Source of the DNA: Eledone cirrhosa
Lineage: Eukaryota
Reading direction: 5' to 3'
Length of the DNA stretch: 64,000 nucleotides
Assembly (NCBI GenBank): GCA_964016885.1
Contig: OZ024743.1
Location: 110,298,001 to 110,362,000, forward strand
In this document: positions 1-64,000 of the stretch, in pieces
Layout of the letters: every line of letters starts with the position of its first letter
How positions within the stretch are numbered: the first letter of the stretch is position 1
Notes under the pieces: model-generated
Told to the model about the DNA's origin: nothing
The model's input: only the letters and a program-made list of their open reading frames with translations
The model's database searches: none
Made by a program: the position numbers and the translations under genes

Positions 1-104
1 ACTCTCTACCTAGGAAACCTCTTGTTGAGTACGCTAAAAATATCCACAATAAGGTGTATTCACAAGTTCTAACTGATTTAACTATAACAATAATTTGTTA
101 TCCC

Positions 105-137
<33 letters not shown>

Positions 138-155
138 CATGTGTGTGTGTGTGTG

Positions 156-900
156 TTCTCTTCTTCTTTGTACACTTATTCTTGAGAGGGTCGTGGAGGC
201 AGAGAACTCAAACATTCCATTCAGCGAGTAATGTCCAAAGCAACCTTCTTCAACTGACTCGGCAGGACCCCCAAGCTAGACCTGCCAATCTTATTGATGT
301 TATACAAGCTTCTTGGTCGGGGTCTACCCCTGTTTCTATGCTAGTTCGTTTTACCTGTAGCATCTGTCCAACAATTTGTTCCTGAGACATTCTAAACCCA
401 TGCCCATAGCACCGGCGCTGTAATCTCTCAATCCATTCAGAGAAATAGCGTCTCTACCTGGAGTCTCTCTCTGCTCTCCAAGCTACGTACTCTATCGAGT
501 TACATTACTCAGGAGAACCTTCAGATGAACCAAATTTCAGCGACTCATATTCGCGATCATATTATTTCAGGCATTACCCTAGATTTATGACCAGGAGTAA
601 GGGTTGACACGACTACCGAATTGAAGATAGCAAGTTTGAATTTTACACCTACCTTCATTCTTCTGATCACCGAATGTTGAAGCTAGCACATTACTATACG
701 TGCCCTTGCAGTTAAATGCTCCTGCATTCCATCACTCATGAACACGACCCGGAGATACATGAACTTTTCTAGCTGCTTCATTCGAACGTCATTAACATAT
801 AGAGTGCACTCTATAGGCTTATTTGCGATGACGAATGCCTCTGGTTTCGTAGCATAGATTTTCATTCCAGCAATGCTGCACCAGACATGAAAACTATCAA
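156..900 (-). mobile_element. RTE-clade LINE, 3' fragment (degenerate RT C-terminus, (GAA)n-like tail)
   Basis: Minus-strand translation MKIYATKPEAFVIANKPIECTLYVNDVRMKQLEKFMYLRVVFMSDG and a GRPRPR motif resemble the RTE RT C-terminus; homologous to 60010-60160; short TTC repeat at the 3' end. Confidence 0.8.
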
Positions 901-956
<56 letters not shown>

Positions 957-1082
957 AGAAGCAAAACATTGCTTATTGTGATCCAGTTGTTGGTTAAGAA
1001 AGCCAGATACATGGATGGTTTCAACGTACAGTTAGAGGTAACTCCACAAAGTTTGTAAGAATTCCGTTCAATATTGGAGTAT

Positions 1083-1478
1083 AAAGTATAAAAGAGAAAA
1101 CACAGGTAAACATTAAGAGAAGGATTTTATCCAGGTATTTACGACCGTTTCATTGGTAAGAGTTTGTCACTCTACTTCCTACCTCTTTCCCCTTCCTCTC
1201 TCTCTCTCTATACTAATCCGTTTGTCCCCTCACCTTCTGATTCCTCTCTCTCTATACTAGTAAATACAATTCCAAATAAATGTTTGTCTCTATATATTAA
1301 GAATTATTTCAAGAGTAACTTACTATTTTCAAAATTTGGACTGTGAACAACAATTATAATTAAGTGGCTGTTATTTGCAGTATAGCAATATAAAGTTGCA
1401 CTTACCAATGAAACGGTCGTAAATACCTGGATAAAATCCTTCTCTTAATGCTTACCTGTGTTTTCTCTTTTATACTAT
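1083..1478 (+). mobile_element. Fold-back PLE pLTR remnant (inverted repeat 1083-1160 / 1401-1478)
   Basis: Near-perfect ~78-bp inverted repeat between (TA)n tracts; contains the 3' half of a minimal hammerhead (GAAA-CGGTCG-TA). Confidence 0.6.
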
Positions 1479-1492
1479 ATATATATATATAC

Positions 1493-1604
<112 letters not shown>

Positions 1605-2584
1605 GTAAACTACTTCTACAGGACTGAGGATTTCATATGAATGAAAGCCTTCTAGTCCTGTTGAAGTAATTTCTATCTAACATAAGAAATGTCTATAATC
1701 TACCAAACGTATGTTGTACCTATTGTAAGTGGGGTTACCTTCTGACACAACTCGGCAATCAACATATATATATATATATGTGTGTACGTGTGTGCGTGTG
1801 TGTATGTGTGTGTGTTTGTGACGTTTGCAGTTTGGAAAAATAATGGGGCATGTATGATTACCCTGTTTTAGAAATAATTGACAATACATAGCGAGGTGAA
1901 CAAACTTCAGTAAGATTAATCTCATCTTAGCATGATTGAAAGCGTAGGAGGAATTTGTGGAAAATATGATATACATATCTGACTACAGATATTTCATTTT
2001 ATAACCTATATTGATAAAATAAATTTCCTTTCACTTTAAAATACATCAAAAGAGTTTTTATCTGCTGCTAATGTTCATGTACAGATTATAACTGTTTTTA
2101 GCTTTAAACAATCTACATAAGTTATCTTATTAATACCAATGTGAATGTTGGTCATTGTCGAATAAAATCTGCATAAACTGTATTGTCCTATGAATGGTAT
2201 AATCGTATATATTATAGTGACGTTATGAGCAGTTATACAGTTTGATGTATTTCAAAAAGACTAGCAGAAAGCATCGTTTATTTTCTGTAGGTTTTAGTTT
2301 GAAAAGCTACAACACTGACTGCAGCAATCAAACAATTGTGATGAGACACGCTATATTATCCCCAGGAAAAATGATTCGCACGAGTCGTTTCTCTGAAATT
2401 CACGTGACCTATGTCAAGTAGGCGTACGGTGAGTTTGATTAAAATATAATAATATACGGTTGAAGTTGTACATGTCGGACTACTTGTCATGGTTTAAACT
2501 ACGTTTTATATATTTTGATCAGCTTGCTCATATTATGTCACACTCAATCAAATATATAAGCCATGATGTCTCTAGTTCTCCTAG

Positions 2585-2730
2585 TAATAATGGTTTTTGA
2601 TTTAGGCACAGGTTCAGCAATTTTGTGGGTATGAAGTCAATTAAATCAACCCCAGTGCATGACAGATACTTTTATTTTGTTGACCCTGTAAGGACCAAAG
2701 ACAAATCTAATCTCCGTGGTATTTGGACAT
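2585..2730 (-). mobile_element. Degenerate tRNA-derived SINE
   Basis: Reverse complement similar to the SINE at 14430-14670 (taggcaca...cagcaattt...accccagt...tactttt). Confidence 0.55.
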
Positions 2731-4469
2731 CTCCCCTAGTAATAATAAACTTGATAGATACTAAAATCCAATGAGTTGTCACGTATGATGTTGACTAGAA
2801 TAGACAATCCTTGTGTGCACGCATAGAAAGTAATTTAATAATGTAACATGATCAAATATAGGTGGCTATTTTGTGAGTAAAATGAACATGAGAGGCTTCC
2901 TCATCCCAAAGGATTCTATATGTAGTTGTATTGTCACAATAGGTTCCTAATAATATTACAATTCCTTACTGTATTAGGTTGGTCGTGAGCAAACTATTGT
3001 CTTATATATTTCGTACAACCATATTCTCGGAATTAAACATCATATTATATCCCTCACAGTCAAAATAATTTGGTTAACTATACTTAATCCATCAATGCCA
3101 AGATGTATACGCGCCTGGCTTTGAGTAAGATGCATAGTTATATCATTATGTAGAGATACATTAAATAGAAAACTGTTTTGTGATGAACTTTGGGAGTATT
3201 TTTATTCACTTCAAAGAATGTTCTTGCACCAGATCAGAGACAGACAACTGCTGGCCTAGAATATATGTTATGTTCTACATGCACTATAGAGACTTCTAAT
3301 ATGAAGGATTCATGTAGCATTGATGATTCATGTAGCTGAGATGTAACGTCATTACTCAATCCAAATACATTTCATTAGAAATAAATTCCTGCTGAATCTT
3401 TCAAGGAATTGGGAATTATACGTGCAGTATTATGTTTACGTATATGTTCAAGGACTGCACAATCCACTAATTATCTTAAAGATAATACTCCAAACATGTA
3501 TATGTTACTCGAAGAATGGGCATTCTATATAAAAGTTTCTTTACAAAGTACATTTTCAATATGATACACAAATCTGTTATACATACCGCTGCAAAATATG
3601 ACATTATAATGATATTTTTATACTTATCACGCATTCTTAATAGTAGAAAAAATAGAAAGAATTTCATGTGTTGGGAGGATAAACGGTCTTTGTTTTGAGC
3701 TGTTTTCTTTCTTAAAGAATATAATGTTTTCTTCTGAGGTACTCCTACAAAAAATTAATCCAATTTTTCTGACAGGTTTCCATAGTTCTTTACATCTAAC
3801 ATAGTTTAGAAAATATTCATATATATCGCTGGTGATCAATGCGGAATAAATGTAAATGCAAAAAAATTGTTTTCTGAGGTCGCTGAAAATCAATATATAA
3901 TATAATATTACGCTGCCTACTTTGAAAATTCCCTTTAAGGAAACCTGGCTACGCTTACTTTAAATGTACAATGTAAACCATTTTCTTGCTACATAATTTG
4001 ACGAAATAACGTTTGATGAGTCTGTTTAAGCGAAATTTATTCAGAAAGCATCTATCGTCCAGTCATTTCTTCCACATGCATGTGTTGGCTGGTGCTTGGC
4101 TTACAACACCCAATTACAGTCTAGTAAAGATAGATACGCAATATTAAAAGCAGCATTTTCTTTTCTTCCGTTCAACCTGCCTCTATCATTGCATACAACT
4201 CTTAGATCAAAGCTCAGAAGATTATAGTAAATTAGTTAATTTTGAAGAAATTGACGTTGAAGAAATGTATGGTGACTATCGCTTTTGACGTCCATCCCTG
4301 TAGGGCTTTGGCATTTTGTATTTTCTAAGAAGTCGGAAGATTCATTCGCATGAGGGAATTAAGACCAATCATTTGTACAGCTATTGGAGAATGAAAAATA
4401 AAACTATTTATATAATATGTATCTATATAATGAAACTGCATTTCTACCTCCAGCAATATAATCTTCATA

Positions 4470-5191
<722 letters not shown>

Positions 5192-7179
5192 GGGGGAGAA
5201 GACCATTTAGTTCAGGTTTCTTAGGTTACTGGCAGAAAAGGGTTTCAAAGCAAATAGAAAAAGTGTAAAACACCAAATATAAAAATATATAGAAAGTGAA
5301 AATTATTTCCTAGAAAGCATGAATGTATAATCTCTTTTAGGGAGAAAAAGGAAGAAACGTATATTTTGATGCCTGAAAAAAATTACTGCTTGAGGAATTC
5401 ATCATTTTTTGTTCCAATTTTAATATTTGTTTGGGTGTTGATGGAGTGTGGGATCAATGTCAAGGTTTATAATCATAGCCACACCGCCCCGTATAAAATA
5501 TATTTCAGAGCTGAGTAAGATAGCGGTAATTGACAACTTTTATGACTCACTAGAAGACATTAAATAGATCAGTTTACTTCGCATTTATTCTTAAGTAAAT
5601 ACTTGCTGCATCGTTCGTTTTTAATTTCCTGTTTTGTTCAGTGTAATAATATATATACTCTGTATGAACGGAGAGTTTCTAAATCAATGCTTTCATTTAT
5701 TAGGTTAATCGCCATAAATTGATGTGAAATTTCAAATGATATTATTAATTTTATATTATCTCACCAAAAATACAATTCTCTTGTGGGTATAAGTCAAAGC
5801 ATATGCAATTTATGTAAACACTTTTCTATGGCTCTAGTAAGATTCTGGCGCGTAAAGCCTACATAAACATATTAGTTTTAATTAGTGTTATAAGAAAGAC
5901 AATATACATATTTAAGTGTAGGTCTCTCCAAGACTATGCGCTGTTAATACTGTGTGTGTGTAGCTTTACACCCGATATTGTTTCATGAATATGATGTTAT
6001 GCCTCATTTTAGTGGTCAATATGTAGAGGAATATGGAGATAACCAAACAAAGATATAGTATTGTAATCATTTAGTAAGTTCATTTGAATAATTTTGTGAG
6101 AATAATTTCCTAATTGGATATAATATGTCTTCACACAATTTATAATTGTGAATCTCTTTCCTCAACATGTGAATGCTACGAAAAAAAAAAGTTGTTGTTC
6201 AATGAAATAAAAATGTCATAATTTATTACTGACTAAAAGTATCAATGTGTGGAAAAATGAAATATCGTGAATGCCCTAACAGACTTAGTTAAAATAAATT
6301 CAATCGCTGTTATCATTTTAAATAACAAGCAAAATACTAGATACTCGGAGAAACGAATTATAAAGAACGTATTTGCTGGTGTTGCTAGGAAGAGGTGTCA
6401 AAACTATCTCAATATTACATTAGGCAACATATAGGCATCAAGGCAGGTATGCATAGTTAATACGCCTATGATCAAATATCTGAACAAAAAGCATCAAACG
6501 TTACGTTACCACCATGGCAACCAAGAAACAAATAAAAGTTCGTTAAATATATTTTGAACGATATACATTCTGATGAATGTCTCTACCTCAGAAACCATAT
6601 AACATTACAAGTTCGATGCTTGGCTAGACCAGTTCTGTTCAAGTATACCTACCGGAGAATAAGTTCACCACTTGACTGGAAAGACAAAAGACAAAAGGCT
6701 GAAAAGATTTTATTTGATATATTTCCGCAGCGTCCCACAAATAATAAAATCACATAGCACAAATTCCCGAAGGATTCACACAACTACTGCATTAGCTCAG
6801 GCACATAATATCATCACACTTTAGAGAATATACCCAGCAACTTGAAACTGGAGACAATTTAAGTTAGATCCTATTCCTATAAAGCAGGCGGATGAACAAC
6901 GCAGGATACCATAGAGCAACATTCAGGTTGAAACGCCCACCTGTAACGAAATATGCAGTTGATGTATTTGGTGTGTGCCAAAATTACCGATAGAATTTTT
7001 ACAAAGTCGATTTTAATAAGTCGATTTTCTGCCAGACTAACGCTCTACAATTCCGCAGGCTCTCCTCAGCCACAAACACCAGACCAGGCTTTACAGTTAT
7101 TTCAATCCCATAACAGAATCACCCCAAATATTGTAATAAAACACTTCCTTGCTGAGCTAAACTTGATCTGCCTTAAACT

Positions 7180-7181
<2 letters not shown>

Positions 7182-7247
<66 letters not shown>

Positions 7248-7249
7248 CC

Positions 7250-7330
<81 letters not shown>
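7182..7330. repeat. (TC)n microsatellite
   Basis: Directly visible. Confidence 0.95.
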
Positions 7331-7759
7331 ATTTGCTCGGTCCCAAGCTCCATATCTCTTCAGACATATGTCTATTTTTTGGAAACACATTTGGAAACAA
7401 GCTCTATTTGGGTTTATTCCTAATATCGGTGAACAAAAAAAGTTCTATGAGAATTAGTAATTGATGGAGCCTTTAACAAAACTTCCTTTAATAACATGAG
7501 TATTGACACATTTCCAACAATTTGGGCGAGGGAATCGACAGTAATTATTTACGGGTACTCTATGTTATCGACATTAGACAATTAAGCCAGTACTCCGGTC
7601 ATTTCTACTTAAATACAATAAATCAATAATAACGGCTAGTAATCTGAATCTCTTATATCCTTCGCAAAATGAGCAAATAGCACCAGCACTCTTCACATCG
7701 ACACCCCATTATAACTGACTATCGTTTTGTATACACTTTTAACCGAAGAATATTATTAT

Positions 7760-7942
7760 TAGCTGTATCGGTAGCGGGTCGGAAGCCATGCTTTGCAGCA
7801 TAGAGTTACGGCCATTTACGGCCTGAGATCATAACATGCCGATGTTAACGTTGCTTTTCCTCCTTACGGGGTTGATAAATTAAAGCATTAGTAATATACT
7901 GGGGCAATTGCTGTCGTTGTGCCGAAAGTAGATTAATTATTA
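7760..7942 (+). mobile_element. Degenerate tRNA-derived SINE
   Basis: gtatcggtagcgggtcggaagccatgctttgcagcatagagttacggcc...tccttacggggttgataaa matches the SINE family. Confidence 0.75.
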
Positions 7943-8379
7943 TGAAAAGTTTGGTCATTGAAATGAAGTGCTCAATTGTCCCAGTAAATTGAACCAAATC
8001 ATAATTATTTCTTCTTACATGTGAAGAAGAACAGTTACAATGAACGATAATCTGACAATTAGTGGACAGAATCATCTAACGTCGTGAAGGGAACGAAATA
8101 ATCCCGAAAGTAACGAGGAACCGGAGGGAAAATTGTTTTGTGCTTAGACTGGAAATAATTCTCTGGATCAAAGCAGGGAAGATTGACATGATCCCATACA
8201 CAAATTACGTTCCAGCTGGCGTGGAGCAACATGTTGTCACTGAAAGCAAAACGCTTAGGGAATCACAGTTAAGGGAAACTATCCACTTAAGTGTGTTCTG
8301 CCCTTTGCAGAAAACACCAGGGATTAAGAGAATATCATTGTCGGGGATAACGGGCCCTCCACCAAAAAACGTTCACCTA

Positions 8380-9810
8380 CAGCGAAAAGAAAATAACAGA
8401 GACTACAGATCCTACCTCTCAGTGGCTGATGCGGTGTGTGACGTAAAGCCGATAACAGCAGCCGAGATAGGTACGTCCTCGTCGACTGTAGTACGCGTAA
8501 ATCGCCTAGATCTGATGTGCTACACTATGAGTTTTACGTAGACATGCCAGAATAGTTCTCTGATGTCCCCGAAACCGTCTATTCCAACTGACAGCAGAAC
8601 TGTAGAATTCACAGTTGTATTAGTCAGGGCTTGGTAACGTTGATGAGGAAACATGAGAATAAGACGGGCGTTATAGTTGATTCATAGCACCCCTTAGTTA
8701 ATACCACATAAACATCGTGCCTTGTCCTCATTCGCGCCCAACATATCGGAGCACCCGTTTTTAAACTAATTTTCAAGAGGAAATGTTCCACTAATGAGAC
8801 CATCCATCTGCAGCAACCGCTCCCCTATGGTGAGGGCTAAACATTCCGTGTCCGATGATGCTCAATGATGAGCTGAGGCTAGGTTTCTTCAAGATTTTTC
8901 TAAGCGATGAACACGTGTGGTCTCCCCTTGTGAGACACATTTTATGGAGCTCGTCTTTGTGAATGGTTTGTAATCATAGGTCATGCGACGCTCAAGACAG
9001 GGCACTGTGCATTTGTAATGTTGGCAGACATCAGCAGCCTTCTACGAGTTAGGAAATGTGGTCAGTGAAAATTATTTTCTAGCGTTCTACAGAGAACTAG
9101 TTGTGGGCAAGTGCAACGACATTCTTGGCAATAATCAGAGCGTCCAGGAAATCAATCTAACCAACCTTTTCCCGAGTACTTTCGAGCCGAGCACTATAGA
9201 CAATTTCCAGAATTCCCTGGTATTGCAATGTTATTGAGCGCACTGTGAGCTCAAGATATCACTAAAGACAGAGAAGAGCTGTCAGATGGACCTGTTTGAG
9301 TTGCCCGTAGAACGACCAAAATCGTTCTGCATCAACTTGTGGAATGAATCCATTATACCGATCGACCCACCGCCTTCTGGAGGGGCAGACAATTTCTGTT
9401 TTACTTGTGGCCGTGGTGAAGGAAGTTGTATGGCAAATGTCGCTGAAAGGACTGAAGACATGCACTTTCCTCTTCGCCGAAGCTACCATCAACGTTTTCA
9501 TGTTCCACTTGGAAAGGGAGGTGAGCATTAAGACAGAAATACTGCCCCTCGGTACATTTTTTTAAGAGGTGGGTGAATGTAGAATGAATGGCACGAATAC
9601 ATGTGCCTACTATGTGGGTCTCCAATGTTACCCATAGGTGGTATTCCTCCTATTGCGCAATAGTACTGTTATTTCATTATTGTTAAATGTTTTCTGTTAT
9701 TTTTTTTCACACGTTCTGTGTAAATCCCCTCTCTCCTGTATTTTTTGCATTACCCTTTATCTTTCAGCCCCATTTTCCCATAAAAAATAACAATACTCAT
9801 TATTATTATT
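8380..9810 (+). mobile_element. Tx1/L1-clade LINE, internally deleted ORF2 3' part
   Basis: YLSVADAVCDVKPITAAEI aligns to RLSDREAKSCEDPISAAEI (~41030); 8555-8700 matches 41190-41320; 8760-9200 matches 42200-42620; 9344-9565 matches 14702-14884; ends in (ATT)n. Confidence 0.8.
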
Positions 9811-11384
9811 GTATTCTTTTTTTAATAATTAAAACAAAATAGTATGAAATAATTTTAAGTAAGAAAACAATGTAACTTTTGACGGGACGGTAATGCCAAT
9901 ATTCACGGACACTCCCTTAGAACAAATATTTTCTAATTCTTCTTCATTACTTAATTATGTTTTCTTTACAGCATTGTTTATAACAATCATTAATTAATTA
10001 ATTTTATTTATTCCTATCCAAATTCTATTTCATTAACGCAATTATTTTCGACCAAACGTTAAATCCTAAAAGATGTAAAATAGCAATGGAGAATGTGCTT
10101 CTCTAACAATGTAGCTTGAATAATTTTCCCTAATATCACCATTGTAGTGAATTTATAACGTCACATATTTTTCGATTATGTTTTCGGTTAACACAATTAT
10201 AATCAATGCTTGGAATTTGATTAATCTAAAAATGAAGCACGTCCCTTGTTTTAACATAAAGAATCAGTGTGAATGCAATATATATATTTTTTCTTTAGTT
10301 GGAAAAATATTTTTCTTGCTGGAAATACAATTAACCGAATATATCGGTGTTATTTAAATTTCTCTTTGTGCATATTACTGGTATTATGGTTATCTGTAAA
10401 GCTTGGGATCGATATATTTGAACCAAATGAATAAACCCACTAAAACAAAATATTCATTAGTTTATATTTTCCATACACCAGGCGATGATGTATTGAAGGT
10501 TGTTACTGTTTTATTTCGTCCGCCCTATATTGAATTATACTTGCGGGGCCAACCAATATATTCATCCGGCTAGATTTGCTAAGTATAAGTAAACCTCTCT
10601 GTTATAAGTATACGATCTTATGTTAATTTAATTAAGTATTAAAGATATCTATATTTTCCAGATATGGGACTTATTTTGTTGTTTCCAGTATTATTTAGAC
10701 GTTCGGTTTGTATCACGCCCAGATTTGATTTGTCTTTTATTCATACGAAATAGATAAAATAATATACCAGTAACGCCTTTTGCAAAAGATAGAAGCAATG
10801 ATTTTTATCGTGTACATCAATTTATTGATTTTAAATCCAATACGCCAGTGTTATCGTCTCGTAATCTTATGTGTCCTAAAAAACAACAACGGAACATTTG
10901 ACTAATATGTTAACATCAGAATTTTCTGATAATTGGTTTGAATCCCGTACCTACGTGTGCGTCTGGGAGAGACACTTGTCAACTCCCCCTCCCCACTAGG
11001 AGATCTCCCACCCACTTTGTGGTGGATGAGAGATGTCTTCTTTTGTGAAAATTGGTATAGCTTTCATTTCGTAAAATCTCTGCATTTTGCCACATTTCTC
11101 CCTGTTTTGGGGCTCTTTTCTCATGGTATTGCTCTTTTGGTTGTTTGCTGGTTGGCAGGTCTGGAGAGAAGACACTTCACTTTAAACATCTTCAGTCTAT
11201 GCAAGAAAAAAATGCTAACCAGCTACAGATATAATTAAACTCGTGTCGTTTCCTCCTAGGTATAATCTTGTTTCTTCGGCTGCTCTTTGTCAAATGAAGA
11301 CTAGATATAATTCGACACCATCATCATAGATAGATATAATTCGATGCCACCATCATAACTCGGACGTAAAATTGATTATTATTA

Positions 11385-11615
11385 TTATGGATTGGCAGTA
11401 TCGGTCGAGCTCTCAGAATCAGACACCATGCATTGTAGCATAGCGTTATGGACATTTATTTTCTGAATTCATATCTCACCGAGGTTAACTTTGCTTTTCA
11501 TCATTACGGGGTCGATACCATAAAGAACCAGCAACGCACTGGGGTCGATTTAATTGACTTTCACCTACCCCCAAATTCATGGTCGTGTGTCTAAATCAGA
11601 ACACATTATTACTAT
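11385..11615 (+). mobile_element. tRNA-derived SINE (long variant)
   Basis: A-box-like tggcagtatcgg, body gaggttaactttgc...ggggtcgat; retains the internal ggggtcgatttaattgac...ccccaaatt segment; ATT tail. Confidence 0.85.
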
Positions 11616-11819
11616 GTTGATGCTCGTTCGCGAGCACCAGAGGATGATTTTTCTTAGATGTTTCAAAGTGGAATTTTTTGAATATTTTTTTTCACGAACT
11701 GTATATAAGTTTCCATTCAGTGCCTTGTGATAAGGCGGACTCATAATATCTAGGACTTTGAGCCCAAATATTGGGACATTTTGTAAGAAAAATAAAAACA
11801 ATTATCGTCAAAAGTCATG

Positions 11820-14305
11820 ACGGAGCCACGCCCCACCCAGTTTTTGAGTCTGCTGTTGTGTGACAGTTGCTTAAACGTTGAGTAAAAACACCGTCCCCGC
11901 TAGATTATAGATAATGTAACTACGAACAGAACAAACATAATAACATCAATAGCAATATTAGCAACACCAACACCAACAACATGAACAAAGACAACACCAA
12001 AAACAATAGCAAAAGTGAAACCAGTGAAAGCAACAAGAACAAAACCAACAGTACCAATATCTCTAAAAGCACCAACTCCAACAACACCGACTACAAGAAC
12101 AACTCAAAGCAGAACGAAAACAACAAAGTCAACACCACCAGTGACAACACCATCGACATCATCAACAACTACAATGTGATCAGCAACAAGACTGCGATGG
12201 CTCAGGCATGGAAACTCATTAAACAGTAGCAAACTTGGGCCAACTTAATTGTCCCGGCAGAGGCCATAGAAGCGATGGCGAGGAGAACTATGGTCGTATA
12301 GATGCATTTCAGTGCAGACGAAACAAAACAGAAATCGAAGCTGATCTGAAGTGCATTGATGATGACATTGAGTACATAGAAAACGGCAGACAATACGGCT
12401 GTTTAATTAAGAAGTCCTCGGTGTGAAACACTTGGTGAGACCTTACAAAACCAGCAAGGTCATTATGTGCACCTCCCACATGTGAAAAAGAACATTTAGG
12501 ATTCCCAGGATTCCACCAAGACTAGAATTGTGGTGACTCCTGGGATGCGGGGTTGTGGAGGGGCCAGATACCGTGCCTATAGAAGCAACAAGAACAGGCA
12601 GAGAGGATTCGTCTCTAAATCAGGCGAGAAGGCCTAAAACATTTCCCAGACCAGTTACTACATATAATGACTTAGGGAATAAGACTGCATTGTTCCGTCT
12701 ACGAAGAAACAACTCTTTTGCGTGCCCTCTACCTTCAGCTAAAAAAGCAAGTGGATCGACCCGACGTCCAGAAGACACCTGCCATTATGTACACTTTTTT
12801 TTTTCGACCAGGCAACATGACCATCTTAATAGTGGTATATTTGAATGTTCATGGTCTGGGGTGGTCCCGGAAGTAGTATCACCTGCTCGACGGTTTCAGG
12901 TCAGTAGATAAGGATGTGAGAGCCGTCAGCTAGACCAGAATTTCCAACACGCGTGCACTAGCCCGCATTTTCGATGACAATCAGATTTTCCATCACTAAG
13001 TCGGCTGTGACAGGGAACTGGGGTAACAATGCTGTTTAGGAAAGACCTGGATCTAGAGGTAAGGTCGATCTTCCGGGACACGAACAGTAAGTGTGTGGTC
13101 CCTGCCCTCAGCAATAGCGAATGTGATGCCTTTAGACTGGGAGCCATCTACGCCCCAATAAGGCACGGGGAGCCGAGTGCCTGGAATACTTCCTGGAAAC
13201 CTCTCAACCTTTACTGTTAGCGGGTTACTGGACCGGAATGTTAGACGCACGCTGGGATGTGTTGGAGTAGAATTAAGAGCGGTACGAGCAAAATCCTCAA
13301 ATACCTGAGCAGTCAGTTCCAAATCTCTGACAAGTACCGACTGGAGTTCCCTAATGCACCAATTTGGACTTGGACCAACTTCATAGGGTCATATAGATCT
13401 TGCATTGATATGTTTTCTTTAGATCAATAGATAATGATAGTATAGGTTTTCCACAATTCCAAGCGGCCGCCTATTCAGAATACAAGTTTATAATATGCGT
13501 CTTCGACCTAGATAAGTAACGAAGGTTAGGAACTGGTTACTGGAAGCTGAAGATACTCCCGGCACGTGAAGCCTAGAGGGACAGATCAACACTTTAGTTA
13601 AGCAAAAGTTGACTGAAGTGGTCATCAACAATAGGTAGTGGGGAGGCTCGCAAAAGAAAGATCATAACTGTGTCTATAGTTTTCAGTAGAGAAGTAGCGT
13701 TAGATAAAAATAAAAAAAAGAGATGGAACTGGTAGATAAATTAGACGAAGCTATTTGTAGTGGCATAGCAACTGACGTACAATATCGCTATATGGTTGCA
13801 TTGGCAGATTTAAGGTGCGTGCTCTGAGAAATGAGGGAACTAAAGTTGTTCGTTGGGCTCTCGAGCACAGGCACATTGTCGTAACAAGTAACAAAACCTC
13901 AATTCGGACTTTGACGAATACAAACGAACGTGAGCTTACTGACTAGTCTGTTTCGGAGGACTTTCGAGCAGGAGAATCCCTAGCTTGGCAATGCTCCCGG
14001 GGATGGGGGGGGAGGGCGTGGGGGGTCACTGCCGCTTCGAGATAACTTCCACAGGCATGGAAGTGCTGTCAGACGAATATCCCCGAGAGTGCGCAGAATG
14101 ACGAAATCATTCAGCACGCAATCGTCCAATGTCCGTGCTTCACTCATGTGTGAATTTATGTCCAACAGCTGTAGGCGATAGCCGAATCTGTTCAGCTATG
14201 CCCCGCGTCCATATTGATGACCACCGCGCACCCTTCTTTTGGTCGGGAAGGACAGGGTGTTATTCCTCTGTCTGGTGGCCGTAACGAAAGAGATTGTGGG
14301 TGGAT
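11820..14305 (+). mobile_element. Degenerate Tx1/L1-clade LINE (possible 5' region, APE endonuclease, large deletion, C-terminal Cys/His region)
   Basis: 12816-13930 is collinear with ORF2 at 39764-40930 (WTWTN, YWKL motifs); 14080-14135 encodes a relic of the CxxC...ETxxH...C motif; the 5' boundary is uncertain. Confidence 0.75.
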
Positions 14306-14307
14306 CA

Positions 14308-14339
<32 letters not shown>

Positions 14340-14341
14340 GT

Positions 14342-14394
14342 AATACACAGTAATGCACTGGGTAATTGTTGGCCTTGTGCCTAACGTAGAAACA

Positions 14395-14427
<33 letters not shown>

Positions 14428-14615
14428 AGGGCGGTGGATTGGCAGTATCGGTAGAGGGTCGGACGCCATGCTTTGACGCATAGAGTTACGGCCCTTGCTA
14501 TTCTGAGTTCAAATCCCGCCAAGTTTAACCTCGCCTTTCATCCTTACGTGGTCGATAAAATAAAGTACCAGTAATGCATTAGGTAATTACTGGCCTTGTG
14601 CAAAATGTAGAAACA

Positions 14616-14670
<55 letters not shown>
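14342..14670 (+). mobile_element. SINE 3' fragment plus full-length tRNA-derived SINE (14430-14670), each with an (ATT)n tail
   Basis: A box tggcagtatcgg, B box gagttcaaatcc, 3' end ggccttgtgc...gtagaaacaattattatt. Confidence 0.9.
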
Positions 14671-14671
<1 letters not shown>

Positions 14672-14672
14672 C

Positions 14673-15510
14673 TGGAAGGGCAGGCAGTTTATATCTGTCT
14701 GGTGGCCATGGCGAAAGAGATAGTATGGTGGACACGTTTGAAAGGGCTGAAGACGAGCACTTACCTCTTCGGTGATGCCCTGATTACCTTTTTCAAATTT
14801 CATTTGAAAAAGAAAATCAGGATAGAGATGGAAGTGCTCTCTTCCCAGCATTTTGTTGAAAGATGGGTGAGTATGTGTCTGTAAATTAAAGATGGAAAAC
14901 TGGGAGAGGGCACTTGCCCTGCTTGTCAGGGTCACTATGGCCTTTCAATGGGCTTTCCCCACAAATGTCCCTCGGAAGTCTCCCCCGTATTGGGGAATTT
15001 TTCATTGTTATTTTTTTGTTACATCCTCTGTTTTTGTTTTTTACACGCAGAAATGCCCATTTGTACCGTCCTGTATTTCCTGTACTGTCCTTAATGTCTA
15101 CTTTATGTAAACCCTTGTGGTTAATAAAGACATCATTATTATTATTATTTTGTTGAAAGATGGGTGAGAGAAGCAAGTATGACCCGAATGAATGGGCCTT
15201 CTCTGAGTATGTGTCTGTAAATTAAAGGTGGAAAACTGGGAGAGGGCACTTGCCCTGGTGGTCAGGGCCACTGTGGTCTTTTAATGGGCTTTCTCCACAA
15301 ATGTCCCTTGGAAGTCTCCCCCCTATTGGGGAATTTTTCTTTGTTATTTTATTTCAACCTCTGTTTTTTTACACGCAGAAATGCCCATTTGTACCGTCCT
15401 GTATTGTCCTGTACTGTCCTTAATGTCTACTTTATGTGAACCCTTGTGGTTAATAAAGAAAACATTATTATTATTATTATCATTATTATTATTATTATTA
15501 TTATTATTTT
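14673..15510 (+). mobile_element. Two tandem 3'-end fragments of the Tx1/L1-clade LINE
   Basis: 14850-15148 and 15149-15505 are direct repeats, each ending aataaaga..(ATT)n; ORF 14702-14884 is homologous to 9344-9565. Confidence 0.85.
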
Positions 15511-16188
15511 TATTATGTATATTGCAGTTTTGTTGAAGGTAAACTGAATTGATTTGATTTAACATTTGCACTTAAAACTACTTATTTTTGTGTTGGGTGG
15601 CTAGTGATTTCCAAATATTCATGCTTATTTCAGACATACTATCTACTTCACTGCCGTAAAATATATTGAATGGGAAACAAGAGAAAAAATTAGCAGCCAA
15701 CTTGTCATGATAAGGTTTTATAATATCAAATAATGAAACATGATACATCGGCTAATGGGCGAATCTTACAGATTAAGAAATAGTTTTTTCTCGTTAAAGA
15801 TGTGATTTCTGATGCGCTGCAGCTCAGTTTCTTCTCTGTTACATTACGGTAAATAGATAGTGCGTTTCATTCGTTTCTTACGACTCATATATATGAAGAA
15901 ATTACGAATTCACTAATTTCCATGTAACGCTTCTACCAAAAAGCTATATACACACATTTATAATATAAACACATATATATCTGTGTATACCAAGATGAAT
16001 ACACACAAATTAATAAGTAGAGGATACATCATAGACATATACATACACATATATATATATATATACATTTACGTACGTACATATATACATAGAGATGTAC
16101 GTACACATATATATGCATCCACACATACATATTTACGTGCGTACTTGCATAGACACATACATATATGTATTCATAGATTTATACGTAC

Positions 16189-16283
<95 letters not shown>

Positions 16284-16983
16284 TACGCACATATAATCAA
16301 ACATATATATTTGCATACATGCATACGTACATTAGATATTGTGAAATAGTTTTCTTTGAAGCTTCTTATATTTCTCTATTCATGACAAATCATGTTTTTT
16401 TTTCTGAAAAGAAGATTCATATTTCCAACAATTTAATATCCGTTTGAATCCTTCTTCGCTTTTCATCCGAAGAAGAAACGAAAATCCTTTAAAATGATGC
16501 CACAGGGAAGATTCTCTTTTCTCTATAGGTTTATGATAACATATGTTCAACTTGATTTTTTTATAAAGTCAAGAAAACTAGCTTGTCAAGTAATAATGGA
16601 CAAAAACCATTTACAGAAATAAATTGTATTTGTAATACATATGCATCTTGTACCTTTGTTAGTTGATATAGTTATATGACTCGTTGCTAAATGTCCAAAT
16701 GTAATTTGAATAAAATAACGTTACAAATCACAGCTTACACAACTAAATATTCAGATTTGATCCTAGATATTAAGGGCTGTCAATTTTCAGCATTTCAAAA
16801 ATATAGGTAGCGCTGTAATCATTACAATAGTTCCCATATATAAATTTATAGAGTAATCCTTCCAAATTTACTTCAACATAAAAATCATGATACCATTATT
16901 TATTAAATAAATATGTCTGCTACAAAGCAGATGCCCGTATATTTGTGTTTTTGTATTTCCAATACCATCGACGTACAATATAT

Positions 16984-17071
<88 letters not shown>

Positions 17072-17164
17072 GTGCAACAGGTTCAGTAAATTAGAAGAAT
17101 TCAGAAAGTCTAGAGAAAACTGTTGAGAGTACAATGTCAGCACTCGACGCAGAACAGCGAGTAT

Positions 17165-18105
17165 ATAATAAGAACCAAGTAGAGGTGTTACATATGATAG
17201 GTATTGCTCAACCAAGTTACAACTGTTACACAGGCAGCCGGCTCGTGATATGGGGTCATCATCCCAAACCAAGCTCTAAGTCTGCCTGATACTCAAATTA
17301 GAGTTATCACAACAAGAATCACATCAAATCTGAGTAACATGGACAGGTCTACTTGCGCATCTTCTTCTAAGGACATACCAATACCGGATAGCAACACCTA
17401 TCTGTGTAGGTTGTTACCGTACACGAACTCATTTACCTAACTGTTGTGGTGGCGTGCCGGCCATTTTGACCTCACATCCACCACGGACTACTTTAAACCT
17501 GACGCTGTCCCTTCGGACCTAAAGGGTTACTTCAATTCGCTTATGAACACCTCTCTCAATGTACATCTGCTTAAATTTGAGGGTAGGCTTGGATTGTGTT
17601 TAGATTTGTTCATTATGTATGTATATGTATGTGTGTATTTATATGTATGTGTGTGTATATATGTGTGTATGTGAGCGTGTGAGGATGTGTGTATGCATAT
17701 GTTTGTATGTATGTGTGTGTCTATGTATTAGTATCTATATGTGCAATTTCTACATGAGGGAGGGTGTGTGTGTGTGCGTAGGTGTTTTATGAATGTGTGT
17801 ATTTGAGTGTGTGCGTGATCATATATCTTTTGTTTTTGTTTTCATTTTTGTTTATAAAGGTTATTTTTTTTCTAATGCTCGGATTCTAGGCCTGTGATTG
17901 GTCATACCATATGCTTGTTTGTGTCTAGCTTGTTCGTCTTCAGATTTGATGGAATTTGTGTTGTGTTAACACTGGTCTGGGGATCATGCAGACTTGGAGT
18001 CTGGTCTGGGATGTGACCTCAGTGGACGGTCGGCTGCCTGGTAAACATTTGTAACTGGGTTAAGCAATAAATCTCATATGTAACCCGTCTCCTTTGTTCT
18101 TATAT
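17165..18105. mobile_element. Old fold-back element (diverged inverted repeats 17165-17340 / 17935-18105), probably PLE-derived
   Basis: aagaaccaagtagaggtgttacatatga...caggcagccg...catcaaatctga has a reverse-complement match at 17935-18105; flanked by (TA)n; hammerhead-like relic ctcagt...AAA-CATTTG-TA-actggg. Confidence 0.6.
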
Positions 18106-18120
18106 ATATATATATATATA

Positions 18121-18227
18121 TATGCAAAAGTTATATTTAAAGTTGTTGGGATACAACAAGTAAATATTTTTGTAACTGATATAAAGCACTCGACAAGTTT
18201 TTGGAGTAGATATACGATATTAATATC

Positions 18228-18232
<5 letters not shown>
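18121..18232 (-). mobile_element. Short PLE pLTR remnant (family of 43045-43395 and 46414-46785)
   Basis: High similarity to 43045-43145; ends in the mini-hairpin tacgatattaatatcgta; lies in (TA)n. Confidence 0.75.
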
Positions 18233-18259
<27 letters not shown>

Positions 18260-18299
18260 TCAAATGATATACTATTAAACCTGTTCTAATCTCGCATAT

Positions 18300-19420
18300 A
18301 TCCAATGCATAGGATGCCATACCAGATACTACGAACCGGCAGCCAAGAAGATTCAACTTATAAATTCATTCGTAGCTCCACACGAAATTTACATCAAAGA
18401 TCTAAATATATGATGGTGGTCCATCGGGTCTTTATAAGGTTGCACTCTATTGCCTTCGAACCATCGATCATTACCATAAATTCAGAAAGGCAAAGCTGTT
18501 TGCCATGCTTGAGAACTCGGAATTTAGAATCAAGAGGTCAATCCGGGCCATGCTTATGGCGGGCAAATAATAGAAGTTCCATGTGGCGGTATATACAGCA
18601 CAAGAAAGCTTTATGATCAGAGATATAATGGGAAACATTCAGGCTAATAGGAAAGGACAGGGGCCGTAACACAAATTTAATGGTGGTCAGATAATACAGA
18701 GCCAGTGGAATATGTGGGAAGGTGCATTCCAGAGGTGTCTCAGTTGGACTGCGATGTGGCCTATGGCACCCTTCAGACTCTTTTTCTCTTCAGATCTGTC
18801 TATGATCTCATGTCCTCGTATACGAATTTAATCAAGTGGGGCAAATCGTATTCTGTGAAGGTAGAGAGACATTGGAACACATTCTGATCTCATTCAGTGT
18901 AGCACTAGCCAAGAGTAGAATCACGTGGATACACAATCACGTCCCGGAGGCCATCATACATGTAATAAGTACGGCTAAAGTAAAACCGGTAGTACAAGAA
19001 TATCAAACAACATTTTATAAGGCAGGCGACAGTAAATCATGGTCAGGAACATCTGTGTCATACAGGACATGGAGATCGAGTTGTCGGGCTGGTGAAGGCG
19101 ACTGCGATTGTACAGCAAATCTCCAAATGATAGCAAAACAACCAGAATTCATAATAAAGTATGGTTTGAAACCTGATATCGTGCTCCATTTCATTTCATC
19201 AAACAGCTGATTTGGATTGGAATTACTCTCTTTTTTTAAAGTAGATTAGAAGAAGCACGCTTATTCAAGATCGAAAAATTCGCCAGTTTGGCCAACAGCC
19301 GTCTTCCGCGGAAGCAGGGTCTTGGTGGGCAGATATGCCTACAACTTTTAGTCTATGTGAAGACAAGGACCAAAACCCTAAAAGCAATATGAGATGCATG
19401 GTTTGTAAGGTTGGCGACAG
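18300..19420 (+). mobile_element. RLE-type (restriction-like endonuclease) non-LTR retrotransposon 3' fragment, HERO/NeSL-like
   Basis: ETLEHIL...ALAKSRITWIHNHV (zinc-knuckle/RHN region), KPDIVL, then RLEEARLFKIEKF (PD..E..K RLE pattern); contains stops and frameshifts. Confidence 0.75.
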
Positions 19421-20864
19421 TATGTTGAGGTTTCACTGTGCACCATGACAACCCAAGTTAGTTTTCCCACTTAAGAAAGTGTTAAGATATAAGTTTGAAA
19501 TCATAGTAGTTGCACCGTTATCCTGTCAACAAAATAACTATACTATTTAAATGGTTAAATATCTGCCAAAAGCTGGACAGGCCATTACCTTGATGCTGCC
19601 CGGCCCACATAGAGTGAAAGATTGTAAGGACCGAAACACTCGCGTGAGGGAGGCTTCTTGTCTAAAGATCTTCTGCTGTCCAGCGCTCCTGAGCGACTCT
19701 TTCCAGAGTTTTTATTTTCTAAAACCCATGCAAAATAATGAACATCGAGTTTAGTAGGAGATCCATTAATCATGAAATCAACAAGGAGTTTCCCACGTTT
19801 GAGCTAATTCTGATTCTGTTATTCGTAGTGACTTTTCTTATTGCTGTCATGCACTCGTTGTTGATTGTACTTATATTGTTAATGCTCTTGTAGATATCCT
19901 TATAATTTCGTTGATTAGAGATAGGGCAGCCCAATCTGATCCCATCTTTTACGATATCTAGGGCAGACATGGAGGGAATGGTGTGTCCTGGAGAATTTAC
20001 TCCAGTTTCAAAAACATCACCAGCCTCCATTTCCCGCAATCTATTCTGTCGAATTATGGATAATTTGACATTATGTATTCAGAATATTTAAAAAGACCGT
20101 GTGTAACCATATGTTCACCAATATGCGTACAGTAAATGAGGTAGAAATATCTGTTTAGCAGTGTAATTTGGAGATAGTTGAGCTTGGATAGAAATGTTAC
20201 TTAATGTCTTTACCCACAACATAACACCACATATTAAAGGTCTTTCGAATTTGTTTATAAAGAGACAGAAAAATTGTGCCCAGTACTAATATAACATGTG
20301 TGAGATCGTAGAGAGATTATAACATTACTAGTTGTATCAATCTTAGCTGGTATTTGAAAATTTCTCTCTCACTCACATGCATATTACACACTGACCTATT
20401 CATCATATTTATGTATGTCAGTTAAAATAAGGTATGCGTTTCTATGACGACATTTTGTATTGCATGCAGCAAATATGTGATTTTATATTTTTTAATAGAT
20501 CATTCGTGCTTAATCTGTAGATAGAATACAAGGGCATGCTCTATTTATATGTGCCTATCTCTAGAAATATACAAAAAACGTATTTAACAAGACAAATACG
20601 CGTTCTGTAAGATAGCGAGATCGCACTAGTATGCTTACACATACACCAGGTTAAATATATAAATATATGTATGTGTCTGTGTTTTGATAATCGTATAGGT
20701 GTGTAAATATGATCATATATAATTCGCATTCACTTTCCTATGAGAGGTTATAAATATGTACATATCTCATTTGAATTATTTAATATATCTTTGACAAACG
20801 TCTACATATGCTACATATCTTAGACTTACAGCCACATGCACACACAAATGCACACACATATACT

Positions 20865-21078
<214 letters not shown>

Positions 21079-21548
21079 CCTTTTGTTTCCTCATCGTTAT
21101 ATATTATATATTGTCAGGCAGGAATAGCAAAAACACTTATGTATTACATTTGTTTACTAACAATGACAAATACACTGTATCAGAAGAGAAAAATATATAG
21201 TGCTTCCGGCTTGAAGAGAATGTTGTCAAATCGAGAATGATATACTCTTTTAGCTCTAGTGGAAATTATAATGGAAAGCAATATTCAAATTGACTTTCCG
21301 ATTGTCTGATTGCAGAGAAAAGTGTAGAAACTAAATTATAGCAAAACCTCGAGGAAAAAAAAAGTAAATTCTAGATGTATACCGGGAGGTGATTGTACAA
21401 AATCTATTATCTATAATTGTATTTTCCTTCATCACAATTCAATGGCGCCAACACATATTGCATTATATATGTGTATATTTATTCCTGTATGCATGTATAT
21501 GTATAAATACAGGTATGTGTGTATGTGCTTGCATATATATATATATAA

Positions 21549-21661
<113 letters not shown>

Positions 21662-23813
21662 CACGTGTGTATATGTACATATGTACATATGTATATATGC
21701 GTGTGTGCGTGTATTTTGAAATATTCATTTATACACGGATTTACAGACATACATACTTATGCTTAAAATGCATGTAAGCTTACATGGCTTATACTTGATC
21801 TATATATGGCACAAGAAGAGAGTCTATATGAAAAACAATCTTAACAAAATTGTATATTTACTCGGTATTTCCATCGCTATGCATCTCCATCTTTGTATAT
21901 AGTCTAATTTGTCATCTCTCAGGAATTTAATATTTTATTCCATTTACAATTCCTGGAACTTGAACATAGTCGTTATTTCATGTTCAAACATTTCTGTATA
22001 GTTTCTAAACCATACTCTCTACGTCTTATTGCATTTGGTATACTAGACTCGTATGTTATACACATTTTAAAGCCCAGGAGCACAGACAACGTATTATTTG
22101 GAACATTATTGCAACGCACTGTATCCAGCTTAATTCGAAATTATATACGAAAATGTTTTGTTTCTACTGAAAGTTGATTTTCATAGAGATAAATCAAGTG
22201 GCTCATAAATCCTTGTTTCCATGTTTAAACTAAGGAAATGTATTACAATCGTTCCGGTACACATCTCTATAATATTTCAATGTTTAATGTTTTGTTTCTT
22301 TTTTTAATAATTTCTATATTCTAATTTCAAACTGTGACTATGACATATACAATCTCTATGATTGCGGCTACTCTATTGTCGTTGATTTTAAAGGCAATGA
22401 CTATGATGATAGTGTTTCAGATATTGATGATTAAGATCAGGTGGCTATTAATGAAGAATAGGACTGTAAACAAGAATCTTCAAACTATCTCTGAGAGTCT
22501 TTCCATCCGCACGGGTTACAAACTTTGTATCCATAAATCCATAGAAGATCCATACTGCAACTAATTTCCTGATGTCTCTCGTCTTCAAGAAAGTCAATTC
22601 CCTGAATTTACAACAGACAGGAGAAAAATACATTATAGTTCCTGCTAATTAACACTCTTAAATTCACAGCATTGCTAATTAATTTCCGTCTCGTTGCAAC
22701 ATAAGCTGACAATTTATATTTTCTCTTACAGAATTCCTCGATATTGATATATCATACTTCAGCTGAAGTTACATAGCTTAGTGATTTGTGTATTGGGCAC
22801 ACAATTTGTGAAATCAATTCATTGACTTGGTAGCGCGTTTTAAACTTGTGCAAAACGCTATATTTCATTGTGCTCCAGTTCATTGACCGGATTGACTAGT
22901 TCGTTGACCGATATGACTAGTTCTAATATTAGGAGACCTTTTCCTTTCCCTTTAACTTCAACGGTGATAGGGAAATGGGAGACTTGCATGCATAAGAGAC
23001 TTGATTTTGCAGATTAAAACACACTGCTAACGCGGGTGCATCAGAGAGCAACATTGTCATTGTAAAGTGATGGCCAACCATGGCCGCGGGGGCATTTGAT
23101 GTTTCATTTATGTTGCTCACAATTTACTACATCAACATTCATAATGTGTGCTCTTATTTATACATTAATCTCATACATATAATCGCAAACACATAGCTCC
23201 ATATACGCCCACATGTCAATACACCCAGTCGGTCGCAGAGTCAAAGTCCCCATGGAGGTGGGGAGAGGGTAAATGGTAGTATTCGGCGCGTTACTTTTAC
23301 TTGTGCTATTTATCCCTGACTCAATCTTGCGAGGGGGGTTGGGTTCGAGGTAGGATATCGTGCGGGTATTCGGATCACAAACCGAGGTTGGGCGCCGGGG
23401 CCCGCTGGTCGGAAACTTGGGGTGACTGTTTGCACAGAGGATAGGACTCCACCGACGTACTACGTCTATTTATATTATCTAGTGTCAGCTAACTTCTGTT
23501 CTGGTTAAGGGAGTGAGATAGAGGCGGTTGACCACAGCGGTGTGAGACATGGTTTTAGCTGCTAGGTGGGTGTGTTGCAATAGGAGTCGATCGAGGCGGG
23601 AGTAGGGGTGGATAGTGTGTAGTGGGTTGTTTACCTTGGGATCTGTGTGGCGGGACTACTGTCCCTCTAGCTTGAGGGAAGTTCACATCCCAATGTGTTG
23701 TTATTATTATCCATATAGCTTGAGGAAGGTTCCGGCCCTGAGGTGTCTATATGTACCAAATAAGTCGGTACACCTCACGGCCGGAACCTTCCTCAAGCTA
23801 TATGGATAATAAT

Positions 23814-23970
23814 TGTTTCTACTTTAGGCACAAGGCCAGCAATTAGCCAGTGCATTACTGGTACTTTATTTTATCGACACAGGCGGGATTTGAACTCAGA
23901 TCGTAAAGGGACGCAACTATGCTGGAAAGCATGGCGTCCGACTCTCTACCGATACTGCCAATCCACCGCC
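23814..23970 (-). mobile_element. tRNA-derived SINE with 16-bp TSD
   Basis: TSD ctatatggataataat at 23798-23813 and 23971-23986; A/B boxes on the minus strand. Confidence 0.9.
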
Positions 23971-24366
23971 CTATATGGATAATAATAACAGCACATTGGG
24001 AGGGGAACTTCCCTCAAGCTATAGGGACAGTATCCCAGCAGCATACTGAAGCTAACCTGCCAGCTGACACCTTAACACGACTGCCACTACCAACACAATG
24101 GAGGAGGTCAGCTGCACTTAAACATTCTGATAAAACAACTATAACAGGCTCACTTGCCTCAGTAGAATTTCTATAGACTTTTGACTGAGGAATGTTCTCA
24201 CAACTGACCAATGGGATACAACCGTGTCTCATGACGCTGAAGTTCGTTTGTTCTAGTTCCTCGGAGTAATAACAACACGCCCAGGAGCTGAACATATCGA
24301 TGTATTGACGGAGTGAAACACACTTCAACAACATGTGTACCTGTCTTTTCCACGCCAATTCGGAGA

Positions 24367-24415
24367 GCCTGAAGAGGTCACAGCCAATGATGGCTGTCAC
24401 CGAAATATATATAGC
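24367..24415 (+). ncRNA. Minimal type-I hammerhead ribozyme
   Basis: CTGAAGA-GGTCACAGCCA/ATGA/TGGCTGTCACC-GAAA-TATATA-TA; stem II is 10/11 paired, stem I is weak. Confidence 0.7.
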
Positions 24416-24476
24416 AGTAATTTTTAATTTATAGTAAACGAAGCCAAATTTTACATATTTGACTTAATTATTTTAT

Positions 24477-24507
<31 letters not shown>

Positions 24508-24662
24508 ATATTAAGGATACTATTTATGGTTATGTATATACTAAAACGTTTTATAGTTATATATATTTTAAGTGAAGGTCAGTAATTTAATACTACCTTA
24601 TTACCAGTAAGATAAATAGCTTAATGTAATAATATCAGTTGTTCTACAGAGCAGTTATATAG

Positions 24663-25020
24663 AATTCACAAGAATCAAAGCTATGTTCAAAGCAATCATT
24701 CACTTACAATTGTTTCATCCAAACCTATGTTTGGAGTCTTCGGAGCATTTTTCAATGTTTGTACACATAATTGACCTCCTTTCCATCGCAAGAGACATAC
24801 ATATACATATGTATATATTGATGTACAGTAATATAATATAATATATGTCACTCCACTGTACATCAATATATACATATGTATATGTATGTCTCTTGCGTTG
24901 GAAAGGAAGTCAATTATGTGTACAAACATTGAAAAATGCTCCGAATAATCCAAGCCTAGGTTTGGATGAAACAATTGTAAGTGAATAAATGCTTTGAACA
25001 TAGCTTTGATTCTTGTGAAC
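24663..25020. mobile_element. Fold-back pLTR element (~165-bp arms) with a variant hammerhead in each arm
   Basis: Inverted repeat centred near 24842; arm consensus gct-CCGAAGA-atccaaac/ctag/gtttggat-GAAA-CAATTG-TA-agt (right-arm copy 24937-24983). Confidence 0.75.
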
Positions 25021-25184
25021 TATATATATATATATATATATTAAAGAGTTAAGCAAGATTCAATGAGTACATCAAAGAACGAGTTTTCCAGTAGAGTGGA
25101 AGCACTCTACAAAAAATAATTTTCTAGAGTCATTAATATAAAAATACAAATATTAATAACATGGATCTTCTTTTGATCAATTAC

Positions 25185-25237
25185 ATTTTATTGTACATAT
25201 TTCAGAGATACAACAGTATGTCCTCATCAGACAAAAT
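25185..25237 (-). ncRNA. Hammerhead ribozyme copy in the inverted pLTR (U16.1>C, probably inactive)
   Basis: Reverse complement: attttgt-CTGATGA-GGACATAC/TGTT/GTATCTCT-GAAA-TATGTA-CA-ataaaat. Confidence 0.7.
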
Positions 25238-26205
25238 ATAATGATACATGATACATGACATACCGTGAGATGTTAAATGGTTAAGATTTAATCAAGGTAG
25301 TGATTATACCCTAATAATGAGAAAATGTGAAAACGTAATAAATTCAATAGAGAATGTGTGAGTAAGAAAAACGTTGGTTAATGTGACAGCTATAGAGATT
25401 TTAAAATGTAGGATACTACAAGTTATGGTTATCTAGGAAAACATCTCATGAATTATAACAGTCCACGAGGGCCGCTGAAAGATAATTTAACTTTAGCATG
25501 TTTGAATCTATTATTATTCTATATTCGTTATCATTTACCTAAAGTATCATTAATATATCTCTATATACCTAATCGTTATTTAAATATTTCTAACAATAAG
25601 TACTTCATAAGCTTTACATACCGAAATTGTTGACATTTTTATAGGTAATCTTCGTTAAAGATTACATTTAGGAAAATATTCAACAGTGTAAATGTTCCTT
25701 TCGCTGGCCAGGTAAATCCTTTAAATGTTATCCTCATAAAATGCAGAAGCTTAGAAATGTTAACACACTTATAGAATTTATAAAATTAATAAATATAAAT
25801 AACCAGCAACGTTAAAAAAATACCTAAAATTTTTAATCTTCAACCATAAAATAACATAAATTATATATTTTGAAACTTAACCGTTTAGCTTTTGGTGAAA
25901 AAAATCTCTTTCTGCATATATTACTCCCCTTTATCTTTCCCTCTCTTTAAATCATCTATCGCGGCCCTCATGGACTGTTATAATTCATGAGATATTTTCC
26001 TAGATAACCATAACTTGTAGTATCCTACATTTTAAAATCTCTATAGCTGTCACATTAACCAAGGTTTTGCTTACTCTATTGAATTTATTACGTTTTCGCA
26101 TTTTCTCATAATTAGGGTATAAATGTTGAGTTTTCTCTTGGGTTAATCACTACCTTGATTAAATCTTAACCATTTAACATCTCAGGGTATGTCATGTATC
26201 ATTAT

Positions 26206-26258
26206 ATTTTGTCTGATGAGGACGTACTGTTGTACCTCTGAAATATGTATAATAAAAT
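26206..26258 (+). ncRNA. Minimal type-I hammerhead ribozyme (5' pLTR)
   Basis: attttgt-CTGATGA-GGACGTAC/TGTT/GTACCTCT-GAAA-TATGTA-TA-ataaaat: intact core, stems I and II, self-complementary hexamer in place of stem III. Confidence 0.88.
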
Positions 26259-26463
26259 TGTATTGATCAAAAGAACATATATTTTATTAATATTTGTATT
26301 TTAATATTAATAACTCTGGGAAATTATTTACAGTAGAGTGCTTCCAATCTACTGTAAAACTCATTGTTTCATGTACTCATTGAATCCTGTTTAACTCTTT
26401 AATATATACTGCTCCCAACTGGTTGAGCGCTTTTCTCTACAATAGATTGCATATTCAATATAT

Positions 26464-28530
26464 ATGGATTTCTTCAACTCCCGACTTCCCTCAAAGAACA
26501 AACTTCTGGAGGTTTTTGAAACAGAATTGCTCGGTATAATTAAACAAATTAAATTTAGGAGAAACCCATATATAGGTCACCAATATCTTAGAACTCTAAA
26601 AGAAAAAAAAATCACGTAAATAAAACATGTTAACAAAGCATTGGTTAAATCGGACAGAACAAATAATTTATATGCGATAAACAAAGATGAATATAACAAC
26701 TTGATTTGAAAGGAACTTAGGAAATATTACAAAAAAGCCCCGGCTGATGATCTTACTGAAATTAACGAAGAAGCCTATAAATTACTTACCAATTTAGGAA
26801 TAGAAGGAAGAACCGAGCCATTCTTACCTAGACAGCTGAGGATTAACTTGAAGGATCACAAAAGAAACTTTGAGGAAGAGATGCCAGTTAGATTGATTGC
26901 TCCATCCAAATCGGATATTGGAGTAATCAGTAAAAACATCGTCGATAGAATCTTACCCGCTCTTAAATTGAGATCTAATTTGAGCTTGTGGAAAGATACA
27001 AATGAAGTCATAGAATGGTACAGGAATATAGATGATAAGAAAAACCATACATTCATCCAGATGGACATTACAAGCTACTATTCTTCCATAACACCTAAGC
27101 TTCTAAATGAGGCTCTTTCATATGCTTATAAGCATACTGATATAACCACGGATGAAATTGATATCATACTAACAGCCAGAGGAACTCTTATTAACTTCAA
27201 CAATGAATATTGGACCCGCTCAGATAGAGATAGAAACTTTGATATCACTTTGGGGGCATCCGATTCCGCGCAAATCACAGATCTTCTGGGAATGTTCATA
27301 TTAAATATGATAAATAGAAAACTGCCGAAGATTACCGGTGGTTAATATAGGGATGATATCTTATTTACGGTGGTCAAACACAACAATATAGACTACAGAG
27401 ACTAAAGAAAAGTATAATAGAATACTTTAAAATGTATGACCTTAAATTAGAAGTAGAAAATGATACCAAAATAGTTAATTTCCTAGACGTTACATTTAAC
27501 TTAAACACTGGCTTTTATTACCCTTTTCATAAGCCCAATGAAAACTTAAACTGTGTTAGTAACAATTCCAATAACCCTAAATCTGTAAAAAATAAGCCAT
27601 AGTAAATAGTGTGCAAAAACGAATTAATAAAATATCAGCCAATAAAGCTATATTTGATGAAAACGCTGAATGCTACAACAACGCGTTAAAAAGAGCAGGA
27701 TATGTGAATAATATGTAGATAATAATAATCCAGGTATTAATCCTGATAAAAATAATAACATATATAAGAGAAACTCTAATAATTATAATTCAAACACCCA
27801 TACGCCAAATAAATTGAGGAAAAAAACTAGAACTAAATCAGTCATATGGTTCGCCCACGCCCCCTGCTTCGGTCGCACTTAGAACACCAATTGCAAAATT
27901 ATTCTGTAATGCTTTGGACACCTCTTTCCCTACCCAACATAAATACCATTCCATTTTTAATAGACACACCATTAAATTCTCATATTCTGCAACTATGAAC
28001 ATGGCCCAAAACATTGCCAAATTAAACACCAACATTCTAAAACAAAACCAGCATAATGATTTTAATAATAGAGTTAACATAAATGAAACTAAACCAAAAT
28101 GTAATTGTAGAAATAAAACTGATTGCCCTTTGCAAAATAATTGTCTAGATAGTAATTTGGTTTATAAATGCACCGTAAAAACTGATCACAATACATACAG
28201 CTACATAGGATCGACTTCTTCAACATTTAAAGCCAGATTTGCGAACCATAAATGCTCATTCACGAATTCCATTCACAGCTCATATGGTCATTAAAAGAGA
28301 GGAACTTAAAATACTCCATTCTTTGGACAAAGCTTCGGAATTGTGGAGTTTACCGCAACTCTAGTATCTCAAATAACTCCGCGCTCTGTACAATGGAGAC
28401 CATGTTCATTATTAATAGCTATGAGACCCTAATTAACAAAAACAGTGAATTATTCTCTAGTTGCCTTCACAAAGCTACGTCCACATTATTAGCCTCCCAC
28501 AAAACCAGAAAAAAGAGAAATAAACACTAA
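26464..28530 (+). pseudogene. PLE reverse transcriptase + GIY-YIG endonuclease, disrupted
   Basis: PVRLIAPSKSDIG, FIQMDITSYYSSI, FDITLGASDSAQ, GG*YRDD, VNFLDVTFNL, CNCRNKTDCPL...LVYK...YIGST..FKARFANH; several stops and frameshifts. Confidence 0.92.
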
Positions 28531-29080
28531 GCCATTAAAAAGTTGGTTTTCAGACTTAAATAACCAACATGGAAAAACATTAATGGCCTTTAATATTGCA
28601 TTATCTTATAACTATCTATAGAAGAAATAACGCTCGAATGAATGACACTTGTTCAATAACACGCTGACACGTTGATATACATAGCATAATATTATTAACT
28701 TTGATCCATACCATTATTTCTCTATTTTTATTTTCCTATCTAAGTTTTAAACTTTAGTTCAAATATCCAACCTGTTTATTTTTACGGAACTTATTTTTAA
28801 TTGTGAATCATTCATGTGTTTACATTTTCTATTTATAATATGTATGTACTTATGCCTTGTAAGTTTTTAAATATACCTACCTTAGTTTTATATTCATGAT
28901 TCAAATATAGAACACATATCCAACCTGTAAATTATTACGGACCTACTATGAACTCCGAGTTATCCATGCATTTATTATTTTTCTTATATATATGTATGTA
29001 TTTAACTGTAACACGTTGAAATCTATTATATACGATTATAATCGTTATCATTTACCTAAAGTATACTGTATCACTAATAC

Positions 29081-29185
<105 letters not shown>

Positions 29186-30005
29186 CTGTCTATACCTAAT
29201 TTTTAGATTATTATTTATTTTATTTTGAACTGTGAATAATTCTTGCATTTACACCCTTTTATATATATGTATCTATTTACCTTTAGCATGTTTTAATCTA
29301 TTATTATTCTATATTCGTTATCATTTACCTAAAGTATCAATAATATATCTCTATATTCCTAATCGTTATTTAAATATTTCTAACAATATATACTTCATAA
29401 GCTTTACATACCGAAAATGTTGACATTTTTATAGGTAATCTTCGTTAAAGATTACATTTAGGAAAATATTCAACAGTGTAAATGTTCCTTTCGCTGGCCA
29501 GGTAAATCCTTTAAATGTTATCCTCATAAAATTAAGAAGTTTTGAAATGTTAACACACTTATAGAATTTATGAAATCAATACATATAAATAACCAGCAAC
29601 TTTTAAAAAAAAACTAAAATGTTGAATCTTCACCCTTAAAATAACATGAATTAAATATTTTGAAACTTAACCGTTTAGCTTTTTGGGAGAAAAATCTCTT
29701 TCTGCATATATTACTCGCCTTTATCTTTCCCCCTCTTTAAATCATCTTTCAGCGGCCCTCGTGACTGTTATAATTCATGAGATGTTTTCCTAGATAACCA
29801 TAACTTGTAATATCCTACATTTTAAAATCTCGATTGCTGTCACATTAACCAACGTTTTTCTTACTCACACATTCTCTATTGAATTTATTACGTTTTCGCA
29901 TTTTCTCATTATTAGGGTATAAATGTTGAGTTTTATCTTGGGTTAATCACTACCTTAATTAAATCTTAACCATATAACATCTCAGGGTATGTCATCTATC
30001 ATTAT

Positions 30006-30058
30006 ATTTTGTCTGATGAGGACGTACTGTTGTACCTCTGAAATATGTATAATACAAT
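30006..30058 (+). ncRNA. Minimal type-I hammerhead ribozyme (3' pLTR)
   Basis: Core and stem II identical to 26206-26258; one stem-I mismatch. Confidence 0.85.
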
Positions 30059-30080
30059 TTAATTGATCAAAAGAACATGT

Positions 30081-32470
30081 GATCACAAATACAACTGGAG
30101 TCTTTTTAAGAATATTTATTTGGTTCCTTTACCAGTTTCGCAGTTATTATGCTTTTCAAAAGTAGAATTGAGATGGAGGGTTTCTGGTTTTTCTCGCATC
30201 TGGTTGGTGTTCGAATGTTAATTCTGTTTCATGTGAAAAGAATTGGCTCGAAATGCTAGGTATTTAGGAAAGTAATATTTTGATTTCGATGACAGTACTT
30301 ACAAGCAAGTATCGGGGACTGCGATGGGTACAAGAGTCCCTCCAACTTATGCTAACTTAGAAATGGCGTACTTAGATGCCTAGATACCTGAACACTGCAA
30401 ATCAAAATACGGATTGAACTTCCACAATTATTCATCAGAGAATTGGAAACACTACTTGGATGATTGCCTTATTTTCGGCCTCACACGCTCGACCAACTAA
30501 ATGGTTTCAAAAATGTAATTAACGTCATCAATTACCATATCCAATTCACAATGGAATACAGCCAAGATCAACTCCCATTTCTGGGCATCTTATTAATCAT
30601 AAAAAGGCACAAATATTGAAATTGACATACACTACAAACCAACAGATTCCGAACAATACCTGCTATTCACCCCCAACCAAACAAAGCACACGAACACGAA
30701 CATCCCTTTTAACCTTACAAGAAGAATTTGCACAAATGTCTCCAATTATGAAACGCGATATAAAAGACTTCAAGAATTAAAGGAAATTCTGCTCGAAAGA
30801 CATTACCCACCATTATTAATAAATAATGGAATAGAAGGGGCTAAAGCAACAGGCATTGATTAATTACGAAAACAAACAAACTCAAGGTACGCCCAATATT
30901 CTATAATATCTCAACACACAAACCAAGAAATGAGGATACATACAACATTATTCACAAGAACATCCTAGAATGAAAAAAGCCCTTGAAACACACAAAATAA
31001 TCAAAAGCAAAATACAACCGAAATCACTAAAAACATTACTCACCAACGCCAATTTACCTACTAGAAACCCACACAAATTGTAAAAAAATGTGGTCGCTCT
31101 AATTGTGGAACCTGCACTCTCCTCATTGAAGGCACAATGTATACATTTCAATCAGGACGACATGTTGTTGTAAAAAATCATTTCACTTGTTCATCAAAAA
31201 ATCGATTTTATGCCATTAAATGTAAAGGATGCAATGAAATTATATAGGACAAACTAAACTCACACTCAGAAACAGAATGACAATTAATCGCCAACAATTA
31301 CGAGACCCTACCAGAAGACAGATACCACTCAGTGCACATATAGGCATATGCGCAAGCGATAAGACACCCAAATTCCAAGTCTACCCAATTTACCTTTGCG
31401 CTGACAATACAACAGAACAAATTTCGAATAAATAAGGAAAATATGTTTATTCAAAAATATAGACCAGCATTAAATTTAGTTTAATATACATTATGTTAAC
31501 ACCATAACATGCTAACCATCCAAACATACACATACACACACACACACATAACACCTATATTCGAAAATAAAAACCAGAGCTAAATAAAGCTTAACATACG
31601 TCAATACTCTTAACATGCTAACCATACCCCCTCCGACACATATAACTCCACCCCATTTCTACTAACAATCATTTTCCTACACACACATAAATATATATTT
31701 GCGCTGACAATACAACAGAACAAATACGAATAAATATAGAAAATATGTTTATTGTAAACTATAGACCAGCATTAAATATAGTTTAATATATATTATGTTA
31801 AAACCATAACATGCTAATATCCAAACCGACACATACACACACACACACACACATACACACACATATGTAATACCCATACACACACATCTCTCCCTCCCCC
31901 ATTTCTACAAATAGAATCATTTTCTTACACACACACATACACACACACACAAACACACACACACACCTGCACACAAAGAAAAATACATATCTCTACTTTC
32001 TTTATTTCAATAGAAAGTCACTGAACCAGAACAATTCTCCCCATCCCTTTTTTCTCGACCATTTTCTTTTGTTTGGCACAACATTTTCTAAATGGCTACA
32101 AAGAAATTCCAAAATACGGGCGCGAATTTAACGTACTTATTCACGTGACAGTCATAACCACTCAAATTTTCGAGCCACTCTTTTAAGTTAAAAAAAACTC
32201 AAAAACGAACTGGCGCGAAATTTATTATACTTATTCACGTGACATTCATCAACCAACCAAATTACTTTTCTAAAAAAAAACTAGCATTTCGAGCCACTTT
32301 TTTCCACATGAAAGAGAAGTAACATTCGAACACCAACCAACTCTGAGACCGGTAAATGAACAAAATAAATATTCTTAAAAAACTCCAGTTGCATTTTCGA
32401 TTTCATCTTTTTTCCTTATACTTTCACTCGTTTTTTTTTTCATTATGGAAAAGAAACACCTCATTTTCTA
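30081..32470 (+). mobile_element. 5'-truncated Penelope-like element (Neptune-like) with inverted 5' pLTR piece
   Basis: 30081-30255 is inverted relative to 32288-32405; RT/GIY-YIG relic inside; 3' end duplicated (31396-31550 / 31698-31860). Confidence 0.88.
30275..31483 (+). pseudogene. PLE RT (C-terminal half) + Cys-rich linker + GIY-YIG endonuclease, disrupted
   Basis: YKQVSGTAMGTRVPPTYANL, WKHYLDDC, IQFTMEYSQDQLPFL, HYKPTDS, KCGRSNCGTC...FTCSS...YAIKCKGCNE/IGQT. Confidence 0.9.
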
Positions 32471-32512
32471 ATATATATATATATATAAATATATAGTGAG
32501 ATATAGATAGAT

Positions 32513-32557
<45 letters not shown>

Positions 32558-33639
32558 GTATGGATATAAAACCCTGCACGAAAATACACAGAGATAGGCA
32601 TACACAATATATATATTAAACATATATATTTATACTAAATGATTATTCCAAATTTTACATTTATCACGAGTTGTTTTCAGATCGTTTGCTACGTATGTGA
32701 AAAAATATCCTGAATGTTAAAATTAATTAGAAATCTGAAAGTAAATAACATATATATATAATTTGATATTATAGTTTATTTCCTTATTGGAAAATTAATT
32801 AACCATCAGCAATATAGAAGCTCTTTTTAATTACCGTATATTTCAAGGGAATATCTACGCATCTGATACAGAAGTATTTCTCTTAATTAAAATGAATTAA
32901 AGAGCTGACACCTCATCGCAATTTCCATGGTGCGTTTTCTTGGTAATTAATTTACGCTCGTTTCCTACCTCATTTGATGATTTTTACTTTTTTTATTCTT
33001 TCATTTATCAGTGAACGTAAATGAGTTGAAGTAAAACGCCGTTCTACCACAGTTGTTTGATTGATTTCCCTTTAGTGTCCCTTCCTGTTTTGATCCCATG
33101 TATGATGATATTTTTTATGGAGGCATTACAATTTAATTTTCATTTATAATGCAACTGAAACCGTATGCCACAATTGTACTCTGAATTAAAATAAAAATTC
33201 ATATATATATATATATATATATAAATATATATACAACGTTACATCTAATATTGAAAATATATGCCCACTTTCACAGGAACGTGTTTTTAAAGTTATCTGA
33301 TTCTACTGCATTTCAACTATTGTCATCTAACAAATTCACGAGTTAGAAACCCCGATGATACAATTTTCATCCCAACAAATGATTACACCCTTTTGACAAT
33401 AGATATGTAGGAAACATGTTTTGAAGGAGTTGTTAAATTGACAGAATTCGGCATATCAGTAAGTTTATATCTGTTTCTCCTTAAGGATTCATATAGTGAC
33501 TATATTGACATAACAATTAAACCGGGCATTGTAAAACTTGCGAAGTCCATAAACCTTCTAGTTCTGAACGCAGTCGGTTTAACATATAGTGACTGAGCGG
33601 GAGGATAATAAATAGAGAACACTATAGAGAGGTGTAATC

Positions 33640-33800
33640 AAAGCTAGTAATGGAACTGGTACGTTTTACTCGCCCTGGGTATTAAGGAAAAGCGAAAGTT
33701 TATCTTGTTAGGGTTTGAACTCAGAGAGCAGAAAACCGGAACGAATATAGCAAAGCATTCTATCCTACCTTTTAACGATTCTACCAATTTACCGCCTCGA
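33640..33800 (-). mobile_element. Degenerate SINE
   Basis: actggtac...gggtttgaactcaga...ctaccaatttaccgcc matches the reverse complement of the SINE head and body. Confidence 0.65.
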
Positions 33801-34199
33801 TTTTTATATTTAATGAATTTTTATATTACTGAATAAAGAAGAATTTGACATGTATACACTTTATCGGAGTAATGTAAAATAAATACGAAATGATTACAAT
33901 TGAAAGTGGAAATTAGAAACAAAATCGCCAAAGTGAAGTTTTACCAATCAAAAACCGTGAACACTATATATCATATCGGATGGAAAGGTGTCTCATTCCA
34001 TGTCAGTTTCGGATGCATTTTCGTCTGGATATTCTGATTAAACATGTAAGATTTCTGATTCATTATATTGAAATAATGTAAGATATTATTTGGCTACCTG
34101 GTGGGGTTGCAAGTAGCGGATAGTAATAAGGCAACCATATATGATGGTTAGTTATGATATAAGTACGCTGTAGCTAGATGAATAATCAACCCTGGAGCA

Positions 34200-36292
34200 A
34201 TAGGGCTAAACTGCTTGGAGAGATACAGCAATGGCCAACAGCATTATGACCCAAGAGAACTCCCATAACGCAGTGTTGTTGCTACGATGGGGCCATGTTT
34301 AGAAACGTCTAGTCGTTGCAGGTGTAAGAAATATACCACATTTTTGACAGGTGTGATGGGACCATCACTACACTGGAATATGACCGGAAAGGGTAAATAT
34401 ATATATACATTCCGCCTCGTTGCAGCCTACATTCGATGTTTGAAGAATTGGAAGTTGGCCTGCAACCTATCCGAGAAGCGTTGGATGGAAGCAGGAATGT
34501 TAAGTGTCCCGAGACACGAAAGAATATCTAGATTGACGCAAACCTTCATAAATGGTAACTGGAATGTTACAACTATTTCAAGCAGGGCGCAGGATTTAAT
34601 GCAGGAGGTCAGATATTACTTGTTAGATATGGTGTAGGTTTTCTTAGCAACGTTATGTGTCTGGTACTCTAGATATGGATGGAAACTAGGAACTACCGCA
34701 TTCAGAGTCCACTTCGGGCAAAGTGATGACGTTGAAATGGAGAGGAAAATGTTCAGCTTAGTAATTTCTGATCCATCCTTTAAATGCTGCGGGCGAATGT
34801 GAATTGGTGTGGTGCCAGATAGATAGCATGAAGAACCCTTGTTTCAATTGTTCTTAGCGTCAAATACGTCATTCAGGCAAAGAAGTAAGCTTGCAATACT
34901 TTATCTGGAAATATGTCATTCTTGCACTTGTGGGACATGTAGACCCGAAAGAGTGCAGAGTAGTGACAGTAAAGATGTCAAGAGTTAAGACATGGGTTGA
35001 CGGAGGACAAATGTGTACTGGCATAACATCCGATACCTTCGTAATGAAAATACTTCTTCCACGCCAACTATTAGGAATGCCTTTGGGGTTCCTCTTTCTT
35101 AAGTGATGGGCATCCTCTCGGGGTTTAGAGAATCATTTGCTGATTTCTTGAACGCCTTGAACAGCATCTTCGAATGTACACGGGTGCACATATGAGCGAT
35201 GGCTGACATCACGGAGGTTGAGTTTAAAAGAACAATTAAATAGCTCAAATGTATCAATGGGAGAAAGAAATTCGGTCCATGATATTAGAGGCGTTAAATA
35301 GAGAAGGCACCTTCTTGCTCTCGCCTGTGCCGTGAGGCCTGGATCTCTGGAAACATACCTCATCAATGGGAATCGGCTGTGCTAATCCCAAATTTAAAAA
35401 AGGGAGACAAGAGAGATTGTTGCAATTACAGAGGGATCTGGTTGATAAGCCTCCCAGGTAAAAGCCATGCTAAGTCTCAGCCAAAGAGCTGTAAGAAGTC
35501 TGTTGTGTTAGCTGAGGAATAGCATCGATTCCCCCCAGACTCAGCTCAGCCAAACAAATATTCACACAGCGGCTGCGTTTCAGAAATCCTAGAAATATTT
35601 CCCAGATTCGTTTGCTTGTTGCGTACACCTCGAAAACGAATATAATAGTGATCCAAGAGACCTGTTTTGGAAGGTTCCGTGAGAGTATGGGATCAATGGA
35701 CAACTTCTAGTTGCCTTGTTTAATCTAAATGAATACCTAAATATGTCTGTGTAGGTAAATTGTGCTAAGTCGAAACCATTCAATGTGGGTGAATTGAGTT
35801 TTGGATTGCAGGAATTGGTTCAGCAACGCGCCAGCTTCAGCAATCGGTCATTGGGAAAAGGAAAATAGGTTTAAAATCCAAACTGACTGTCTTCAATATC
35901 TCATGAAATAATTGCTACACTGATTTTACGGGGTAGACTCCGAGCAAGATGGTCGGATAATATGCATGGACTCGGTTATTCTTGTTTGATGATCTAGCTG
36001 GCTCAATTGGAGAGGGTTGAGTCTGACATGAGCCATGGGAAGGTGTGCTTGTGGGCTCATGTCCATGACCTTCCCATGCATACGTAGGCACAGAAGAAGA
36101 AGAAGAAGAAGAAGAAGAAGAAGAAGAAGAAGAAGAAGAAGAAGAAGAAGAAGAAGAAGAAGAAGAAGAAGAAGAAGAAGAAGAAGAAGAAGAAGAAGAA
36201 GAAGAAGAAGAAGAAGAAGAAGAAGAAGAAGAAGAAGAAGAAGAAGAAGAAGAAGAAGAAGAAGAAGAAGAAGAAGAAGAAGAAGAAGAAGA
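34200..36292 (+). mobile_element. RTE-clade LINE, heavily deleted, with expanded (AAG)n tail (36092-36292)
   Basis: FINGNWNVTTISSRAQDLMQEVRYYLLDMV (APE start), FKKGDKRDCCNYRGI..ISLPGK (RT start); homologous to 59400-59480. Confidence 0.85.
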
Positions 36293-37735
36293 ACTATATT
36301 TGTGTGTCCAATAACGTTATTTTCGAAGAATAAATTGAGAAAATATGAAATAAGGTAAAGAGGATTGTAATAGAATTTCAAATATCAATTTCATACTGCA
36401 AATAAATGATGAACATGATGAACATGCAAATAAAAGAGGGAAAACGCTAAGTTTTATTTTTGCATAAAAAATGCAATACATGTTTTGAATATTTAATGAT
36501 ATATCTGGGTAGTAATTTAGAAATATTACATTCTATCACGCAACCTTTCAAATTATATGATCTGCAAACTTGAATAATCCAAATACACATATATGCGAAT
36601 AATTACTATATCATTTTCAAATCACATATGGACGTGATTTATTTGCAAGCTTTACTTATATTAACTTTATACAGCAATTATTTCAAATGAAATTGACCAT
36701 GATCTCTTTTCCGTTACCATATCAATGTTTTCCAACATTTTATAAACGGCTTCACTTACTAGTTAGGTTATCAATTGGTAAATAAACTGATTTAAATGTC
36801 TTATTGTTGTTTTAATTTACCGCTCGGACATCTTATTTGAACTCATTTATAATCAAAGGCTTTCCATCTGTTAACATTCTGCATTTTATTGACACGCATT
36901 TCATACGTCACATACCTATCTAAACTGCTTTAGTATTTTATCATGATAAATTTATTTTCTGGTCGTACCACATTTGAGATTTAATATAAACAACTAATGT
37001 ATGTAATGAAAAGATATCGTGTTTTTTAGTCTCAAATAAACATTGAGCATGCTATTATTCCAGAGATACGTGTGTAGGGTATTGGATTGCCTCGCCTGGG
37101 TACAATTGAGTACCATTTAAGTATTGTAGGGGATATAATCGATTCTACCCTAATTTACCTGTCGGGCAAATGTTAAATCGATACATTTATTGTATAAATG
37201 CACCATTATATATCAGGTATAAAACTAGATAATTTAAATACAAAGACATACAAAGGGAGGGAATGAAGACAAAACGAAAGGGACTGTTACAAGGGAATAT
37301 TGAGTAGGCGTGTATTATTATCGACTCAGCTCAGTTTAGTAGATTAACAGAATTATTTGCAACATTCAATTACAACTCTTTTTTTTTTCCAACTTGAAAT
37401 ACCATACTGCCAGTGTCAAATTTATTTTCATTCTTCTGGTGTCGGGTAAGTTAATGTATCTGTCGTGTACTGGTGTTGATGTAATCTCCCCCAGAAAGTC
37501 GTAGGCATTATTTCAAAATAAAAAAAACTAAATCCTTATTATCTCTGCAAAAAAGGATAATTAAAAATACAACAAACTATACATGTAATGAGGTAAAAAC
37601 GTCAGAGGGAATAAGATCGAACACATAAGAATTTCTTGTGTAAACTTGCAACTAAATAGTTCAAAGATATAATAGACACATTTTATTTTATGTTTCAATG
37701 TTTCGTATCCTTCCATCTATCTTTCAATTTTCATC

Positions 37736-37849
<114 letters not shown>

Positions 37850-38394
37850 CCAATGTATCTATATACTCATCTAACTACCCATCTATGTAGCTATCCATTT
37901 GTGTGTCAGTTATGAATAATGAGGTGAATCGAAAAATAATAGATCGGAACCAAAACACCAACAACTATTTGTCCAAATACGCCACTAGTTACTTCAAATA
38001 GAGTTTCGATAAATCATATAATATATACGTTTTAATTTCGTAGGCATACTCTTGTATACAAAAACTATATAACAAACGAATTATATTATGTCCATAACAT
38101 TTGCATAAGAGTTATAGGTATGAAACGGGGATAAAATAATAATATCGTATGAAATACGTAGAAAGGCATTAAATTGCAGTTGGAAACCATCTGCTATATA
38201 AAACTTATGTATCGGTCAAATGAATACGATGCAATTCCTTCTTCAAGCATATATGCATTTATCGAGCCATCTTTTTATCTGTCTATGTCACTGTCCATCT
38301 TCTATAGCTTCTATCTGCCAGTTTCTCTCTCTATCTCCCTGAGCGTTTGTCTGTTTAGCAAATACCATATCTCACTCTATCTATATATATATTC

Positions 38395-38443
<49 letters not shown>

Positions 38444-38445
38444 CA

Positions 38446-39647
38446 TACCTCAAATGCATCAAAAAAACAAGCTCAACTATCTCAGAGTGAGATTGAGCTA
38501 GTATTAAGGAACCACATGGATAAAATTTTGTTTATTCAGAAAGCCAAACTTTTCGGCAGCATCTCGGTGCTAATGAAAAACAACATAACAGCACAAACAT
38601 ATTCCATCGCGCCCATTGTGTCCACCCATTTTACATTTTTCCCTACATACATGGGAAAAAGAACGCAAAAAATAATAATTACATGTATAAGACCCAAAGT
38701 AGATATTTGGTGGATACTTTATGGCCTAATTGACTTTGAAGAAGACACTTTGATCTCAGTAGGAAAATCCTCCAGAGATATATTTAGTGGGACTAGCGTC
38801 GAAATTCTGGTGCAGATGAGCCCAGAACATATAATGAAAATCCCACAGAGAGTACCTCTGGATGGACAGACCTACATAAACATTTCGGTTGAGGGTAGGC
38901 GGTCCGCATGTTACCACTGCGCAAGCAGAGGTCACCTAAGGGCTGCCTATCTTCAATTGACAAAAAAAAAACACTTTTACCAACACCACAACTAACAACA
39001 CAACCACCACCACCACCACCGCGACAACAGAGAACACTATCCCACCAAACCCCTCCCCACCCAAAACAAATACAAAACACACAGAGACACTACAGAACCC
39101 CAAAACATACCCCTTCCCATCAACACGGATGAGGAACCCCTATCGACGGCACCCAGCGGCGATGAGGAGGAAACCTTCCAACCCGTGAAAAGAATAAAAA
39201 GAAAGAACCGCATGAACAAAAACGAAACAAACACAAAAACCAGCACAAACAGCACAAAAATTACAAACAAAAGTTCCCCCTTCCGAAAACAAAACACCCA
39301 CAACAAAGAGAAAACACATGCAGGAACCACAGACAAAAACAAACACAACACAGGAAAAGTACACATACAGTTACATAAACGAAGAAAATAGAACACTGAT
39401 GGAGACCATCATTAACAACCCTTTATCAAAAACCGAAGGGAAAACTTTGGATAGCTCCAACAAAAACCAAAAAATGAACCTAAAACTGATCAGGGTCCCT
39501 ATAGGAACTTATAGATCCCTAAAAGAAACATTTGTAGAGGACGTGGGGAATTACTGCGTGAAACCAATCAACCGCGTCCTCTACAAAGGCCTCCCCACCA
39601 CAGGCACTCTTACCCAAGTCATCCCCACCCCACCATACACCCCTTAA
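38446..39647 (+). pseudogene. LINE ORF1 (gag-like, zinc knuckle), frameshifted
   Basis: ISVEGRRSACYHCASRGHLRAAY (CX2CX4HX4C with the last Cys lost), followed by a Pro/Thr/Lys-rich region. Confidence 0.75.
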
Positions 39648-39763
39648 CCACCCCGCCAGAAAACTTCACCCCACCCAACAACCCACCCCCCATCCTCATG
39701 GAAATTGTGCAGCCCGATACCCGGGAAGCAGATAGGTAAGTGCCTTTTCTCTTCACCACCAAC

Positions 39764-42620
39764 ATGGCTATGCTAAGAGTAGGCTGTCTAAATGCGCGTC
39801 CCTGGACTCAACTTGGAAGCAAGCAATGCTTCTAAATGACCTCAGGTCTCAAAGTATAGATGTGATGGTTATTTGCGAGGCCCGGATCAGCAACGTGCGA
39901 CAGCTGGCCCCAGCTGGCCCCCACCTTTGATGACTTTGAGATGCACGCATCTCTCTCTCAGCCCGGAGGTGTGGTGGGATTGTCGTTCTGCTGCAAAAAC
40001 ATCTGGGTTTCGCAACACAGACGGTACATTTGGACCCGGAGGGTCGACTAGTGGTTCTGGACCATGGCAGTGGTGAAGGCGGAGCGTTTAGGTTGGTAGC
40101 CGCCTACGGCCCTTTCGGGTCAATGCGGCCGGAGTTCTTCCATCGTCTGGAGACTTTTATAGGGACGTCCCGCTCCTTGCTATTAGTGGAGGACTGGAAT
40201 GGTATCCTAGATGCACGCTGGGACTACGTAGGGGGCCTGTCCTGATAGAGAGGGGTGTAATAGCCTCAAAGGGTTAATCGATCGATTTGACCTGGCCGAT
40301 AGATATCGACTAGATTTTCCGACTGCGCCAACCTGGACTTGGGCAAATCGTAGCGGATCATATATGTCGTACCTAGATAGGGTCTTAGTTAGAAATAAGG
40401 ATAAGGACTTTTTAAGTTGTCCAAAAATGCGCATGGTTGGCTATTCAGACCACAAGTTAGTGAGCTGCATGGTCAACCTTGACAGAACACATAGACAGGG
40501 ACCCTGTTACTGGAAGCTCAACTTGTCCTTACCGGCAAGTAAGGTTTACAGGGACCGGATTAGCACTTTAGTTAAGGAGCGGTTGACGGGCGCCATCGTC
40601 AACAGAAGGTGGTGGGGATCTCTCAAAAGAGAGATTAGAGTAGTCTCTATAGAATTTAGTAAGGAGTTAGCCTCAAATAGAAATAGGAAGGAAAGGGAGT
40701 TGGTAGATGGTGTAGAAGAGGCAATTAGAAGCGGCGACGTGGTCAGATTTCTAGCGTCGAGAACGGCCCTGGGCCAGATCTTCGACGCAAAACACGCGAG
40801 GCTGCATCGAGGAGGAAACGAGGGGACCAAAGCTGTTAGCTGGGCCCGCGTGACAGAAGCCAAAAGAGGGAGTAGAGCCACTATCCGGTCTTTGCGAGAC
40901 CAGGATGGACGCGTGATCCTTGAACCTAAGCAGATGTGCGAGGCTTTTCAAAAGCACTTTGCCAGATTGTTCAGAAGGCTCGGGGAGCCGGTTGGGGAAG
41001 TGGACTTCGGTCCATACCTCGACAGCCTGCCGCGTCTCTCGGACAGGGAGGCGAAGTCCTGCGAGGATCCGATTTCAGCCGCTGAGATAGAGGATGTGCT
41101 GAGCCAATGCGGCAAACGTAAATCGCCGGGTCTCGATGCTCTTCCATACGAACTATATCTAGCTATGCCGGACTTGTTCCCCGATCTCCTCGAGGCGGTC
41201 TACTGAAACTGGCAACCGAACGGGAGAATTCCCTGTGCTTTGACCAAGGGCGTAGTCAGGCTAGTGAGGAAGGACGAGAACAAGGGGGACGATATAAATA
41301 ATTTCAGACCCATAACTCTGCTAAATACAGAGTTACAGATTTTTGCAAAGGTGCTAGCAAAGAGGTTGGCGCTTGTCGTTGGAGATGGTGGGAGATGCGC
41401 AGACATGTGCTATCCGTCCAGGTCCATCCACGACAAACTCCACCTCTTGCGATACATCATAGATAGGGTTGGAAACGAACTCGGCTTTGGTGGGGCCCTG
41501 ATCAACTTGGATCAATCTAAGGCGTTCGATAGGGTCGACCATAGTTACCTGGATGCGGTGCTAGCAGCGGCAGGCTTCGGACCCGTTTTCAGGGACTGGA
41601 TCAATGCCATGCACCGCAGTCGCATCTGCTCTAGGGTCAAGGTGAACGGCTACCTCTCGGAGCCGTTCGAAATCGCGCGGTCCATCTTACAAGGGTGCCC
41701 TCTCTCCTCCCTTCTGTATGTAATGACTCAAGAGCAACTGCTGCGGAAGTTGGAGTTGTTGCAGGGCATCCCTTTGGAACCGGGATTGCGGAAAGCGGTG
41801 TCGGCCTACGCCGACGAGGTAACAGTTATGGTGTCGACGGCCTCGGAAATCGGGGCGATCGGCACCTTACTGGAGGAGTACGAAAGGTTTACAGGGGCTA
41901 AGCTGAACCGGGACAAGTCGATTGGTCTGCAACTCGGCACGTGGAGGGGCAGATCTATGCCCTCCGATGGCGTCGTCGGGCGCTAGACGGAGGGCCCGGT
42001 GAAGTTGCTCCGGGTGGAGAAGAACTGGGGTGGGGTAACGAACAGGGTGTTTGCTAACCCAGAAGTGGGCCGAGTGCAAACTGTGCCTGAAAGGTCGGGC
42101 GGAGCTGGCGAACACTTATATAGCGTCCGTCATCTACTACCGCCTGACCGCTGTGCCTTGCCCAAGGGAAACCCTCGCCAAAATGGAGCACGCACTCTTC
42201 CAATTCCATTGGAAGAAGCGGGCTCCTATGGTGAGGAGATCCACCTGCTATCAACACCCTTCGAAAGGAAGGCTAGTGATGCCGTGGCTAATGATACGTA
42301 AACACGCATTAAGGCTACGGCACCTCCAGGTATTCCTCACCGGTCAACCGGTGTGGGCCCCGTTTGTGAGTCGAGCCTTTCCCAGACTCGTCTCTCTCAC
42401 CGAGCTGCAATCCTGGGTCAAGCAAAGACCGAGAAAGCTGGGCGCCTGGCACACCGAGTCTGCCCAGGCGCTCATGGCTCTCTGACAGGCGGACCCGGCT
42501 GTCAGTGGAGAATCCACCTCGTCATTCTATAGAAGGCTGGTGGTTAGCAGGTGCGACGACGCCCTCGGAGAAGCCCTAGGCATGGAGGAAGACGAACTGG
42601 GCAACCTGTTCGGTAGGACA
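39764..42620 (+). pseudogene. LINE ORF2 (APE endonuclease + reverse transcriptase), disrupted
   Basis: MAMLRVGCLNAR, EDWNGILD, SYLDRV, SDHK, YWKLN, KSPGLDAL, NFRPITLLN, LDQSKAFDRVDH, QGCPLS, AYADEV. Confidence 0.93.
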
Positions 42621-43003
42621 AAGAATTTTTGCTGGAGCCACTTTTTTAACATAAAAACAGTCTTGGCGCAAAATCAACTTTTTACATTCACATGACGTCT
42701 ACTGACCAATCAAAATTGTTTTGACACAAGCATTTTTACAACACAAAAATAACGCTGGAGCCACTTTTTTAACATAAAAACAGGTAGAATTCCCAAAACT
42801 AATCAGATCAGAGCAAACAGCACGGACACTCTATCTCAAAATTATTTTTGAAAAGCATTTAGAAATGCGCAACCGGTAAAAACTTAAAAGCTTAAAACCA
42901 CAACTGAATACTAACCCATACAATCACTAATACTCTTTTATTCCTAATTAAACCATTTTTAAACTGTGAACAATTTGTCAGCATTTTCTATTCCGTTTAC
43001 CAA
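42620..43003 (+). mobile_element. Neptune-type pLTR fragment with a mutated variant hammerhead (42845-42882)
   Basis: Similar to 32100-32400 (gagccactttttt, ggcgcaaa, ttcacatgac); TTGAAAA-GCATT/TAGA/AATGC-GCAA-CCGG-TA. Confidence 0.7.
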
Positions 43004-43007
43004 TATA

Positions 43008-43044
<37 letters not shown>

Positions 43045-43046
<2 letters not shown>

Positions 43047-43393
43047 GCAAAAGTTTTATTTAAGATTGTTGGGTCACAACGAGTAAATATTTTATAACTG
43101 ATATAAAAGCACTCAACAGTTTCTGGAGTAGGTTTACGATATTAAACAAATGGAAACTATATTTATAAAACCATATTTATTTCGTTATATATATTTCCGG
43201 GATATCACTACCAAATCAACTTTTTAAATGGAAGTTGCATTATTATAAGGTATCTCAAAAATTATTTATAAAACAGCTTATGTATTGTATTTTGTCTGAG
43301 GAAGGCATACCATATTTTTAATATGATATCCCAGAAATATATATAACGAAATAAATATGGTTTTATAAATATAGTTTCCATTTGTTTAATATC

Positions 43394-43396
<3 letters not shown>
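43045..43396 (+). mobile_element. Fold-back PLE pLTR derivative in (TA)n
   Basis: 43135-43207 is inverted relative to 43324-43396; same family as 18121-18232 and 46414-46785. Confidence 0.8.
43288..43353 (+). ncRNA. Minimal type-I hammerhead ribozyme
   Basis: tattttgt-CTGAGGA-[stem II]-GAAA-TATATA-TA-acgaaata; 8-bp stem I; base of stem II imperfect. Confidence 0.75.
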
Positions 43397-43463
<67 letters not shown>

Positions 43464-43489
43464 GTGTGTGTGTGTGTATCCCTGTAATG

Positions 43490-43975
43490 TGTCGGTTTCC
43501 CCAGAGATGGCAAGGATTTGATTTATATCTCATGCCTGAAGGGTAAATTGATACTGGAATCAGGCCTATCATATCGATAATGACATTGAACCAATAATCT
43601 GTGGGACATATATGTAGGTTATTCAATAATTTTGATTATTAATGGATTTGACACCAATAGGAGCATTAAAGCTATTATTTGAACAGGCTGATTCCAGAGG
43701 AAATGAGTTATTCTCGCCATATTGGTGTGTTGTATGTAACCAGCAAAGGGTATATATTATGAATATTTAATTTTAGATACCGAACTTTACATATGCTTCA
43801 AAGATGATTGGTTCAATAGCTTTATTGATATGATAGACCTGACTCCAGTCTCAATATGACCACCTGGCATGTAAGCCGATTTAAATCTGCACATATACTG
43901 AGAAGATCGACACTGAAGCCAAGTCTATCATATCGATGGTACATGGGCCCAATCATCTGTGAAACATATGTAACG
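43490..43975. repeat. Old diverged inverted repeat (43515-43600 / 43803-43888) with a third partial copy; MITE-like
   Basis: actggaatcaggcctatcatatcgataa vs ttattgatatgatagacctgactccagt; third copy at 43923-43970. Confidence 0.5.
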
Positions 43976-44185
43976 TTCATTATGCAATAACTACATTTGA
44001 AAATGAAACTTATTTTTCACATACATAATATATATGACTGTGTCTGTGCATGCAGATGTGTGTCTCTCACTATCACTTTCTCTCGCCCTCTCTCTCTTAC
44101 TCTATCGATCTCCCTTCTCTCTCTCCCTCTATATATATATATATATATATATATACAGAGAGTGAGAGGGAGAGAGAGATAAACA

Positions 44186-44259
<74 letters not shown>

Positions 44260-45187
44260 TGCATGTCGCTTTTCGACATTCTACCGATTATGCATCCTAT
44301 TTCATAATATTGCTGACATTAAACAAACGGAGCTACTAATTTTTTTGCTAGCCCAAGGGGAGATTTACTCTAGCCAAAACGTAAACATAATTCTGCTGAC
44401 TAATTCTTAATATACATATAACAACATATAGCATCAACGCATATAGTTCATTATAAATATATGCCACAGATTCCCGTTATAATTTTTTTTCAATAATATA
44501 TGGTCTGCGAAGCAAGCACTTGTTTATAACTACGCAATGACATGCTGAAATATATTCAATTTTTTTTTGTTTTTCACACTATACATTTTTGAAGGCTGAA
44601 ATATAATTTGTAGATTTCTCTCCCCGTCATCTAGAAACTCGCAGTTGCCTATTTATGGGTATATCTAATTGGATAAAACTCAACGTGTGGCATGGTATAA
44701 AATGCTTCCTTCTGCTTTAGGGTGTTAAATTCATAGTGCTGACATCGATTATCTGCATTTCTTCACGAAACTCTTTTCAAATTCAATTTATTTTCAGTTT
44801 ATTATATTAAAGATATATGTTACCACCAAGTAATATATAATGGTTGTATATTTCCTTTGTATTTTTCAGTTTTAGTTTAACTCTGCCAAGTTGAGTTGTA
44901 GTTGCCTTGTCTCTTATTTTTTTACATTTATTTCCATGTTTAACGTTGCACTAGCTGCACTTGATCTGATTCAACATATCTAATTTCTTTTTAACGTAAT
45001 TAAGAACATGTTCACTTAAAACGTGATGCATATATGTATGGATATATATGTATGTGTGTGTGTGAGAGAGACAGAGAGAGAGAGAAAGAGAGATGGAGTA
45101 AGAGAGAGAGAGATTGAAAGAGATGTATATATATATATATGTATGAATGTATATAAACACACCTCTTTCTCTCTCTCATATATACAT

Positions 45188-45227
<40 letters not shown>

Positions 45228-45905
45228 TTATATATATATGTGTGTGTGTATGTGCGTGTGTGTATGTGTGTGTGTATGTGTGTGTGTGTGTGTGTGGATG
45301 TGTGTGTTTGTGTGGGTGTGTGTGTGTGTGTGTGTGTGTTCGTCTGTGTGAATGTATATATTTGGCGTGTTTATTTATGTGCAAGGCAAAGCGGATTATG
45401 ATTTCTGAAACAGTGTATTGTTGAATCAGTCTCTTACAGGAATGTAGTCATACATTTCTATGTACAGTAGTCAAAAATGATTAGGTGAACAGAAACTGTG
45501 CTCATACGTATTATAATGTTTAACTTCTGCAATAAATAAAAATATATGTGCATATCTACAGGTATCCTACACACTGCTACTTTGAGCATATTCAAATGTC
45601 ACACAACATAAATCCCCAAACCACATATTGGATTACTGACACAGACAAAACCACCAATGTGCAGATCACATTATGGTCTGTCAGGTGTGATGAACCGCAC
45701 AACAACATGTATGAATGTTACCAGACGGAGCATAATACAGTATTAAAAAGTTCGATGGCCATCGGCAGTTGCTTTAGGTTTATCTAAATTTCCGTGTACA
45801 CATTTTGTTGAATACTACCAATGTTGATAGTCTGCGCTCTTCAGATTTCATAAAAACGTTAAAAAAACTTGAAAATATTAAAAACTTCTCCCAAATAATT
45901 CTCAG

Positions 45906-45984
<79 letters not shown>

Positions 45985-45988
<4 letters not shown>

Positions 45989-46408
45989 GGAGGTGAGTTT
46001 TATTGTAGTACAATAAAGCAATGCAGATATCGGATAAGAAGCACTCTACAGTTTGTAGGACTGGAGTATGCATAATATAAGATCAAAAGATGGTTAAAGG
46101 AGTTCCATATATTTTATTATGCGCATTTTAAAAACAAACATCATCATGCAATAATATTTGTGTTTTCATCAGATAAAACAGGAGAACATGATATGAAGGC
46201 TAAAAAACACTTGTGGATAGTGCAGTTTTAAATCAACATATATGTTGATTTAAAACTGCACTATCCACAAGTGTTTTTTAGCCTTCATATCATGTTCTCC
46301 TGTTTTATCTGATGAAAACACAAATATTATTGCATGATGATGTTTGTTTTTGAAATGCGCATAATAAAATATATGGAACTCCTTTAACCATCTTTTGATC
46401 TTATATTA
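45985..46408. mobile_element. Young fold-back pLTR element; near-perfect loop-less palindrome 46073-46408
   Basis: Centre at 46240/46241, ~168-bp arms, one mismatch seen; related copy at 49778-50034. Confidence 0.85.
46303..46369 (+). ncRNA. Minimal type-I hammerhead ribozyme with long stem II
   Basis: ttttat-CTGATGA-AAACACAAAT...ATGTTTGTTTTT-GAAA-TGCGCA-TA-ataaaa. Confidence 0.8.
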
Positions 46409-46413
46409 TATAT

Positions 46414-46785
46414 ATTGAAATATGGTATGCCTTCATCGGACACAATACAATATATAAACGGTTTTATGAATGATTTTGACGTGCCCTGTTGGATGCGACC
46501 ATTGTTTTTGGAAGCTTCCAAAAATGGTGGTCGCATCTAATAGGGTGCGTCAAGATTATTTATAGAACTGTTTATATATTGTATTTTGTCTGATGAAGGC
46601 ATACCATATTTTAATTTGGTGTCCCTGAAATATGTATAATGAAATAAATATGGTTTTATAAATATAAATATAGTTTCCATTTATTTAATATCATAAATAT
46701 ACTCCAAATACTTGTTGAGTGCTTTTATATCAGTTATAAATATTTACTCGTTGTTAACCCAACAATTTAAATATAACTTTCCATG
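46414..46785 (+). mobile_element. Fold-back PLE pLTR derivative (hairpin 46414-46615) with hammerhead at 46582-46647
   Basis: Hairpin centre ggaag|cttcc; tattttgt-CTGATGA-aggcatacc...ggtgtccct-GAAA-TATGTA-TA-atgaaata. Confidence 0.85.
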
Positions 46786-46797
46786 TATATATATATA

Positions 46798-47395
46798 TAA
46801 TTGGAAATTTAGTAAAATCGAATCTATGGCGGTTTGCATGTAAATTCGCCCTACTTATATGAAATGATAAGTTAGCAAAGCACTCAATAAGTTAGGTCCT
46901 TAGAGTAGTAACATACGTTTAAATAGCCTGACAAATCGAACATTGTGGTAGGCAAAATTCCAGCAACAGAAATAACCCCAGTTTTTGGCGGGTCATTCAA
47001 ATTATTAGACAAAGGAAATATTTTTATTTCCGCTAATCATCATGATAAGCTCTCGAACAGATGTTATAAAACCAACACAAATAATTAACCAATCAACAGA
47101 ATTGTCTAATTAAATTAATTAGTTAATTATTAAATCTAGGAGAATAATATAATTCGTGATTCAGTAAAATCGAATCTCTGGCGGTTTGCAAGCAAATTCG
47201 GCGTACTTATATGAAATGATGAGTTAGCAAAGCACTCGATAAGTTAGGTCTTTAGAGTAATAACATACGTTTAAATAGCTTGACAAATCGAACATTGTGG
47301 AAGGCAAAATCTAACACACTATAATATACCAAAGTAACGATAGAACTAACTAAATCTAGGAGAATAATATTATTGGAAATTTAGTAAAATCGAAT
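46798..47395. repeat. Direct repeats of ~160 bp (46798-46958, 47150-47310, partial 47350-47395) between (TA)n tracts
   Basis: agtaaaatcgaatct.tggcggtttgca...gacaaatcgaacattgtgg.aggcaaaat is repeated. Confidence 0.8.
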
Positions 47396-47743
47396 ATATA
47401 TATATAAATTTCTTAGCTTCTTGGATCTGAGCAGAGTTTGATGTTATTGTGTTTATATAGCAGGTGCGCACTTCCATATAACTACTGACATGCGTTAAAT
47501 GTCTCTTTGCTTTGTGTCGTATAACCTGTATTAATTAATCACTTAACAATTATTTCACGTCTTACACACATATAAAACATATAGCCCATTCACTAATTTC
47601 TAAATAAGTAACATGAGAAGACAGCACTTAATATTTCATCGAGGTTGTATTACTTATCGAACTCGATAGGATGAAAAATGTCGACGATACTTAAATATGG
47701 AATGATATGCCCACAGCCACGGTGGACAAAATGGAGAAGTCGT

Positions 47744-48460
47744 TTACCCGGAGGACGTCAAGGGAGACTCGCTGGAGAAACCTATGGTCGTGAGTAGGGA
47801 GGTAGCCCTAGGGCTGAGGACACCAGAAGCCTCTACTGCTAGAGGTACAACTGCAAACCTGTCGGAGAGCGACCGGTATTTGAGGAGTTTGGCCTCCTCA
47901 GCCCGACGTGCAACAGAACATGGGTTAGTCGCAGACTGCACCAGGTTGCGGCTGCAGAAAGTGTCGGTGCAAGTGGCATCGCAGACGAGTGGTTTGTCAT
48001 CGCAGAACGGGAAGATGGTCATGCCATCTAGCGTTTTGCCGTCCCTCGGTCCAGCCCCCCGGCTCGAGCTGGAAAGGGAAGCGTCCAAGCCATGCTTTAT
48101 GATTTCGTTGATGGCAGCATGGCGTGGAAGGCGGCCGGAACTGTGGTGACAGGAAAGCGGGTGAAGGCCGAAAGAGTCCTCGGTGGATCTGCAGCGACAT
48201 TGGTATGGCTCGTAGATCCGGAGGCCGAGTCTCAAGGAAATGCTGATGCGCAGGCTATTGTTGTCTAGCTGCGTGCCAGTGTAGAAGAAGAGCAGGGCAC
48301 GGAGACAGGCACCACTGAGCGGTTCGGAGGCCGCACAAAAATAGGCAAGATGATGCTGGTCGAGCTGGCGCGTGTGCCTGCCTGAGGCCAGGCTGCACTG
48401 GATGGCATCCCAAGTGCTTTCGGGGGACTTGACGTCAACAGCGGGATAATGCATCCCCAT
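47744..48460 (-). mobile_element. CRE-like RLE non-LTR retrotransposon fragment (zinc finger + restriction-like endonuclease)
   Basis: LRISISLRLG...CRC...GLHPLSC...RHAAIN...DGKTLDG...LVCDATCTDT...AEEAKLLKY...VPLAVEASG; GC-rich island. Confidence 0.85.
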
Positions 48461-49524
48461 TAATTATACCAACTCCCACACCCATACACATGTGGGCATG
48501 GAATTGTGTGCTTTTGTATGAGCGTATATTTACCAAATTTTACTATTACATTCGACTATCATCATTATTATGCTAACACCCACTCGTATGTCATGAATTT
48601 CGATATATTGTTAGCAGTGTCTTAAACCACTATATATGAACTATTGTAGGATGTCTAGATAGAGATAAACATATGTTAATACTTATAATGTGCTGCAACT
48701 CAACAAATACATGTTTCGAGCATCGTAATTAGTTCTTTCCTAGTTTTAGATCTGATACTTTTAAGTGTATTATTAAACGTCATCATATAGCCTTCAAACA
48801 TGTTATCTCTATAAATGGTTAACACGATTAAAGTCTATATGATAACCTATTGTAATACACATACGTTAAAATCACGTGCCCTTATGTAATTTTATATAGC
48901 TCAGTGTGGTAATGGGAGACTTAGAAAATCGAATTAAGGCCGATAAATGGAATCATGTGTGGCTTTGTGTAGTCAGGGGTGTAGCCATACTGACCACACT
49001 TGGTCAATTGCGGGTTGGTGTGGATATTTACCACATAGCTGGGTAAACTCATTTCTTCCGAAGATGTAACCAGCCGAAATTCCCGAGCTCCTGGCCGACA
49101 CTCTTCTTTCACTTATATATATATGCTTGGTGGTGACCTAACTGTCCAGCTCGTTTGTCTAACACTATATCACGAAAAAGGTTATACATCTCGTATATAT
49201 TTTTCGTTAAGAGGACATGTTTTGGTTTATTTAATACATAAAACTTTACAGCTTTACATATAAATATATATGATATAAGGTATATATGTTCCCTTTATTA
49301 CTAGTATTATAATAATACTCCGGATAAATTTATACCGTTGAGTGATTGGTGTCTGTTATATATAAGAATTAGTTGATTACATATCGACTAACTCCTTTTC
49401 CATTGATTATATATATATATATATATATATTGTTCAGAAGAGGTTGCTTTGACCAAAAACGGGTGTAAGCAGGAGAAAGCTCTCAACAATCGTATTTATT
49501 AGTTACGATGGCGATTTTCATAAA

Positions 49525-49746
49525 AATAACAAAATAAGACGCTGAGGTTACATAGATGGTTTAATCATTATAATTATTTCCACAGTTCTCCATGCAATCG
49601 AGATGTCCACCAAAAATATGCCAGCGGCATATCAAACATATCGGATATCATGAAGATACCGTTCTCATACAACAACAAATGCATGGAGAACCGTGGAAAT
49701 CATTACCATGATTAAACGATCTATGTAACCTCAGCATCTTATTTTG

Positions 49747-49750
<4 letters not shown>
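49525..49750 (+). mobile_element. Fold-back pLTR remnant with a degenerate hammerhead (~49646-49713)
   Basis: Inverted repeat 49525-49596 / 49680-49750; TGAAGA-taccgttctc...gagaaccgtg-GAAA; the left arm gives GAAA-TAATTA-TA on the minus strand. Confidence 0.6.
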
Positions 49751-49777
<27 letters not shown>

Positions 49778-49783
<6 letters not shown>

Positions 49784-50033
49784 ATCAAAAGATGGTTAAA
49801 GGAGTTCCATGTATTTTATTATGCGCATTTCAAAAACAAACATCATCATGCAATAATATTTGTTTTCATCAGATAAAACAGGAGAACATGATACGAAGGC
49901 TAAAAAACACTTGTGGATAGTGCAGTTTTAAATCAACATATATATTATGTATACTCCAGTCCTACAAACTGTAGAGTGCTTCTTATCCGATATCTGCATT
50001 GCTTTATTGTACTACAATAAAACTCACCTCCTA

Positions 50034-50034
<1 letters not shown>
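49778..50034. mobile_element. Rearranged copy of the 45985-46408 element; intact hammerhead on the minus strand (~49813-49877)
   Basis: 49778-49942 matches 46077-46242; 49941-50034 is the reverse complement of 45985-46079. Confidence 0.85.
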
Positions 50035-50082
<48 letters not shown>

Positions 50083-50241
50083 TCTGTAGAAATGAATTTA
50101 CCCACCTGTGTGTTAAAAAGCCTCACCAAACTGCAATTGGCCAAGCGTGACATGACAAAACTTGACATGACCAAAATAGAAGACGGAGGCGGTCAATCAG
50201 TGAGTGCTTCGTCCGCCAGGAGTGGACAGGCCCTGGAATGA

Positions 50242-50308
<67 letters not shown>

Positions 50309-50461
50309 TGTGGGGTGGGTGTGATAATGAATGACCGACGTATGCCTAGGCAGCTTCTATGACGTTCACTTAGTTGCTCTCTTACGTTATTTCATTCTCT
50401 CTCTCTATATCTCTTTCTTGATTTAAATTATACCTAGGTATGTGTCGAAAATCTAAGTAAT

Positions 50462-50682
50462 AATGGTTTCTTATATAGGCACAAACCCAGCAGCTTCGGG
50501 GGAGGGGAAAGTTGATTGAATAGACGCCAGTGCGTGACAGATACTTTATTTTATCCACCCCGTAAGGATGAAAGGCAAAGTTAACCTCTGCGGGATTTGA
50601 AATCAAATCATAAAGGGCCGTAACTCTATGCTGCAAAGCATGGCGTCCGACCCTCTACCGATACTGCCAATCCACCGCCCTT
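50462..50682 (-). mobile_element. Full-length SINE (long variant) with ~18-bp TSD
   Basis: TSD gaaaatctaagtaataat at 50447-50464 and 50683-50700. Confidence 0.92.
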
Positions 50683-50937
50683 GAAAATCTAAGTAATAAT
50701 GAAATACTGTTCTCCCACATGTTGTCCCATGTTAATAATATTTCATGAACTTGTATATATAGATTGTAATCGAAAGCTAACTGACAACAGGTCAAATAGA
50801 CTTACATAAATACTCGATTAATTCTTCTACAGGTTACCATCTGTGTATGGTTTGCTGTCAAACGAATAGTAAATGTACTTAATAAGGTGTTTTAAGGTGT
50901 GTATGATCTTGAGTGAAAGTAAGTGAATGAAAACAGT

Positions 50938-51363
50938 ATGAGTTCAAATCCAGCCGAGGTTAACTTTGCCTTTCATCGTTAAGGGGTCGATAAAATAAAG
51001 TACCAGTAATGTACTGGGTATTTGCTGGCCTTGTGCCTAAAGTAGAAACAATTATTTCCTCCCAGCGGTGGATTGGCAGTATCAGTAGAGGGTCGGACGC
51101 CATGCTTTGACGCAAAGAGTTATGTCCCATTATGATCTGAGTTCAAATCCCGCCGAGGTTAACTTTGCCTTACGGGGTCGATAAAATAAAGTACTAGTAA
51201 TGTACTGGGCAATTGCTGGCCTTGTGCCAAAAGTAGAAACAATTATTTCCTCCCATGTTAACTTTACCTTTCATCCTTACAGGGTCAATAAAATAAAGTA
51301 CCAGTAATGCACTGATATAATTGCTGCCCTTGTGCCAAAAGTAGAAATAATTATTTCCTCCCA
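50938..51363 (+). mobile_element. Three head-to-tail SINE copies
   Basis: Units 50938-51050, 51065-51241 and 51256-51349, each followed by attatttcctccca. Confidence 0.9.
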
Positions 51364-51855
51364 ACCATCTCTGTGAATCATTCGTTCTCATTCAGAAATG
51401 TGTTTATGCATATTTCTACATTTTCCTTATTTGAAAATAGTTTCTGATTTAATAATATAACACTGTAGTTTTATTCATGCTCTTGTTTAACACGAGGCCT
51501 AGCTTGTATACTATAATATTCCCACATAATTACAATATCTATATATTCTGGAGAAATCATGATGATTTCTCCCGAATGAAACAGTTCTAGTCCTCTAGAA
51601 GCCATGTTTATATTAAATATTTATACTCTTCTATGCATTGAGTACCTTACATACTGTGGTTACCCCCGATTGAACGCGGGATAAATTTTTAAATATATAT
51701 ATATATGAGTGTATGTGGTGTCGATCTTAACCAGTTTTGCTTTAAAACTACGACAGACAAAATAATCTAAATCATTAAATTGACTCGATATCAGAGCTAT
51801 ACAACAAATTATAAAATAAGAAGTAATAGACACAGATATATACCTATTTTTACTC

Positions 51856-52196
51856 AAAGTCCCCACTGTACAATTTCGTTGGTCTGTTTGCAACAGTTTT
51901 ATATTATAGATATGCAATATCGTTGTGGGCACACCATCTCATCCTCGGGGAGAGAACGCTTTCCAGACACGTTCGCAGCAAGTGAGAAAATCTGATAAAG
52001 GGATTCAGCCCCATTTCTTGACCGGTGTAAATTTCTTTCTCCGCCTTTTGAGATTTTCTCACTTGCCGCGAACGTGTCTGTAAAGCGATTTCTCTGAGGA
52101 GTTCTTCAAAAGCTGCTGTGCCTCACAACGATATTGCACTTCCATAATGTAAACTTGTTGCAAACTGACCAGCGAATCTGTACAGTCGGGACTTTA
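51856..52196. mobile_element. Diverged fold-back/MITE-like element
   Basis: aaagtccccactgtaca...caagtgagaaaatct vs agattttctcacttg...tgtacagtcgggacttt. Confidence 0.7.
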
Positions 52197-52305
52197 AAGA
52201 AATATATATATATATATATATATATATAACGAAGGAAATGTGGTAAGGAACCAGATGGACCATAACGCACCAGATTCCTCAATACTTAGAGTAGTAGAGT
52301 GGGTA

Positions 52306-52436
52306 ATAGGAACAAGTATGACCCTGACGGCAGAGCTCAAGCCGTTTTGACGACTAATTCTGGACTCAATTCTGGAGTCCAGAACGAGCCGTCGAAATGG
52401 CTTGAGCTGTGCCGTCGGGGTCATACTTGTTCCTAT
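52306..52436. repeat. ~62-bp-arm hairpin within a short insert in (TA)n
   Basis: taggaacaagtatgaccc...ctggactc / gagtccag...gggtcatacttgttccta. Confidence 0.8.
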
Positions 52437-52480
52437 ATATATATATATATATGGATTTTAGTCTTCAAATTTATTATTAT

Positions 52481-52555
<75 letters not shown>

Positions 52556-52558
<3 letters not shown>

Positions 52559-52757
52559 AAAAAGAGATGAAATCGAAAATGCAACTGGAGTCTTATTTTT
52601 TTTTTAATATATATATTTATTTGGTTCCTTTACCGGTTTCGCAGTTCTTCTGCTTTTCAAAAGGTGAGTTGAGATGGAGGGTCTGTGGTTTGAGAAAAAC
52701 CACAGGCCCTCCATTAAAAAAAAGATAAGACTCCAGTTGCATTTTCGATTTCATCTC

Positions 52758-52788
<31 letters not shown>

Positions 52789-52840
52789 ACTCGTGTAGGA
52801 CACCGGTTATTTTTCATTTTGTAAAAAAAACCTCACTTTC

Positions 52841-52845
<5 letters not shown>
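52556..52845. mobile_element. Fold-back derivative of the Neptune-like pLTR
   Basis: Homologous to 30081-30190 and 32370-32470; inverted repeat 52556-52605 / 52716-52766; lies in (TA)n. Confidence 0.85.
52627..52664 (-). ncRNA. Minimal hammerhead ribozyme, U3:A8 core variant
   Basis: Reverse complement: CCTT-TTGAAAA-GCAG/AAGAA/CTGC-GAAA-CCGG-TA-AAGG; perfect stems I and II, palindromic CCGG. Confidence 0.78.
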
Positions 52846-52902
<57 letters not shown>

Positions 52903-53683
52903 TATAAAGATTAATATTAAAATATATATGGAATTTAGATGTTAAAATTCTGATTTGAAAGTTTATCTTATTATAGTCAATCGAGAAACCAGTAAGTATC
53001 TCTTTTATTTGCTCGTTAGGAAAGTACCTCCTTCAGTTTCTTTGATGAGTATTTCGTCCAAAGGATATGTCTGTTCATGCAATTCACGTGTAAATGCTTG
53101 ACCATTCGATAGTTAATAATAATCCAAGCGACATTATGCATGCTAGAATATGTGACGAGATTGGCCTTTTGAATCACAGGTACAATTCTTCTTATTTACA
53201 AATGAGAAAATCCTTGAAAAATTTATGAGAGGATTGATATTCAAGTTATTGCAGTTACAAACGCTTCCTTTCAAATACACGTAAGCATCACACACATTTC
53301 AACACACACACAAACACACGTGCGCGCGCGATCTTCTCCTCTTTTTAATATTATTACTCTCCATATATTTTGATGATGGATTTACTTCCGAAAAGCTCAA
53401 ACCCGAACTCCTAATATGCCAAGCGTTAAACATATATATTTAATTTTACTGCATCAAATTATTGTGTTGTCTTAAATGTTCCCATATATAGATATATACA
53501 TATGAGATATAATAAGATCGAAGCATATTCGGTGTCTTCGCCAGGCAAGCGGCCATACAGAGATTGTCCATTCTTATTTCATTATGAAACAGATTTCTAA
53601 AGAGAATAGATGAGCTCTATAGTATTTCTCTCCCCGATTTGCACATCAACATCTCAACCTAAATCATTAAAAATAATGTTGTC

Positions 53684-53833
<150 letters not shown>

Positions 53834-54444
53834 TTATATATATATGGTCATACTTATACGCATACAATACGAGTGTACGTATGTATGAATATATTATGCC
53901 TGTCTGTACCCATTGCTGACAATAGTATTATTTGAATGTTATCGTTTAAAAGAGAAAAACCATTGTATAGCTATTTTCGTTGTATGTTAAAGCCTTGTAA
54001 TAATGTGATTCTTTGATAATGTGCTATAATGTCCAAAATACTAAAAACTGTTTGAATACTGATAATCTTTATGACATTTATGAACAATGATGACAGTTTC
54101 CCATTTTATGAATAAAAAATGTTGGTTTTAACTGGTTCTATTTTCTATAAAATAACATATAATACATTTTGGTAAACTATATAACTTTTCTCATTTTTAT
54201 TTATTAAATATTTATATTTCTTTTGCATTTGCTTACTTACTGATTACATATTGTGGTATATTGTTTGTGTGGGCTATTACATTTTCGATTATATAGCTTG
54301 TAATTATTTAAATATCATAATTTCAGAATGGCTTTACACGAGTACTCTGCACTATTTATTTTTCAAAACCTGTATATCTATATTGATTACGCTCGGGACG
54401 AATTATTATTTATGAACTATTAACATTATTATCTTCGTTAGGAA

Positions 54445-54601
54445 GATAGAGGGTCGGACGCCATGCTTTTAGTTACGTCCTTTACGATCTGAGTTCAAAT
54501 CCCGCCGAGGTTGACTTTGTCTTTCATCTTTACGGGGTCGATAAAATAAAGTACCAGTAATGCACTGGGTAATTGCTGGCATTGTGCCTAAAGTAGAAAC
54601 A
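54445..54601 (+). mobile_element. 5'-truncated SINE with 20-bp TSD
   Basis: TSD attattatcttc(g/t)ttaggaa at 54425-54444 and 54602-54621. Confidence 0.9.
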
Positions 54602-57600
54602 ATTATTATCTTCTTTAGGAAAACTGTATAGCCTATCACTCTATTTATCCTCCAATAAGCTACTATAACTCATTTAAAAAGTTCGTATTATATGAAGATT
54701 TTCAGAATATGTCCAGTATAAATTCGGTGAAAGATCACGCTACCTCAAGTGGTCAATCCCTCTACGTGCCCCAGTGTCTCATATAATAACAGCCAATTCA
54801 CAGAAAAGGAGAACATATTTGCCATTTAAAAAAATAAATTATTAGAATTAACACCCCACCCCACCACATACACAAAGAAGATGACGGTCGTTAGGCCGGT
54901 CTCAATTACTCTTCAGAGAAAACAGGATTTAACGAACAACAGAATCAACTCTATCTATAACGACATAAGTTCTGGATAGAGCACACAAATAGACAGGAGT
55001 GCCACGGTTGTCATATCCTTGATCATTTGGTGTTTTGCACTGTCACATCTAGATTTAGTAATAAAAATCAATTGAATTGACCAAAACAGGTTTCAATGAC
55101 GAATTTTCTCTTTGTTAAAACAACGAAATAAAAACTGCGCATGAATTTACCCTATAGGTTGCTGTACATTCCCCAGAAAAGTGTACGTTGAACATAATTT
55201 TCAGGGATGTTCAGCGGAACAGAATGTGTAAACAGACCGCTACTTGAGTTACAGATAGAGTAAATCGGACGTGGTTCTCGGCAGATTCTATCTACCTACG
55301 TTCGTTCGCAAAGTATAAGTCTACACGAGATTAGAATAAGGCAATCTTGCCGAAGATAACTTGTATTGGGCTCTACCCGTGACATATTAATGGGAAGTGA
55401 ACTTTTTAACCATTTAGTGATTCCATAAAGAATAGCAATAATGGACTATACCTTCAAGAAAATTGTTAGTCTTCTATAATTAATACATATCTATCTGTAC
55501 TGGACGAGATTTTCATGGCTCTATGGAATAGTATAAATATTTTCCTGGGGAATTTAATGGGAGATGCTGCTTTAGCATTATGAGCGATGGAAATGTTGAA
55601 TGTAGTAGGATATTCTACCTTTGTACTCGATCCTCATGTACCTTTCTTCTTCTTCTTCTTCTTCTTCTCATCAGGACCAACACCAATGCAACACAAATAC
55701 GATATTCGACGTTTTTGTAACTAAAACATTTCTACAAACATCTATTTCATACTCTCATCTTACATTTTTCTGTCGTGTAGATTTAATTTTACTTCACTTG
55801 ATTGTTATATTTAGAGAAATAGACATTGATATATAACTATTTCATGTAAATGAGTTATTTTCCATCATTCTTAGCAGGTTCGGAAGATGTCCCTTAACAC
55901 TAATATCGGATTTGTTCCCCTTCCTCAACACAAAAGACATACAAGTATCATTTGCATTTATGTTATGATATCTGTTTTCATTGACGTATAAAACCGCATT
56001 TAATGTTGAAGCAAAAGAATATTTTCATGAAAATAAATATTTAATGTAATTCTCAAGACCATTTTGATGAAGGATAACATATCTTACATATCTACATCAT
56101 CTTTAATTATGTTATGGTTGTTGAATTATTAAGGGATTATTTGTAGTAGATACCTGTATAAAATTTCTTTATAACTTACCATAAACTTCACATAATAATT
56201 CACTTGATTTATTCATAATAAACTACCATGGAGTATTTTTAATTAGCTGTCAGGAATTAAGAATGTTTCCACATAAGAATCAGTATCATGGATTATTACA
56301 ATTTGAATATTGACAAGTAGCATATGATTTAAGAGATTAAGATAAAGGAGTAACGCTTTATATCGAATTATAACAGAACACACAATCAAGGGTATCTTCA
56401 ACAATAAAATGTGGCATTTAGAAAGATAACTGTCAAAATTTACATGTTGACGTTTATCTTTAATCTAGTTTGCGTAAGAGGAAATGAATCTAAATATGCC
56501 AACTTCAATATATTACGAGCACGAGTAGAATTTAAGCAAATAAATTACGTGATGAGGAGGACAATCATAATCAAATAAAGAAGATAGTTAGAATAAGAGG
56601 TGAGAGAAAAATAACAAAATAAGTTTAAGCTATAATATATTAGAAATATCAGAAATGAATAATTATGTTACTGGCTATACGGACATGATATATGATACAG
56701 CGCAAAGGACACTGTAAAAAACCGCAGAATTTTATATTCAGTAACAAAAATGAAGATTGCTAACAACCAATTTATGATACCACAAAATACGAGATTGGAC
56801 TGGTTGTAATTCCACTGATTTTAATTCCACTGATTATTATTCTACCAGAGCTTTCAGTCCATGGTATACTCTCAGCAATTCTCACCATGTTAACCACCCT
56901 AAAATAGACCTAAAAAACTTAATAGGGGATAGATTTTGCCTTTCTACAAATTTTCTCGCTACCTCAGTTAAAGATGAGAAACGCGTATGGGATTTGGTCG
57001 AGGAGGATGCCGTATGTCTTCAGGCCTTTTAGGCACCTTCCCTACGCACCACTTTGCCAGACAAATGTAAGCTGAACCACTTTGCAATCAAATGAAGGAG
57101 GCTCAACGATTTTCATACCATATATATGAAAGCAACATTTCGGCAAAGGGAAACAAAGTTGAAAATTTAACAGGTAAAGACCACGTTCAGAAAGATTTGT
57201 AAAATTCAACGCTTTAGTGCATGATTGTACATAATAAGCAACTACTTGCTAAAATGTTTACTGGAAAAATATAAACACCATATGGGCCAGCTTACTGGCG
57301 AAATGCACCCTATTCACAAAAAAGAAAATAGATTGTCCTATCTGTTAAGATAATTATAGTTTTGTAATTTATAATCTGGTATGTATATTGATTATCGGGT
57401 GTGATCCAGTGAATTATAGTAATGGAATATTCTCCGCAGAGCCGTTCTTCTAGGAAACGGGTCGGTAGTGGCGGATAGAGATACGGCCAGGGAATATTGC
57501 GGTTATTTTCGAAAAAAGTGAGCTCCTGCCGAACGAATACGCAATCCCGTCCAATAGTGATACATCACTGTAGAAGATGAAGCAATATATGAAAAATGAA

Positions 57601-57829
57601 GCTCCCTCCAAACTCTCACAACTCAGTGATATAGTTGTGATGACGCGAGTAGAAGCCGTCTCTAAAAACGCTTAGCCAGCACGTGATTGAGAAAGTACCA
57701 GATTGCTGACTCACGCAAATGAGACCACAAACAAAAAGACAGAAATATGGCGAAAACTAAGAAAAAGAACCATACTGCATCGTAGTTCTGCACAAAAGAT
57801 ATGTTGCAGTCTTCATTTCATGCCGTAAA

Positions 57830-60708
57830 AACTGTTGAGGCGAATGTGACCTGTCCTAGGCGACTTGGGAGGGATGTACAATAATGTTGTATCCCGAAAC
57901 CCCAAAAGGTGCAAACCATGACAAATTGAACATAGAGGTAAGGAGCGGGAAGTAAGGGAGCAGATTAGATTCTACCTGCCAGGCATAATTGGGGTTTCCA
58001 CGATGAAGTTATGTACCTCAGGTACTGGAAATTGGGATAGTGTATGGAAAATCCATAAATTAGTAGTGGCATCAAAAGTGACTGCATGGGGTGGATTGTT
58101 GATGGCCCCATGTATCAGATTGTGTTATGGACTTCATGCTATTAGGATTGAGGCTTGGGCTAATAGATAGGTCTTTGTGCGTAGTGCAACTTTATGGAGC
58201 AAACAATGAGTCCTAATACAGTGTCTACCTTGATGAAGTCACTGCTGCGTTAGATGTGGTTAGGATGGAGTAGTTTAACCTAATGTGAGATTTAAATGAA
58301 TATGACGGTTCCGACCACCAGGCATTAAAATGAGTGATAGGAAGGAGGGTCGATCTCGATCTATATACGAATGGAGGTCTTATTAGCCTTCTATACTAGC
58401 AATTGACTTTCTATTATGAACATCTTCTTCCAACACAGATACATCCATAACTATACATGGTATAAGGGAATTTAGGGACAGTGATCAATAACTGATTTCA
58501 TTATTGTCTCTGATCTCTACAATTATGTGCTAGATGTTCGTGTTAAGATAGAGGATGAGTTGTTAATTGATCATCATCTAACTATCTGCAATTTGAGACT
58601 ACTTTAGGCCACATAGCCCCACAGAACTGATATATCCAAGTCCACTTACAGGATAAGTGGGGAGCGTTGGTGGATAAGAAAATCAGGACCAAGTATAAAG
58701 ATAATAGTGCATCCAAAATAAGAGAAGTCCTTGGGCAAAATGAGAACGTTGAAACAGAGTTGAGATTATTCAGCGCAACAGTCTTTGCTTCAGCTTTAAA
58801 TGCTGTGAGCGAAAGCGATTTGATGTGGTGCCGGATGGCAGGACGAATTTTTGGTTAAATCAAGAGCTCAATGTTGGCATGTGAGCATGCTTACAACACA
58901 TGGATTGAATATACGTTCTGCTTCTTGCACTTACGGTACAAGCAGGCATGAATAATCGCAGCATAGACAATAAATACATCCAAAGGTAAGACATAGGAAG
59001 TCTTAGGTTTTAAGCTGGAATCCGACTTCAGATCCGCAAATAAATTTTACTAGTAGACCATTCGCAGACTTTGTAATAAGAAATCTTCTTCCACTCCTCA
59101 TATTATGTATGTGTATGAAGTTCTCCTCGCTTCAGTGAGGTGCATCCTCGCGAGGTTCAGAGTATACATTGCTGATCTCCTACATCTGATTACAAATCAT
59201 GTTCTGGTGTACAGGAGGTGAATCTGGGAGCGCTCAGTAATCTCAAGGGAGGCTGAGGTCAAACGAGCAATTAAATATCTCAAATGGGACAATGCTGCTG
59301 GGTAGATTGATATTCGACCCAAGATGTTAACCGCCATAAAAACAGGATGTAGTCACATGCTGACTCGTGCGTGTTGCAATGATAGGCAGGAGCAATAATC
59401 CCAATTTTCAAAAAGGGAGAGAAGAGAGATTGTTCCAATTATAGTTGGATCTCTATAACAAGCCTCCCAGGTAAAGTCTACGCAAAGTGTCTTAGAATAA
59501 GATGTAGGGAGACTGCCGAATTAGCTGAGTAATAGTATGGATTCGTTCCAGACGCAACACAGCCGAACGTATATTCACACCACGCCGGTCTTTGAGATAT
59601 CCTGGGCGTATTGCTAAGATGGGTTTCCTTTTTGTGTACACCTTGAAAAGGCATATGACTGCGGTCCATTGGACATGCTGCCGAAGGTTCTACAGGAGTA
59701 TGTGGTCGATTTTAAGCTTTTGGTTGCCGTGATTTTTCTATACGAATATTCGAGTATTTGTGTAGAATAAGTGATGTTAAATCGAAACCATTTAATGTTT
59801 GGAGTTTCACTCTACAAAGTGTGCGTAATGTCACCACTCCTATTCATTATTTTCATGAAACATATTTATATGTACAACCGGGTTCGAGGTGGTATCACGA
59901 CTGGAAAGTGTAGAATAGGTTGGGTGGAATTGCAGATGATATGATATTACTTTACTCGAGAGAAGGTGATCTTGGACAGGCACACGAGAGGTTCGATGCC
60001 GAGAACTACATGGCTGGAATATAAATCAGTCCTGTGTAATCTGAGACATTCGTCCTCCCAGAGATCCCTGCAGAGCGCACTCTATATGTGTATTAAGTAA
60101 CACTAAAGCAGGTGTAGACGTTCAAATATCTCAGCGCCATGTTTAGAGTGATGGAAAGCACGGTGGTGAATTAACGGCCTTTATTCCAGGATCTGGTCCA
60201 GTAATGCGCCAGCTTCAGCATTCGGTAATCAGAAGAAGAGAGGTATGGGTAAAGGCCAAATTCACTATCTTCAATTCGGTACTCGTGCTAACCATTACCT
60301 ATGGTCATTACTCTTGCGTAATGACCGAAAGTATACGATCGCGAATACAAGCGGCCGAAATGGGATTCCTTCGGACGGTTTTGAAGTAATGTTACTCGAT
60401 AGAGTACGTAGCTCAGAGATCAGAATTTAACTCCGGGTAGATACACTACTTCTTCGAATAATAGTGTTCAGCTACTATGGGTATGGGGTAAAATGTCTCA
60501 AAAAAGGATCGTTGGGCAAATTGTATGGGCAAAGCCAACTGTAGGAAAACGAGGATTAGACGCCAGAGCAAGTTTGATCTTAGCTGGTGTCACTTGGATA
60601 TCAGCGAGATAATGTGGAAACGGGCGCTATTGACAGAACCCACTGGAATGGGTGTTTGGGCATTGTACCCCCATGAACTGCCCAGGAATGGGCTAAGAAG
60701 AAAATAAT
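57830..60708 (+). mobile_element. RTE-clade LINE, near full-length but highly decayed
   Basis: IIPIFKKGEKRDCSNYS.ISITSLPGKVYAKCL, MSPLLFIIFM, ADD, FKYLS, ITYGH..VMTESIRSRIQAAEMGFLR; ends in aagaaga. Confidence 0.88.
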
Positions 60709-61572
60709 ATATATCTTTCATTAAATAAAATTTATATTATACACAAATTTACATTATGCACTGTTTTCCACTGATCCCAGATACGTGCACAAACACACAC
60801 GCATATATATTAAAGGTCTGTAATATTTAATGCATTACGCATAATTGCTTCTCTCAGTCGCCGAGCAACCGTTCATTACCGAAATATTTGGGGGGAGTGT
60901 CTCGCCTAAGGAATGAGATTTGAGGACGTGGCTTATGCAAGAACTGTACCTGTCTTTATCCGTGCCAATACATTCACCGTTTTTTGCTGCGAGACGCAAC
61001 TGCAATATATCACCTTCACTGGGGAGTAAAATGGGCAACTTCCTACCAACTTTTCTCCTCTATTTTTGCTATTTAATATTTTTCTTCTTTCTTTTGTCTC
61101 CCTATGCATACATAATTCATTTGAAATTTGTTGCATTTTCCAGCTTAATTATCATGAATGTTATATTATAATTACTCATAATTAAACCGCTTTGAAATGT
61201 CATATGAACCTTATGAAATGCTGAAGTGAATATTTTGTGTTGGTAGTTCTTATATGTAACAGTGAATGTGACGTATTAAAAAAAAAATGATATAAAGAAA
61301 TATAATGATTTTTATAAGCCAGTATTTTCAAAACTCTGCATCATAGATAACAATTATTTGTCGAAATAAATACCTGGAAACGGTTATTAACATATTAAGC
61401 AGTAACATGTTCTACCTCTAAACTAAGCCCAGTTGGATTATTATGAGGATACGTTTAACAGTGGGAATGTGCATGCTAAACAAGGACTTATATATAAATG
61501 GCAATTTTCAAACACAACATTGGACCAGTTTATATAGGCTATTCCCAAATTGCTTTCTTTGTTACATTATAA

Positions 61573-61690
61573 TGAGTTCAAATCCCGCCAATGTTAACAT
61601 TGCCTTTCATCCTTACGGGGTCGATAAAATAAAGTACCAGTAATGTACTGGTGAAATTGCTGGCCTTGTGCCTAAAGTAGAAACAATTAT
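61573..61690 (+). mobile_element. 5'-truncated SINE
   Basis: Runs from the B box to gtagaaacaattat; possible TSD attataatga. Confidence 0.88.
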
Positions 61691-63369
61691 AATGATAAAT
61701 GAAAATTGTACTTTAATGTTGCCAACGGTCAACTTCGTGTAACTCTCATTTGGAAACTTCTCATGAGATGTCTATATTTCCTGGTAAAATAATATATCTC
61801 AAAAGTTTTAATTCTATCACAGTTCAGTAATATTTTTTTAACAATAATTATTTACAACTGGCAGTAATTTAAGTTAAAATAGAACTCAGAAAATGTATTG
61901 CTTACATTTTTTGCCTCGAAACTCATTAACGTTAATTCTTTTAATTACATTTCACATGTATAATTAGATGACACATATGAGAAATAACGCTGCGTGTAGC
62001 AGTGTAACCTACTTTTCGCTGAACGCCCATGAACAATATGCAGGGACAACACATAGTAGCGTTATATTTAAAATGTTCAACGTTGTTTAGAAAATAGTAC
62101 CTTGCGATGAATCCATAACATTGTCTGCTGTAAATATACTCTCACACATCTCAGTTTAAAATGCAGGAGAAAAGAATCTTCAATAAATGTATATGCATAG
62201 CATATAATGAGAGGGAAATGTTTTGCGAGATAAAGTAACGTATTAAAGGAATACAGATACACTAACTTGTAGTGCGTTTCCTACCTAGGTGAGCATCGAT
62301 AAGTGCTTTCACAAAAAATTAGATGACATTTATGATTTAAATATGCTTTCTTTCTCGCCGAATGTGGTCCATTCTCGCGTTTGTTTTCATATATCTCCTT
62401 TCTTCCCTTTTTTCAACGAGGTGTTTTTTGAAATCCCTCTTCGTGTTATGTATATAGAAAATAATACCTGAATTACCGTTACTCTACACTCAGTTAATTC
62501 GGTGATCATCTACAACATACCTGAATATCAAAACGGGAGATGGGGAATGAGAAAATGTCAACATTTTGACACTAAAATAACAGTCCTCTGAGGAATATTT
62601 ATCTACACGAGAGTAAGACTAAGAAAGTTAGGCCACAAATAATATAATCTGTAGAAGAATACAAACTCCAACCTCAGAGGCACAACTCATTAAAAACTAA
62701 CTAAATTTCCTTAAAACGTAGGAAACTGAAGAAGCCAAAAGTATGCTCAGGACAGAATACGCAAATCGCATTATAAACCCCATACAAATTAATTGACACT
62801 GTGAATTGTAATCAAAAATTAAAGTTACATTCGTAAATACGGAACAGAAATTCCACGCAACTAAATGTATCATGATCATACAGCCTACGGATTTCAAAGC
62901 AAAAGTATACAATCTAGGTAAGGTAGCATTGATAAAAAAAATCGTATAAATGAGGATTTCACTTGTAATCATATGTAAGGTACCACTTGTCGAGGTTTGT
63001 TTAATGATGCTATATATACATATCAGGGAATCATTGAAGCAAGCCAGAGTAAAAACGAATGTCATGTAATCCCATGTCATAATCAAGTTCATGAAAGGGT
63101 TTATTACAGTTTTTCCTAAAATAGGAAGTTGGACACAACATGCTATAAGTTATTCCACTGGAAAGTTTCCAGGTTAAATCATGTCTACCATAATTATTAG
63201 TTGATAATTATTATCAGTATGGTGAGGACATGGACTGATAAAATAGGTGATAGTTGCGTTTTGCTGTGTTCACTACAGACCTAGACACATAGATATCATA
63301 GTTATGACATCTAACATGTGTAACCGGCTACAGAATCCACCGGCAAACAAATTCACAGAAATAAACATA

Positions 63370-63419
63370 TCCCTCTCTCTCCCTCCCTATCTCTCCTCTC
63401 CTCCCTCTCTCTCTCTATC

Positions 63420-63488
<69 letters not shown>

Positions 63489-63551
63489 ATGTGTGTGAGA
63501 GGGGGGAGTATACATACATGTATACATATATAAATACATACACATATATAC

Positions 63552-63608
<57 letters not shown>
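63370..63608. repeat. Compound (CT)n/(TA)n microsatellite
   Basis: Directly visible. Confidence 0.9.
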
Positions 63609-63609
<1 letters not shown>

Positions 63610-64000
63610 GCTATTGAGTATTATCACCTTTTAACATAGAGAAGATTAATTGAACTACCAAGATTAATTTCTCCGCAATTACGTGAAATATTTACATACA
63701 CACTTTTAGCTACTAAACTTCATAAATTATTTAGAAGTTCAATGAAACTTCAAATCCGTTGATACTTATAGTTTCACGCTGATGTACGTTCAAGCACCAG
63801 ACAAATTACTGCCAATGTATATTATATACACACAAAAATATACAAGCATATATATATATATGTGTGTGTGTGTGTATTATATATGTGTATGTATGTGGAT
63901 GGGCTTGTGTGTACATATATGTAAGTACTGCATCGATGTCTGTAGACAGACCTCGATGGACGTTTAATGACGATCATCAATTATTTGTTATATACACATA

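Follow-up and report, generated by a model that had tools for sequence, protein, structure and literature searches.

RNA edits normally vanish with the RNA. Whether they can be written into a genome is the question raised by a fold-back structure at 46414-46615 of the window, the 64,000-nt stretch of Eledone cirrhosa DNA that was analysed. The initial annotation proposed that a fold-back transcript of a Penelope element (PLE) had been A-to-I hyper-edited and then retrotransposed. The best reading of the locus, held here with high confidence, is that hyper-edited double-stranded RNA was reverse-transcribed, with a template switch, into the genome. The proposal is supported by the polarity of the changes relative to sister copies, by four further copies with sense-only A>G changes, by the ADAR context of the changed sites and by the presence of an ADAR2-like gene.

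The hairpin and its mismatches

The hairpin has the following features.

46414..46514, + strand: left arm, antisense-pLTR, with nine A>G changes; C46443 is common to the sister copy L002
46417, 46438, 46460, 46468, 46472, 46483, 46488, 46491 and 46504, + strand: A>G sites of the left arm
46515..46615, + strand: right arm, sense-pLTR, with five A>G changes (46526, 46527, 46547, 46554 and 46565)
46621, + strand: fifteenth A>G change, outside the present hairpin and inside the longer L002 duplex

Re-pairing of the two arms exactly reproduced the annotated 101-nt arms and mismatch coordinates: 86 Watson-Crick pairs, 14 G.T oppositions (nine with the G on the left and five on the right), one C.T opposition (46443) and no A.C. 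The 14:0 bias, originally put at about 1e-4, is recomputed as p=1.2e-4. In a set of 161 inverted repeats, drawn from the window and from 107 fetched loci, oppositions of the G.T and A.C kinds are balanced (390 vs 365), and the hairpin 46414-46615 is the sole clear outlier, the next having p=0.022; on the scale of multiple testing, 161 x 1.2e-4 amounts to about 0.02. Other hairpins of the window have mixed mismatches, as had been claimed, with one G.T, three A.C and six other mismatches at 24656-25028 and three, two and two, respectively, at 52306-52436. The hairpin 49520-49756 has seven A.C vs one G.T and 14 other mismatches (p=0.07), and this is probably ordinary decay.

The 5' neighbours of the 14 sites are nine U, three A, two C and no G, as first counted, and U rises to ten once site 46621 is added. 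The ADAR context that was read into these numbers stands in part at the hairpin itself: the 5' U excess is significant (10/34, p=0.02), but the 5' G depletion is not (0/9, p=0.35). Contigs of four runs (at most two samples of one study) leave 46426-46551 uncovered except for one stray piece, which leaves the stretch at 46515.

Sister copies, polarity and the candidate source

A search of the same genome gave 1422 candidates, 40 of which were scored, at 30 loci; after four duplicates and the window locus were dropped, 25 sisters were aligned. They carry A at the 14 sites and at 46621, with a G in 1 of 375 cells. On the + strand, then, both arms hold derived A>G changes, as was originally claimed, and the feared alternative of a G:C family consensus decaying by C>T is refuted. 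The other feared outcome, fixation of the G.U pattern in many copies, is refuted by two genome-wide patterns in which one G was fixed and A or G was allowed elsewhere. The first found the window copy and two single-site variants, and the second (right-arm, family A) the window copy alone. Since both recover only the window copy as multiply changed, the G.T pattern has not been amplified in the family. Two single-G matches, L061 and L063, were rejected as edited copies because neither contains a cluster. The sibling at 43220-43320, which had been offered to polarise the changes, has A at 46547, 46554, 46565 and 46621 but fails at 46526-46527 in the present alignment. With a likeness of only about 82%, the 43.2-kb sibling gives way to the genomic sisters as the basis of the polarity.

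One sister, L002 (G000:C14:30398620 onward), differs from 46414-46656 at 15 positions over 243 nt, and all of the differences are A>G. Relative to it, 15 of 88 A are changed and none of 90 T is changed to C (p=2.6e-5), and the left arm of the window copy is 5'-truncated by about 37 nt. The unpaired C46443 in its context is found at three places in 3.0 Gb: the window, L002 and L127, which lies 33 kb from L002 and has a long loop and other differences. The L002 duplex extends to the window-equivalent position 46652, so it takes in 46621. All 15 sites lie within this duplex and none in the tail of the insertion, but the L002-derived part barely outreaches the duplex. L002 on C14, or an identical sister, is thus the likely source hairpin as judged by these matches.

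L126 and L127 (G000:C14:30398636 and 30431366) are hairpin copies 33 kb apart in opposite orientation. One unmirrored left-arm variant is common to both, whereas a mirrored pair and the length of the loop distinguish them, a pattern that suggests whole-hairpin propagation or local conversion.

Structure of the insertion

The insertion and its surroundings are composed of the following parts.

45908-45985: (TA)n, preceding the family B pLTR
45986..46413/46414, - strand: adjacent fold-back pLTR of family B, head to head with the edited copy
46414..46656, + strand: segment identical to L002 save for 15 A>G changes
46582..46646, + strand: minimal hammerhead-like motif, found with a purpose-made descriptor
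46657..46662, + strand: 6-nt duplication, present in none of the 25 family sisters nor in the tail-subfamily copy L033
46663..46785, + strand: 3' tail of the pLTR, matching without a difference a second and very young subfamily (L033 type)
46786..46799, strand not assigned: what remains, at the 3' end, of a (TA)n tract, the sequence usually targeted by such elements

The 6-nt duplication falls within 46635-46692, the stretch over which one subfamily gives way to the other, and is likely to be the scar of a template switch. Comparison with copies of the two subfamilies makes the insertion a chimera, built from two templates. The tail is free of A>G changes (0/58 A changed in 46626-46785), for which the chance at the rate of the body is 0.83^58, or about 2e-5 by hand calculation, and the whole chimeric insertion has no ordinary substitution in about 390 nt. 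The truncated left arm, the sister on another chromosome and the (TA)n at the 3' end are traits of a retrotransposed copy; a target-site duplication is unreadable in (TA)n.

The adjacent family B hairpin (46067-46414) is unedited and has 171 of 174 positions paired. Twin priming with this neighbouring element was considered and dropped: family B contigs run into (TA)n at 46415, which makes a pair of independent insertions into the same (TA)n tract a sufficient explanation. Family B is young, occurs in the window at 45986-46414 and 49768-50079 and has a putative hammerhead-like motif at 46301 (+ arm). It also adjoins related pLTRs in L008 and L102, so pLTR families pile up in shared (TA)n tracts. 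A repeated unit of roughly 360 nt starts right after the 3' (TA)n (window 46800-47300).

The hammerhead-like motif at 46582-46646 consists, in order, of helix I, CUGAUGA (46590-46596), helix II, GAAA and a short, near-palindromic helix III. The definition used for the descriptor follows the hammerhead description given in PMC4209133. A search of Rfam at gathering and E-value thresholds gave no hammerhead, only microRNA-like matches to hairpins and microsatellites. The annotated hammerhead-sense strand is thus retained as a putative assignment by the descriptor but not by Rfam, and the motif so defined marks + as the pLTR sense.

The element family

By way of its pLTR relatives, the edited hairpin is assigned as the fold-back pLTR of a Hydra-like Penelope element. 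Inspected by eye, ORF fragments of copies with the pLTR of the tail subfamily contain an RT (YRDD) followed by a GIY-YIG-type domain (IIY...YVG). They bear the Hydra-clade marks SDKTN (DKT), CNCRDRSKC (CxCx5C), CDLC (CxxC) and CRH (CxH), with no CCHH. The account of C-terminal EN+ PLEs of the Hydra clade in PMC8557442 gives them DKT, a CxCx5C linker, no CCHH, and CxxC and CxH near the C-terminus, together with a pLTR hammerhead, (TA)n targets and inverted 5'-truncated copies. Pfam gave no match for related PLE ORF fragments of the window, nor did a PDB search with PLE ORF fragments. Target-primed reverse transcription at AT-rich DNA has been demonstrated in vitro for a PLE of another clade (PMC11167929).

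Another Hydra-like PLE occupies window 25000-30100, with an RT fragment at 26710-27345, a GIY-YIG fragment at 27818-28294, inverted pLTRs and a putative hammerhead-like motif at 26205; it has 2882 candidates genome-wide and is not hypermutated. At 40232-41986 the window also contains a GC-rich, broken ORF of a non-LTR retrotransposon with an RVT_1 match (E=1.5e-19).

Longer hypermutated copies

One hypermutated copy, L043 (extended as L064), was present among the 29 other top matches of the search with the tail subfamily. Four longer copies are now recognised.

L064, G000:C3:362176000-362185999, locus 3830-5722: 71 sense A>G and 5 other changes; 1.2-kb loop
L100, C2:120.38 Mb, 3540-5560: 176 A>G and 19 other changes
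L101, C18:30.12 Mb, 4320-6450: 244 A>G and 11 other changes; almost complete, its 5' 1.7 kb unedited
L102, C1177, 4255-5225: 107 A>G and no other changes; bounded tract, unedited on both sides

The counts are relative to sister majorities, with tract borders set after the clusters had been seen, and the sense strand is set by the RT-EN ORF. Three of the four were found through the single G that was fixed, at a UA site, in a 35-nt ORF pattern. This pattern has four matches among the 379 copies that match it without the fixed G, each with 4-8 G in 35 nt, and its antisense mirror, used as a control, has no match. The four copies have different nearest relatives, and their common edits are modestly above independence (e.g. 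61 vs 50.8); since the overlap exceeds that of independent draws only modestly and the relatives differ, they are separate events.

When the five copies are pooled, 613 A>G changes stand against 36 others. The edited fraction by 5' neighbour is 268/642 (0.42) for U, 210/621 (0.34) for A, 45/249 (0.18) for C and 36/238 (0.15) for G, and by 3' neighbour it is highest for G, 77/160 (0.48). The pattern fits the rule of human ADAR1 and ADAR2, 5' U>A>C>G with a 3' G (PMC3113232), which is a rule for the human enzymes. In the octopus data of PMC5625713 the 3' G preference of hyper-editing is weaker than in these copies. Source hairpins of the four long copies were sought among 16 loci, and none had arms matching the tract borders; L100-L102 have kilobase-long edited tracts with no in-place hairpin over them.

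Hypermutation is rare, with a floor of about 1% for the long family and a ceiling of a few percent. Among the first 100 listed of the 379 pattern copies, one is multiply changed. In the long family, a pattern placed at another site returned L064 alone, and none of the 56 sampled C1 loci contains a hypermutated tract. In a third PLE family, none of 30 loci is hypermutated, and one pattern matched nothing, for which there is no denominator. Inverted repeats of at least 300 nt are present in 25 of the 56 sampled loci, so long dsRNA would be plentiful if they were read through. A scan of 108 sequences yielded no cluster of sense G>A (APOBEC-type) changes.

Small clusters in L004, L011, L024, L037, L044, L059, L079, L115 and L116 were rejected as microsatellite misalignment; the inspected set leaves out L028, L032, L067, L069, L071 and L076, which also have small clusters. 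In L192 (C1:378.89 Mb), positions 1682-2049 contain four consecutive antisense changes of the same type over 370 nt, too few to be called.

Mirrored and unmirrored arms

The inverted arm of L064 repeats the edits as their complement (T>C), and apart from this the arms are separated by a single substitution, at the edge of the (TA)n, and by two indels in microsatellites. Because the edits are mirrored in a near-identical inverted arm, they must have existed, and been copied, as DNA, and this is the best internal evidence against an artefact. Private variants of family A are often mirrored as well, 25 mirrored pairs vs 22 unmirrored variants in 25 copies, a finding in keeping with fold-back copying or with conversion between the arms. 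The 15 changes of the window copy are unmirrored and lie on one strand, the outcome to be expected when a single hairpin RNA is copied from one arm into the other. In most insertions of these families the second arm seems to be made by copying of DNA, and the wobble hairpin would then be the rarer case, that of read-through.

Origin of the changes

The rival explanations are all improbable, to different degrees. An artefact of assembly, base-calling or polishing, through misreading of a perfect hairpin or entry of edited RNA reads into the consensus, is very unlikely. Polishing with RNA would also leave edits of one strand in both arms at the window locus, and systematic clustered sequencing errors, mainly G>A, are described in PMC2873906. 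The adjacent 174-bp hairpin was, however, read almost perfectly, as were many others (45 of the 161 inverted repeats have at most 1% mismatches). Edited reads from a single transcript would not produce the opposite-strand, mirrored edits of L064, the kilobase-long tracts of L100-L102 have no hairpin in place to be misread, and an ADAR neighbour context is not expected of a base-caller. Near the other end of the scale, neutral C>T decay, or selection for a G.U-tolerant RNA structure in a master element, has a probability close to nil. It is true that all 14 G.T changes preserve pairing of the + strand RNA, for which the predicted fold of the edited copy is -149.7 kcal/mol vs -101.3 kcal/mol on the - strand, but the unedited sister is predicted to fold at least as well (-153.3 kcal/mol) and the pattern occurs in one copy only. 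As the sisters have A:T at the sites, both variants are excluded unless an unsampled G:C subfamily exists.

Mutation in place, either by deamination of DNA adenine in an R-loop or cruciform or by repair from the element's own edited transcript, would give the same strand and, in the case of an edited transcript of the resident hairpin, the same context; an A>G bias on the non-transcribed strand is also known. This explanation is no more probable than an artefact. The lack of any other substitution in the insertion leaves little time in place, site 46621 is outside the window duplex and inside that of L002, and the mirrored edits of L064 predate the completion of that insertion. In an RNA:DNA hybrid, deamination acting on the cDNA strand would appear as sense T>C, of which the antisense control found none. 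Slightly harder still to credit is an error-prone RT or a dNTP imbalance, with G placed opposite T (or C opposite A) at insertion and no editing enzyme involved. Such errors would also be strand-specific and clustered within one insertion, but they do not account for an unchanged tail (0/58) in the same insertion, for the sharp borders of L102 with its exclusive A>G changes and unedited flanks, or for a neighbour pattern that obeys ADAR rules.

Editing by ADAR followed by reverse transcription remains the preferred reading, and the genome has candidate enzymes. The adenosine-deaminase domain PF02137 is found at three multi-hit loci and one single hit (C6:13.64 Mb, C1:146.45 Mb, C25:17.35 Mb and C1:320.73 Mb), and the C6 exon encodes an ADAR2-like deaminase (E=3e-102 to human ADAR2). 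The observed polarity, strand, sister identity, chimeric junction and four additional copies can be joined by a series of postulated steps. A read-through RNA of L002, or of an identical sister, would fold into a duplex of about 137 bp, which an ADAR would hyper-edit from A to I. The nuclease of the element would nick (TA)n, and the RT would start on pLTR RNA of the young second subfamily, leaving an unedited tail. Near 46657, at the foot of the stem, it would switch to the edited hairpin RNA and leave the 6-nt duplication. Reading each inosine as G, the RT would then copy first the right arm and next, through the centre, 101 nt of the left arm, so that both arms would have independent A>G changes and the DNA would have G.T oppositions. 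Second-strand synthesis would fix the changes. Their presence in the assembly makes the germ line or early embryo the probable site. The window copy is without evident function and is a fossil of editing.

A broader interpretation is more doubtful than not and is offered tentatively: that ADAR hyper-editing may repeatedly mutate Penelope elements in the germ line of this lineage, with about 1-3% of new insertions affected, that editing may open long fold-back RNAs for read-through of both arms by the RT, that RNA edits may gain a heritable route and that the edits may barcode two modes of insertion. If this is true, the way into heritable DNA is permanently available to RNA edits, including those in carried host sequence, and the barcode separates arms mirrored from cDNA, as in L064, from wobble arms derived from hairpin RNA, as in the window.

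Significance and comparison with known systems

The copies indicate that hyper-edited RNA can template insertion in cells that contribute to the genome, and they may be regarded as an invertebrate, ADAR-driven counterpart of the APOBEC-scarred retroelements of vertebrates. Germ-line activity of ADAR on transposon RNA, and its rate, become testable from genome sequence alone, as do the RNA strand and template that the Penelope RT copies and the way in which the inverted pLTR arm is built. The edits at the window locus point to a template switch followed by copying of the full hairpin RNA, both arms included, and those of L064 to the copying of the second arm from cDNA. Hypermutated copies also distort the dating of repeats.

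ADAR-type hypermutation that reaches DNA is already known from exogenous retroviruses. The ADAR-linked A-to-G hyper-edited sequences cited in PMC8586724 include RAV-1, avian leukosis virus and HTLV-2/STLV-3. As here, clustered sense A>G changes pass from edited RNA to DNA by reverse transcription; those viruses are exogenous, mostly from culture, and the events are described there as rare, whereas the five independent copies reported here belong to an endogenous, non-viral retroelement in a chromosome assembly. DNA editing of LTR retrotransposons by APOBEC was described by Knisbacher and Levanon (PMC4866542) and by Zaranek et al. (PMC2873906). Those elements too are strand-biased hypermutated copies in genomes, recognised through their sisters and a complementary-strand control, but their changes are G>A from C-to-U deamination of cDNA in vertebrate LTR elements, whereas those of the PLE are A>G in an ADAR context. 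In the main text of the APOBEC screen, invertebrates are described as devoid of such editing and other mismatch types as very rare (PMC4866542).

Hyper-editing of repeat-derived dsRNA by ADAR has been found across Metazoa, and octopus has the highest count in the table of PMC5625713. Dense A>G clusters from inverted-repeat RNA and depletion of 5' G are common to that work and the present copies; there the changes are differences between RNA and DNA, whereas here they are in the genome sequence itself. The Hydra-clade PLEs in the account of PMC8557442 have the same ORF motifs, hammerhead, (TA)n and inverted truncated copies, with editing scars unmentioned in that account; the edited hairpin of the window is a non-coding pLTR fragment. 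Human L1 RNA, a non-LTR retrotransposon RNA likewise met by an ADAR, is reported in PMC5224506 as unedited and its restriction by ADAR1 as independent of editing, whereas here edited templates appear to have been inserted. Among the matches listed in full-text searches of a mainly open-access literature, none reports ADAR-scarred Penelope copies in a genome. To what was known from retroviruses, the window locus adds a likely source hairpin, a template-switch junction and, in its wobble arms, the record of a whole hairpin RNA that was copied into DNA.
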